DNA of 64,000 nt from Paragordius varius (taxonomy: Eukaryota > Animalia > Nematomorpha). Within the stretch, counting starts at the first letter, position 1, and each line of letters begins with the position of its first letter. The stretch is from assembly GCA_964247055.1 (NCBI GenBank), contig OZ176050.1, forward strand, positions 12,524,001 to 12,588,000, given 5' to 3'. Both the position numbers and the translations under genes were made by a program. The notes beneath the pieces were generated by a model. The model ran no database searches. It worked only from the letters and a program-made list of their open reading frames with translations, and had not been told where the DNA came from. This document shows, piece by piece, positions 1 to 64,000 of this stretch.

Positions 1-687
1 AGTCAAATTGTTGTTTTGGCCTTCTTTGTCAAAAACTGTCATTTGACTGTTTTGACAAACTAAGTTGTTATTACTTTATAAATTTGGCACACCACCAGCA
101 GAGTTGGCCTTTGTAGTTTTTTTTTCGTCAAAAGGAAAGCTTTTATAGATTATTAAATTTTGGCATTTATTATATTACAAAGTGGAGAAACACATGTTTA
201 CGAATTCCATGTTGTAGTCAATTATCCAAAAACCTCTCGACACATTTTTTCGAATGCGCATTTACCATGTGCTTAATGTTTTACGCGGTCCGCTTATTTA
301 ACTAAGCTTACCATATATTAATTATATAGTCAATAAATAATTCTTGTTGTATCTTAAGAGAGATAAATTAAGATGATATTTTTTCAGGGATATTATTTGC
401 TCCAAAATTAGCGCATATAAAGCACTCAATGTGTCATTAAGTTAATTTCTGTCTTCCCACACCAAATTTTTAGCCTATTTTTTACAGACTCTATTTATCA
501 AGATAAATTGTTAATTTTTCATTACATATTGCCAGATATAATACACAACAAAGAGGCAATATTATTGGTTTGATTCGGTGGGCTATAAAATTGTATATTA
601 CCCCTTCTTGCTGATCATTAATTCTACTCTTTATTGTTATTGCTATCTGGTAATACTCAAAATATGACAAACTAAATTTTATTTTAG

Positions 688-2661
688 GTCACTATAGAAT
701 ACGGGCTAGAAAGTGGTTCCTGTGTTCCACTGCGTTGTCACACGATAGTCATGTCCTGCCAACATGACACGAAAACTACGGTTGAACAAGTGAGACACGA
801 TGTTATGGACCATGTTATAAAATCTGTGATTCCAGCTAGCTTGCTCGATTCCCAAACCATTTACCGCATAAATCCGGCCGGACATTGGGTCCTAGGAGGT
901 CCTATGGTAAGAGTTTTTTTACATCCTTTGAAAAATTGTAAAGTATCATCGCAATTGATTTTCATAATTTTTATTTTAATTACTTTGGTGCGAATAATGG
1001 TTTTACTAAATAAAAATGGCTGTTTATTTGGTGTTTTTTTAACTAAATTTCAAAACATCGAAAAGATTATTTAAAACTTATTTTAAAAAATGAGAATTTA
1101 TTTATGCGATAATTTACATATTTAACGAACATATATATATATATATATATATGATATTTTTAAATTTTTTTCCTTTTAAATAATCAATTTTAAATAATAT
1201 CTTATTCTCTAAAGAGACTAAAACCCTATAATCGTATTTTTATTGCTTCTATTTTTTTAGGCGGACGCTGGATTAACCGGTCGCAAAATTATCGTTGACA
1301 CTTATGGAGGTTGGGGTGCTCATGGAGGTGGCGCATTTTCTGGCAAAGATTATACCAAAGTTGACCGATCAGCTGCTTATGCTGCCCGCTGGGTTGCTCT
1401 TAGTTTAGTTCGGTCCGGTTTGTGCAAACGGGTTTTGGTTCAAGTATGTCCCCGTTATATTTAATCAAATTGAAGATCATTGCAAAAAAAATATTTTATC
1501 AAATCATTTTTTTTAAAATAATTAAAGGATAACTTAAAACATAAATACTAGTGGAACTATTTTTATATTATAAGACATTTTGGTTATGTGTATGTTAAAT
1601 TTCTTTCGTCTGCGTTTTTATGTTGAAATGCTATCAATAAAAGTAGTGTATTAATGCGCCGTTTTCGCTTTTATATTATCATTGAATGATAAATATTGAT
1701 GATTATGGGTCTTAATAATAAGCCCGAGTGCTACCTCCCCTTGATGTTTACTGAATTACCGTTGTTGAAGTGTTGAATGTTTTAAAACATTGACTTTGCA
1801 TAGAGTTTTTTACAAGTGCATGTGAAAAGTAAACTCTCACCATGTATTCGATAGAGAATGATAAATTTAAATTTTGATGTCTTACTCTTGCACACAATCT
1901 TAACTTATCACAATCTAATGATACTATTATTCATCATCTGATAAAGCTTCTCTTTCATAATGCAATCAATAAATAATCTCAAATATTTTTTGTGTTGTCT
2001 TTGTGTGACAAAAAACAAATTTTATAAAATCTTATATATATGTATATTATTTAGTTATCCTATGCAATCGGAATAGCTGAACCTCTATCTATCACAGTAT
2101 TTTCGTTTGGAACATCCAAAAAATCGGATGCTGAACTATTGGATATTGTTAAACGTAACTTTGATCTTAGACCCGGGAGCATAATTAAGTAAATTTTAGC
2201 GATAATTCTGTAACTTATATTGATCTTGAACACATTATCTTTATTAAGATATATTGTGTCTAATATAAATTATATTGAAAACTAGTTGAGATAATATGAT
2301 AACATGCTAATCTAAAATATGTATTTAAGTAAATTTTTTTTGTTAATCACTTTATTACAATGCCTTACGTTACGCTTCACAGTGTTAGTTTTTTAAGTGA
2401 TTTCTTTTGACGAACACCACTGGGTGTGTATGCATTTTAATATTTGAAATAAATTTCATTTATTTTTTATACTCGTATACGTTTACTAACTGCTAACTAC
2501 ATGAAAATACATGCAATATTTATAACCAATCCTAAATATATTTCCACTTCAGAGAATTAAATCTGGGTCGACCCATCTACAGCTCGACAAGTAAATTTGG
2601 CCATTTCGGGCACAAGGGATTCCCCTGGGAACAACCTAAAACCCTTATCATCCCTAAATAA
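688..2661 (+). CDS. MAT: S-adenosylmethionine synthetase (methionine adenosyltransferase), 3' part with proximal terminal exon A; 5' exons lie upstream of the window
   Basis: Exons 688-906, 1261-1443, 2055-2188, 2553-2661 join by GT-AG in consistent phase. They give ...[48 protein letters not shown]...SYAIG...NFDLRPG...PIY...FGHFG...FPWEQPK, the MAT signature motifs. Confidence 0.97.
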
Positions 2662-3736
2662 TTATGTGCAAAACAACTCACTTTTAAAAAGCACCGTCCA
2701 AAAAATTTGATTTCCCAAGCGAATAGCAAAATTAGAATACTATACAAATATTTGACCTGACAATATATCCGTTTATAACATTTCTTCTTTAATGCAAACA
2801 TTTATAAATTAATATGAAAATATTTTAAATCAATTACACCTTTATGACAAAAAGAGATTTCAGACTTGAATCAATCTGTACATACTTTCACAATACAATA
2901 TATTAGTTATATGCATGCCCGCATTTATATTGATTGCTACAATGGATTTTTTATTTCATATTCTGCCACTGTGTGCTGGGTTCAATTTAGTCTAATTGTT
3001 TGATTTGCTCTTCTACCATTTTTTTATAAAACCATTTAAACTTTTTGAAAATTTTGTTTTTTACATGCATACCCATTTCAAATGCAATCCTAAACGCAAC
3101 TTTTTTATTTTATCTTTAATTTCCATTCCATTTAATTTTATACATACATTTCGTAATGTTATCAATCAATCAATCACATATATAGGCTATTGAAGTTTTT
3201 TAGGGAATCATGCAATAATACACATATGATATAGATATTGACTTTGTATGATACGCTTAATTATACATATTTTTTACTTTCAATATTGATTTGCAAAATG
3301 GAAATATTGGATTGGATGAATTTTCACAATTATATTTACTATAACCTAAGCATTGTTAATAAATTAAACCCGGTGGTGTTGGTCTATTTTTGCTATTATA
3401 TCCTCAATCCAATAACATTAAGTATCCTTTATATAAAATCCATGATACCTTGGGTCATACATACATTTATATGATTTTTTAAACTTTTATCAAAAAGATA
3501 TGACTTTTTTTGCGTGAGAGGTATTTAATACATACATATGATCAATACGTATGTTTCACACAATCTTATATATAATAATGATGTTTGTATTGAATAAATG
3601 CTACTTAAACTTTTTATATCCTGGTTAAATTTTATTTGTAATAATAATACTCCTTTAATAAAATTAAGGTTAAAAAATTTATCATTATTATCTGATGATA
3701 AGATCTTTAACAAAAAACATATTATTAAAATATTAG

Positions 3737-3860
3737 GGATTTGGATCTGAAGAAACCCATTTACCTTACCACTGCCAAGTTTGGCCATTTTGGCAATCCA
3801 CAATATTTATGGGAACATGCGAAACCTTTAGTTTTTGACAACACTGATAATGTTATTTAA
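3737..3860 (+). CDS. MAT: MAT alternative (distal) terminal exon B
   Basis: AG acceptor at 3735-3736 in the same phase (2) as exon A. Reads (K)DLDLKKPIYLTTAKFGHFGNPQYLWEHAKPLVFDNTDNVI*, a homologue of the MAT C-terminus. AATAAA at 3980-3985. Confidence 0.88.
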
Positions 3861-6800
3861 ATGTTTGAATAGATTATTTTAAATGATGAATTAAAAAAAT
3901 ATATTTTTTAACTTTTAATGTAACTTGACTGGAAAAGTGTGTACAACTTTGTGTAAATAATTTTTAAACAGATATTGTGAATAAATATAGTGTTTTTAGT
4001 TGTTGTGATAGCTAAATGGTTTGATCATTTAGTTAGCTTATTTACTTCATTATCTGTATTACTATAAACACGGCTTGGAACCGGAACTATCTTGAATCAA
4101 AACATGGTTTTGGATAAATTTGCAGTATTCTTGATAGATTGAAACTGTGCTTTTAATTTTTAAAGAATCACCACATCTGGAACCACTTTCTTAAACCGGT
4201 CCAAAGCCCGATTAAAATTAACAAAAAAATGAGAAAACGAAGATAAATTACTATTTTTCAATAATTACAAATTATATTTAAGTATGACTCTTTGGGCCAC
4301 ATATTCAATGATGGTATAGTAGAGGCCGGATTCTCACACTGCGTGCCTGAGTTCGAACCCCGGAACTACGCAATTTTTCCATCATCACTGTCAGCCCTGG
4401 GCAAGCGAGTGTTAAAGCCTTTACAAGTCCGGATAAAATTCAAAAGGAAAAAAGAGACTTTATATTATATTTTGGATGTAGTCATCTTACTCACCTCGAA
4501 ATTAAGATTAAAAGATTTGTCTGCTTCATCTGGGTAAATTTTATATATAAAAACGCAATTTAGAAGCCAAAATATTAAAAAAATTGATTTTTTGCTTTTA
4601 TAAAAATGGATGGAGTGTTATTTGAATACATATTTGTGCGTGGGCTTACATAGAAACTATATTTTTCCAGATAATTAGCTCATCCTACGGAAATGTGAAA
4701 TTACTTCAGGTAAAAAAAAATTTACGATTCATCACCGTATGTGGCCCTTGGTTATCATATCTTTCACACAATTGGTAAAGAATTTCTGTTTTAGGCATAA
4801 TTGATCATGTATTTAATTTTGGAACTTTTCTTCAAATAAATAGGCAAAAATCGGGAAACAGGTTAGCCCATCGGTAGCTTCGTTTGCAAATTCACTTATA
4901 TCTAGAATCCACATTAAAAAATTTACATTTTGATTGCAGGTATTTTTAGAAGAAACAAAAGTTAGGCCCATAAAATTACGGCATTTTAAATGTTGAAGAC
5001 TATACATTCTAACACTCTTCTATATCACCCAAAATCTGCTCGATTTACCTCTATTTAATTATATAAATATTTGCACAACAAGGTTATTAATAATATTAAA
5101 TAATCCGAAAATAACATTAGTTTTGCAATTTACATTTCATTCATTAATTATATTAAATAATCCGAAAATTACATTAGTTTTGCAATTTACATTTTACAAA
5201 AAATATTTTTTTAAATTATCCTAGACAATGTCAAAAATTATATTTAATTTTTACTGGCACTAAAATGTTCAATCACAACTATAAAAATCCCCCTAAAAAA
5301 CTGAGTCGATAGATCCTTTTCTCCCTATTTGTATTTGAAGGGTATTTATAATATATATATTTTATAAAAAATATACGCTAGCTTTGGTGTAAATTGCAAA
5401 AAAATTTTTTTTATACAACCGTTAAATCATTTTTTGAACGCAGTATACTTGGTAAACTCTAAATTATATAATATGACAATTAAAATAAATTTTATATCTT
5501 TTAATAACAATTTTATTGGATTGAATTTTACCCCAAAGCACAATTTTTTAACATTTATTCCTGTAAATCCTTCAAGGACCTTTTGTTTTTAAAATCTTAA
5601 TCGATAATATATTGTTTCGTTTGGGATAACTTTTATGGCATATATATTGTAAAATTTCGTAGCCGCCGATTGTATTTAATTTTATTTGATCTAGTGTGCG
5701 ACAAGAATGTGATTTTTTGATTTTTACTGATAGCAAAAAAATCTAAATAACTTTTTTTCTAAATTGTCAACCGCGTTTATTTTTGATATTCATTATCCTG
5801 AAGCTTTTGGTCATCAAATGATATATGATTCATAAATAACACTAGTCGACAAATTCGGACTTTTTTGAGCACACCATCCAAATTTTAATTTATGGCTAAT
5901 TTTAGTGTTCTAAAACCGAATCTGGAAAAAATTTGATCGCCCCAATCAGAATTTTGAGATATTACAGGTTTTTTTAAAACAAGAGATAATAGACAAATCA
6001 AATATAACTTTATAATAAAAAGTTATTATATTATAAAATTGTTAACATTTAATAAAGCGTTTTAAACTCTATCTTTTGAATAAAAATATGTCATTATCAA
6101 GGCGAAAAAATAGTACGGGTGTAAACGTTAAAATTTAGAATATTTTGAAAGCTAATTTTAAACACGCATAAATTTATAAAAAATACTAAAAGAGGCAATT
6201 TGTGGTTTAAACCTTACGCTTTCAGATAGGCTATATTTATTTTGTTAGTTTTGGTAGTTTTTAGTGCTTATTAGGGTTTTTCTCTTTCGGTTGATTCCTA
6301 CAAAAAATTTTTTTATTTATACCTAGCGGCTATTATTTATTTTGAAAATGATTGGATGCACTATAATTTGAAATTCAGATAAATGTTGGGTAACCACTTT
6401 TATTACCAGGATGATGGATATCCTACCATAATTTTAACTACAATATGACCACTTGAACTTATCTATCTTCTTATCCGATTTAATGATCAATGTCTAACTC
6501 CATTTGAATTGGTTAGTTTGATCGATTTCCCTGGATTTTGATGTAGCTAAATACGTTATAATATATGCAGGTATGCTCTCCTACCGGGCTCTACGATCAC
6601 CTCATTGTATACCCTTTGCCATATCTGGCTAAATTATAGGATTACTTGGGGGATGGAGCTTGTGCAAGCCGCCCGGATCTATAACACCACACCATACATC
6701 AGCCCTTTTAGATTTTTAATATTTTTGATTTGTAATACTCTTTGACTCATAGCAATTTAAATTCTATATTCTTAAATTTTCGTATTCTCTTTTATTTAAT

Positions 6801-8520
6801 ACATAAATTTTAATTATTATATCCAATAATTGATATTTATTTATCGTATATTGTCTATTTCTTTGTCGAATAACAAGCCCTCTCGATGAGACGTATTTCT
6901 CGTGCAAAAGAGATAACAAACCTTCAGCAGCGATGGGCAGTTAATATAAAGATCGACGGCATTATTATAAAGTTTTATTTTATGGATCATTAATAACATT
7001 TTCTGTAGAGTCTTCGTTATTAAAAATATCTTCTGTGGTATCGTATACTTGGGCAGGTATATTTGGATCATTTTTGCATTTTCGTTCTAAAATTATAATA
7101 AAAAACCTGGCTTTGGATTACACTTGTATCGACTTGCTCGTTTAAATACTTAAATATATGCACACGAGGAATAATTCTTTTAAATACAAAATTTTAAATT
7201 AGATTTTAAAAAAATCCTATTGGCGGTCTCATTTTTTTTGTTTTAGTCTTTCCATGCCATTAGGTAACAGAAAATGCAAAATGGGGTGGTGCAAAACTCT
7301 GTTGAATAGTGTAATTAGTTTCTAGAAAATTGCTGAAGCCATTTTTGCGTTTTGCTATCTAAGGGGCAAACTTAGGGTGATACAAAAATCACTTGACTAT
7401 TATTTGCTAAATTATATGTTTTAATAATAATAATAATATTAGGTACAATTTAAGGATGTTTTAAAATACGGATTGGGAAAAGTGTACAGTAGAGATAAAA
7501 TATGCAGTCCAATAAACGCATATTTTGCCAAAGTTAAGAAAATTATCAGGCAGATAATAAATTTAAAAAATAAAAATTATTCGTAAATAACCAGTTATGA
7601 AAAAATGCGCATAAATTCGGGCGTTATATTTATATAACTCTGTATCGAATTCGGTAAAATTCTGAAAAACTTATAGTTCCCATATAAATAAAATCTTTTA
7701 GATATCTTTTTCTTTAAAGAATGTATATATAACAAAACATGACAAAATTAAATATAGGTAAATATGGGTTTAATATGTTTTAAGCAATAAGACAAAACAA
7801 TATCTTCAAAAAAATTTGAGGGATGCAATAATTGGGGCAAAAATGATATGATATACTATTTCGGATTTTACTAAGATACGAGATATTTCTCTAAATTTAT
7901 AAATAATCTTATCTTATTTCTTAAAGCATTTAAAAATGTTATTATATTTGTCTTATAAGATTAAAATTTTCAGGGTCATTAACATCTTTTGTGTTGTAAG
8001 CTTAAAACATACTTGTTGAAACAACAATACATTCTATACCTCTTTTATAATATGATAGGAATATATCTTAGACTTCTTAGTTGATAAATTATGTTAAAGT
8101 AATTTAGTTTATTTATTTGCCTAAACTTTCGCTTTTATCTTTGATGAGATAAAGCATTTACAAATCTTATAGTAATATACTACATCCTCATACACTTCAA
8201 TACTTTATAAACCTTTATCTGATCTTACGAGAAGTAAAATTATATAACTCTTGCCTCTACACAACAAATTAATCCCTATTGTAAAGTTTGTGTTTGTTAA
8301 TAAAAAAATTTTATATCAAAAAAGATTTATACATTATATAAGACTTTGTTTGACAATTGTCAACTTTAAAATTTACTTAGTCAGCACTCTAATTACTGTT
8401 GTATAATGAAGACAAAAAATGCTATATACGGTACCTACATTTGTCAATATAAAAAATTAATATAACCTTATCATTTTATTCATATTCTTTATTAAAAAAT
8501 TCATAATTCCTACCAATAAA

Positions 8521-9633
8521 ATGAAAATAATTGATAATCGATGGTTACTTTTTTGGCCAATTCTAATAGTGTGGCTGGATGCATACATTATGCCAGAAAA
8601 TCGCTTGTATTCCCTATACCAAGATTATATACATAATCGAATATTGCCTACAAATAGTAACACAGGTTATATCGAAACTCAACATTCTCATAATGTTAAA
8701 CCGCCCTCAAATCCCAAAAATTCTGTCAGCAGCGTAATAGTAAGCCCAAAGAAAAAGATATCTATCCTATATCTCGGAGATTCAAATAAGAATGATTTTA
8801 ACTTTAATGAAAATATTATGACCACCACAGCTAAACCAAAAAAAGTGCGTAAAAGAATTCAAATCTTTAACCTAGAAACAAATAAAAACAACAAAAATTT
8901 TACAGACGATTCTCAGAAACTAACAAAAGATGAGGACATTAACATCAACAAGAAAAATATTAAATTAGGTGGTGTAACATTTTTCAAAGATTTAACTTCA
9001 GAAGACGATTACCCGGAATTTAGCGATCAACTTGATAACGAGGAAACACCAAACAATAAAATGGCGAATATAATTAAACAAAAGATCATACATGGTGATT
9101 ATGATATAAAAAAATATCGTAACGCTGAAAATGAAATAGTTTTACCATCTCGATTTCGATTTTCCATTTCACCTTCTACAGAAGATGCTAAAGATAATAA
9201 AGAAGACAATTTTATGAAACTTGGCAATATATTAAATGATCAAACACCGAATTCTCGTCATGGTGTTTTCGAAGACTATGTCGATTTAGATCCTGATTTA
9301 ATACCCTTAAAGACAAAGCTAAAGGCTATAAAAACTACGTTTGATTTTTATCGCAATGCCACATCTAAAGTAAGGGATAAGGCGATGTTTGGAAAAAATG
9401 TTAAGAAACAATTAAACAATTACAACAACTTTTTAGTCCCAGATGATATCTTCAAAATGGAAAAATATCAATGGTTTCGTATAAACCCACGTGGAAAACA
9501 TAATGAACAGAATAGAAACCGCCCATCAAAAATTAAAGAAAAGGGTTCGATACTCTTTGTAGATGTTGACAAAAGTGGTTTAGAAGAAAAACAAAAAAGT
9601 TATATTTATAATTATTTAAACATGAAATTTTAA
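8521..9633 (+). CDS. Single-exon 370-aa Asn/Lys/Asp-rich protein with N-terminal signal peptide, unknown function
   Basis: A 1113-nt ORF in very AT-rich DNA. Hydrophobic N-terminus (WLLFWPILIVWLDA). No family recognised. Confidence 0.75.
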   Translation: MKIIDNRWLLFWPILIVWLDAYIMPENRLYSLYQDYIHNRILPTNSNTGYIETQHSHNVKPPSNPKNSVSSVIVSPKKKISILYLGDSNKNDFNFNENIMTTTAKPKKVRKRIQIFNLETNKNNKNFTDDSQKLTKDEDININKKNIKLGGVTFFKDLTSEDDYPEFSDQLDNEETPNNKMANIIKQKIIHGDYDIKKYRNAENEIVLPSRFRFSISPSTEDAKDNKEDNFMKLGNILNDQTPNSRHGVFEDYVDLDPDLIPLKTKLKAIKTTFDFYRNATSKVRDKAMFGKNVKKQLNNYNNFLVPDDIFKMEKYQWFRINPRGKHNEQNRNRPSKIKEKGSILFVDVDKSGLEEKQKSYIYNYLNMKF

Positions 9634-9914
9634 ACTATATAATAAAATAAGATTAAGGTAAAAAGGGACGTTTTAATTATCGCTTTGTGATTTAAATATG
9701 AAAATCTTTTCGTTTTCTTGCAAAATCTGTTGGTCGACACTTAAATGTCAATTTCTAAACTTTGTTTATCGATTAACCATTCATCTTAAATTAAATATAG
9801 TTTTATATAATTTCCATTTTTAATTAATTCATAAAACCTTTAGTCGTTTGATGTTAATAAATTTGCGACAAGCTTTCATGGTTCCATGATTTTTAAGTAC
9901 TAACCCTTTGAATA

Positions 9915-10106
9915 CAGTATGAGTAAGTTTATATTGCTGAAAAGTTATTAATTATTGCCAAATAGCATATACAGCAAAGAGAATCATTATTGCCTAATAA
10001 TGTTAAAAAGTGAAAAAAATAACTAGACGCCAATAATACTGCTGCCCTTTGTTGTATATGTATTTGGAAATCAATACTTTGTAGCAATGTATACTCACTC
10101 AAACTG
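9915..10106. mobile_element. Fold-back MITE (CAGT ends, TA flanks; Tc1/mariner-type), copy 1
   Basis: TA-CAGTATGAGTAAGT...ACTCACTCAAACTG-TA with long imperfect inverted arms. A second copy lies at 20657-20851. Confidence 0.75.
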
Positions 10107-10289
10107 TAAAATAATTAATTGTATGTGAGTTTATTTGTAATAATTAAACAAAAGTTAAATGTAGCTAATGTGAAGATCTCTGTTCCTTAATTTTTTGGGC
10201 CCTTTATTTTATTTATGAATTATAGAGGGTTTTTCGCCATGCATTGAGTAAAAATAAGTTTTTATTTTCAAATATATTTCATAATTTTA

Positions 10290-10515
10290 CAGTAAAAATA
10301 AAAGACAACCATACTTTTATAACCTTAATTTATCTTATATAAGCTATTTTAAAAAATATATAATTGATGTGTTATATCTCTATTTCACACTTTGTCATTT
10401 AAAACAATGAGTTATATTGAAATAAATCAAGATTTGAAAAGTATAGTTGTAATTTACAAAAAAATATTTGACTTTATATCTTTACATTTTGATCGTATAA
10501 TTTCAGTTTTTACTG
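10290..10515. mobile_element. MITE with short TIR (CAGTAAAAA...TTTTTACTG) and TA flanks
   Basis: 9-bp TIR flanked by TA on both sides. The internal sequence recurs at about 35480-35703. Confidence 0.6.
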
Positions 10516-10521
10516 TAATAA

Positions 10522-11643
10522 TTGTTATTTTTGTATGTCATGATAGAAACTCCATTATATTTTTTGGAAAACGACGCCCAAAACCTGGAAAAAGAATCGG
10601 AAGAACGTAAATTTGAAATATCGCACATTGGTAAAGTTAAAACTAATACGCGAATCGTTTCCCCACCAGAGTCACGAAAGGGTGTTGAGGGCCCATTTTT
10701 GGGCGAGGTTGTAAGAATTCCAAGCAACGATGAGATGAATAACAACGAATTTGGCAATAAAAAGGATAATAATATAAATAATTTAAATATAGAGAATAAT
10801 GATTATTTTGAATCAGCGGATCCGTCAGAAACATTTTATCAATGGTCTAACCCTGAATTCGATATTTTCCGTAAGCGAAAACTCCCACACACTACACATT
10901 TTATCGGACAAAAAGTTAACAGAAACCAAAAATCTGAAAATATGAGTATTAATACAAAAGATAGTGCAAACAGGAGAACTGAAACAGTGAAATCTAATAA
11001 TGACGATATAAGCGATTCGTTAAATCTTATGGTGAATCACAGTAACAAAATATATGGGGATATATTTACCTTTAATAGCAAAACTAAAAAGATTGCTTTA
11101 TCCCCGTCTGCCTTTAATGATCAAGTTATGTCAAATTCAATATTCCTTCAAACTAATCTACCTATTCATCATACAACCCGTTTATTACCAATACTAAGTT
11201 TTGCGAATTATACAAGTCAAAAAAATAATTTTACTACGGAGAAGAATTCTCACAAACACGATAATATAATGAAAGATGTTACAAATTTTATTAATTTGAA
11301 TTCATTAATCCCTTCAAATTTGTTGGGTTCAATGAATTTTTTCTTCCCAACCATAAAAACAAAACGCATATCATCATCAACGCCGAACACAGCAACGGTA
11401 AAAAATGTTTTTTTATTATAATTTTCTTTCCCAAAAATCTAAATTTTCCAACAAATTTTCTTTTTCGAATTAACATTGTAATCAAAAATAAATCTATGAA
11501 GATGATGTGAGCGAACCCTTGTAATGCACATGCTTCCCTACTTATAAATTTAATATTTTTTCTGTACCTAGGAAAACACAGTTGAAAATAATACCCCAGA
11601 CTCAAAAATCAAGAAAACATTTAAATGGGATGAATTATGGTAG
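10522..11643 (+). CDS. Asn/Ser-rich orphan protein, at least two exons (10522-11397, 11572-11643); start uncertain
   Basis: A 900-nt ORF with a phase-0 donor at 11398 (ACG|GTAAAA) and acceptor CCTAG at 11567-11571. Last exon reads ENTVENNTPDSKIKKTFKWDELW*. Confidence 0.65.
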
Positions 11644-11684
11644 TTAGTTTTTATATTTATTAAAAAATAAATTAAATTGTTTAT

Positions 11685-12422
11685 TTATTCCGGGCAAGGG
11701 CGTTTAAGTCCAGTTGAACCAAATCCGTTGGCATTTCGTTCAGTTTCATTCAAACAATCCTTGTTGTTAAACAAAATTAAGTAAAAATTTAGGAAAATAC
11801 AAATATTGTATATAGAACTTACAACTTCTTCTAACTGAGGATATGCAATTTTTTCGCAAATAAGTTGAGCTATTCTCATGTGCTTTTCAACTGAAAGTTT
11901 TATATAATATATGTATAAAAGTTAATTAATATGTTTAATATATATAAATGTATTACCCTTAAATGAATTTTCTCCATGGTTAAATAAAACAACACCAACA
12001 TTTCCGCGGTAATCTTTGTCGATAACACCGGCACCAACATTTATCCCATGCTTTGCAGCTAAACCTGATCTTGAAGCTATATCAGATTATGTATAACACA
12101 TAATAGTCCCAAAAATTTGTGATTTTTAACGTTTTTTAATGCATTTATGACCTTCATTAAGGAAATATCAAATAAAAGCAACCTATTCGTCCATAGCAAT
12201 CTTCGGGAACTGCTATTTGAATATCTGTTTTGACTGTTGCATATCCTTGAGAGGGGATTTCACATTCGTATGCACTAAATAATTAAAGCATTGCACTAAC
12301 CTATATAAGTCATATCCTGCAGCATTTTTGCTGCCTTTTGTGGGTATCACGGCATTTTCACTCAATTTTGCGACTTTTAATACGCAATTGCCCTTTGGTT
12401 TTTCGGGAGATTCAAAAGTCAT
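11685..12422 (-). CDS. DUT: dUTP pyrophosphatase (trimeric dUTPase), 5 exons
   Basis: Exons 12422-12301, 12274-12183, 12076-11957, 11890-11823, 11759-11685. Motifs: [49 protein letters not shown]. Confidence 0.97.
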
Positions 12423-12829
12423 TTGCGCCGTAATTTTAAAATGAATGTTGCTGTAAAGTTACAGTATGTTTTGAATTTAAAATTTTTGGTGTGAAAATTT
12501 ATATAGTGGACAACATATTTTTGAAGATATTAAAAATTATAACATAAATATAATGGTGTAATATTTTTAAATTAAATAACACAGAGTAAGTAATATTTAA
12601 ACGTAAAATATAGTAAAACATACAAAAAATGTAGTAAATACGATTAACTACATAAGAGATTTTTTTAAACAGATTATTTGTGTTTCAAAATGGTTGATAC
12701 ATATTTGTTAAATTTATAAACATTTAAACAGAAAGTATCATATATTTCCTGTGTTCCATTGAGGTTTTAATAAAAGATTGTTTGAACACAATTTAATTGG
12801 TGGCTAGTAACGTGAATTCATAGCTATGG

Positions 12830-15105
12830 CAGGGGCATACCGAGGGGGGGAGGGCAAGGGGGTGCATCATGCCCCGGGCGCCGTTATTTAGGGGCGCCTA
12901 AATGATTTTTTAAATCATTATCGTTCGCCATTATCATAAGATCAATTCAATATATGCAACAAAAACATTATTTTTATATATAATTTCCATATTATATAAT
13001 TTATTAGAATATTTATGTATTTAAAAATGAATAAATTTAATATCATCTATATATTTATTAAAATGGAAAATGCTGGCTTTGTGATCTGGTACCGGGAAAC
13101 CGGTAGACCCATTCAAATCCAAACATCGAAAAAATATACTCATTAATGAATGCTTCGACAATAGCTTCGCCCTTTTTTGAATTAGGCCCCCGGTTCGGGC
13201 CGACCCCGTGTGAAAAACGCGTTTTTTTTGAAAACAGAAGTCCACAAAAATCGTGTCTTTGAGACAATTTTCCGGAGAACGTGTTGGACCATTCAATTTC
13301 AAATATGATTTTTGTTTACTTATTTTCGATTGCGCCGAACATGGTCGTCTCGCTTTTTTAATTTAGGCCCTCTTTTTACCCGCTCCCCCCGTAAAATGCC
13401 ATTTTTCAAAAAACAAAGTCTACAAAAATAATTTTTTGATTCTATTTTTCGCCAAGGGTATGAGACCGTAAAAATTCAATAAGGATTTCAGGTATTCCCT
13501 GTTAAAAGGCAAAAATTTCAATCAAGCGTTTCTTTGATGATAGCTGTAGAGTAAGGAGCCCGCCAAAAAGTGACCCGTCATATCGAAATAGCGTGTTGTG
13601 GCTAAATTTCAGAAAATCTATCAGGGCATATGAGTTCAATAGCTGCTTAAAGTTTTCCCCGTAAAAAGTCAAAAATTTTAGTCGAGCGGATTTTGCAAAT
13701 TAATTTTTTGAATCTATTTTTCGCCTAAGGTAAAAGACTTTATAAATTCAATAAGGATTCCAGATATTCCCTGTTAAAAGGCAAATATTTTAGTCAAGCG
13801 TTTCTTTGATGACAGCTGCTGAGTAAGGAGCTACCCGCGAAAAAGTGATCCGTCATATCGCAATAGCGTGCTTTTGGGCTAAGTTTCAGAAAACCTATCA
13901 GGTCATATGAGTTTAATAGCTGCTCAATGTTACCCCTAACAAGACAAAACTTTAGATCGTGCGGTTTTTTTTAAAATTAGCCGTTTAGGCCCTTCACGCA
14001 CTGAAAAATGCGCCACCATAAAAATATTCTTTAATTTTGAGGCAATTCCAAAAACTAATAAGAGCATATGGAATCAATCATGATTCCAGGTATTCTCCGT
14101 ATAAAGGCGAAAATTTTAATCAAGAGCTCTTTTTGTAGGCAAAACTTTAGATCGTGCGGTTTTTTTTAAAATTAGCCGTTTAGGCCCTTCACGCACTGAA
14201 AAATGCGCCACCATAAAAATATTCTTTAATTTTGAGGCAATTCCAAAAACTAATAAGAGCATATGGAATCAATCATGATTCCAGGTATTCTCCGTATAAA
14301 GGCGAAAATTTTAATCAAGAGCTCTTTTTGTATCAGCCTCTGGGTAGGGAGCTACCCGCCAAAAACTGCGCCACAATATAAAATTTACGTTCTTTTGGAA
14401 CTATTATAAAAAAAACTTATACCATATGAACTCATTTAAAATTCTAAATACCCGTAACTAAGTAAAAATTAAGGTCAGGCCTTTTTTAATTAGCCGTTAA
14501 TTTATGGCCTTTATGCCCTAAAAATCCGCCATCATCGAACGATTATTTAGTGTTGAGGTATTTCTTCGAATAACCCATGAGACTATGGTGTCAGCGCTTT
14601 TTCCATATAGGGCTATGGGTAGGGGTCTACCGGTTTAAAACTGAGACTCCATAAAAAATGGGGTTTCGAGATAATTTTCAAAAAACTTAAGGAGCCATAC
14701 GAGTTCAATAAAGACTTTATATATTACGCATAAAAAGGTAAAAATAATAGTATAGCGGTTTTTTCCTTAGCCGTCAATTCGCGGCCTTTACACCAATAAA
14801 TAATTTATTATTATGAATGCAACATTTCGAAAATCCTATGAGATCATAGCTATTGAATAATGTTTCGAAATAATCCACATATATGGATCATTTTATTGAT
14901 CCCTTTTTTCAAATACCCCCCCCTCCAGAAATCCGAATATATTTAATAGCTTTAAAATTAATATGACTGTGCTGTCTTATCTATGGTGTTTAGGTTACAA
15001 CGTTTATATTTTGTTTTCTAAATTGTTTTATAGCTTTTAAAAAAAAGGGGGGGGGGGCATAAAAGTTTTATGCCCCGGGCGCCCTAAATGCTCGGTACGC
15101 CAATG
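12830..15105. mobile_element. Non-autonomous hAT-superfamily DNA transposon (2276 bp) with internal repeat array
   Basis: Perfect 8-bp TSD AGCTATGG (12822-12829 and 15106-15113). Imperfect 15-bp TIR CAGGGGCATACCGAG / CTCGGTACGCCAATG. Subterminal ATGCCCCGGGCGCC near both ends. No transposase ORF. Confidence 0.88.
13433..14330. repeat. Tandem repeat array inside the hAT element (about 271-bp diverged units plus a near-exact 195-bp duplication)
   Basis: Sequence at 13433 recurs at about 13704. Sequence from 13945 recurs from 14140 almost identically. Confidence 0.85.
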
Positions 15106-15742
15106 AGCTATGGAAATCTTATTACTTACTGCACATAAAAATGTTAATCAAATATTTATCTGATAGAAAAGAATTTTCTTGGAAATTTTAGTTTCATTAA
15201 CAGGTCATATAAAAAAATATACATTTTTTATGTTTGTGCTACATATAAAAATCAAAAAATTTGCGTACATTACGCTAAATAAAATATTTTGGTGAAAGCT
15301 TAATGCTTCAACAAGAAATATTTAAAATTTATATATTTAATAAGTTAGATATCTTTTATAATTATGATTTTTAGAAGTTGACTCCGAAAGTCTCAAATTA
15401 ATCCATCGACTAAAATGGGCTAGTTTCTGGAATAAGGGCAAAAATACCGAGATAAGCAATAAAAATTTTGAATATATGCTAGATTTCACAGTGCATACAA
15501 CTAAAAATTCTGTTAGAGATAGAAAATGTAAGATTATCATAGTGCATTTGGTTTTACGCCATACGGATATACTCCCACTTATGGGTTAACTGCTCCATAA
15601 AAATGGTATAATTTTCGCCTAAAACTTTCTGGAGTAAGCTAAATGTTTTACTCTAATAAATATCACTAAAGTATATCATTAATACAAAATATATTATTTT
15701 TATTAAATTTTGGACGTGGGCTCCGCACGTCTCATATTTTGA

Positions 15743-16651
15743 CCCCTCTGAAATTAGTCGGGTATCTAAATATTCCAGACTATATTTGAGTTGATATTTT
15801 TAAAACTTGAAACCGTCCCAATTTAAATTTATGCTCTATTTAATAAATCTGATTTTTTCTTATTTTTAAATTTAACTAATGCTCACATTTATTTTGACAC
15901 TTGGATACAACACACTCATTTTAGTCCTTCGATTCAAATTGGGGTAGTTGGATACCCCAGGCCTGTTTAAAATCAAATACTTTAAAAAGTATAGAAGCAA
16001 TCGAAACCATGGCAAAATTTTGCACTTATATAACATTAATATACCGAAATAAAAAAATTTATTCAAAAATACTTGATATTACTTATTTTGAGCTAAAACT
16101 GAAAGGTAAAAATTTAGGCAACGTGACATGTGTCAAATTGTAAAATTAAAAAATAATACAAAATAAACCGCTTTTTCTATTTCTATCAATGTTAGATGTA
16201 ATTTATATAAAAAACAAGCTTTAGTTTTACCCTTAAAATTATATGAAGACGATATTTTGCAAAATAAAAATGGCGTCGAAGTAGTTTGAGATGGAACTTT
16301 TTTAAAACAAAATTTTATCAAGATATTTTGGCATATTAAATAATATTTATTAGGATAGAAGCATTTTAAATTGGGACCGTTTCCTTCAGTAGTTTTTTAA
16401 AAATTTTAATTTAAATTTAGTCTGGGGTATTTAGATACCCCAATTTGAATCGAGGTGTTAAAATAAGTCATATCAAATATTTGTTAATAAACCTTTTTAT
16501 ATATTTCGTTCCATTAATGTTATAGTGCAAATTTTTGCCATGGTTTCAATTCATTTCACAGTTTTTAAATTATTTAGATTTAAACAGGCTAGGGTATACA
16601 ACTATCCTAATTTGAATCGAAGGACTAAAATATATGTGTTGTACCCTAGGG
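15743..16651 (-). mobile_element. piggyBac-like MITE (outer copy), interrupted by a second copy
   Basis: CCC...GGG termini with TTGA on both sides (15739-15742, 16652-16655). Its halves are reverse-complement matches to the element at 49832-50151. Confidence 0.7.
15898..16457 (+). mobile_element. piggyBac-like MITE (inner copy, opposite orientation)
   Basis: TTGA-CACTTGGATAC...AATCGAGGTG-TTAA. Internal inverted repeat CTTCGATTCAAATTGGGGTA / TACCCCAATTTGAATCGAGG. Same family as 49832-50151. Confidence 0.75.
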
Positions 16652-17666
16652 TTGAGGCAAATATGCCGATATGGAATAAAAATTTAAATTTGCGCCATTT
16701 TGCATGAAAAAGTTATTTTCCGAAAAATGGATAATGCTTAAAATTTTGATGAAGCAAGTTTTATAGTATTTTGCATAAATTATAAAAAACTTAAAGACAT
16801 TATTAATACTTTATTTGATAATGCAGATGACCCCATGAATTAAAAAGTGTTTGATTTTAAATTGAATAATATTTTGTTAACGAAACAACTTATATATAAT
16901 TGAATCTCCAGGAAAATAAATTGTTAATCAAAAATCGAGGGTGATAAAATGTTCTGCAAAATCAAATCATAAAAAGTGTATTTATAATATCAAATTGTTA
17001 TTATACCGATTCCACCATTCATACCATAAAACTCCTAAATAAAAAGTTAAGCATAATATCCATTTTTTCGGAAAAAACTTTGTTGATGTAAAATAACAAT
17101 TTAATTTTTTTATCGCACAATATCAGGATTTTGCGTAAAATAGCTCATTTCAGAAAAATCCGAAAATTTGGGACTTTCACAGCCCAAATATCTATTTTAA
17201 TGTTTTTTAATATTATTTTTTTTATATAGTTTATGGTATATTTTATAGATATTTTTCGGAATGAAACATTTAGTTTACACCAAAAAATTAAGCTAGCAAA
17301 ATGGAAATTTTGCTATTTTTTGATATGAAGCAGTCCAAAAATGGTAATTAATGGTAATATGTTACTTAATCCCTCGTAAGGCCCAAAGCCAAAATCACCG
17401 TTATGGTCTTGATATTTTTTTTATAAGAATGTATATTATTTACCCCCCCGATTTTATGCGCTGGAAAAATATTTTGAATATTTTGTATTAATACTATAAA
17501 ATTTTTATGGACCGTATTTAAGGTATGTATATGATGAAAAGAGTGGGAATATATTAAAAACTATCCTTCAGAGTTTAATTATACTAAACTTTTTCATCAC
17601 CTCTTTGATAATGCAATTTGTTCGCCTCCAAATTTAAATTGTATAATATTATAACTTATTAAATTA

Positions 17667-17952
17667 TACCATTAACAGTTCAAATCCACCTTTTCAAATA
17701 CACCCTTAAAATAAAATATGTGTTTTCGTACTTATATAACTCTAATTAATATGAATTTATCTTTATGGCATAGTTTCTTATTTTAGTGGTATTTTAAAAA
17801 AAATTTTATTTTTTAAAAATATATAAAAATATAGGTATTTTTTATCTTAAAAAACAATTTTATTTGAGGGTAAGTTTGAATTGTTCGAGGGTGAATTGGA
17901 ATTGTTCAAGTGTAAATTTGAATTGTTTAATGGTTTTGAATTGTAAATAGTA
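17667..17952 (+). mobile_element. MITE with TACCATTTACA-type TIR and 21-bp subterminal tandem repeats, copy 1
   Basis: Similar over its length to 18437-18735, 33496-33749 and 38655-38926. GAGGGTGAATTTGAATTGTTC-type repeats. Confidence 0.75.
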
Positions 17953-18225
17953 TATTTAAATTTGAGGCAGATGACACAATCAAAATTCTGAGGTCATGGA
18001 AATGTTCAGCATCAATGATTTTAAAAAAGTCTTTTCATCTTACCTTAAGTTGTTTTCTTTCTACTATGTTTGTAAACTCAAGAATATATTTGAATAAAAA
18101 TGAAAAAAAATATTTAAATAACGCCTCCCTATCAATGTTCTAATTTTAATAACAATCAATTATTTTTGTTTTTTTGGAATAATGCTTTAGCTGTTATGCT
18201 TTAATATTATTATATTTTTTGCAAT

Positions 18226-19505
18226 ATGAATCCTGAAATAAACGATGTCTGGGCTGATGGTTTTGCTATGGAAAAATATATGGCTGAAAAAGAATGGAAT
18301 GATGAGTTGGAAAAGGTATTAATTATTTACAGTAAACCCCCTCCTTCCATAATGACCCCAAATGTAATAAAAATACATGGCATAATATTGGCATTCTAAC
18401 TCTTTTTAAGAAAAAATTGAACTTTTAATAAAAAATTACATTGCAAATTCACCTTTAAACAATTCAAATTCACCCTAAAATAAATTGTGTTTTTAAGATT
18501 AAAAATTGCCTATATGTTTTTATATTTTTAAAAATTAAAATTTCGTTTAAATTAATATAATACTGAAAAAATAATAAACTATGCCATAAGAATATATTTC
18601 TTATTAATGATGAGTTACATTAGCCCGAAAACACATAATTTATTTTAAGAGTGAATTCGAATTGTTCAAGGGTGAATTTAAATTGTTTGAGGGTGAATTT
18701 AAATTGTTCAAGGGTGAATTTGAATTCTAAATATATAATATTCGTTTTTTTTTCAATATATTTGGAAAATAAATAATAATTTTAATTTTTTTAATTGTGG
18801 ACACATAATACAAACAAACTAATAGTTTGTGTGATAGTATACTAAAACTTAAGAAACCTTATTTAAAAATCGAAAAATGTATCATGGACAGCATTAAATA
18901 ATTAGTTTATTGCTTTTTAAAGAGTTCCTTATTAGGAAAGATAATTACAGCCATCGCTCCGTTATATTAAGGATCTGATTAGCAATGTGTTGTAGGACAA
19001 TATTTTAGATTTAGTCGACGGTTGGGGGGTTAAGAACCATATTAACGATTCTCAACATTCTAATTTATTATAATGGAAAAAAATTTATATTAGTTTTTAA
19101 TAACCCGATCTTTTTGTATTCAGATCAAACATTAGTAATGTTAGTAATAATGTAAGTAGGCGAGTGTAGTACCTTTCATAGAGCTTAAATACAATTTAAT
19201 CTTTAATAAAAAAGATTCTAAATAAACCCAAACTGTATATGATCATAATATTTTATAAAAAAATTAAAAAATCAGGATACGCATAAGCATTAAGAGTATA
19301 TGTAGTTGATTCCAGTGAAAATAATTATTTAATATAGTTTGAAGACGAATTTACACAAAAATTTGAAAAAATGCAACGCAACCTCTCCCTCCAATTCCAA
19401 CAACTGAAAATCAAACTGGTGAATAAAAGCTTAAAACATAAACGCCAACTATTGGAACGTTTATACGATAAACGAACAGTGGAGTTGGATAACCAATTGA
19501 CCCAA

Positions 19506-19546
<41 letters not shown>

Positions 19547-20372
19547 TAATAGATTTAAAATTACAACGCAATCTTCGATTGACATTTTAGAATTTAAAAA
19601 TTTAAATAATAGCTGTTTCTGTGAAGCTTCGCTGTGATATAGGCGAAACGATCCTTTTGTCAGGTTGGGAAAATAATAACTGCAATAATGAGGAGGATAG
19701 TTTTCTAAATGATCGATAGTACGGACAAATTTTATTTTTAAGAATCTTTAACATTCCCTCATCAGTCATCTAATATTTTAGCCATTATAATAATTTACTT
19801 ATATTAACACTTTTTAAACTAGGTGTTTTTATTGTAAAAAATTATAATAATTTATATCGTACAAAGTCAATATTGTAATTAAACGGGCATGTTTTTCCAA
19901 AAATTGTATTAAAAACGTAATATAATTTTTATTAACACTCAGAGATATTCTTTGAAAATATGAAATTCTTTATTATTTAATGTTTTTAGCGCGTACAACT
20001 CTTATTTAACAATTAATTAAAAATCATATTCCCAACCCGGTATATAATTACACCATTTTACCTGATAATATATTATATTATGTATAAAATTTTTTATATA
20101 TAATTTAATTGTTATCCATTAAAAAACACATAATTGTTTTGGACTTAAACTTAAACTACCCCAAAATGTTTCATTAGCTTCATATTTATCATTCAGTTTA
20201 AATTAATAAATCTATTAATTGCTAAAATGTTGTGAACTTTAAGGTTTTTATTATGCCGAGTCGTAAAATAATACGTTTAAATAATCTATAAATATTAACA
20301 TTGATTTTTAAACCAAAAATTATGGTTTTTATAGGAAACTATTCCTTAAAATAATAATAAGTCTTTGAAGGT

Positions 20373-20429
<57 letters not shown>

Positions 20430-23394
20430 GATTACCATATAGTCCTGATCAAAATTATCACCTTTTCGCACCCATATTATAGTTTGAGTATACCATTTCA
20501 AAAATATTACAAAAAATAAGAATTTATGCCTATATTTTTTTATTTCAACTATATAAAAGTTTATCACATAATTATTATGAAGAAAAGTATTTAATTCTCC
20601 ACACGATTTTATGAATAACCCTATATTGTTATTTAATCCAACACATAAATAAATTACAGTATGAGTAAGTATACCTTGCTAGAAAGTTATTAATTATTGC
20701 CAAATAGTATATACAACAAAGGGCAGTATTATTGGCTTATAGTTATTTTTTTCACTTTTTACTATTATTATCCAATAATGATTCCTTTGCTGCATATGCT
20801 ATTTGGCAATAATTAATAACTTTCTAGTAATATATACTTACTCTCATACTATAATATTATGTTATGAAAATTTTAGGCGCATGAATATTTACGGCACAAA
20901 TTGTACAACAATTGGGAGGAGGAAAAAACAAGGGCTAAAAACCAATTTAAAAAACAGATAGCTAGGTTTGAGGTTTTAGACAAAGAAAAAAGCAAAGCTC
21001 GGGAACTTCAAATGATTCAAGAATTAGATGTGGAGCGTGAAAAATTAGAAAAAGTACAAAATTTAATGTTTTAGGAATGGCGGCAACGATTCGTGGCAGC
21101 GTTCCATTCTTGGGACAATTATGTTAAAGGTAATTTGGAGGGAGAAATTGGTCAGGAATGGGAAGGTATGAAAACTAAAGCCAACCTGATATTTCGGGAA
21201 TGTCTTGATAAAACTTTGAAAGTTAGATATTTTTGCTTTTATATCATGGATGCCCAATACAAATGGGTTCGCGCGTTGAATTTTTAACTCAAAAAACTCG
21301 GCGGAATTCATTTAACAGGAATAAATAAATTTTTTATTGGGCATCAAACATTAAAAATTGTTTATAATGTAATTATTATTTATCAGCCATTTCTTTATTG
21401 CCAAAAATGAAAACAAATTAATTAGCTTCTTATTTAATAGGATTTTTAGCATATTTGCAAAAGTATACATCTTTACATGGTATTTGAATTTTTTATGGGC
21501 CGCACAAAATATCTCGGGGGGTCGCGAGTCAGGTATCCCTGCTTTTTATTAGCACACTAATTACAAACAAGGGTTAAAAAATTTTTATGTCATTTCATAT
21601 TTAGGATTACATTAAAGATCAACATGAACAAGAGTTAGTTTTTGAAGAGCAATTAGCGACCCTAAAAGAATGGATCATGAATGATTACAACAAAATTAAA
21701 TGGAATATATTTTCTTCGCTTGAACACACTAAATCGCACGCTCACGGCGAATTTGAAATCGAAAGGGTGGACAAGGTTAAAGATTTCCTATCAGTCTCAG
21801 CTAAAACTACAGACGGTTCCGATACCACTGAGAAGAAAAATCAGAACTTAAAGGTTTATATATTGCAAATATAACCATAATTTTATATGACCTATGCAGA
21901 TGGTAATGCGATTGTAATAGTTAATATTTATAAAACAAAGTATTAATGATCCATATTGAGTTTTATGAAATTGGATATCGAATCTAGTAAAATAAATGAA
22001 TTGAGAGATTAACTTTGGCTACCACCTGTTGTAATATTAATTGCAATCAACACCCATTTGATCTTTTTAATTGCTTTTTTTTCTACGTCAAAGGAATGGG
22101 AAAGGGATCGTATGCAAAGCTTAGTACAAATAATGACAAATGCGCCGACCAAATCCTACCCTATCAAGAATGAGAGAAACAACACAATATCTAATACCAC
22201 TCTTGATAATAAAGATAAAATCGAGCATATGCAATATCAGAAAAATATAATGATGCCATTAGAATCACTGAACAATAAGGTTAAATTTTTTTGTTCAAAA
22301 ATATTTTTTAACTTTTACATAAAATTTTATCGTTTTAGTTAGGGAGCGTCAAACCCTCGAACCCAGAAAAAATACAGAGTGTAAAATTCGACAAAAATGT
22401 GGATTCAAAAGAGTATGATAATCAGAGCCATTTAATAACAGAATCAACTAGCGCAGTAAAAATACAGAAAAAAATGTCAATCCCTATAAAGATTGATAGT
22501 TCGTTTGGTGGACGAATCCCTTCTGATTTTTGGATAACAACCGAAGAAAATCGAAATGAAAAGAGTTTTCATCAGGTTGAAATAATTTACCTCGAAAAAA
22601 AAATTCTCAAAATTATGCTTTATACACATACTATTATATAGGATAGGAAAAGTTCTGATAAAAAGTCAGAAGACAATTTGGGTGTTAAAACAAAATTTGA
22701 AACCGCGTCAAAAATTGTGGATGAATTGGAAATTATGAAAAACAGTGTTATAATTAATAATGATAAATCATTTATATCTACTGAAAATAAGCAATCTACA
22801 TCATCGGAAGACTATAAACCAAACCATATTTCAGAGGAACCTAAAATTTCAAATAATGGATCCATAGATATAAATAAATCAGAGGAAACAAACAAAAGTT
22901 TAAAAGCCGACACCAGTTTGAATGAGCCCAAAGAAGGATCATCAGTTAATACTTTATTAAATGTACCTCATACCACAACAATTATTAATCAGGCAGGCTT
23001 ATTTAGTCCAAGTGCATCTGAATCCGATTCCCCTGATAACTTGCATACTACACCTTTTGGTAGCAATCCCAATAGTATAACACCCCAACAACAACAACCA
23101 CAGCATATGCCAGTTATTAAACCAAGAAACAACTTTGATGAATCCGAACAAAAATTAGAAAGTCAATTAAAACACAGTGATAAAATTTTATCGCCGCATG
23201 AACCATCTTTTCTTGAAAACAGCAATAATAATAGTATTTTTAGAGAATTTTCATTCAAACAATCCGAACAACAACGAGAGGAGAATGCAGAACCTGCAAA
23301 AAATGTTTTACGAGGTAATATGGAATTATCCCCTACATCTCCCGATCATGATGCAATAGAGAAAAAGACTTTACAAAAAGATGAATGGGATTAA
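18226..23394 (+). CDS. Orphan protein of about 668 aa: N-terminal coiled-coil region, disordered Ser/Asn-rich C-terminus; 8 exons
   Basis: Exons 18226-18315, 19338-19505, 20877-21053, 21075-21221, 21605-21853, 22094-22279, 22339-22575, 22642-23394. All are multiples of 3 with GT-AG junctions and form one ORF ending ...LQKDEWD*. Confidence 0.78.
18437..18735 (-). mobile_element. 21-bp-repeat MITE, copy 2 (intronic)
   Basis: Near-identical internal sequence to 33496-33749, with four 21-bp repeat units at the right end. Confidence 0.72.
19507..19541. repeat. (TA)n microsatellite starting at a splice donor
   Basis: CAA|GTATATATAT... directly visible. Confidence 0.9.
20376..20424. repeat. (AT)n microsatellite
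   Basis: Perfect dinucleotide run. Confidence 0.9.
20657..20851. mobile_element. Fold-back MITE, copy 2 (intronic)
   Basis: TA-CAGTATGAGTAAGT start and long inverted arms, homologous to 9915-10106. Confidence 0.72.
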
Positions 23395-23783
23395 CTTTTA
23401 CGATTGATTGATGGATGGTTATATTTTAAGAGTTCTATAATCTAAAATTATTTAATTTAAAATATTTGCGTTTTATAAAATACATTTTCTTTCAAATAAA
23501 TTATTACAAAATGTCTTCCCATTCATTTATATACCCCATTATAAGACAATGTTTTCAATCAGTTAATAATTACATCTTAGTATATTTTTCTATATTATTT
23601 TTTATAGTGTTTTAATTTTCCGATTTTAAAAATAATTTTTCTGATAAAATTATTAAATAGGAATTGTGAATAAATATTTAAGTTAATCAACCATAGTTTA
23701 AGCTTACTAAGACAAAAAATTTATTCAACTCTGCTATATATAAATTAAAAATAGATAATATAAACTATACAATTTTAACCAAA

Positions 23784-26700
23784 TCAAAACTGCCTCAATA
23801 AATCTCGTAATTCCAACAAAGAGTTTTTCATCTAGCAATTATAAAAGTAATAAAATACCATTTTAGATTTTAATTTCTTTAAAAACAATTTCTGTTTCTT
23901 TTTTATGTTTGATAGAAATTCCATTCGTTCCTCACTTTCCAATTTTATTTTGTCATTTTGGATTTCTTTTATGGCTTGGCCAATTATATTGCTATAATTT
24001 ACCAATCTAAATGCAAAAAAAGTGTAAATTTAAAAACAAAATGTAAAAAAATTTTCATCATACCTTTCGTTTTGATTAGCCATATTTTGAGTTAACAAAG
24101 GTTGAATTTCATAAACTCGCTATTAATTTGTATAAGTTTATAAATAAAACTTGTATGGCATCCAGATATTCGATCCAAAGGTTACGATTTATATTGAGTT
24201 GCTCTTTCTCATGGTTAAATATTTTTCTGATAATATTCTCAAAGTTGTAATTATTTTCGCTATTTCTATGCATATTATTATTATAAATAACATTTAAAAA
24301 CATATAAATGTGATAACAAAATCTTAAAAACCAAAACCTTGGGTTATTAGAAGGAATTAGGGCTTGGTTTTTAATTTATAAAAATCTCGTGGTTTTTTTA
24401 TAAAAGCATGTTGTTTAAGAGACAAATTAAAAGATTGCGCTATTAAAAAAGTGATCAATGAGCTGTTCACCACGCTTAGTATTTATAGAAAATTGCCGCC
24501 GTTCACAAAAAAATAAAACTATATTTTAGTATTTAAAAAATTGGAATTTACAGACAATTTAAAGGAAAACATCAACATCAACAAAAATATTAATTTTATG
24601 AGAACATTTTAAAAACATGCCCTCTGCCTGCACCAATAAATAGTTGATTTTAAAAAGGCTTGAGCTTTAGATGAGATAAAATAATGGCTTTCGATTATGT
24701 TTTTTCTAAAAAAGCGATTGAAAATATTGAAAAGACATGGTACCGGTTCCAAACATATATGAGAAGCGGTTCTGCCACAAAAATAGATGCATGTAAATGC
24801 CAATTATATGACAAATGGAATAATTTTGGGATTGTCAAAAAAACAACGACCTATTTTCAAAGCCGATTTAGCCGGTTTCAAGTGCAGAGAATTTAGAAAT
24901 AAATAAACTTCTAGCTTTTATAGATAAAAAAAGGAATAACCCTTTTTACACTAAATATCTAAATTTCAATTACTATTCCGCTACGCTAGCACAAACTGAT
25001 AATTTATTATAAATTTTTATCTTCAACTATTATATGAATATGTATTGTGGCCTATTGCCAAATTTTAAATGGAAATCCAAATTAAGACAAATGTATGGGT
25101 TCTTTGAAAACATATTTTGGTCAATAATCATAGGGTTGTTAATAAATCCAAAAAATTAAGATTTTAAATATAATTTCCAAAAAAATTATTTTTAAAATCA
25201 TATACCCGCTTTCAAGTAGAGATTTAAAATCAGGTAAAGCTATCATTTCTGTGGGGACCTATGAATACTTGGTTAAAAGCTTATATAAACTTTTGTAATA
25301 TTATGTTTTTGCTTGACATCATTATTGTTGATAGGTTGTTTTGAACCACTTTTTATTTTGGTCGATATTTTGACGGAACTTATATGGCCTAAAATATAAA
25401 TATTTATATAATCAATATATTCGTCAAAAGGTAAATATTAAAAAAATCATACTTAATTTCTTGTAGGAAGTACACATGCTCATATCTTGTAACTAAACAA
25501 ATGAAAAAGGGAAGTATATAAAATTATTATTAATTTTCTGGTTTTAACCATTTATAACTGTCTGATCAGAGGGGATAATAAATTTGTTTTGTTTAAAATA
25601 TATTTTAATCCTATTAATCTGGAAAAACTGATATTATAATTACTTCTTGAAATTGTTGACATATTGATAGCAAATCATTGTTGTTTGGGTATGATGGCGA
25701 CGATTGGATTGATGTGTTTTTATTTGTTTTATTCTTATCTCCATAACTAAAATAAAAAATATCAGATTAAAATGGCCTTATCAGTAATGTGTTGATAATT
25801 TAAAGTCTTAATAAAAGAATATAGCCCTACATATCCCTATATTTTTATCATTTCTATGAATTTAATATTGCAATTTATAAGCTTATTTGCCAAAGAGTTA
25901 AAAGATACTATAAAATCGTTCCAAGATTCTCAACAAAATATCCCTAGTGTATGTTATAAAAGCATCAACACATTTTTTTTTCCACACCAAAATAGATTAA
26001 TTACAAATGTCGGTAAACTAAATCCATGTAGGGCGTGTTGTTAGAATTATCGGATTCTATCGTGCGCTGGAAAGAGCTGGTATTTTGCAAAGTTGTATCT
26101 TTAATCAATGGTTTATTATAACTACAGATTGCAGCGGGTTCGGTAGGTTTTATATTGGGCTAGACATTTTTAAATATGATCCATTTTGAAAATAAATTAA
26201 ATTAAGTTCAAAAATATTTTCGTGTGATAAAATAAAACTTACATGTGAATCAACCGTTTGTGATTGATTGGAAACGTTATTGGTTTTTTCTAAAGCACTC
26301 TTATTTTTTATCGTTAAGTTTGAGACATCATCATATTCAGATTCTGTTGTATAAGGCGATGGATTTAAAACATTAGCATAACTATCATTAATTTTATTTT
26401 TGCCGGCTAAGTGGTTCCTCTTATTTTTTTCAACTTTTTCGATGACGAGTTCATTGTAGGATGTGTTTTTGGTTTCATCAAGCAGGAGTGAAACATTATT
26501 CTTTTCATTGTGTTTAAAATCACGTTCAGAATCTTTTTTACAGGTATTTTTATCGGATGGAAAATTAACCGAAACATTAACCGATAGAACTGATGGTTGG
26601 TTATCAACACCACCTTGGGAAGATGTAGAGTTTGATGCAGGTGAAACTACTTTATTTTGCTGAGAGCGACTTTTACCAAAGTTATTAACGTAAGAGTTAT

Positions 26701-29700
26701 TCTCTTTTTCATTACTTTTGTTTGCAATATTATTATATCTTTTCTTATAAGGATTTTCTATTGATAGAGTTGTTTTATTAACTGTATTTAGCAGCTCTTT
26801 TTCTGGCATCAAATCGTTTCTTTTTCGTTTTTTGCCATATGTGTTTAGTTCTGTGGTAAAAACGGAATCTTTATTTATTGTTGTTTCCGAAACTAACGTT
26901 TTAGATTTTTCGTTCATATTATTGTCATCAAATCGTTCAAAATTTTTAGATGTTATGGTTTCTTTGGGTTTTTTAATTTCCCTTAATTTGGCAAATTCAA
27001 TATTATTTGAAAAATTTACAACCTTATTATTACAATTTATTTTGTCTGGACTATGCTCTAATTTGGTAGCATTCTTCTTCTTGTCTTTAGTTTGTTTCCT
27101 ACCCGATGTCGTATCAATAATGATCGCAGATGGTTTTTGATTGATTTTAATATCGAAGCTATTATCTTTTGGTTCAATAGTCTCTATATTTTCTTTCTTC
27201 AGTCCTGGGCTAAGCAATTTCGATTTTGATAATGCAGTTGCCTTTTTCACGCTTTTTGCCGTATTCAATGATTGCTCAATCAATAACTCATTTTCGGTAT
27301 CAAAATCGTAAGCCTCTTCAGTGATAACCGGCTTTTTAAGCACTATTTCCCTGGGATCTTTTATTGTTTTGTTTAAACTTGTATTAGTAACGTGCGTTAT
27401 TGTATCTTCGTATCGTGCAATTTGCGTGTTAGTTATTTCACATTGTTTAGCATTTCGATTTACTGATTTTTTTTCCATTTTAGGTGGCAATTTTGTATTA
27501 TCATTCAATAAACTATTTTTAGATGAAGTGTTTTGAGATTGTTCATTAAGTTTTTGACTTAATCTTGTTTCATAACATTTGATAACGGTAGTTTTTTCCG
27601 CTTTATCTTTAGCATTTACCTTTTTGACTGGACTCGTGGATGTTTTAGTTTTGGATGACGCATTGTTTAATGGAAAATCTTTTGTCAAAGGGGTATATCT
27701 ACGCACTGGAATAGGTTTTCGCTTATTATCAGATATATTATTATTCCGTAATGATATTTTTTGATTTTCAACTACGGTTTTAGCTGCCTCACGTTTTTTG
27801 GCACCCGGTCTAACAAACACATCCAAACTTTTCGGTGTGGAAGAAAATATAGGGTCTGGGTAGGATTTAGTCTTTTTGATGAATGTTTTAACATTGTTGG
27901 CGGAATTATTTTCATGGTTGACTTGTAAATTGACTGTTTTTTTGTCACCCGCATTGTTTTTATTATCTGCTGACATCTCCAAATTTGTCCTATTATTAAT
28001 GGATTGACTATTAGTTAGGATAATGCTACAATCTTTTATGTTGATCGACTTTTCCTGTTTGGGTGGTTCGAGTTTTTTAACCCCTTCTGATGACTTTTGT
28101 GAGCGTAATACACGGGTAGTGGTTGTTTGACTTAAATTTTCGGGGATCATTAGAAAAGAATCAAATTCTTGTGAAAACGTTTCTAGCGACCGTTTCTCCA
28201 CTGTCTCATTGGACAATGTAATTTTTGTTGTGTCATTAGCGGGATTGTCATTTGGTTTTTCACCTGATTTTTGGGATAATCTCTGGGACATTCTAAGGGG
28301 CCGTAATTGGGTATCTTCTTTTGATACCGCTTTTAATGAAGAGTTTAATGATTTTTGTACTTTTTTATGGTTATTTGCAGATTCATTTATTGCTTTGTCC
28401 TTGATTTTTTGTTGTTCATTAGTAGTTTTCGCAGTATTTTTTAATCTATCTGACTCAATTTTTTCCTCGCTTTTGGAAGATACCCGTTTCTGCAATTCTA
28501 AAAGGATATTAATGTCCGGTTTCGAGCATCGTTCAAATCCTATAGCATAAAATAATAATTGTTATAATTTTTTGCAATATGTGATAAAATTTTGGCATAT
28601 AATAGGAAACATAATAAATTTAAAAATATCTTGAGGTAAAAAAATTTATATAAATATAAATACTCATCTGAGTTAAAGGTGTATTATCGGACGGAGCTTC
28701 GGAATCATAAATAGCAGGTGAGAGAAATGTTGGGCGGCTAATATTATTCTTTTGAGGGGATTTTATCTTTTCGGTACTTACAGTTTTTTCATTGTCCTTA
28801 ACTATATTGATGGATTTGTGTTCGGAACTAATTTTAATAATATTATTTATAAAAAAATATTCAACAAAGTAAAAATAAAAAGAATTTGCAATGATGATAA
28901 TTAAACTAGCGTTATAAAATAATTTTACCAATAAAATAATTATAGTTTTACCTGATAGGTATAGGTTGTGAAACGGTAAGTTGGGATCCATTGTTTAGAG
29001 TTGTGTTTAGGGTAAAACCAACTATATTATTCTACAGTTGTATAAAATGGTAAATGATAAATATGATTATTGAATAGAACCGAATAAAATTTTATTATTT
29101 TTGTTATAAATAGCGCATAAATAATACCTGGATTTGACAACCAAACATTTCTCCCAAAGCTTTAGAAAAGGACGCCTCATAGGGGAAAAATATGTTAATA
29201 AAATTTTGACTTCCGTTATTTTGCCCATTACTCTCTGGAAGAATCGCTACTCTGTGGGGAGATGAAACGCGTAATAAATGCACCAAACTAATGTTAACTT
29301 GAACTCGAAATTCAATTGTAGGTTGCCATTCTAAATTAATTTACATGAATATTTTATGATAATTTTTAATGCTTAAATTAGCCTTACTCGTGACTGATAA
29401 GGAGCTTATTTGATACTTGAAAATCTCCATGCTTTCCCATCGTTCTTGGTTTCCTTCCTAATAATAGATGCAATATTTTGTTTAAATTACGTTATAATGT
29501 TTATTCCTGATCTTAACATTTTTTAGCTTTTTTTAAAATTTTACCACATAATATATACCTTATATGCCACATTGAATGAAAGTGAAGATGTGATGATGTT
29601 AATATCCAACCATAATTGCGTAACATTATCTTGAAATTTTATTATTTGCATCAAAATGTCGCCAAAACAAACGGAAAAACAATCAAACGAAAATACACGA

Positions 29701-30716
29701 CGTTTAATAGGTAACGTAGCCGATTGCCCGTTTTTATTTGAAGACACTTCTTTATCTGGAATCATTGGATTAAATATATTTAAAAAATTGCGACATCCCT
29801 AAATTTAGGTTTTAATGGTTGTTTAAACTTTGGTTATATCAATGACACTGATTTCATTGAATTTATTAATTAATTCCGTCTGATTCTTAAAAACCAAATT
29901 TAAAACTCTGGCTTTGTTAGTGGATGTCATAACTTTGAACAACAACTCTATTATCATGCTTTGTAAGTGAAAATCTACAAAAATATTATTGCCAATTTAC
30001 CCCCAACTTTGGATAATAAAATAGGAAAATTCGATCTAAACAATTTAAAGCTAATATTATACATTATTTTGGTATAATCCATATTCTTAAATGCCTCATT
30101 TTTAGCACTTTCATCCATTCTGAATGCAACAACGATAGCGGTTTTAAGGATCTAATATTAAAAGTCATTTTACCCGAATAAAGCTATCGATTGTGGAAGG
30201 ATATTTAAATGACATTTTATATAAATGTATTATCAATTTGGTAAGGATAACATGAGAACCTGTAATTAAAATATGCATTACCCATCATATTAATATTAAC
30301 GCAAATCTACATTCATTAGTTTTTGTTTTACCTTGATAGTCTCTTCAATATTTTCCAATATTTGGGCCCTTTCATTATTTGACATTTTTACTACAAAGAA
30401 AAATCCATACAAATCGTAAATCTTGGTGTTATACCTAAGGTTTACTTGATTAATCAATCGAATATAATTTTCCGCAAATCCATGTTTCAAGTTAGTTAGT
30501 GTTAAATATTTTTTTAAATAAGTAACAGCTTCATTCAAATAACTAAAATCTGGCCCTTCTTTAATCTACAAAAAGTATATTAAATAATGTTACCTTCAAA
30601 AAAAGGGCCGTCAAGGATTTTAGAATGGCATTGGCATGGAAAGGCTTTAAAGTTTCCGAAATATCGTAAAAACTTACGAATTTTTCATATTCTATACATC
30701 CATGTTTGAGTTGCAT
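23784..30716 (-). CDS. SYCP2: Synaptonemal complex protein 2-like (SYCP2/SYCP2L family); 5' end and some 3' exons uncertain
   Basis: Exons 30716-30678, 30644-30594, 30565-30301, 30259-30174, 30151-30063, 30035-30001, 29974-29829, 29798-29559 splice in phase. They give LSKVGDFHLQSMIIELL...CRNFLNIFN...KRRVFSFDC...LWLDINIITSSLSF, followed by a ...RWESM exon. This matches vertebrate SYCP2 as recalled (GDYDLQVGIVEAL, CRIFLNLVN, KRRVFTFPC, FWIDFNLGSQTLSF, QWEAV). A 2297-nt low-complexity exon (28539-26243) follows, and the likely last exon reads MKNSLLELRDLLRQF* (23831-23784). Confidence 0.8.
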
Positions 30717-30965
30717 AACCTATGTTGCGACTAATCAGACGATTCAAAATTATCGTTTGGTTTTTAACAGTTAGCAACTTTATACTTTTTTATACACATA
30801 AATAGCTAAAAATAAGCCACAAATAAATTATATATTTATTAGAGTCATATTTTTTTATTAACATTAGAATATTCATGAATAAATCTTTGCATAAAAATCT
30901 TTTTACAAAATAGATACACAGATATTTATTATAATTTTGAGGTTTGATTTTTGCAATAATTATAA

Positions 30966-33020
30966 TCAATGCCTCTTTTTATCCTTCTTTAGTTTTTTGG
31001 TTATATTTTCGCGAATCGAATGTTCGTGATTTTTAACTTTGATCGATAGTTTATGTTTATGACGATGATTATCTTTTTGAGTGGGTTTATGAGCTTTTTT
31101 CTGTTTAATATGCCTTTCTAAATTATGGGTTGCCGTGGAAACAGTACATGGTGTGGTACCAGTCAAAGAAGTAGTTGTTGAATCCTTGATGGTTGTACAA
31201 GTTTTGCATTTATCTTTTTTGGAGACGGCATGCTTTAAATTTTGACTTTGGTGCATGGTTTGTATGAATAACCGTTCCATTTCTTTCAGCTCACGCATTA
31301 GCAGAGCATTTTGAAACTTTAAATCTTGGCCAACTAAATTTACTTTATGATGACTGTGGTGAGGATTGGATATCTTTTGCGGACTCTTCAAATGTTTATT
31401 ATGGAAAAACTTTTTAAGTTTTATGTGTTTATGCTTGATAATAACGGTCGTTGCCCCAATTATAGTGCTACTCTCTTGAGTACTTTTTGGGCTCCGGCTT
31501 GTTACATATACGAGTTTTTTGGACATTTGGGGAACGGGTGTGGCCAATAGTGTGTTAAGATCTTTGGTTTTATGAGCCTAAATGATAAGTGTTCAAAATT
31601 TAATTTTAGTTGTCATATGTCAAAAAATATTAAAGTATAAAATTATTTTATAAATGTTATATATCCATTTCAACTCAAATAAAATGTCGGATTATTCAAA
31701 AATACTTTTAAACTTTTTATCAACAAACATATTAAGTAGGTTAGACATAAGTGTACGAATTGCATGCCACACTTGCACAAGGCAAGCAGAAGCGATATAA
31801 CTTATACATAAAAATTAAACATAGTTCAGTTAGTTCTAAATCAAATATATTAAAATCGAAAAAATAATTGTACATATAATTATTTTTTAGCAACAAAACT
31901 ACTGTAAATGACCTTTGTGCGCGTTGGTGTGGACAGGAGTCCATTTAAACTATGGTGTAGGGATAGCGGAAGATTAATAGATAAATCTATGTTCATGTTA
32001 AGATTGTGGCCCGCACGGTTCCAAGGCAAGTCAAGTCTTGGTTGAATATTGCAGATACACATTTTTCGCTTGCCTTTCTCAAGGCTGCACTCAGAAGCCT
32101 TACTGGAATAATTTGGAGTTTGTGTGGTTAGACCCGATCTCTCCTTAGATGTATGTAGTTTTTCATTTTTATCCTCGTGTTTTTGTAACGAGGTGTTATC
32201 GCTTTGCTTATTTTTACATGGGGTTATGTGGACTTTTCCTTGTTTAGTGGTAGATTTCCAGATTGGAAAATTTCTTCCAAATCTGTGCTCTTGATGATGT
32301 GTCTTATAAGCATCTTTATTGAATTCAGCATGTGAATTATGATCGGATTGTTCTTTAGGTATTTTATGTCCAACTTTGGAATGTAAAACACTAAGAGTTG
32401 ATAATTTATGGTGTTGTTCTGGAAGCGTAGTTCCCTTTTCATCGTTCTTGTTATTTGTGTTAGGTTGATTGGTAAAATAATTGGTAACTTGATCGCCGGG
32501 TTCATTAACTTCATTTTTTTTCAAACTTCTTCTTCGGACAGCATGGCGATGTTTTAAAAAAATTTGTGGCTTAAATTTTGCCGGTTCAGAATCTAGTATT
32601 TCAAAAAAATTTATTAATTTTAAGAGTTGATAATGTTATAACTTACTTTAAAAGTTTACTTAGTCAAAAAAAATAATGCATAGATTTATCCAATTTGAAA
32701 TCGTAAAATTTGATCAAAATAATGGATATGGCTGTTAAAGTTAGGTTAAAAATCTTAGAAAACAATTTTACAGACATATAAAATATAATTAATCAAAAAA
32801 TAAGTTAAATTATGCCAGTTGTAAAGATTCATTTATGTTATTTACCCAATAAGCCTTGAATATTTATCAGGGATTTATTACTACTTGGTCTGACAATATG
32901 GGGAAAATTATTATTGTTTGATTCAACAGAAGAGTTAGGAATTTTTTGAGAAAATACTATACCACATACCATGTAAAATATAAACAAATTATAGATATAA
33001 AATAAAATATTTGAGCCCAT
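30966..33020 (-). CDS. Secreted His/Lys/Thr-rich orphan protein, about 488 aa, 3 exons
   Basis: Exons 33020-32846, 32592-31913, 31577-30966 join in phase (1, then 0) and link three ORF-track entries. Signal peptide MGSNILFYIYNLFIFYMVCGIVFS. Confidence 0.8.
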
Positions 33021-33495
33021 TTCATTTAACTGGGGTAAAGATAGTTTCTCGTAATCCTTAAAAAGTTACATGTGTGGTGAGATGCATAAATTAAAATTAG
33101 TCTTTATGCATGTCACCGTATAAATATAAAAAAATTAAATTTATTAATTTTTATTTCTGTTAAAAACAAACCAACTTTTTTTCCATATACAAATGTTTAG
33201 TTTGGCCATGACAATTAAAAATTTTGATGTAACCCATTTATATTGGATAAAAAAATAATGCTACGCAAGTTATACCGGTTTAAATGGGGTCATGTATCAT
33301 GGTTAAATTTGATATATATACATACACACACAGGTAAATAATATATGATATGTAAATTAATAATTGCGATTAGGTAATTATTTTAACAAAAAAATATATT
33401 TGCGTGAAAATAAAGTTTAAATACATTCCGTAAATGATAAACGAAAATATGTTGACAAAACTAGCGAAAAGCGTAAGGAACCAAGATTGGATATA

Positions 33496-33749
33496 TACCA
33501 TTTACAAATCAAATTCACCGATTTTTTTTTAAATTAAAATTACCTATACATATTTTTTCTAAAAATTTTGCAAATTAATATAATACTGAAAAAATAATAA
33601 ACTATGCCATATTCTTATTAATGATGAATTATATTAGCCCGAAAACACATAATTTATTTAAAGGGTGAATTTGAATTGTTTGAGGGTGAATTTAAATCGG
33701 TCAAGAGTGATTTGAATTGTTCGAGGGTGAATTTGAGCTGTAAATGGTA
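33496..33749 (-). mobile_element. 21-bp-repeat MITE, copy 3
   Basis: Perfect TIR TACCATTTACA...TGTAAATGGTA with subterminal 21-bp repeats. Confidence 0.8.
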
Positions 33750-33784
33750 TATATTATATTATCAAAAAAAACTGAAGTTTAAAA

Positions 33785-34035
33785 CAAGGGCGTCCAATAT
33801 ACGGCCCGCAAAAAATTTGAAGATTACCAAATAATCAAAATTCCCTAATTTATCAAAAATATTTACAAATTTCTGATAAAATGGTTATTTCTACAAATTT
33901 TCTATATGACTTTTTCCAAATTTTGGCAACGAACTAGTAGTGTTAATTTACAGTCGTATCTTTGAAATTTAACATATTTATTGATGCTCATATATTTCGC
34001 AGTCAGTAACCCGTGAATTGTGTTGGGCATCCCTG
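33785..34035. mobile_element. Small hAT (Charlie-type) MITE
   Basis: TIR CAAGGGCGTCCAA / TTGGGCATCCCTG, subterminal CGGCCCGC, flanks GTTTAAAA / ATCTAAAA. Confidence 0.55.
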
Positions 34036-35144
34036 ATCTAAAACAATCGAATATAACTTGATCAAACTCTTTTTCAATATAAAATTCCTGTTTATTTAAA
34101 TAAATAAAATGTGGATTATTTCAACTGATAAAAATGTAAACTTTTAAAAGTTGATTAAGTGCATTTAACCGTAATAAATGTGGTTATAAATCTAACATTG
34201 AAAAGCTTTTACAGCAACAATACAAGCAACTTTTGAATGCAAATAGAGTTTCCACATCGTGCAAAACTTTATAAAGGCAAAAAACTATTAATTTACTCAA
34301 GCTATTTAACTTAATTATTTATACCCGTTTATATTCAATCAACCAATTCTCTGCACAAGTACTAAAATATGACAAAAACACAAAGGGACACATTCCCTAT
34401 AAATTAAAGGTTTTTAAAACACTTTTATTTATATCAATTCAATAATTGGCATTAATTAGATTTGGGAAAAGTCTCATTTTCAAAAAAAAAGATATATACA
34501 TATTTAAACTTTTACCAATATTCTAAACCGTTGCAAAGTGAAGTGCGGCTTTAATCAACTCATACCGAAAGAAAGGATGTCCAAAAATGTATTTTAGCAG
34601 GAGGTGTTTTTCATGCGGCCTCCCACAATATAATTTCTCCGGCCCGCGAGAAATTTCAGTTACAAAATTTTACAAAACGTAACTAAAATTGATTTTATTA
34701 AACAAACTTTCTGAATTATCTTTCCAAATTTTGGCAATGAATTAGGAAAAAATGTTAAAACAAATTGTAGTTAGTTTATAAAACATTTGTTAATGCCCAT
34801 ATATTTTTGCAATTGCGGCCAGTGAAGCCAATTATGTTGGACGACACCGCTGTAACCATAACTATAAGTGAATTGAAAACATTTGAATTTAAAAAATCAG
34901 ACTTTACAAAGTTACACATTGCAATCATGTGTGTAATTCATCGAAAAATCTGTTAGCTAAAATAAAATTTAAAAGACATAAAATTAAATAAAAACAAATA
35001 ATAAAGGGGACTAGATCCTAGGAATATATTGTGGGTATCCACTCATAATAATTCACATAAAAAATACAAAGTAAACTCATATTCGAAATAAAAATTTATT
35101 CCGTACAATTATAATTTGAACATATCCAAAATTCTATAAATTTA

Positions 35145-38100
35145 TTATATTCGTTTAACAGCATATTTAACGAGTCTAAGTAAGGCATCAGGCGTTATTC
35201 CAGGTATTTTTGAAGCATTAGCTAAATTGCTTGGCCGGTAAATACGTAGTTTTTCTTTTATTTCATTTGACAAATTAAGGGTTGGACTAAAATTCAAATA
35301 TATATAATTTATTTTTCTCATTTATCAACAAATATTTTTCAAATGTTAAACGAAAAGGGGATTATTAAATCGATTAAGCAACGAAATTACATAAAATTTC
35401 AAGACTTTTGTTTAAGACAAATACAGAAAAAATTAAAATTATACGGACAAAACGGTATGATGACAAATATTTTTATTTAAAAAACAACCAAACTTTAATA
35501 AACCTTAATTTTTCCTATATACAATTGTAAAATATAAAATTAATTGTGTTAGTAATTTATTTCTCTATTTCACACTTTGCCATTTAAAACAATAAGTTAT
35601 ATTGAAATAAATCAAAATTAAAAAAGTATGGTTGTGTTTTAGAAAAAAAATATCTGTCTTTATAATTTTACATTTTGTCTGTATAATTTTAGTTTTTACT
35701 GTATTATAGAATTACTTATCATAATTGATATCTGGCATTAACAAAAGTTGTTCATCCCTTTTTAAGGCTAAGATTTCTTCTTTTTCATCGATGACGGATT
35801 TGGAGTACGTTGCTACAAAAAACAAAGATTAACTTTTAAAAAAATTTAAATTTAAAATTAAAATGAATATTTCATATAAATAGGTTCTAGCCTAGCTTTC
35901 GGTAATCATATTTTAATTCGTCTATACCATGATCAATTTCATTTTTTGCCAATAAAATTACATTTAAACCCTTGAACAAAGGTCGAATGTGGGCTAATAA
36001 AAACACTTTTATACATTTAAGCCAATTTCATTTCAAATACCTATAATTTCGTTGTTATCAAAAATAGTAAGATGTATATAAATCGTAAAATAAAATGAAT
36101 TGTAACCTTCGATTTTGCATCTCATAGCCAAACTATTAATATTATACGGACAGTTTACAGAGATATCGGAAGGAAATTGTGCAATAAGGAATGGCATACT
36201 TTCCAACAAATTTTTTAGCGTAATATGTGGATATGATAACATCTCAAATGCACTAAAACGAACAGAAAAACATAAAATTTTATTAAGGAAAATTTAAAAA
36301 CATTTATTAATAAATTCCAAAAATTTAATGTGATAATAAAAATTTTACTAAAATTTACAAAATGTTTTACCTTTAATTTAATGCATTGTTATATATAATA
36401 TATTAAAAATAAAGTAAGATTTTTAAACAGTGGGATTTCTAAATAATTTCATTAATTTTTCAATCTTAATAACCCCTAAAAATATAATTAATAGAGTATA
36501 AATAAAAATTTATAAACCTTTTAGGTTTGTAGGATGTTCTAGGCGGCTGATGTTTTATTTCATTGTTAAATGCTTTACCATGATCGTTGGCTTTAAGGGA
36601 ATTCTGATAACAAGCATTATATTCACTAGGAGTAATTTTATAAGACTTTAAAATATTCATAGCTTCAATTAAACGTTTGTTTGTGTTTTCAAAATGATTC
36701 CAACGATCTGGGCTAATACAACCATGTCTGAAACCTGAAACATAAATATGAGTCAATTCGGAAAAAAATTAAAGTAAAAGTCAACCAAAATATATATAGT
36801 TATAAATAGGTACACTTTATTAAAAAAATATTACTCGCCGAGAAAAAGGAATAAAAGGATTAAATTATTTAAACCTTAAATATATTATTTCTAAAATTAT
36901 ACAAGCAATAATACTCTAATACCCTTTTAGAAATCAAATTTATTAACGAAATTTATTAGTAAGCTGTTAAATTATTTGGTTACAAGCTATTTCAATTTAT
37001 TTCAATAATAAACATCGTTATGATATGCATTTTATCATCAATTATACATCAATGAAATTCGCAAATATTTCAATTAAAGCTAGTTAATTTCTTATATATT
37101 AACTACACATTTAATTATTATTTGAGAAAATCTATTATTATTTCAGAGTTATAGGGCTAGACTAAAATATCATATTACCTATTGGTGTAAGCCTTTGGTC
37201 AGCATTATCTGATCGTAGGGATAATCGATATTCAACGCGCGTACTAAACATACGATAAGGTTCTGGAGCACCTTTAGTGATTAGGTCATCTATCAAAACT
37301 CCAATATAGCATTCTGAACGGCCAAGTTCAAGGTAGGATACAGGATTATCATTGCATAAACTTGAATCTTTTTGGCATTAATGAAAATAGTTAGGATCCG
37401 TAAAATTAAGTTTTAATGTGTATAAAATAAAATTCCTTTCATTTTTTTTTTTAATTTTATATTTTACGCATTCAGGCTTAATTTTAAAAATAATATTGTA
37501 TAAAAATGCGTAATCAATTTGCGCTAATATTTCCGCAGTCATTTATGAATAGATAATTGAGTCTCGTAACAAAAATCAAAAGAATATTATAAAAAACGCT
37601 CGTAAAATATGGTTAAAAAGCATTATATTAACTAAACCATTCTTTTTACAAGGTTTAAAAGTAGCTAAAAAGATATTTTTCAAAAATATTGTTTATAACA
37701 CCAATTACTTTTAGCATTTGTTGAAATTCTAAATGCTTGATTTTTAGCGTAAATGGCAGCATTGATTCCGGCTATTATACCCTGAGCTGCGGCTTCTTCA
37801 TAACTAAATGGATGTGAAAAAATTGAATTATAAATACTTACACTAAAACTCTAAAAAAACTATCAGGAATAATTAAAATTGCACAGACAAGTTAAAACTA
37901 AATAGCTGAAAAAGATAACCATATCTTTTTAAACCTGATTTTTCCACATAAACTATATAATTTTTATATATGACTGATGCATTTGAATGTATTTAAATTT
38001 TTCACCTCCCTTTGAAACTCAAAATGGTTATATTTAAGAAAATCAAGAAATTAAAAATATAGATAGCTTTAGAATGATTGTCTTTTAGTTTTTACGCTTC

Positions 38101-41100
38101 GTCTAAATAATATTGTCCACTGTAAAGAATAGTATACAAATTAAACATTCTAAGCCCTACCCAGTAGTGTCATTAATTTGCCCAGCCAAAAATAAACCAT
38201 TAACTTTAGGAGTCAACTGATACAATTAAATGTATTTAAAATTTCCACCTCCTTATTTCTCAAAATGATGTGTTATATTTGAGATAGATGGCTTTAAAAT
38301 GATTGTCTTATAATTTTGACGCTTCGTCTAAATAATTTAATTTTTCACTGTAAAGCATAGCATACAAATTAAAAATTCTAAGCCCTACCCAGTGGTGCCA
38401 TTAATTTGCCCAGCCAAAAATAAACCATTAACTTTACGCGTCATGAGATTGCTGGATAATTGGTTCAAAGGATCAATGTAATCATACTCCACACCATATC
38501 CCGGTCTAAAAAGATCAACATTTTCAAGCCCCTCAACAGCTCTAAATGCTTGGATTTGTAACTCTTCTGGTAGTGTACATGACATACCTATGTGAAAATT
38601 TATTTTATTTTATTTTAAAAGGCAAATAAGATTAATGAATTGTATTTTGATATATACCATTTACAGTTCAAATTCACCCTAAAAATAAATAATGTGTTTT
38701 CGAACTAATTTAACTCATTAATATGAAATATATCTTTATGGCATAGGTTATTATTTTTTCAGTAATATTTTAATTTTAACAAAATTTCATTTTATTAAAT
38801 ATAAAATATGGGTAATTTTTAATCTTAAAAAACATGTATCTTTTTAGGGTAAATTTGAATTGTTTGAAGGTTTTGTATTGTTCAAAGATGAATTTGAATG
38901 GTTCAAGATTTGAAGTGTTAATGATATATTTAAATATTTGGTGTTTAATAAGTCTATCGTTAGCATTTAATAAAAGCAGATTAATTCTGAGTAATAATAA
39001 TAATAATGTATAAAAAAATAAATACCCTGTGGATATATTAATGGACTATCAAATCCCTCTGGTTCCAACCATATGGGGTGAGATTTTGCATGGGTGAACC
39101 GTAATACTTTGGATTCGATTGACGGACAATACCTAAAATAATATAAAATGAAAAAACATATGATTCAATAATAAAATAATCTGCCTATTTTTTATTTATA
39201 TAATATTATATTTTAAAGTTTATACTAATCAGGCTTTCTTATCAAAACAAATTGATTAAAAAGGCAAATAATAATTCAATTCATATTTATTTTATATATT
39301 GCCTTCATAAAATGAATATAATTTTAAAATGTCTTTTAATCCCGTTTAATACTATCTATATCAATTTCCAGAAAATTTCATTCGTCATATAAAATTTTAT
39401 AATTTGCACTAAAGTATTTTTGAACACTTCAAGTTGGTCGTTGAACATTTCAAGTTGGTCCTTAAACACTTCAAGTTGGTCCTTTGATTTTTTGTTTTGA
39501 TTGTAACTTTTATCACTAAAATCGTGTATTATTCATCTATTTTATTATTTTTAACCTATAACATGAATTTTAAATCACTACCGATTTTTAATCATTGATA
39601 AACCGCATATCTATTTTTAGTTTCTTAAAATTATTTTGGATATTTATAATATTTTAATAAATTAAAAATATATTAATTTTCTGGGTTATTATATACAATT
39701 TTACATTGAAAACATTTAAAAGTTAATAATTTTGTTTTAAATTGGAAAAAAATTAGTTTGAAACAAAAAAGTGGTTTTTGAATAAAAATTTTTATTTTTA
39801 AATGAAATATATAAAAATAAAAAAAAATATTCAAGGACCAACTTGAAGTGTTCAAGGACACTCTTGAAGTGTAAATGATAAATTTGTTTTTAGATGCAGC
39901 TCAATTTTCAATTTATTTTAATTTACCGTGGACCAGTGACCTCTTCCCGTACATGGCGATTTAAATGCATGTTTTGAACAATTATTTCGTGAACTTTGGC
40001 ATTTGTTTGAGTGGCATAGCAAGGAATCTGTTCTTTTGGCTAAAGATTTAAATAAAAACATTTGGGTATTAAGATCAATCTTTTCATTTTACTATGAAAT
40101 CTATAATTCAAGTTTTTAATTTCTATTTGTTATATCCATTTAAAATGTGCCTTGAGAAATTATATTTTTATAAATAAGTCAACCAGTTACACGGTAAAAA
40201 ATTAGGTAAATATTGTCATGTTTCTCAAAAAAACATTATAATTTAATCAAAATGCATCTTTTCTAAACTAAAAATTGCAAATGAGAAATGTTGTGTGCGA
40301 AATCCTACTAATAAAGAATTTTTTATTTCAATCAAGTACTAGTACATACCTCTATTGAAACATGGGAATTCATAAAAGAAAATGGGTGAGGTATCGAATC
40401 TCCATCACTCCTTTTAAGAGCTGAATGTTTGAAATTTATGCTTTGTGCCAGCAGTCTTGGTGGAGTTCCTGTCTTTAGACGGCCTAGTTTAAAACCGAGT
40501 CTGTCAAACGTTTTTGATAGTGAGCTACACGGTTTTTCAAAATATGACATTGCCTTTACATCAGTTGGTATTATATTAGACTCGTCCATTATCATTTTAT
40601 CCTGGTTATTGGGGTTTTTTGATTCGATTTCTAAGCTATTTTTAATGTTAATACTATTATTAATGTGGATTAATTTAGCTTTGGTATTTTGAGTTTCACT
40701 TGTTTTTGGTTTTGTGAGTGAAATGTTTGTTATATGGGATGCAAGACGACCTGCTGGGTAAGTATCAAGTCCAATATTAATGTGTGCACCAAGAAATGTA
40801 CCTAAATTAAGCCATATATGTTTTAAGATTTTAAACTTTTATAAAATTAACATTAATCAATTATCTTGTTCAAACATGTAATATTATAATGGTTATTTAG
40901 AGCTTACAAAATTTAATGTTAACATTATATAGATATCCATAACTTTGTGCACAGTTTTCGTTAAAATTAATTAACAATCGAATGCTTTATAAAGGATTTT
41001 TTAACTTTGCATTTTTATGTTCAATGAAATATTCAAAATTCATAAATACAGTTTTTTATTAATTAATTTATGTAATTTGTGGTGGTTTTAAAAAATGGGT

Positions 41101-42363
41101 AAATTAAGGAATATATGGACTAAATATTTCAAGTTTGTAAAAATAATTAATCCTTAGAGATGTTAGATTAATTTTTAATCTATATAAAATAATTGCGTAG
41201 GCATGATTATATTCATGTAGATGTAACTTAGGTTTTGAACGGTAAAAAGGGGGATTTGATTGCTTATAAATTCAGTCGTTAACATAACCAATCGATAAGT
41301 ATTGTTTTTAAAAAACCATGTGATTCGCATTTGATAGAGGTAATATTAATCATTATAAAATTTCAGATTTTTGGTATTTAATTTAAGTAAAATCGCTATA
41401 TTATATGAATTTGGCTAATTCTATAATCATTTAAATATAGTGCTACATATATCTATCCGTCAAACAACAATATAAATAGCATAAATATAATCTACAAGCT
41501 TTATAAACGAAGTATTTTTTTGAATAAAATTCGTATTGTTATAATGGTTAAATAAAAAATCGTTTCTTTGAAAAAGTCTAAATGTATTGAAATTGACATA
41601 AGAAACTTTTAAACCTGTGGTAATAATTATTGCATTAGCTTGCATGGTTTTTAAGGCTTCGCCCTTTCTTAGAATGACAACACCAGTGCATTGTGGTATA
41701 TTAGTTTGGTTTTCCATTTCTATGCCATTAGAAACGCATAAATCTTCAACGCTTGCCTCAATAATTGTTAGATTTGGAACTTTGGTTTGAAAATATTGTT
41801 GGATATTTCTTTTGTACAGTTTACGATCAATTTGTGCCCGCAAACCCTAACAAAAGAAATGAATATAATTCTTGATTTTATATAGAAATATATGGGTTTA
41901 GATGTTTAACTAAATTTTATAAAAGGAAAAAGCACTTTAATAAATTAAATAAAAATTATTTACCCATACGGCTGGACCTTTTGCGGTATTCAACACTTTG
42001 TATTGGATTCCTGACAAGTCACAAATTTTTGAACATAAGCCATCCAAAGCATCGATTTCTCGCAAAAGTTGGCCCTTACCAATACCACCAAAAGATGGAT
42101 TACATGACATCTCGCCTATTTTTTCAATAAAATTAAATTGATTAAGAAAGTAAAAATTAGCAAAAAATTTTTAAAAAATATTTGTGATTATAATTAGTTT
42201 AAAATAGAATTTATATTCAAGAAATTAAAACCCCACCTATAGTATCAATTTTTTGAGTAATTAACCCGGTTTTGCAACCCATTCTAGCAGCTGCATAAGC
42301 CGCTTCGCATCCAGCGTGACCACCTCCAACGACTAGTACCTCAAAATTTTCAGCATGTTCCAT
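35145..42363 (-). CDS. MTO1: Mitochondrial tRNA modification protein MTO1 (GidA/MnmG), 13 exons
   Basis: Motifs [111 protein letters not shown]. Exons include 42363-42237, 42115-41964, 41846-41615, 40801-40350, 40039-39927, 39132-39026, 37803-37709, 37367-37179, 36734-36518, 35286-35145. Confidence 0.97.
35480..35703. mobile_element. Partial copy of the 10290-10515 MITE in the last MTO1 intron
   Basis: Shared CTCTATTTCACACTTTG.CATTTAAAACAAT.AGTTATATTGAAATAAATCAA core and the right end GTTTTTACTGTA. Confidence 0.6.
37971..38437. repeat. Tandem duplication (about 230-240 bp units) spanning the 3' end of MTO1 exon 7 and its donor site
   Basis: TAAGCCCTACCCAGT.GTG.CATTAATTTGCCCAGCCAAAAATAAACCATTAACTTTA occurs at about 38151-38208 and 38379-38436, and the flanking intron sequence is also repeated. 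Confidence 0.9.
38655..38926 (+). mobile_element. 21-bp-repeat MITE, copy 4 (MTO1 intron)
   Basis: TACCATTTACAGTTCAAATTCACCC start, colinear with 17667-17952. Confidence 0.75.
39398..39880. mobile_element. Related MITE with 21-bp GAACACTTCAAGTTGGTCCTT repeats inverted at both ends (MTO1 intron)
   Basis: Three units at 39421-39483, two inverted units at 39831-39872, right end TGTAAATGATA. Confidence 0.7.
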
Positions 42364-42872
42364 CCCACAATACGAGTGCAGGATATTTAGATGATGATTT
42401 ATAAAAGATATTTTATTTTTTGGGATAAATTTACGCTGGAAATTTATTTGATTATAATTTTAATCTGTATCTAATCATAATATAATATATTTAAAATGTT
42501 TAATATCTAGAAGATAATCATAGTTTACGAAATTATATTACAATGACATCAATATAAAATCTGAGATATTACAAATTAAATAAGCCTTCTTTAGCCCTGG
42601 CAGAATGGTAAAAAATAAACAATAAAGAAAAAATAATTATTAATATGACAAAAGTGGAGTAACTAGTGACCCCAAATTAAAAAATATATATTATTATCAT
42701 TTTGCCTTTTCTCTTTTTTGTACTAGTTTACCTTTTAGACTAATGTTATATCCCAGAATTTGTAAATAAAATACAGTTTTAAAAGTTTTTTATTTAAAAT
42801 CTATTTATGTAACATAGTATTCATGTATTAAATAAAAAAGCTTAAATTTTAACAGTTTTGTTACTTCTAGAA

Positions 42873-45800
42873 CAAGGGTACTCAAACCGCGGCCCGCGGG
42901 CCGCATGCGGCCCTAAGAGTGCTTCAAAATTGCCTTATGACCATATTGATACTTAAATTATTTTTTTTATATGAATTTTTAAAAATATAAACGAAATTTA
43001 GCTTAAGATTTAATTGGTTTTTTTTTTCACCCAATTTAAAATGTAGTGAAATTTCCCTACATTAAATAGATTTTTAAATTTTGGCAAACGTCGTTTCTGT
43101 TTCTGTATTTTCTTTTCTATCTTGAAATTTTTGCATTGCTTTTTTTGTATTTAAGCAAGCCTTTCACCCAAACTTGATACATCTTCTTTTCATTGCTATC
43201 CTGCATCATTTTATATAACTTATTCCCATAGATATTTTTCAAATAAACAAAAGAATGGGAAAAAATTCTTTGTTAATTAATGTTGTTGACTGCTTTATAT
43301 GTAAGGCCAACATAACTATAAAAAATACAATATTAAAAGACATTTTACAATCCACATTGCAAGAAACGAAAAATATAAAAAGATTAAGGATTTATATGAG
43401 TAATAAAAATCTAATATGTCTAGCTTTCTCCCAAGAAAAAGCTGTATTAGCTTCGTATGAAATTTCCTATATTTTAGGAAAAAATATAAAACCGGTTCTG
43501 ATTAGTCTAATATATGGTTGCACTTTTTTATTTGATTAATTCCATAATAAAGATCAAATCATGAGGCAAATTAAAAAACTTTAACTGATTCACATGTGCT
43601 TGACGCATTGAAGATATGTCTAAATATATTTTTAACAATACATTATTGGCTCTGAAAAACTGCAATTAATTTAGTATTGCTATTGATTCTAGCACTGATA
43701 TTAGTGCAACACCTCAATGTGTGCCTTCGTGAGATTTTGCAACGACAAAATAATCAAGGAATATTCAAAATTTTAGCCAAAGAATAATACCCCGAAAGGA
43801 AGTGATTTTCTCGTGATTAGCATTTTTTTCGATAATAATGGTATATCGATGAAAAATTGGTTTCGATCTGCACAGATGGCTGTCCCTCTATGATTGGAAT
43901 AAACAAAAGATTCATTCCTCTTTTTAAAAACAATATTTGCAAAATATTTTATCCTTTCACTTATTCTTGAGCAAAACTTGGTTTAGTGTGTTAAGGATGG
44001 ATCATTTAATTTAGTAACTGATTCGGATCTAGACCACATCCGTGGCAGAGAATTCAACCGCCGTAAATTCAAAAATCTTCTGAAAGATCCACAGTTAGTT
44101 TCATTTTTCTCTTTTGTACACCGCTGTGAGATGTCTAAGCCTTAGCAAAGTATCAAATGGATTTCTTGTTTTAAGACATGAAATTCTATTATTATTTATA
44201 AAAGATAACAATAAGTAAATTAATATATGGTGAATTTTATTAGCCTACTTTTGCGACATTACTTACCAAGTTAAAATATTTAATTTAAATTTTTAAGCGA
44301 GCAAAATAATAACCCAATTAGCTAATCAAATATATGCTTTTGAAGAAAAATTAATAATATATAAATAAGATTTTATAAATAAAACACCCCCTAATTTTCC
44401 AACACTTAAAACGATTCATGAAGGGAATTTACCGGGGAGATTAATTTAATAGTAGACAACTTTTTTGTCTAATGAGGTGAAATTTGGATTTCATAATTAA
44501 GAAATATAAAAATTGTTTAAAACTCACTGAAAATTCATGGCATATGGATATATCTAATATTAAGCAACCTGAGCATTTAGGTTTTGATCAGGCGCATATC
44601 ATCGAAGAATTCGTAGATTTTAAAACTGATTCCAATTTGGATATTTTCAAGAATCGTAGAAAGATATGTAGAGTTTTGGCAAGATGTACCAAATAATTAT
44701 GAAAATATAAAAAAATTTTCTAGTTATTCTAACTGTTTTTCCCTCAACTTATCCGTTTGAGCCGGCATATTTAAAAATGGAGTATGTGAAGAATACATAC
44801 AGAAATCGCTTAACCGATTATCAAATAGACGACGTATTACTAGACAACAAATTTTTCTGCCAATCGAGTTTTTTGCATTTTCTGATATTTAGTATCATTT
44901 TAACAGTAAATCTGAAATAAATATTATAACTCGTTGGATGAATTTTGTATAATTTGATTTTTTGAATATGCGCCCTCTTTATCAAAATTTTACTAAAAAA
45001 TGTTTTTCTTTGAAAATATACAAGTAATGCCCATTTGTAATATATCATTCGAAAGAGTATTAAAAACTCTATAAAATGCATCCTAATATGTATTACATCG
45101 ACAGTTAATATTGGACACAAAGAGCGACAAACGCGCGAAGCGAGAGCATTTTTTTTAATTATTATATTTTTAAAACTAATGGATGAAAATAGCTCAAACT
45201 TTGTTTAGATGGAGATGAATGTCCAAAAAAGATAATACAAGAAAGTCTTTTTTGATTAAAACATTTTTTATTGCTTTTATGTCATTCAAAACAGCCATTT
45301 TTAAGTTTTTTGTTTTTTAAAAATTACCATCTCATCAATATTAATTTATTTTCTTTACAAGGCTGATAATTACGAAATTTTAAAGATAAAAACAAAGTTT
45401 AAGGTATTTTTGATCTTTTTTAGCCATTATGTAATAAATTTACAGTTATAACTATGCATTTTAGTATCCACTAGGTAAAATATATATGATAATAATAATT
45501 TTTACTAAAAAAGCAAACCAAAAGCTTTTCCAAACTTTTTTTTTAAATTAATTCTAATATAACCCTAATAATCATATTAAAATAATTTATATGATTTTCA
45601 AATTAGTTTGTCTGTGAAAATTTTTGACTTATTTAAGGATTAAAAATTTTGACCATTTAAATCCAAATAACTTTTACATCCGATTGATTTAAATGACTTA
45701 CTACCATTTAAAAGATGCAGTTTTTTGCGCTCTTTCGAACGATATAAAATACATGGCTTCATATCTAAAACTTTTAATTTTCGAAATTTCGAGTTTAATG

Positions 45801-46223
45801 TTAAATCGGGGCCAAAAATTATCGATAAACTCTAATATAAAAAAATTCTTCCATGCTGGATCAGATATACCAATTATGTACTTTAATGAAATAAATTTTA
45901 AATTTACAAGAATGGCAGTTAAAAAAAGTTAAAATTTGTTGTCTAATGTTAAGATTGGCCTGTCATGAGGCGAAACCAAGTCAAAAATTTAGTTAATATC
46001 AAAATAAATGTTATAAAAATATTTATTTTTTAAATTAAATGCTGAAAACGGGTTTGTAGCTGGATTTACATGCCATCCGCAAAAAAATCATTTTGCTGAT
46101 TTAGAGTAAAAATATGTGCATATGTGTCAAATAGCTATGGACTATTTGCCAATATAAGGTTCGGCCCTCGAAAAAAAAATCTATTTTATTTGGCCCGTCA
46201 AATTTTTTTGATGAGTACCACTG
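42873..46223 (+). mobile_element. hAT transposon, Charlie/Buster type (3351 bp), degenerate autonomous element
   Basis: TIR CAAGGGTACTCA / TGAGTACCACTG. TSD TTCTAGAA / TTCTAGAG (NTCTAGAN consensus). Subterminal GCGGCCCGCGGGCCGC. Confidence 0.9.
43255..44815 (+). pseudogene. Disrupted hAT transposase (ZBED5/GTF2IRD2/Buster-like)
   Basis: Fragments ...AVLASYEISYILGKNIKP, LVSICTDGCPSMIG and TVFPSTYPFEPAYLKMEYVKNTYRNRL (hAT dimerisation region), separated by stops and frameshifts. Confidence 0.8.
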
Positions 46224-46750
46224 TTCTAGAGTCTAAAATTGGAGCAGCTCCAAAACACGATTGAAACAAAAGCTGATAATAAAATCAAAATACATCAAGC
46301 TTTTTCTAGTGGTAAAATGTCGCCTGGAATTTTTAAGTTATTAATTACATTTCTGACCATAATATTTTATTTGCATGTTGATTTAGCGATTTAAAAAAAG
46401 TTATATAAAAAAATGGCGGCAAAAAAGTTTGAAATGATGATTTTTTCCAATTTAAAATTTTTTTAAGAAAATTTTGCATAATGTTCCTAAAAGACAAAAG
46501 AACGCATATTTTTAAATTCTGCTAAATACTTTCAATACTTTTAAAGATATTCAAATTTAAAATGATTCAGGTTCATAAAATTACCCCAAAAGAAAATTGA
46601 GTGTAAAAATCACTAACTTATAAAGGTTTTTTCCTTACTTTTATATTTAGTTGCACACATGTAGTGATGGCTAAATTTTAATTTTCAGGTTTATCCTTAA
46701 AATTATATCTAGTTTTTTCAGTAGAATTTTCTTTTATATTTTGATACATC

Positions 46751-49684
46751 GTTGTTGTTGTTGCTAAGGTCGATTCCGACTAACTGCAACATTGAAATAT
46801 AGCTTCTCCATTGACTGCGATTTCCGGATCTGGTGTTTAGTTCGGATAATGATTGGTTGGTTTCTTTGAGGATGTTATCCATCCAACGAGTTCGTCTTCT
46901 CCCTCTTTTTCGGGCATCACTCACTTTCCCCAGCATCAGTGATTTTTCAAGTGAGTTGGCTCTCATAATGTGCCCGAAAAAGGAGAGTTTTTGCCGTATT
47001 AAATTGCCTAGAAGTGACGTTTCTGGGTTAATTTTATTTAGAATAGTGGTGTTTGAAACTTTGTCTGTCCATTTTATTTGAAGAAGTTTCCTCCAAACCC
47101 ATAATTCGAACGAATTTATTTGACGTTGGTCATATTTTTTCAGTGTCCAGCTTTCCCCCCCATACATGAATGTGGGAAAAACTGTAGCCTTGATTAATCT
47201 GATTTTGGTTTAAAGTTTAATGTCATGCGACATCCAAATTTTATTATATTTAAAAGTGTCACTTTAGCAATAGCAATTCTTCTCTTTATTTCTGGCGTAG
47301 AGTTGTTCTCGCTGTTAATAATGCTACCTAAGTACGTGTAGCTGCTAACTGTTTCGATCTGGTTGCGGTTGAGGTTTATTGGATTGGTTTGAGCCGGATT
47401 TATTTGCATGACTTTTGCTTTTTTGAAATTGATATTTAATTTAAATTTATTGCATTCAGTTGTGAACACTTGCAAGGCTTGCGATAATGTGTCTACACTG
47501 TAGTAAGACTGTACCATCCGCGTAGTGAACGGATGTAAGTAGGTTTCCACCTATATTAATGCCATAAAAAGAATTGGTGATAAAACGCATCCTTGACGGA
47601 GGCTCATTGTACCTTACATGAGTCAGATATACCGTGAGGTGTAGATATTACAGCCGTGGAATTTAATTAAATTGAGAATATGACGTTGATTAGGTGTGTT
47701 GACACTCCAAGTTGTTTTAGAGCTTTCCGTTTATTGTGCTGGATGGAATCAAATGCTTTGGAAAAATCGACAAAGCACATCTGCAATTCTTTGTTAAATT
47801 CGATGTGTTTCTCGATTATCCACCTCATATTACATATCATATTTCGGCATCCTCTACCTTTTCGAAAACCAGCCTGAATCGTGGATATCTCGGAATGGTA
47901 TTTAGTCAAACTGTATTATTTTTAGGAAAACTTTGAACACCAGGTTTATGAGCGCTATGGTGCGAGAGTTGTCGCACAGTTCTGGGTTACCCTTTTTTAA
48001 AATCGGAATCATAATAGATGTGCCCCAATCCTCAGGAATTTTTTCCATCTCAAATATAGTTGAAAATAATTTGGTGAGTATATCGATTGGAATATATTTT
48101 ATTATTTCAGTAGGGATGTCTTTGTGGCCCTCTGATTTGCCGGTGCTAGAGTGTTTTATCGCGAGTTCCACTTCTTCTTTCTAGGTGGTTCTTTTTCTTG
48201 AATAAGTTCGTTAATAGTCGGGGGGTTATTTACATTGTATTGTTTGCTTATGTGTTTATGCCATAGTTTGCGAATTTCGTCTTTTTCAGTGACAATTGAG
48301 TTGTTGTCGTTTCCCATAGGTCCCTTGTAAAAAACTTTTTTGTGTGGAATAATATTGTTTGCATGGAAAAGGTTTCGGTTATTTTTGGCGTCTGTTTCTA
48401 ACTTTTCACATAGTTGGTCATAATACTTATTTTTGTCCTCTCTTGCACTCTTTTGAACACTGTTTAGTCGTTTGTATTCATCCCATTTGCATTTGATTTT
48501 AGATTCTCTACGTTTTTCTGCGATCTCGAGACTTTTGGTTGACAATTTTATTTTTTGTTTAGTACGTTTGAAAGGCTGAATAAATTCGTCGGCTGTGTCT
48601 CTGCAGATTGTATGTATAGCGTTCCAAAAGGAGTTTATATCCTGATAGTTTTCGGAATTATGATCAAAACAATCGAAACGATTTGATAAAGCGGTGCTAA
48701 ACTTGTCGTCGATTGTATCATAATCTAATCTTGTTCTGGTCGCTGTAGCAATCCGATCCTGGTAGGCGTTTGACATTATAAAATGAACTTTTGTATTTTA
48801 CCATACCTAATATGAAGCAATTTGGTTACGGTATCTTTGACACGGGGAACGTCATGTGTATAGACGTCGTTTGGGCTGTTTAAAAAAGGTGGTTGCGACG
48901 AAGAAACGATGGTTAGCACAAATCAATTAATCTGTCTCCTCTCTCGTTTTTTATGCCCAAGCCCATGCCGCCCGTCATAGAAGGTGTTTTGTCTCTTCCG
49001 ATGATTGAGTTGAAGTCGTCTAAGATAAATATGATATCCTTTTTTGAGATTTGGGAAATCGTCAAGTCGAGATCGCTATAAAAATTTTCACAGTCGTCAT
49101 CGCTGTAAGAGGAGGTAGGTGCGTAAATTTGGAGGATAGTAATGGGTTGAGGGTTTGTTTGTATGCGGATTGCAATAATACGTTCATTGATTGGATTAAA
49201 AATGTCCGATAAGGTAGCTAGTTTTTTGTTCATTATTATGCCGACACCGTTGTATTTTAACGAGTCGTGGCCGGAATAATACAAAATATGATTGTCGAAT
49301 TCTAAAGTTTCGGTAGAGGGAATGTATTTTTTTTTCACGCATGTAAACACATGCTTTTAATCGAGTGGGAAAGGTACGGTATACCTATTCATCTCTTATC
49401 GATCTTTTTTACCAAAAACATTAATTTTATACCTTCTCCGAATAATAGAAATAGTTGGATTCTATTCCTTACATACCTATAACATATTTCCTATTCACAT
49501 TCTCCCATTCTAAGCACATTCTGCTAATGTTGAAATCACGTAATCTCAGCATCCGCATCGCCACGTGGAACTTACGTGGAGCCTACTTCAATCACAAACT
49601 AGATATTGTCGTTAACGAAATGATTAAGAATAAAATTGATATACTAGGAATTTCAGAATTACACATTCCCTCTACCGGAACTTC
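46751..49684 (-). mobile_element. RTE-clade non-LTR retrotransposon (APE + RT), degenerate, with inverted 5' segment
   Basis: Minus strand: APE fragments (YYSG, GVG, IYAPT, DFNS, NERGDRL), RT fragments (QAGFRKGRGC, FVDFSKAFDSI, YTYLGS, YGGESWT, LSFFGHIMR, RRRTRW) and a (CAA)n tail. Plus strand 49527-49684: ORF start with ATWNLRG and ILGISE motifs. 8-bp TSD GATACATC at 46743-46750 and 49685-49692. Confidence 0.93.
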
Positions 49685-49831
49685 GATACATCAACATCAT
49701 ATAAATGCAAACTTTTGCAATGGCTTTAATTTATTCTAAAATATATGATTTTAAGCAGGCTGCAGCCCCTAACGTCCCTAATTTGAATCGAAGGATTGAA
49801 AATATGTTGTATAGTGCTAACACTTCATTAA

Positions 49832-50151
49832 CACTTGGATACAACACATTCATTTTGATCCTTCGATTTAAATTGGGGTAGTTTAATACCCCAGGCTTAT
49901 TTAAAATTAAAATCTTTTAAAAATATGAAGGAATCAAAACCATGTCAAAATATTGCACTTATATAACATTAATAAACTAAAATATATAAAAAATAATTTA
50001 TATTACTTATTTTAAGCTAAAACCGAAACGTAAAAATTTTGTCAACGTGACATGTGTGCGATGGTAAAATTGAAAAATAATACAAAATATACCGCTTTCT
50101 AAAGTCAAATTTAGTCTGGGGTATTTAAATACCCCAATTTGAATCGAAGTG
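49832..50151 (+). mobile_element. piggyBac-like MITE (320 bp) with TTAA TSD
   Basis: TTAA-CACTTGGAT...ATCGAAGTG-TTAA with an internal inverted repeat. Homologous to 15898-16457. Confidence 0.8.
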
Positions 50152-51419
50152 TTAACTCTTCTATTTTCTGTGGACGATTACATTTTGGATAGTTTTGCCA
50201 CAGAGCTTAAACTTGTATAAAGTTAATAAGGTTTTTGTTAAAATTTACTTAGCAAACAATATTTTCATGTATCCGAAAATAAGAAAGCCTCAACTGATTA
50301 AAACAATAATTTAAAATTTGTTAAAAAATAATATGAGAGATTTTTAAAATTACATTTTTAACCAAAAGGAAAAATTGTAGCGACGATTAGATGAGGTGTT
50401 AAAAAATTTTTACCTATTAAAGTTTTATTAAATATAAATGACTAAGCTTAAGATTCGCTCACAAAACTACCCAAAAATTTACTGAGATGTTAACATATTG
50501 TTGTCAAAATATCATAAAACATTTACAAATTTATTTATTTAATTAATAAATTTATAATTTTCAGTTTTTTAAGGTCGTAAAAATATTTATGATATTTTGT
50601 CGGCTATTAAGCAAAAAGTTTTCTTTAAAAAATTTTATTATATAAAAGGCCATAGTATGCATGTTAAATTTCATCCAATTAAATATTTAACTTATGACCG
50701 TTAAAATCCAAAAATTTATGATGTTTGTTAAAAAATAATATTTTGTATATTGTATTCAATATTTTCGTGAGTTAATGTAAAAAAGAAATATAAATGTAAT
50801 TTTTTTATCCTATAGTAAGAGATATTATTTCCGTAAGTTATGATATTCAAACTACATTTTTAAACATAATGCATATATTTAAATCACAAAAGATAACGGT
50901 TTTGGTTTGTTTTTATTCGATATTTCTCAAGACGTTTTAAAATATTATGATTAGAATTTAATGCAATAGATTAACTAAACATTACTTCTATTACATCCAT
51001 ATAGTTTATACAATTAGACTAGATGACTTTAAAATAAACAGCTATTTTAAATAGTAAATTGAGAGTTGATATCAAATGCATATGTTAGTTGTAGATATTT
51101 CAATCAATTTGATTAGGAAACTATCCTAATAATGATGAAAGTTAAAGCATTTCCTTATAGATTATGATTATACGGAAAAAATTGGTGTAAAATAATTCTA
51201 TATGATACTTCTTCTCAAATCTTAACTAAATATTGTTAATAATATTTTTTTATTTATAAAGACAAATCTATACATTTCTTTTGGCCACCTGGGGTTGTCA
51301 ATCCAAATTTGTGTGAAGTGATTATAAAAGTTAGAGCTGTAAGTTTATAATTTGTTCAAAATTAAAATAATAATTTTAAAGAAATTTTTATATATTGCAA
51401 ATAAGGCTTAAAAATGTAA

Positions 51420-54400
51420 TTGTAAAATAATTAGTTATTTATAATGGGAATCTTATGCTTTTCTCCCAATGTTCTTAGTATCCATTGTGAATAATGAGTG
51501 ACATTCAGAAAATAGAAGATGGGACTTTTAGTATGACAGTTCTTTCCACTTATCCATAATCCAATCAAATAATGCTTTTTATCTAAAAAAATATAATATT
51601 CAATAAATATAAAAACAATGTTTTCATCAATCTTTTCTTATAAATTCTTTCTGGCTATGAAGGGTTTTAATTTTTCCAGTTTTGACAATATAATATCATA
51701 ATTATTTGAATTATATATACCATAAAATTAAATGCTAAAATATTCAACCAAAACCAAATTATATCCATTTATTGATTTACCATTTTTATGTTTTTTTAAA
51801 TTCTAATCCAAATAAAGAATCGGTAATATATAAAAATTGATATTAATTTTAGAGTTTCTCGTTTAAGCTATCTGCACCATAATCATATAAATTTTTTATA
51901 ATTTTTTAGCTGTTTCATTTAAAAAACCCGTTAAGAAATAGCAAACTGCTAAAAATTAATTTTTCGCTTGGTTCCCTAAAATACAACATAATGTCCAAAA
52001 GCCCGTGGATACTTTTATTCAATATCCAAATTTTTAAAAATACGCTATGTATATCGAAAAAAAAGTTTTTTTAATGGTAAAATATTCAAAATACGCGTTT
52101 AATTACCGGAATCAATTGTAACTAACAGATTTCCTTTATGCTGAGGACATAAATAATGTTTGTAGTGCAGTGGTTTGGCACAAATAATTGCGGTGGATTC
52201 ATAAATAGCGGCTAAATCGCAATCACCATCCTTTGGATTCAAAATTATCACTAATAAAAAAAGTAACATATAATCTATAATTTTATCAAGTCCAAATATT
52301 TTGCAAGAATATTTATTTTATATACATCTCCTAAAAAATATTATATAAATTACATTACCAACTCTAAAATATTGTTTTTATACCCGTTTTTTGATTTAAA
52401 ATGATTTAACCGCAAAATTACTAGTAGTGTTTAAAGCAATCAATAGTTAAGGTTAAAGCGTTAATTACATACTGAATAGTATAAAAATCCGAAATCTCAT
52501 TTATTTCAAATTTCAACCTTTCTTCCTATCAAAATATAAATATGTAATTATAATTATATTTTGGTTGCCAGTAAAAAAAGATTTAAAAAAAGAAACGCTC
52601 CCATCCCAAAACAAGAGAATGTCCACTACAATTAATATAGGTAGGTTCATAATTAAATTACACATTTAATGGTAAAAAATGGTCTCTTCTTAATTTAAGA
52701 TAATACATAATATTTGTAAACGAACTTTTGTGTAGGGTTGTTTAACCACTCTATCGATATCAAAGTATAATAATTTCAAGACGACTTAAATTAAAGTGTG
52801 CATTGAACTAAATATGAACGAGGAAAACATGACAAATTATTCCTTTAATACACAATAACAATCCTAATTCTACTGCCCATAATAAATACTTCTAAAGATG
52901 TTATACATATACAGTATTAATTGCTGTTAAACTCAACATGTATTACATTTCGTTTTATCTTACTATTTATGCAGTGCAATACCCAAAGCTTTTTATTCAT
53001 GTACTTCGCCCGACGATCGGACAAATTTTAGACAATGCATCAATTTGTCAACTTACAATAGCCATTAATGGATAATGAATAAATTTAGACTATGCACATT
53101 TTTGTTAGCCAAGTAGCGTATGATATAAAATAAATCTTGCCTTAAAGTAACCAATTTAATAGATAAAAAAAATTGTTTAATTTCTAATATTTGCTCTTTT
53201 TTATCAATATGCTACTATTGTTATGCCACAAAAATAATGTGAATTAGCTAACATAATTGTATATACTGTAAATGAATCCTCAATCCTTGTATATTTCTTT
53301 CTTTTACATATAAAAATATTGAATGAAAAATATAATACGGAAATATATAACTGGGTATATTTGAGCTGCTGTTTACATTAGTGTAATAATAGGTGGTTGT
53401 AGTCAACATATTGGTCATGTTTGGTTTGATACAAATGTTTTGGACAAATGATGAGTATAATGATACATTGTTAATTCCATATGCCGTTGAAGGAGACAAT
53501 AAAGAAACATTACCAAAGGCTAAAGTTAATGCTACATCTGAAAGCTCCATTATTACCAATTTATCAATATAGGCGTCCATAAACTGTTCTTCTTCTGTTT
53601 TATAAAGAATGGGAAACATGCATAAAAACATTAAAAAAATTGGGCATAAAATTATAATAAACCCTTTGTTAATGGCAGTCCAAAAGAAATGGCTTTGTGG
53701 GTCGCATTTTAGACATATATGGGGATCAAATAAATATTTTATTTAAGTTTCAAACAACACTTTTTTATAGTTTGTTGCCAAATGTCTAGACTTATTTAAA
53801 AATGTTTAAAAAATTTCAATTTTACTAAGCTTTGTGATCATATTTTTGCAAATTTTTCCGAACTTTTCACCGGATGCCCATCATTTCTCACGGGGTGTTT
53901 TACATCCCTGGTTTAGGTATTTAAAATATTATACCAACTTATCATAATTAGAAAATCAGAAAATTATTTGGCAAAAGGCATTTGATTTAAAAATGTTTAA
54001 TTTACATGATTTATTTGATATTCAAAAAATGTCTTCGGCCACATTTTTAATTAGATACGGCGGACTTATTGAAAAAATATATAAAACTGTGCATATTAAT
54101 AAAATATTATTTGTTAGAAAAATAACCACTAATACAACAATTTATAGTGAAGGGGTGTGCGACAGGGGGTCCTCAAAGATTTATGCGGCCTGCGAAGAAT
54201 TTGGAAAATTAACAAATAACTAGGAATTTTTATTATCAAAAATATTATTATTAATAATAATAGTTAACAAAACTGAGGATGTTTGTATGTGGTACCCTTT
54301 ACCTAAGGAAAAAAATATTTTTTAATTTTATTGATTTGCAATGTGTTAGCCATTTTAATGATTTGATTTATTATGTATGGTATTAAATAATATATGATAA

Positions 54401-55297
54401 AGGTAAGAAGGTGGAAAGCAAATGAAACAAGGAAAACGTTTCCAAAAAATAATTTTTTATCTGTCTATAGTCCACTCAAAAACGTTGAAAAACTTGAATT
54501 TAGAAATGTGAATTTAGAACAATAGGAGCGTATATTTTAAAAATGGTCATAACTTATTAAAATATTATAAAAATTTTAGTTTTGAGCATTTTACACCACT
54601 TATAAATTTTGAAGTTGATATAATTCGCAATAACACATAATAAATAAGCTTTCAGTCAAAAAATTAATGAAGTAAAACAAAAAGGTAAAAAAATCAAAAT
54701 ACCTTGGGTAAATTTTATGGATCTTGCATAATAAACCCTACCAGACACTGGTGTGTGGCTAATAGGTATATTTTGGGATTCAGTATTATCAGCATCATAT
54801 GAATAAGGATTTCCCATTCTTACACTAAAATGCAGATGGTTGTAAAGATTACCGTTGAAACAACTTTGAAGTGTAACCACCATTTTTTGGGATAGTAATG
54901 CTCCAAAGCATATAAACTGCTCAAATTTGTAAATGTTAACTCTCCTAAATTAAAGTTGTATTACTATTTTATTACATTTTTGATCATCAATATGGTTCAG
55001 CAAAAAATCATATAGATTATACATCAATAGCATAACTTTATAGTTTAATGAAAAAATCGTTTTTCCTCCTATGAGAAAAACTTTTCTAAAGCTTACAAAA
55101 AATTTATTTATAAATAATAACCAAGGGACAACGTTAGTCGATGTTTCATTTATACCAATTAATTTGTATATTGGTGCCTCCTTTGAATGCAAGTCTGTGG
55201 AGGATTTTTGCCACAATACATGGAAATACTGACCGCATAATTCATCTTCATACGATTGGCAAGATTTCATATATACATATATATATTTATTGAACAT
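51420..55297 (-). CDS. Probable further exons (non-EGF region) of the EGF-repeat gene; structure unresolved
   Basis: Same-strand coding-like islands at about 55100-55270, 54700-54883, 53350-53590, 52110-52260 and 51420-51580. Phases not fully reconciled. Confidence 0.4.
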
Positions 55298-56171
55298 TTT
55301 AATTTTTCAGTCATAGAATTCGTTTTACTACTTTAGAACAATAATAATTTCTTTGCCTGGCATGTGTGGTCTTATTTACCCCAAGATAACATTATGTCAG
55401 GATAGAAGCAAAAGATTAGATGACTATTTTTGTTAGGACACAATGATGATGCCAAATCGCATACAATTAAAAAATTTGCTTTTATCATTTAGTAGCCTTT
55501 AAATTAAATGTTAATATAATAAATTATATTTCGATACAACTAAAAAAAGCTAATCCAGTTTATCGGCCAAATTCTATTTTTATATTAGTGTGCTTGAATT
55601 AAAATACAATACCAATCTTTAAGCCGATTTTAGAATCAACCTATGCCTTTTTTGAAAAAGATTAATTTCTTATTCTATTTGTGCTTATTGTAAAAAAAAA
55701 CGTTTTATCTGGTTATAAAAAATGGGAGTTCGGATGTAAAAAATATATATTTACATTGTTTTCCTTTATATTAATTTATATGTTCATATAATATTATAAA
55801 CATTGGAAACATTTGGCTTGAAGTTTAATTAACATATGCCTTGATTCATTGTTAGTTATTATAGTTAATAAATAAAATAGCCTTATAACTTGGGTTGGGT
55901 TTTGACCGATCAAATCAAAAAAGCAGTCATCTTTAAAAGTGTTGGATTCGTTATTTTTTAAGCCAAACAGGTCAGACCCAACTTTAAACCATAATTTTGA
56001 AAATGCTGTTACATCTTTTCACCAAATTACATAATATGGTTTATCGAAAAATTTATATAATTACAAATATGTACTTTTTGCTATTGTATGAATTAGGTTT
56101 CTTAGCAATAATTATCTTCTAAAATCTTTCAAAAACCAAAGACCAAATATGCAAAAAAATATTTTTATAAC

Positions 56172-59100
56172 CTCTAGATTCACAGCGTGGGCCAAAATAA
56201 CCTGGGAGACAAACGCAATAACCGTTTAAATCACAATTTCCCGTTGAGTTAGACCTATTACATGGACAATCTAGACCACATATATGGTAACTGATGAATA
56301 AATGAGCAGTAAAATAGAACATGCTTTCAATCATTGCTTTGATAATATCTTATGGCAATATATTTACAAATTTGATTGCATAAAATTAAATCAATTTTTT
56401 TATTTTTTTACACTTTTTGTGTACAATAAAACATAAATGGGAAAATTTGAACAAATCTAACTCAAAAATCATACACTAGATTATGTATTGAATAGGATTG
56501 TGACTGGGGCAGTTTAATTAATTCCCAAATATAGTGAGATTATTTTATATATAAAAACAGGACTCCATCTACTAAAACCTTTATGAAAAACCATAAAAAC
56601 ATTGTTATTAAAAATATATTTTTTAATATACCCTTTTAATTGATCAAAAAAATTATTTTACGATTTGTATTTTCTAAAGTCTGGAAGTGTGGCAAGAATT
56701 CTATTAAACGAACACCTGATATTAAAAATTGATAAAAAACCATTCTTTGGTGCTCCAAAACATTTTATGCCTTAAAAATTATTTTATCTTATATTTTAAT
56801 CAATAAACTTAATTTATTATACACCAGTTTTTGTGGAAAAACAATAAATTGGAGGAAAAAATAGGTGGCAAAAAGATGTAATTTTTTAAACAATATACAT
56901 TATACTAATTGCACCCATGAAAGGCAGCCAAATGCATATATATAACCATTTTCATAAATGATATTTCTATGATCGCTCTGGGCTGGGAATATATCCGAAA
57001 GATAATGAAATGTTCAAACCTAAAGTGCACATAGGACCGAAATAATTTTGTTTGCAATCCAAACAAACCCCATTAATATCGCAAGCGCTTAATCCATGAT
57101 TTCGACACACGCATGTATTGTTACAATGTTTCCCATACCAACCGGGTTTGCAATCACAAAAACCTTTAGCAGAACATTGTGAGTTGAAACTGTTAGCAAC
57201 TGGACAATCACACTCTATATAGAATTAAAAAATATTTTTAATATAACGTAATAAAAAATTTCCTCACATGCTACAGTCACGTATCCTTTATTTTATCAAA
57301 AATTTATCTTTCGTTTAAATGGGTATAAATATTTGTTAAAGAATGAAAAAACAAGCACTCTATGGTAAATATCATACTCATGAAAAAAGTATACGAATTC
57401 CCAAGTTCTTGTTTTTTCCATTCTCTACCAAATATTTATACCCAGCAAAATATACATTTTTGTTAAAAAAGGATACATGAGTGTACAAACGAGAAAAATT
57501 AAAACAATATCATATCTTAAGACAAAATTTGGACAATAAACATTAAAAGTATACCCAACTTCTATAACATTCAATTTAAAGGGTCATATATTTAACAAAT
57601 TTAAAGTTTTTACCATATTGGCATTTAGATCCATAAAAGCGATGTAAACACACGCATTTGCCATCGGCCATACAATCATTAAATGCAGAGTGGGATACAA
57701 AGCAGTTGCATACTAAAAAGTCGAATTGAAAATTAGATATTACCAGGAATTGGATCAAAGTTCAAACACCCCCATAAAATTTGTGGGGCTTTTCCGACAA
57801 AAAAACTTTCAATTCTTTTGCGAAAATATATATAAAATAGAGCAGAGTTATTTTAAATTTTATACCAAGTATACAAATTTAAATAGATAGTATATAAGTG
57901 TTAGTTAAATATTTAATTATGCGCAAACCCAAAAAAATAAATAAAAATAAATTTGTATGTTATTTTGGGGTTGGATTATTAAACAGTTATTATCTGTAAT
58001 AAAAAGATTTCTCCCCTGAAATATGCATGTATAAGAAATTTTCAATTATATCTCAAAACTTTATTAATGCCTGTCCTTAAAAAATTATTTGGGAAACATT
58101 TTAGATATCATTGCAATCATAAATAAATAAAGAATATAAAAATTACATTTGTCACATTTTCTACCATAATAACCACTCTTGCAAGAACAATATCCTGTAT
58201 TACAGTCAATGTGATTCGAACCACTGGATGCGCAATAACAATCTGTAATCAAAATATATATTGATATAAATATTTATTTTTCAAAAATCTGGAAAATTTA
58301 TTTTATTGGACTCCTCAACTTTCTTGGATTATAGATATTGTAAAACAGTATATAGGTCTTATTTTGCCTTAAATAATTTAAGCAAGTTTAAACAAAGAAA
58401 TACAATTTAAAAAAAATTGGGTTGACGTGAAAACTAGAAGACCAATATTTATTTTTATAAAGAATGGTTTTTTCAACTCTTACCCATTGTTTTTGGGTGC
58501 AAAATAATAAATAGACATGTAAATTGGTAACACACTCAATATTTTTCTTTTTATAAAAAAACTAAGCCTTAGAGTTTTACGTTTGGTCTTTATACAGTAT
58601 GATAAGTATACTTCGCTACTTTTTCAATAAATATTTCCAGATATCACATGGCGCAAAGAGCATTATTATTGGATATTAGTAAAAAGTGAAATAACATTAC
58701 TAATTATATTTCCCTTTTCTGAATATTCTGTCTTGCAATAAGTATTGAAAAACTAGCAATGTATACTTATTCTTACCATAATTATAATTATTGCTGTGGT
58801 ATTTGTCTAAAAATATAATTCCTAACTATTTTCACATCGTTTCCCATAGTAGCCTGGCAAGCATGGACATTGTCCCACGATATCACATACACCATCTAAC
58901 GCATTATCAATGTAACATCGACACCTTTTGTCACATTGTTTACCGTAAAAACTTGGCCAGCAATGGCACCATCCACGAGACCCGCAACTGGGTCTACTAT
59001 TGTTTCCACAAAAACAAGCTAAATAATAAAAAGGATATTTTTTTAAAATATTATTTGTAATTACTGTTGTATGTGTAAAAAGTACTTTCCGGCACAACTT

Positions 59101-60666
59101 TTTCGGTTACCATAATATTTGGTCTAAAATAGAGAGCTTACATAATTAGGCAAAACGAATGTTAAATACATTATGTTTTTTAAACAAACCAGTATAAATT
59201 CTACATTAAAAAATTTCGGCAAGAATTAGTGTAAATTAACACTTAAGGGTCATAAATCAATTAAACTTAGACGCAAAAATAAAAATTAAACACCTATGTA
59301 ATAAAATGATAATATTTTCATTAAAAAATTAGGTGGAATTAAAATTTAGTATTTATGACTTGGAAAGGAAAAAAATGATAAATAATATAGTAAATATTAT
59401 AAATAAGCGCATAATTTTCAATAAAAGTTCAATAATTTCCATAAAAATTAACCTAAATGGAAATATTCCCAAATTGATCACGTTTGTAAGTTAAAACGCT
59501 ATGTAAGTAAAATCATCTTGAAGTCCAAAATATTGGGTCAATAAACTAAGAATTTAGTTTTCACATAAACTGATACTTTCACCTAAACTAATTCTTAAAA
59601 GATTAAATATAATCTTTTGATTTTTGCTTTTGAAACGCTTTTTCTTTAATATCGAATCATAGGATGCACAAGCTTAATTAAGAAGCCGTTCATTTTTCAA
59701 TATGTAATCAAAAACAGCTACTGCTTAAAAGTATTTTTGGGTTTGTTTTCATGTGCAAGAATGAACTAATTGTCCAAGCTAGTGAATTTTCCATTAAATT
59801 TCGAGAAACTACTATTTGACCCTAATTTTGGCATATTTATACATTATAGAGTGTCAAATTTAGAGAAGTACGTTTTATAAGGACCAAATTTTTTATAGAG
59901 TCCCTCATAAGCTTTCATCATCCGAAAATTTTGTGGTATAACGCCATACAACAGAAATAAATGTAAAAAATAAAAGAAGACACAGCTGTTGTTTAATGAA
60001 ATACAAATATTAACATTTTACCATATGCTTGTATTAATATATATAACATTTTAATCCAAAAATTACCTTTAAAAGAATTTTTTATTAAATAGTTTTTGTG
60101 TTTTTGATAAAATTAACATGTTAAAAACAACTAAAAGGATCTAAAAAATCCGGATATTATTGCAACTAATATTTCTATACTAGTCCAAAATAATCAAAAC
60201 CTGTTAGGGTGCAAATACACATGGACAAACTTTTTAATTTATTATAAATTTAAATATACAATAACAATTATGGTTTAATTTAACATATACATTTAGCCAT
60301 ACTTTTATTTAACAAACTTATTTTTTTTAAAAAAATAATTTAATCATTTTTTATTATTTTTTTACCTGTACAAACCCTGTTAAACTATTTAAAAACAATT
60401 ATTTACTATAAAAAATGGAACAATTTATATCATTATATATTATATTTTGAGAAAGCGTCATGAGGCGGATAATCCATATAAAATTTTCAACAATTGGGGT
60501 CATATAAGCATGGGTTCCTGAATCAACATTTTTCCCCTTCAAAACAATGAGCTAAAATTGAAAAAAAAACCTAGTTGACATCTGTTCCCATAAGTTCCTG
60601 ATTTGCAAATACATTTATTTGAAAGGCATGCCAGCGTATTATCATACACACATTGACAATTGTCGT
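56172..60666 (-). CDS. Multiple EGF/laminin-EGF-like repeat protein (8 six-Cys repeats in six phase-1 exons); gene extends both ways
   Basis: Exons 60666-60571, 59018-58827, 58242-58147, 57712-57614, 57214-57020, 56270-56172. Repeats such as CFCGNNSRPSCGSRGWCHCWPSFYGKQC and CPCNRSNSTGNCDLNGYCVCLPGYFGPRC. Confidence 0.88.
57263..57493. mobile_element. Fold-back MITE-like inverted repeat in an EGF-gene intron
   Basis: Arms GTATCC...TGGGTATAAATATTTG...AAAAAACAAG and CTTGTTTTTT...CAAATATTTATACCCA...GGATAC are reverse complements. Confidence 0.65.
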
Positions 60667-62279
60667 CTGAGATTATAAAAAAGTAAATTAAATCCCCAGA
60701 TATCCATTGTAGAAAAAAGTTATAAAGATAGGGAGTTATATTTATATTCCAAATATTTTGGTAAACCTTAACTTCAATATTAATTTCACAAGTTTAAGTA
60801 ATCAAATAAAATTGAAAATTATAACCCTTTGTGATTGGAGTTAAAAATTATGTCTAGGGATGCTTAATATAGTTTTATTTTATATTTTAATACTGCGGGG
60901 ATATTATAGAGGGATGTTAAAGCAATGCGAAAAACTTTTATCCACACAGGGTATAGAAAAATTATAAATGTGTATTCGAATATAAAAAATTGTAAAATTA
61001 AATTACTTTTAAATTATGGAAATTATCGTAATAGCCCACTTTTATGATATGCATATTGGCACATTTTGGTTTGGGTCCAAAATGCCACTTTGTTTAATAT
61101 ATTTTATAAATATCGCCGTGTTATTTGGCTTTAAATTTAAAGTGAAGGAACTGAATAGATCTTATATTTAGAATAACATAAGATCGGTAATATAATCTTT
61201 TTTGAAGTTTTGTAGTCATGGAAATATCAATCAATATTCGTTTATTAAATTATTTATAATAATTATAGATGATTTTTAGTTAAAACGCTACAAATTTTAT
61301 ACGTATTAACATAAGAAAATGCTAATCTGCACTTTGGGTATATTGTTTTTTTGTAATTTAAGCATAACTTTCAAATTCAAAAGTAACCATGAAGGATTTT
61401 ATTAACAGGCAGTCTAAGTTAAACCTATCCATATTCATTTTAATTTGTAAAGTATCATACGAAAAAATCTGATCTCTTTATAAATCAATATAATTTTTAA
61501 ATAAAAAATTCCACAAACTTTCTGAATATGTAAAATTAAGTCGCAGGCCTCGTGAATCAAACACTTCAACATCCATATTCCATATGTGTTTTATGTGTAA
61601 AACCATATAAATTGGAATAAATATTGAGCTTATCATATTGGAAAAATTTAACAAAAGGAAACAATTTTGACTGCTTTTTAACATTTCCAAATTAATTGTT
61701 GTGTCAGCTAAAATTATTATAAATAAAACAAATAGATTATATTTTTATAAAGGTTATTTTACACGAGGTTACTTATAATCATATTTATTAAATAAAATTT
61801 ATAAAAATGATTTAATATTAACTGGTGATTATATCAAGTAATTCATCATGAATGATCTAGTGCCGTTAAAAATAAAAATCTTTAATTTAATATTGAGAGA
61901 TTTGCTATAATTTTGGAAAAAACGAATTATAATTTTTATATTTGAAATCTAGTATCGTATATTTACAATAAACATCAAATTTTACTATCCACACCAAAGA
62001 TATCATAAATAAAATCTTTGATTTTTAAATGAATTAATTAAAACCTTAATGCAAGATCAAACAATTTCTATAATGAACCAAGAACCAAAGTCTTATAGCT
62101 ATCATTACAAACCAAAACCCATGCGAATAAAAAGTAAATATAAATTAAACAAAATTTATTACAATATAATAATTTATTAGCAGTGTTGTGCGTTATAATA
62201 TTTATTCCAGACATCTTGACCCTACTAGCTTGTTCAACAACCCGCATCAGAAGAGTTTGTTTGCAGTGATGAAAACACA

Positions 62280-64000
62280 TTAATCTTCCAAGAAAAAGAA
62301 ATTTCCAGACTTCTTTTGATCCACATCCTTGACTGAGTTTAGTTTATTAATACGCGGCCTAAAATTGTTAGGGTCCCTACGGAATGTTATGTTAAGGCTC
62401 TCCAAAAATTTATTCATGCCCAACAACAAACTTTGGGGACTATTGGCATGGGAGACGACAGAAGGTGTACCCTCAAAAACTATGACACGATCAGCCAAAT
62501 ACGTTGCCATAATGAAATCGTGTTCAACCACGAAAGCCGTTTTCTTGGCATGGAGGATAAAGCGTTTAATAACTTTGCTGGCAACTAAACGCTGTTCGGA
62601 ATCAAGGTATGCCGACGGTTCATCAATCAAATACACGTCAGCAGGTTTCCCCAAGCAAAGTGTTAAGGCTACTCGTTGAAGCTCACCACCAGATAAGTTT
62701 TGTACCTCAAGGTCTAACAAGGGATCCATATTCATGGGTTTGATAACGTCCGCAATAAATTGCGGGTGAAGAAATGCCTCTTGTATCCGCTCCAATAACA
62801 AATTACGAACTGTACTCGTGTACTTGGGTGATATTTTTTGCGGTTTATAGCTTATGTTAAGAACAGGTACTTCAGCACCTTCGTCCGGTTTCAGATTTCC
62901 GGCTAACATACGGATCAAGGTAGTTTTCCCCGTCCCATTTTCTCCCAATAACACGATAATTTCGCTGTCAGTAAAATCACCTTCCGAAATGCTAAGGGAG
63001 AAGTCACCAAGATGTTTTGACATAGCTGGATAACTATAATGACGCATACGTTTAATTTCTTCTTTGGATGCCGTTTCTGCAACCTTGAATGTGAGAGAAA
63101 CGTCTCGAAACCTGAGATTTTCTGTGGGAACAAATCCATCAAGAAATATGTTAATCCCTTCGCGTACACTAAAGGGCATAGTAACCACTCCATAGGCCCC
63201 AGGCATACCATACAAACAACAAATGTAATCGGAGAGATAATCGAGTATAGATAAATCATGTTCCACAACTATGATATAGTTATTGTCACGAATTAACTCA
63301 CGTATGGCTATGGCAGCGTTTAGCCTTTGTTTAACATCCAAATAACTGGATGGTTCATCAAACATATAAATGTCGGCGTTTTGAATACAGCACATGGCAC
63401 ATGCAAATCGTTGCAATTCTCCACCACTTAAATCACTAATTTGTCGATTCATGAGTGAAGGTCCTAAATCTAACCTTTCACAAATACCGTGTTGGAATGC
63501 AAACTTACTCATTTGAACGGGATCATCTTTGGCATTAAGAACGAATCCGGGTAATTTTTTAGCCAGTAATTCTTGAACAGTGCCTTGAGCCGCTTTAGGT
63601 ATTTGATCAACATATTGAGGCTTGATTAGCGCTTTGAGATTGTCTTCCAAAATTTTAGTAAAATAATTTTGAAGTTCTGAACCTCGAAAATATACTAAGA
63701 GTTCGGACCAATCTGGTGGATTTTCATAACGGCCAAGATTGGGTTTAAGCTTGCCAGCAAGAATTTTTAGAGCAGTCGATTTACCAATACCATTGGTTCC
63801 AACAAGACCCAAAACTTCACCAGGCCTTGGAATAGGTAATCTATGGAGTTTAAATGAATTTGCTGAATATCGATGCGTGGTATCTTTTTCCAGATCACTC
63901 GGAAGATTAATAATCTGAATGGCTTGGAAAGGACATTTTTTAACACAAATTCCGCATCCTATGCATAATTGTTCTGATATAAGAGCCATTTTGTCTAGGG
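62280..64000 (-). CDS. ABCE1: ABCE1 (RNase L inhibitor / Rli1), 5' end outside the window; no introns in 1710 nt
   Basis: Second Fe-S cluster motif [12 protein letters not shown], Walker [10 protein letters not shown] and GENGTGKT, two LSGGELQR signatures, DEPS, C-terminal FRPRINK. Confidence 0.98.

Follow-up and report, generated by a model that had tools for sequence, protein, structure and literature searches.

The MAT gene and its two terminal exons

The window analyzed here is a 64-kb stretch of DNA from Paragordius varius with a GC content of 28%, and the genome of this worm is very AT-rich. A gene for S-adenosylmethionine synthetase (MAT) lies on the + strand and is already under way at window position 1. 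The 5' half of the gene is located upstream of that position, and the PF00438 N-terminal domain is therefore outside the analyzed sequence. Exon e1 (688..907) aligns with residues 184-255 of human MAT2A, and the translation of 688-906 matches Pfam profile PF02772 with an E value of 5e-14 over profile positions 56-119 of 120. Exon e2 (1261..1443) accounts for the C-terminal domain's highly conserved core, with a match to positions 6-66 of PF02773 (E 1e-31). Exon e3 (2055..2188) continues that match over positions 67-110 (E 1e-11) and is the upstream exon common to the two terminal exons described below. It ends in phase 2 with the two codon bases 'aa', which are followed by the donor gtaaat.

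Two terminal exons, designated A and B, lie downstream of e3 on the + strand. The proximal exon A (2553..2661) follows an AG acceptor at 2551-2552 and encodes 35 residues up to a TAA stop, and the distal exon B (3737..3860) follows an AG acceptor at 3735-3736 and encodes 40 residues, likewise ending in TAA. Exon B runs 7 residues beyond the usual end of a MAT protein. The two exons have the identical splice phase, and the first base of each completes a Lys codon (AAx). A preliminary description of this DNA had placed two same-phase AG acceptors after position 2188, and the coordinates and frames it gave are exact; the translations of A and B were also as it reported, with both exons open to TAA. 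The interval between the two exons (2662..3736, + strand) is 1075 nt long with a GC content of 24%, and tblastn detected no MAT-like sequence in it. In transcripts that end with A, this interval would supply the 3' UTR and the poly(A) region, and use of B would make it intron sequence. The downstream neighbor of the MAT gene is a lineage-specific, low-complexity open reading frame. An exact look-up of a neighboring open reading frame returned no match.

A second, complete MAT gene to which B might belong was not evident. Searches of the 64-kb window with tblastn identified no MAT-like pieces other than e1-e3, A and B, and no decayed copies of e1-e3 were found between A and B. Since there is no other MAT-like sequence in the 64 kb, B lies outside any second full paralogue, which agrees with what the preliminary description had concluded about B.

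Public sequencing reads bear on the integrity of the assembly at this locus. Five public runs from two studies, none of them RNA, carry the locus, and four of these were aligned to window positions 1-5000. All four aligned runs cover introns and are thus DNA, while possible RNA runs under the same species label contain next to no words of the locus. Contigs from runs X1 and X3 are identical to the window. Runs X4 and X5, which come from another sample, carry a haplotype that is about 6% diverged in the introns and has many indels. Contigs of this divergent haplotype are colinear with the window from intron 3 onward, across exon A and then the interval and, it seems, into B; colinearity at exon B was judged from the depth and the extent of the contig, and each of the four DNA runs covers exon B. 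Mis-assembly, which the preliminary description had named as a possible source of the arrangement, is unlikely because independent DNA runs, including those with the divergent haplotype, tile the region colinearly.

Homology, age and selective constraint

The evidence from sequence comparison supports the view that the last coding exon of MAT is present here in two homologous copies, A and B. Exon A matches positions 112-138 of the Pfam S-AdoMet_synt_C profile (PF02773) with an E value of 2.8e-5, and exon B matches positions 112-137 with an E value of 1.7e-4, so that by profile match the C-terminal domain is complete with either exon supplying its last positions. The two exons also match each other in tblastn (E ~1e-8, 50% identity over 32 residues, gapless), and the 16 identities among 35 aligned residues noted in the preliminary description were reproduced in a gapless alignment. 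The extreme C-terminus of solved animal MATs aligns gaplessly with both exons and with near-equal scores of about 32 bits. When residues 364-396 at the C-terminus of rat MAT1A are used for the comparison, exon A scores 32.1 bits with 17 of 31 residues identical, and exon B scores 32.6 bits with 21 of 33 identical.

The duplication is old. Rat MAT1A is nearer to each copy (17/31 for A and 21/33 for B) than the twin copy is (16/35), and the flanks of A have no alignable similarity to the flanks of B. The ancestral states retained in the two copies differ: the canonical start DLDLKKPIY survives in B, and the canonical end FPWE.PK.L in A. In addition, a derived Lys-Phe before GHFG is common to A and B, which argues for a duplication specific to this lineage. 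Identity between A and B at codon positions 1, 2 and 3 is 19, 26 and 12 of 35, respectively. The excess of identity at position 2 over position 3 is significant by permutation (P = 0.0005), and identity at third positions is at the level expected at random. Counting by the method of Nei and Gojobori gives a pS of 0.90, which is saturated, and a pN of 0.32.

Base composition and reading-frame integrity provide further measures of coding character. GC at third codon positions (GC3) is 0.49 in exon A compared to 0.24 in its flanks, and 0.35 in exon B compared to 0.24-0.26 in its flanks. Only about 5-8% of AG-anchored frames in the window are open for at least 40 codons. We simulated the neutral decay of a copy with the base composition of the introns and an indel/substitution ratio of about 0.44, which was taken from the introns of the two haplotypes (about 43 gaps per 98 substitutions). 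The simulated neutral copy had an open frame in 23-6% of the trials at 0.25-1.0 substitutions per site, and none of 20,000 trials was free of indels. A copy that has been neutral since the duplication is excluded because the simulation predicts a broken frame or indels. Taken as a record of the whole period after the duplication, these data support purifying selection, and the pattern of divergence shows that both copies have remained coding through most of that history. At most one copy could have dropped from use, and that would have happened very recently.

Differences between the haplotypes address constraint within the species. All 10 of the haplotype differences listed in e1, e2 and e3 are at third codon positions, including 6 of 6 in e2, and current constraint on the MAT gene is clear because the differences listed in these exons are confined to third positions. 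The flanking introns of exon A differ between haplotypes by about 6% substitutions plus many gaps, and at the intron rates some 12 substitutions and 5 gaps would be expected in the segment 2521-2713; the divergent contig over this segment, which includes exon A, has 5 substitutions and 0 gaps. For exon B, there are no indels among the differences listed in the divergent haplotype, and just upstream of B the differences listed in the same contig include three small indels and two large ones (117 and 85 nt). The evidence for selection thus spans the whole history after the duplication for both exons, and the figure for present-day constraint is for exon A only.

The MAT gene is itself unusual in its divergence. 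Searches for homologous proteins with exon B and with e1 gave no candidate within the range of lengths considered. In an exhaustive search of representative MATs, e1 was at most 58% identical to any of them, and it departs from near-invariant positions, including changes in the RVHT and STQHD motifs. At the positions of R249-F250 in human MAT2A, e1 encodes His-Trp; F250 of MAT2A stacks on the adenine of the substrate. Exon e2, on the other hand, is canonical. In a profile search with a full-length scaffold and e1-e3, all of the 120 matches listed were MATs from algae and protists. It is possible that the MAT gene described here is an atypical or specialized paralogue, and judging from the substitutions in e1 it is not assured that its product would have full MAT activity.

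Use of the two exons and competing explanations

The signals around the two exons differ in strength. The acceptor of exon A (tttccacttcag) is pyrimidine-rich and strong, and the acceptors of A and the three constitutive exons have pyrimidines at 7-10 of the 10 positions considered. In contrast, the acceptor of exon B (aaaatattag) is weak and A-rich, with only about 4 of 10 pyrimidines before the AG, although its ttag ending is the same as that of the three constitutive acceptors of the MAT gene. A strong proximal acceptor and a weak distal one would fit an arrangement in which A is the default form and B is a regulated or minor form. The only AATAAA hexamers between A and B are at 3358, 3593 and 3657, and there is no canonical AATAAA within about 700 nt 3' of the exon A stop; after exon B, ATTAAA occurs at +30 and AATAAA at +120. 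In sequence this rich in AT, poly(A)-type signals are weak evidence either way. A donor-like GTAAAT inside exon A (after 2590) was also considered as a partner for the B acceptor, but this combination is ruled out by arithmetic since the frame would shift.

On balance, we lean towards the view that the last coding exon of the MAT gene is an old tandem duplicate of which both copies were kept and are used as alternative 3' terminal exons. The preliminary description had proposed that one locus makes two enzymes through use of an alternative last exon. The part of that proposal concerning two homologous, selected terminal exons has held up and is well supported, and the alternative use of these exons is strongly implied. 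From the homology, frame, intactness, divergence and layout observed in the DNA, we infer that e3 is spliced to A or to B. Splicing of B to e3 in place of A is suggested because this is the only evident way for B to be useful.

Under this model of alternative terminal exons, the last MAT coding exon would have been duplicated in tandem long ago, and purifying selection would have kept both copies. Isoform A would be produced when the e3 donor at 2188 is joined to the acceptor at 2553 and the transcript is cleaved and polyadenylated before B. Isoform B would be produced when A is skipped and the e3 donor at 2188 is joined to the weak distal acceptor at 3737. The two isoforms would be built on a common catalytic body and be distinguished by the final 35-40 residues of the C-terminal domain, with B carrying the 7-residue extension. 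Competition between splicing and polyadenylation may determine the choice between A and B, and the tail could alter the oligomer state, partner binding or localization of the enzyme.

A different explanation is that only one copy, most likely A, is used now and that the other is a recently silenced leftover or a source of splicing noise. The weak, A-rich acceptor of B would be in keeping with disuse, and the junctions 2188>2553 and 2188>3737 are both predicted from DNA. The condition of exon B itself is hard to reconcile with this explanation, however. Exon B is fully open, has no indel relative to A and has a raised GC3, and it is nearer than A to vertebrate MAT (21/33). A ttag ending, with T in place of C ahead of the AG, is usual for acceptors of this MAT gene, and as few as 0.25 neutral substitutions per site would already break B, so any silencing must have been very recent. 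We therefore regard the use of a single copy as a rather unlikely alternative to the use of both.

An additional possibility is that SAM-sensing feedback switches the gene between A and B, in a manner analogous to the action of METT-10 at sams-3/4 or METTL16 on MAT2A. Splicing of MAT transcripts is under SAM control in both nematodes and vertebrates (PMC8208822, PMC8139829). In Caenorhabditis elegans, METT-10 places m6A at the 3' splice site of sams-3/4 (PMC8208822), and vertebrate MAT2A has a detained last intron that involves METTL16 and CFIm (PMC8139829). The present case resembles these systems in that splicing of MAT pre-mRNA is concerned, and the vertebrate intron is also terminal. The sams-3/4 and MAT2A systems switch between productive and unproductive RNA, however, whereas the present case involves two coding tails.

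These systems require the nonamer UACAGAGAA or UACAGAAAC in a stem-loop (PMC8208822), and this element, which defines the sams-3/4 and MAT2A systems, is absent at both acceptors here. A point of resemblance is the exon A acceptor (UUCAGAGAA), where UUCAG|AGAA is one mismatch from the METTL16 nonamer UACAGAGAA, but in vitro a single mutation in the nonamer suffices to abolish methylation (PMC8208822). No METTL16/METT-10 motif is present at the exon B acceptor. An exact UACAGARAA was not found in or near the MAT gene; the 64-kb window has 4 matches where 1.9 would be expected, the closest of them lying some 3 kb downstream of the gene. For RNAs of 51-81 nt around the two acceptors, folding showed no advantage over shuffled sequences (z of 0.05, 0.89 and -1.14, none significant), and the AG of exon A is in a predicted stem rather than a loop. 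Moreover, the regulated site in the worm is in an upstream intron, and the upstream introns of the present gene lie outside the window. Control by METTL16 or METT-10 at the A and B acceptors was rejected given that there is neither an exact nonamer nor a significant stem-loop, and the connection to SAM-dependent splicing drawn in the preliminary description amounts to pure analogy. A SAM-sensing switch of this kind is improbable. The same low probability applies to the broader idea that the two tails are more than tissue variants and that methionine or SAM status shifts the choice of terminal exon through splice-site or poly(A)-site competition, which would yield MAT isoforms that differ in oligomerization, partner binding or nuclear localization.

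It is very improbable that B belongs to a separate transcription unit, for instance what is left of a partial tandem copy that has a start of its own, or a transcript that is trans-spliced or lies downstream. The 1075-nt interval between A and B could hold a promoter, but there is no other MAT exon in the 64 kb, and B alone would make up just the final 40 residues of an enzyme of 400. No ATG is in frame within B, which offers only a TTG at 3741, and the exon opens precisely after an AG and in the phase that e3 dictates. Coding-type conservation of family-invariant residues would also be senseless for a free 40-residue peptide.

Relation to known exon duplications and to MAT diversity

The universal methyl donor is a product of MAT, whose isoforms in most animals owe their diversity to separate genes, either MAT1A and MAT2A or sams-1/3/4/5. 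Alternative terminal exons of the kind favored here would place the diversity within one gene. Among animals, alternative C-terminal exons that are homologous to each other form a common and enriched class, which accounts for 77 of 236 human events (PMC9741552). Tandem duplicated exon substitutions are usually ancient, and tropomyosin has three homologous 3' exons (PMC9741552). The arrangement at the present locus is like a tandem duplicated exon substitution in having adjacent homologous 3' exons that have one phase and are both conserved as coding. It is unlike the catalogued swaps of C-terminal exons in that the host gene is MAT, the organism is an AT-rich, poorly studied worm, and the case is known here from DNA alone. 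The case most likely belongs to the known kind in which a tandem-duplicated 3' exon is substituted, and for MAT such a case is apparently unreported, as the literature search turned up no description of a MAT gene whose last exons are homologous alternatives.

The closest parallel in a MAT gene is Drosophila Sam-S, for which a mutually exclusive exon event has been reported (PMC11765297). As in the present gene, the choice of alternative exon in Sam-S falls within the MAT coding region, though the report does not state which exons are involved or if they are terminal (PMC11765297). The Drosophila Sam-S event and the one described here are likely to have originated independently.

If the choice between A and B responds to SAM, and only in that event, the locus would represent a new mechanism. 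Such a metabolic switch would have evolved independently in hairworms, as a coding-level counterpart of the METTL16 and METT-10 loops.

The C-terminus of MAT is poorly understood, and its candidate roles include setting the oligomer state, binding regulatory partners and determining localization. With respect to the last of these, a 2009 study reportedly attributed the nucleocytoplasmic distribution of MAT I/III to signals that its C-terminal domain carries (cited in PMC4993455). One gene with two selected tails would be a natural experiment on this part of the enzyme, and it would add an essential metabolic enzyme to the genes that have been diversified by tandem duplication of a 3' exon.

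Haplotype divergence and a repeat element at the MAT locus

The methionine adenosyltransferase (MAT, or SAM synthetase) gene lies in a region of very high within-species divergence, as seen when contigs of the DNA sequencing runs were compared with the window across positions 680-4000. Within this interval, the introns of the haplotypes differ by substitutions at approximately 6% and by small gaps at a further 2.7% or so, and the haplotypes are also separated by indels of 85-117 nt. All ten of the exon differences listed fall at third codon positions. In intron 2 (1877-1986), a contig of each of the four DNA runs has an identical 22 nt where the window has 108 nt. Either the runs share an alternative allele here, or the assembled haplotype carries a small insertion of its own.

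A short element at 4290-4440 contains tRNA-like A- and B-box sequence, and ARAGORN called no tRNA there. Summed contig depth over the element is 66,000-560,000 versus about 50-900 in its surroundings, and its borders are marked by many loose ends in all four runs. In all likelihood it is a tRNA-derived SINE of extremely high abundance.

Additional open reading frames in the window

Two long ORFs on the plus strand, of 370 aa (8521-9633) and 299 aa (10522-11421), have a high content of Asn, Lys and Ser and no Pfam matches. A hydrophobic segment resembling a signal sequence opens the first ORF, for which an exact look-up in the assembly collection returned no record. The two ORFs may belong to a lineage-specific gene for a secreted protein. 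On the minus strand, an uninterrupted ORF of 569 aa (62280-63989) encodes an ABCE1/RLI-type protein, as its Fer4 and two ABC_tran domains show; it is apparently free of introns in this part, and its start extends in the direction of the window end. Another minus-strand ORF, of 781 aa (26150-28495), has no Pfam match at an E-value of 0.001.

The exon A acceptor and the character of the MAT gene

At the acceptor of exon A (2544-2560), one of two candidate terminal exons, the sequence UUCAG/AGAA agrees at all but one position with the METTL16 nonamer UACAGAGAA, the motif of SAM-responsive MAT splicing control that is normally presented in a stem-loop. Folding of the RNA around the acceptor revealed no significant stem-loop, and a second AG lies 2 bases downstream.

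Comparison of the upstream exon e1 (688-906) with human MAT2A revealed changes at near-invariant positions of the MAT family, which include His-Trp in place of R249-F250, a Cys within the RVHT motif and Met/Cys within the ISTQHD motif. The 5' half of the gene lies outside the window. The highest identity of e1 to representative MATs is 58%, and the MAT gene of the window could be a paralogue that is specialised or evolves rapidly.
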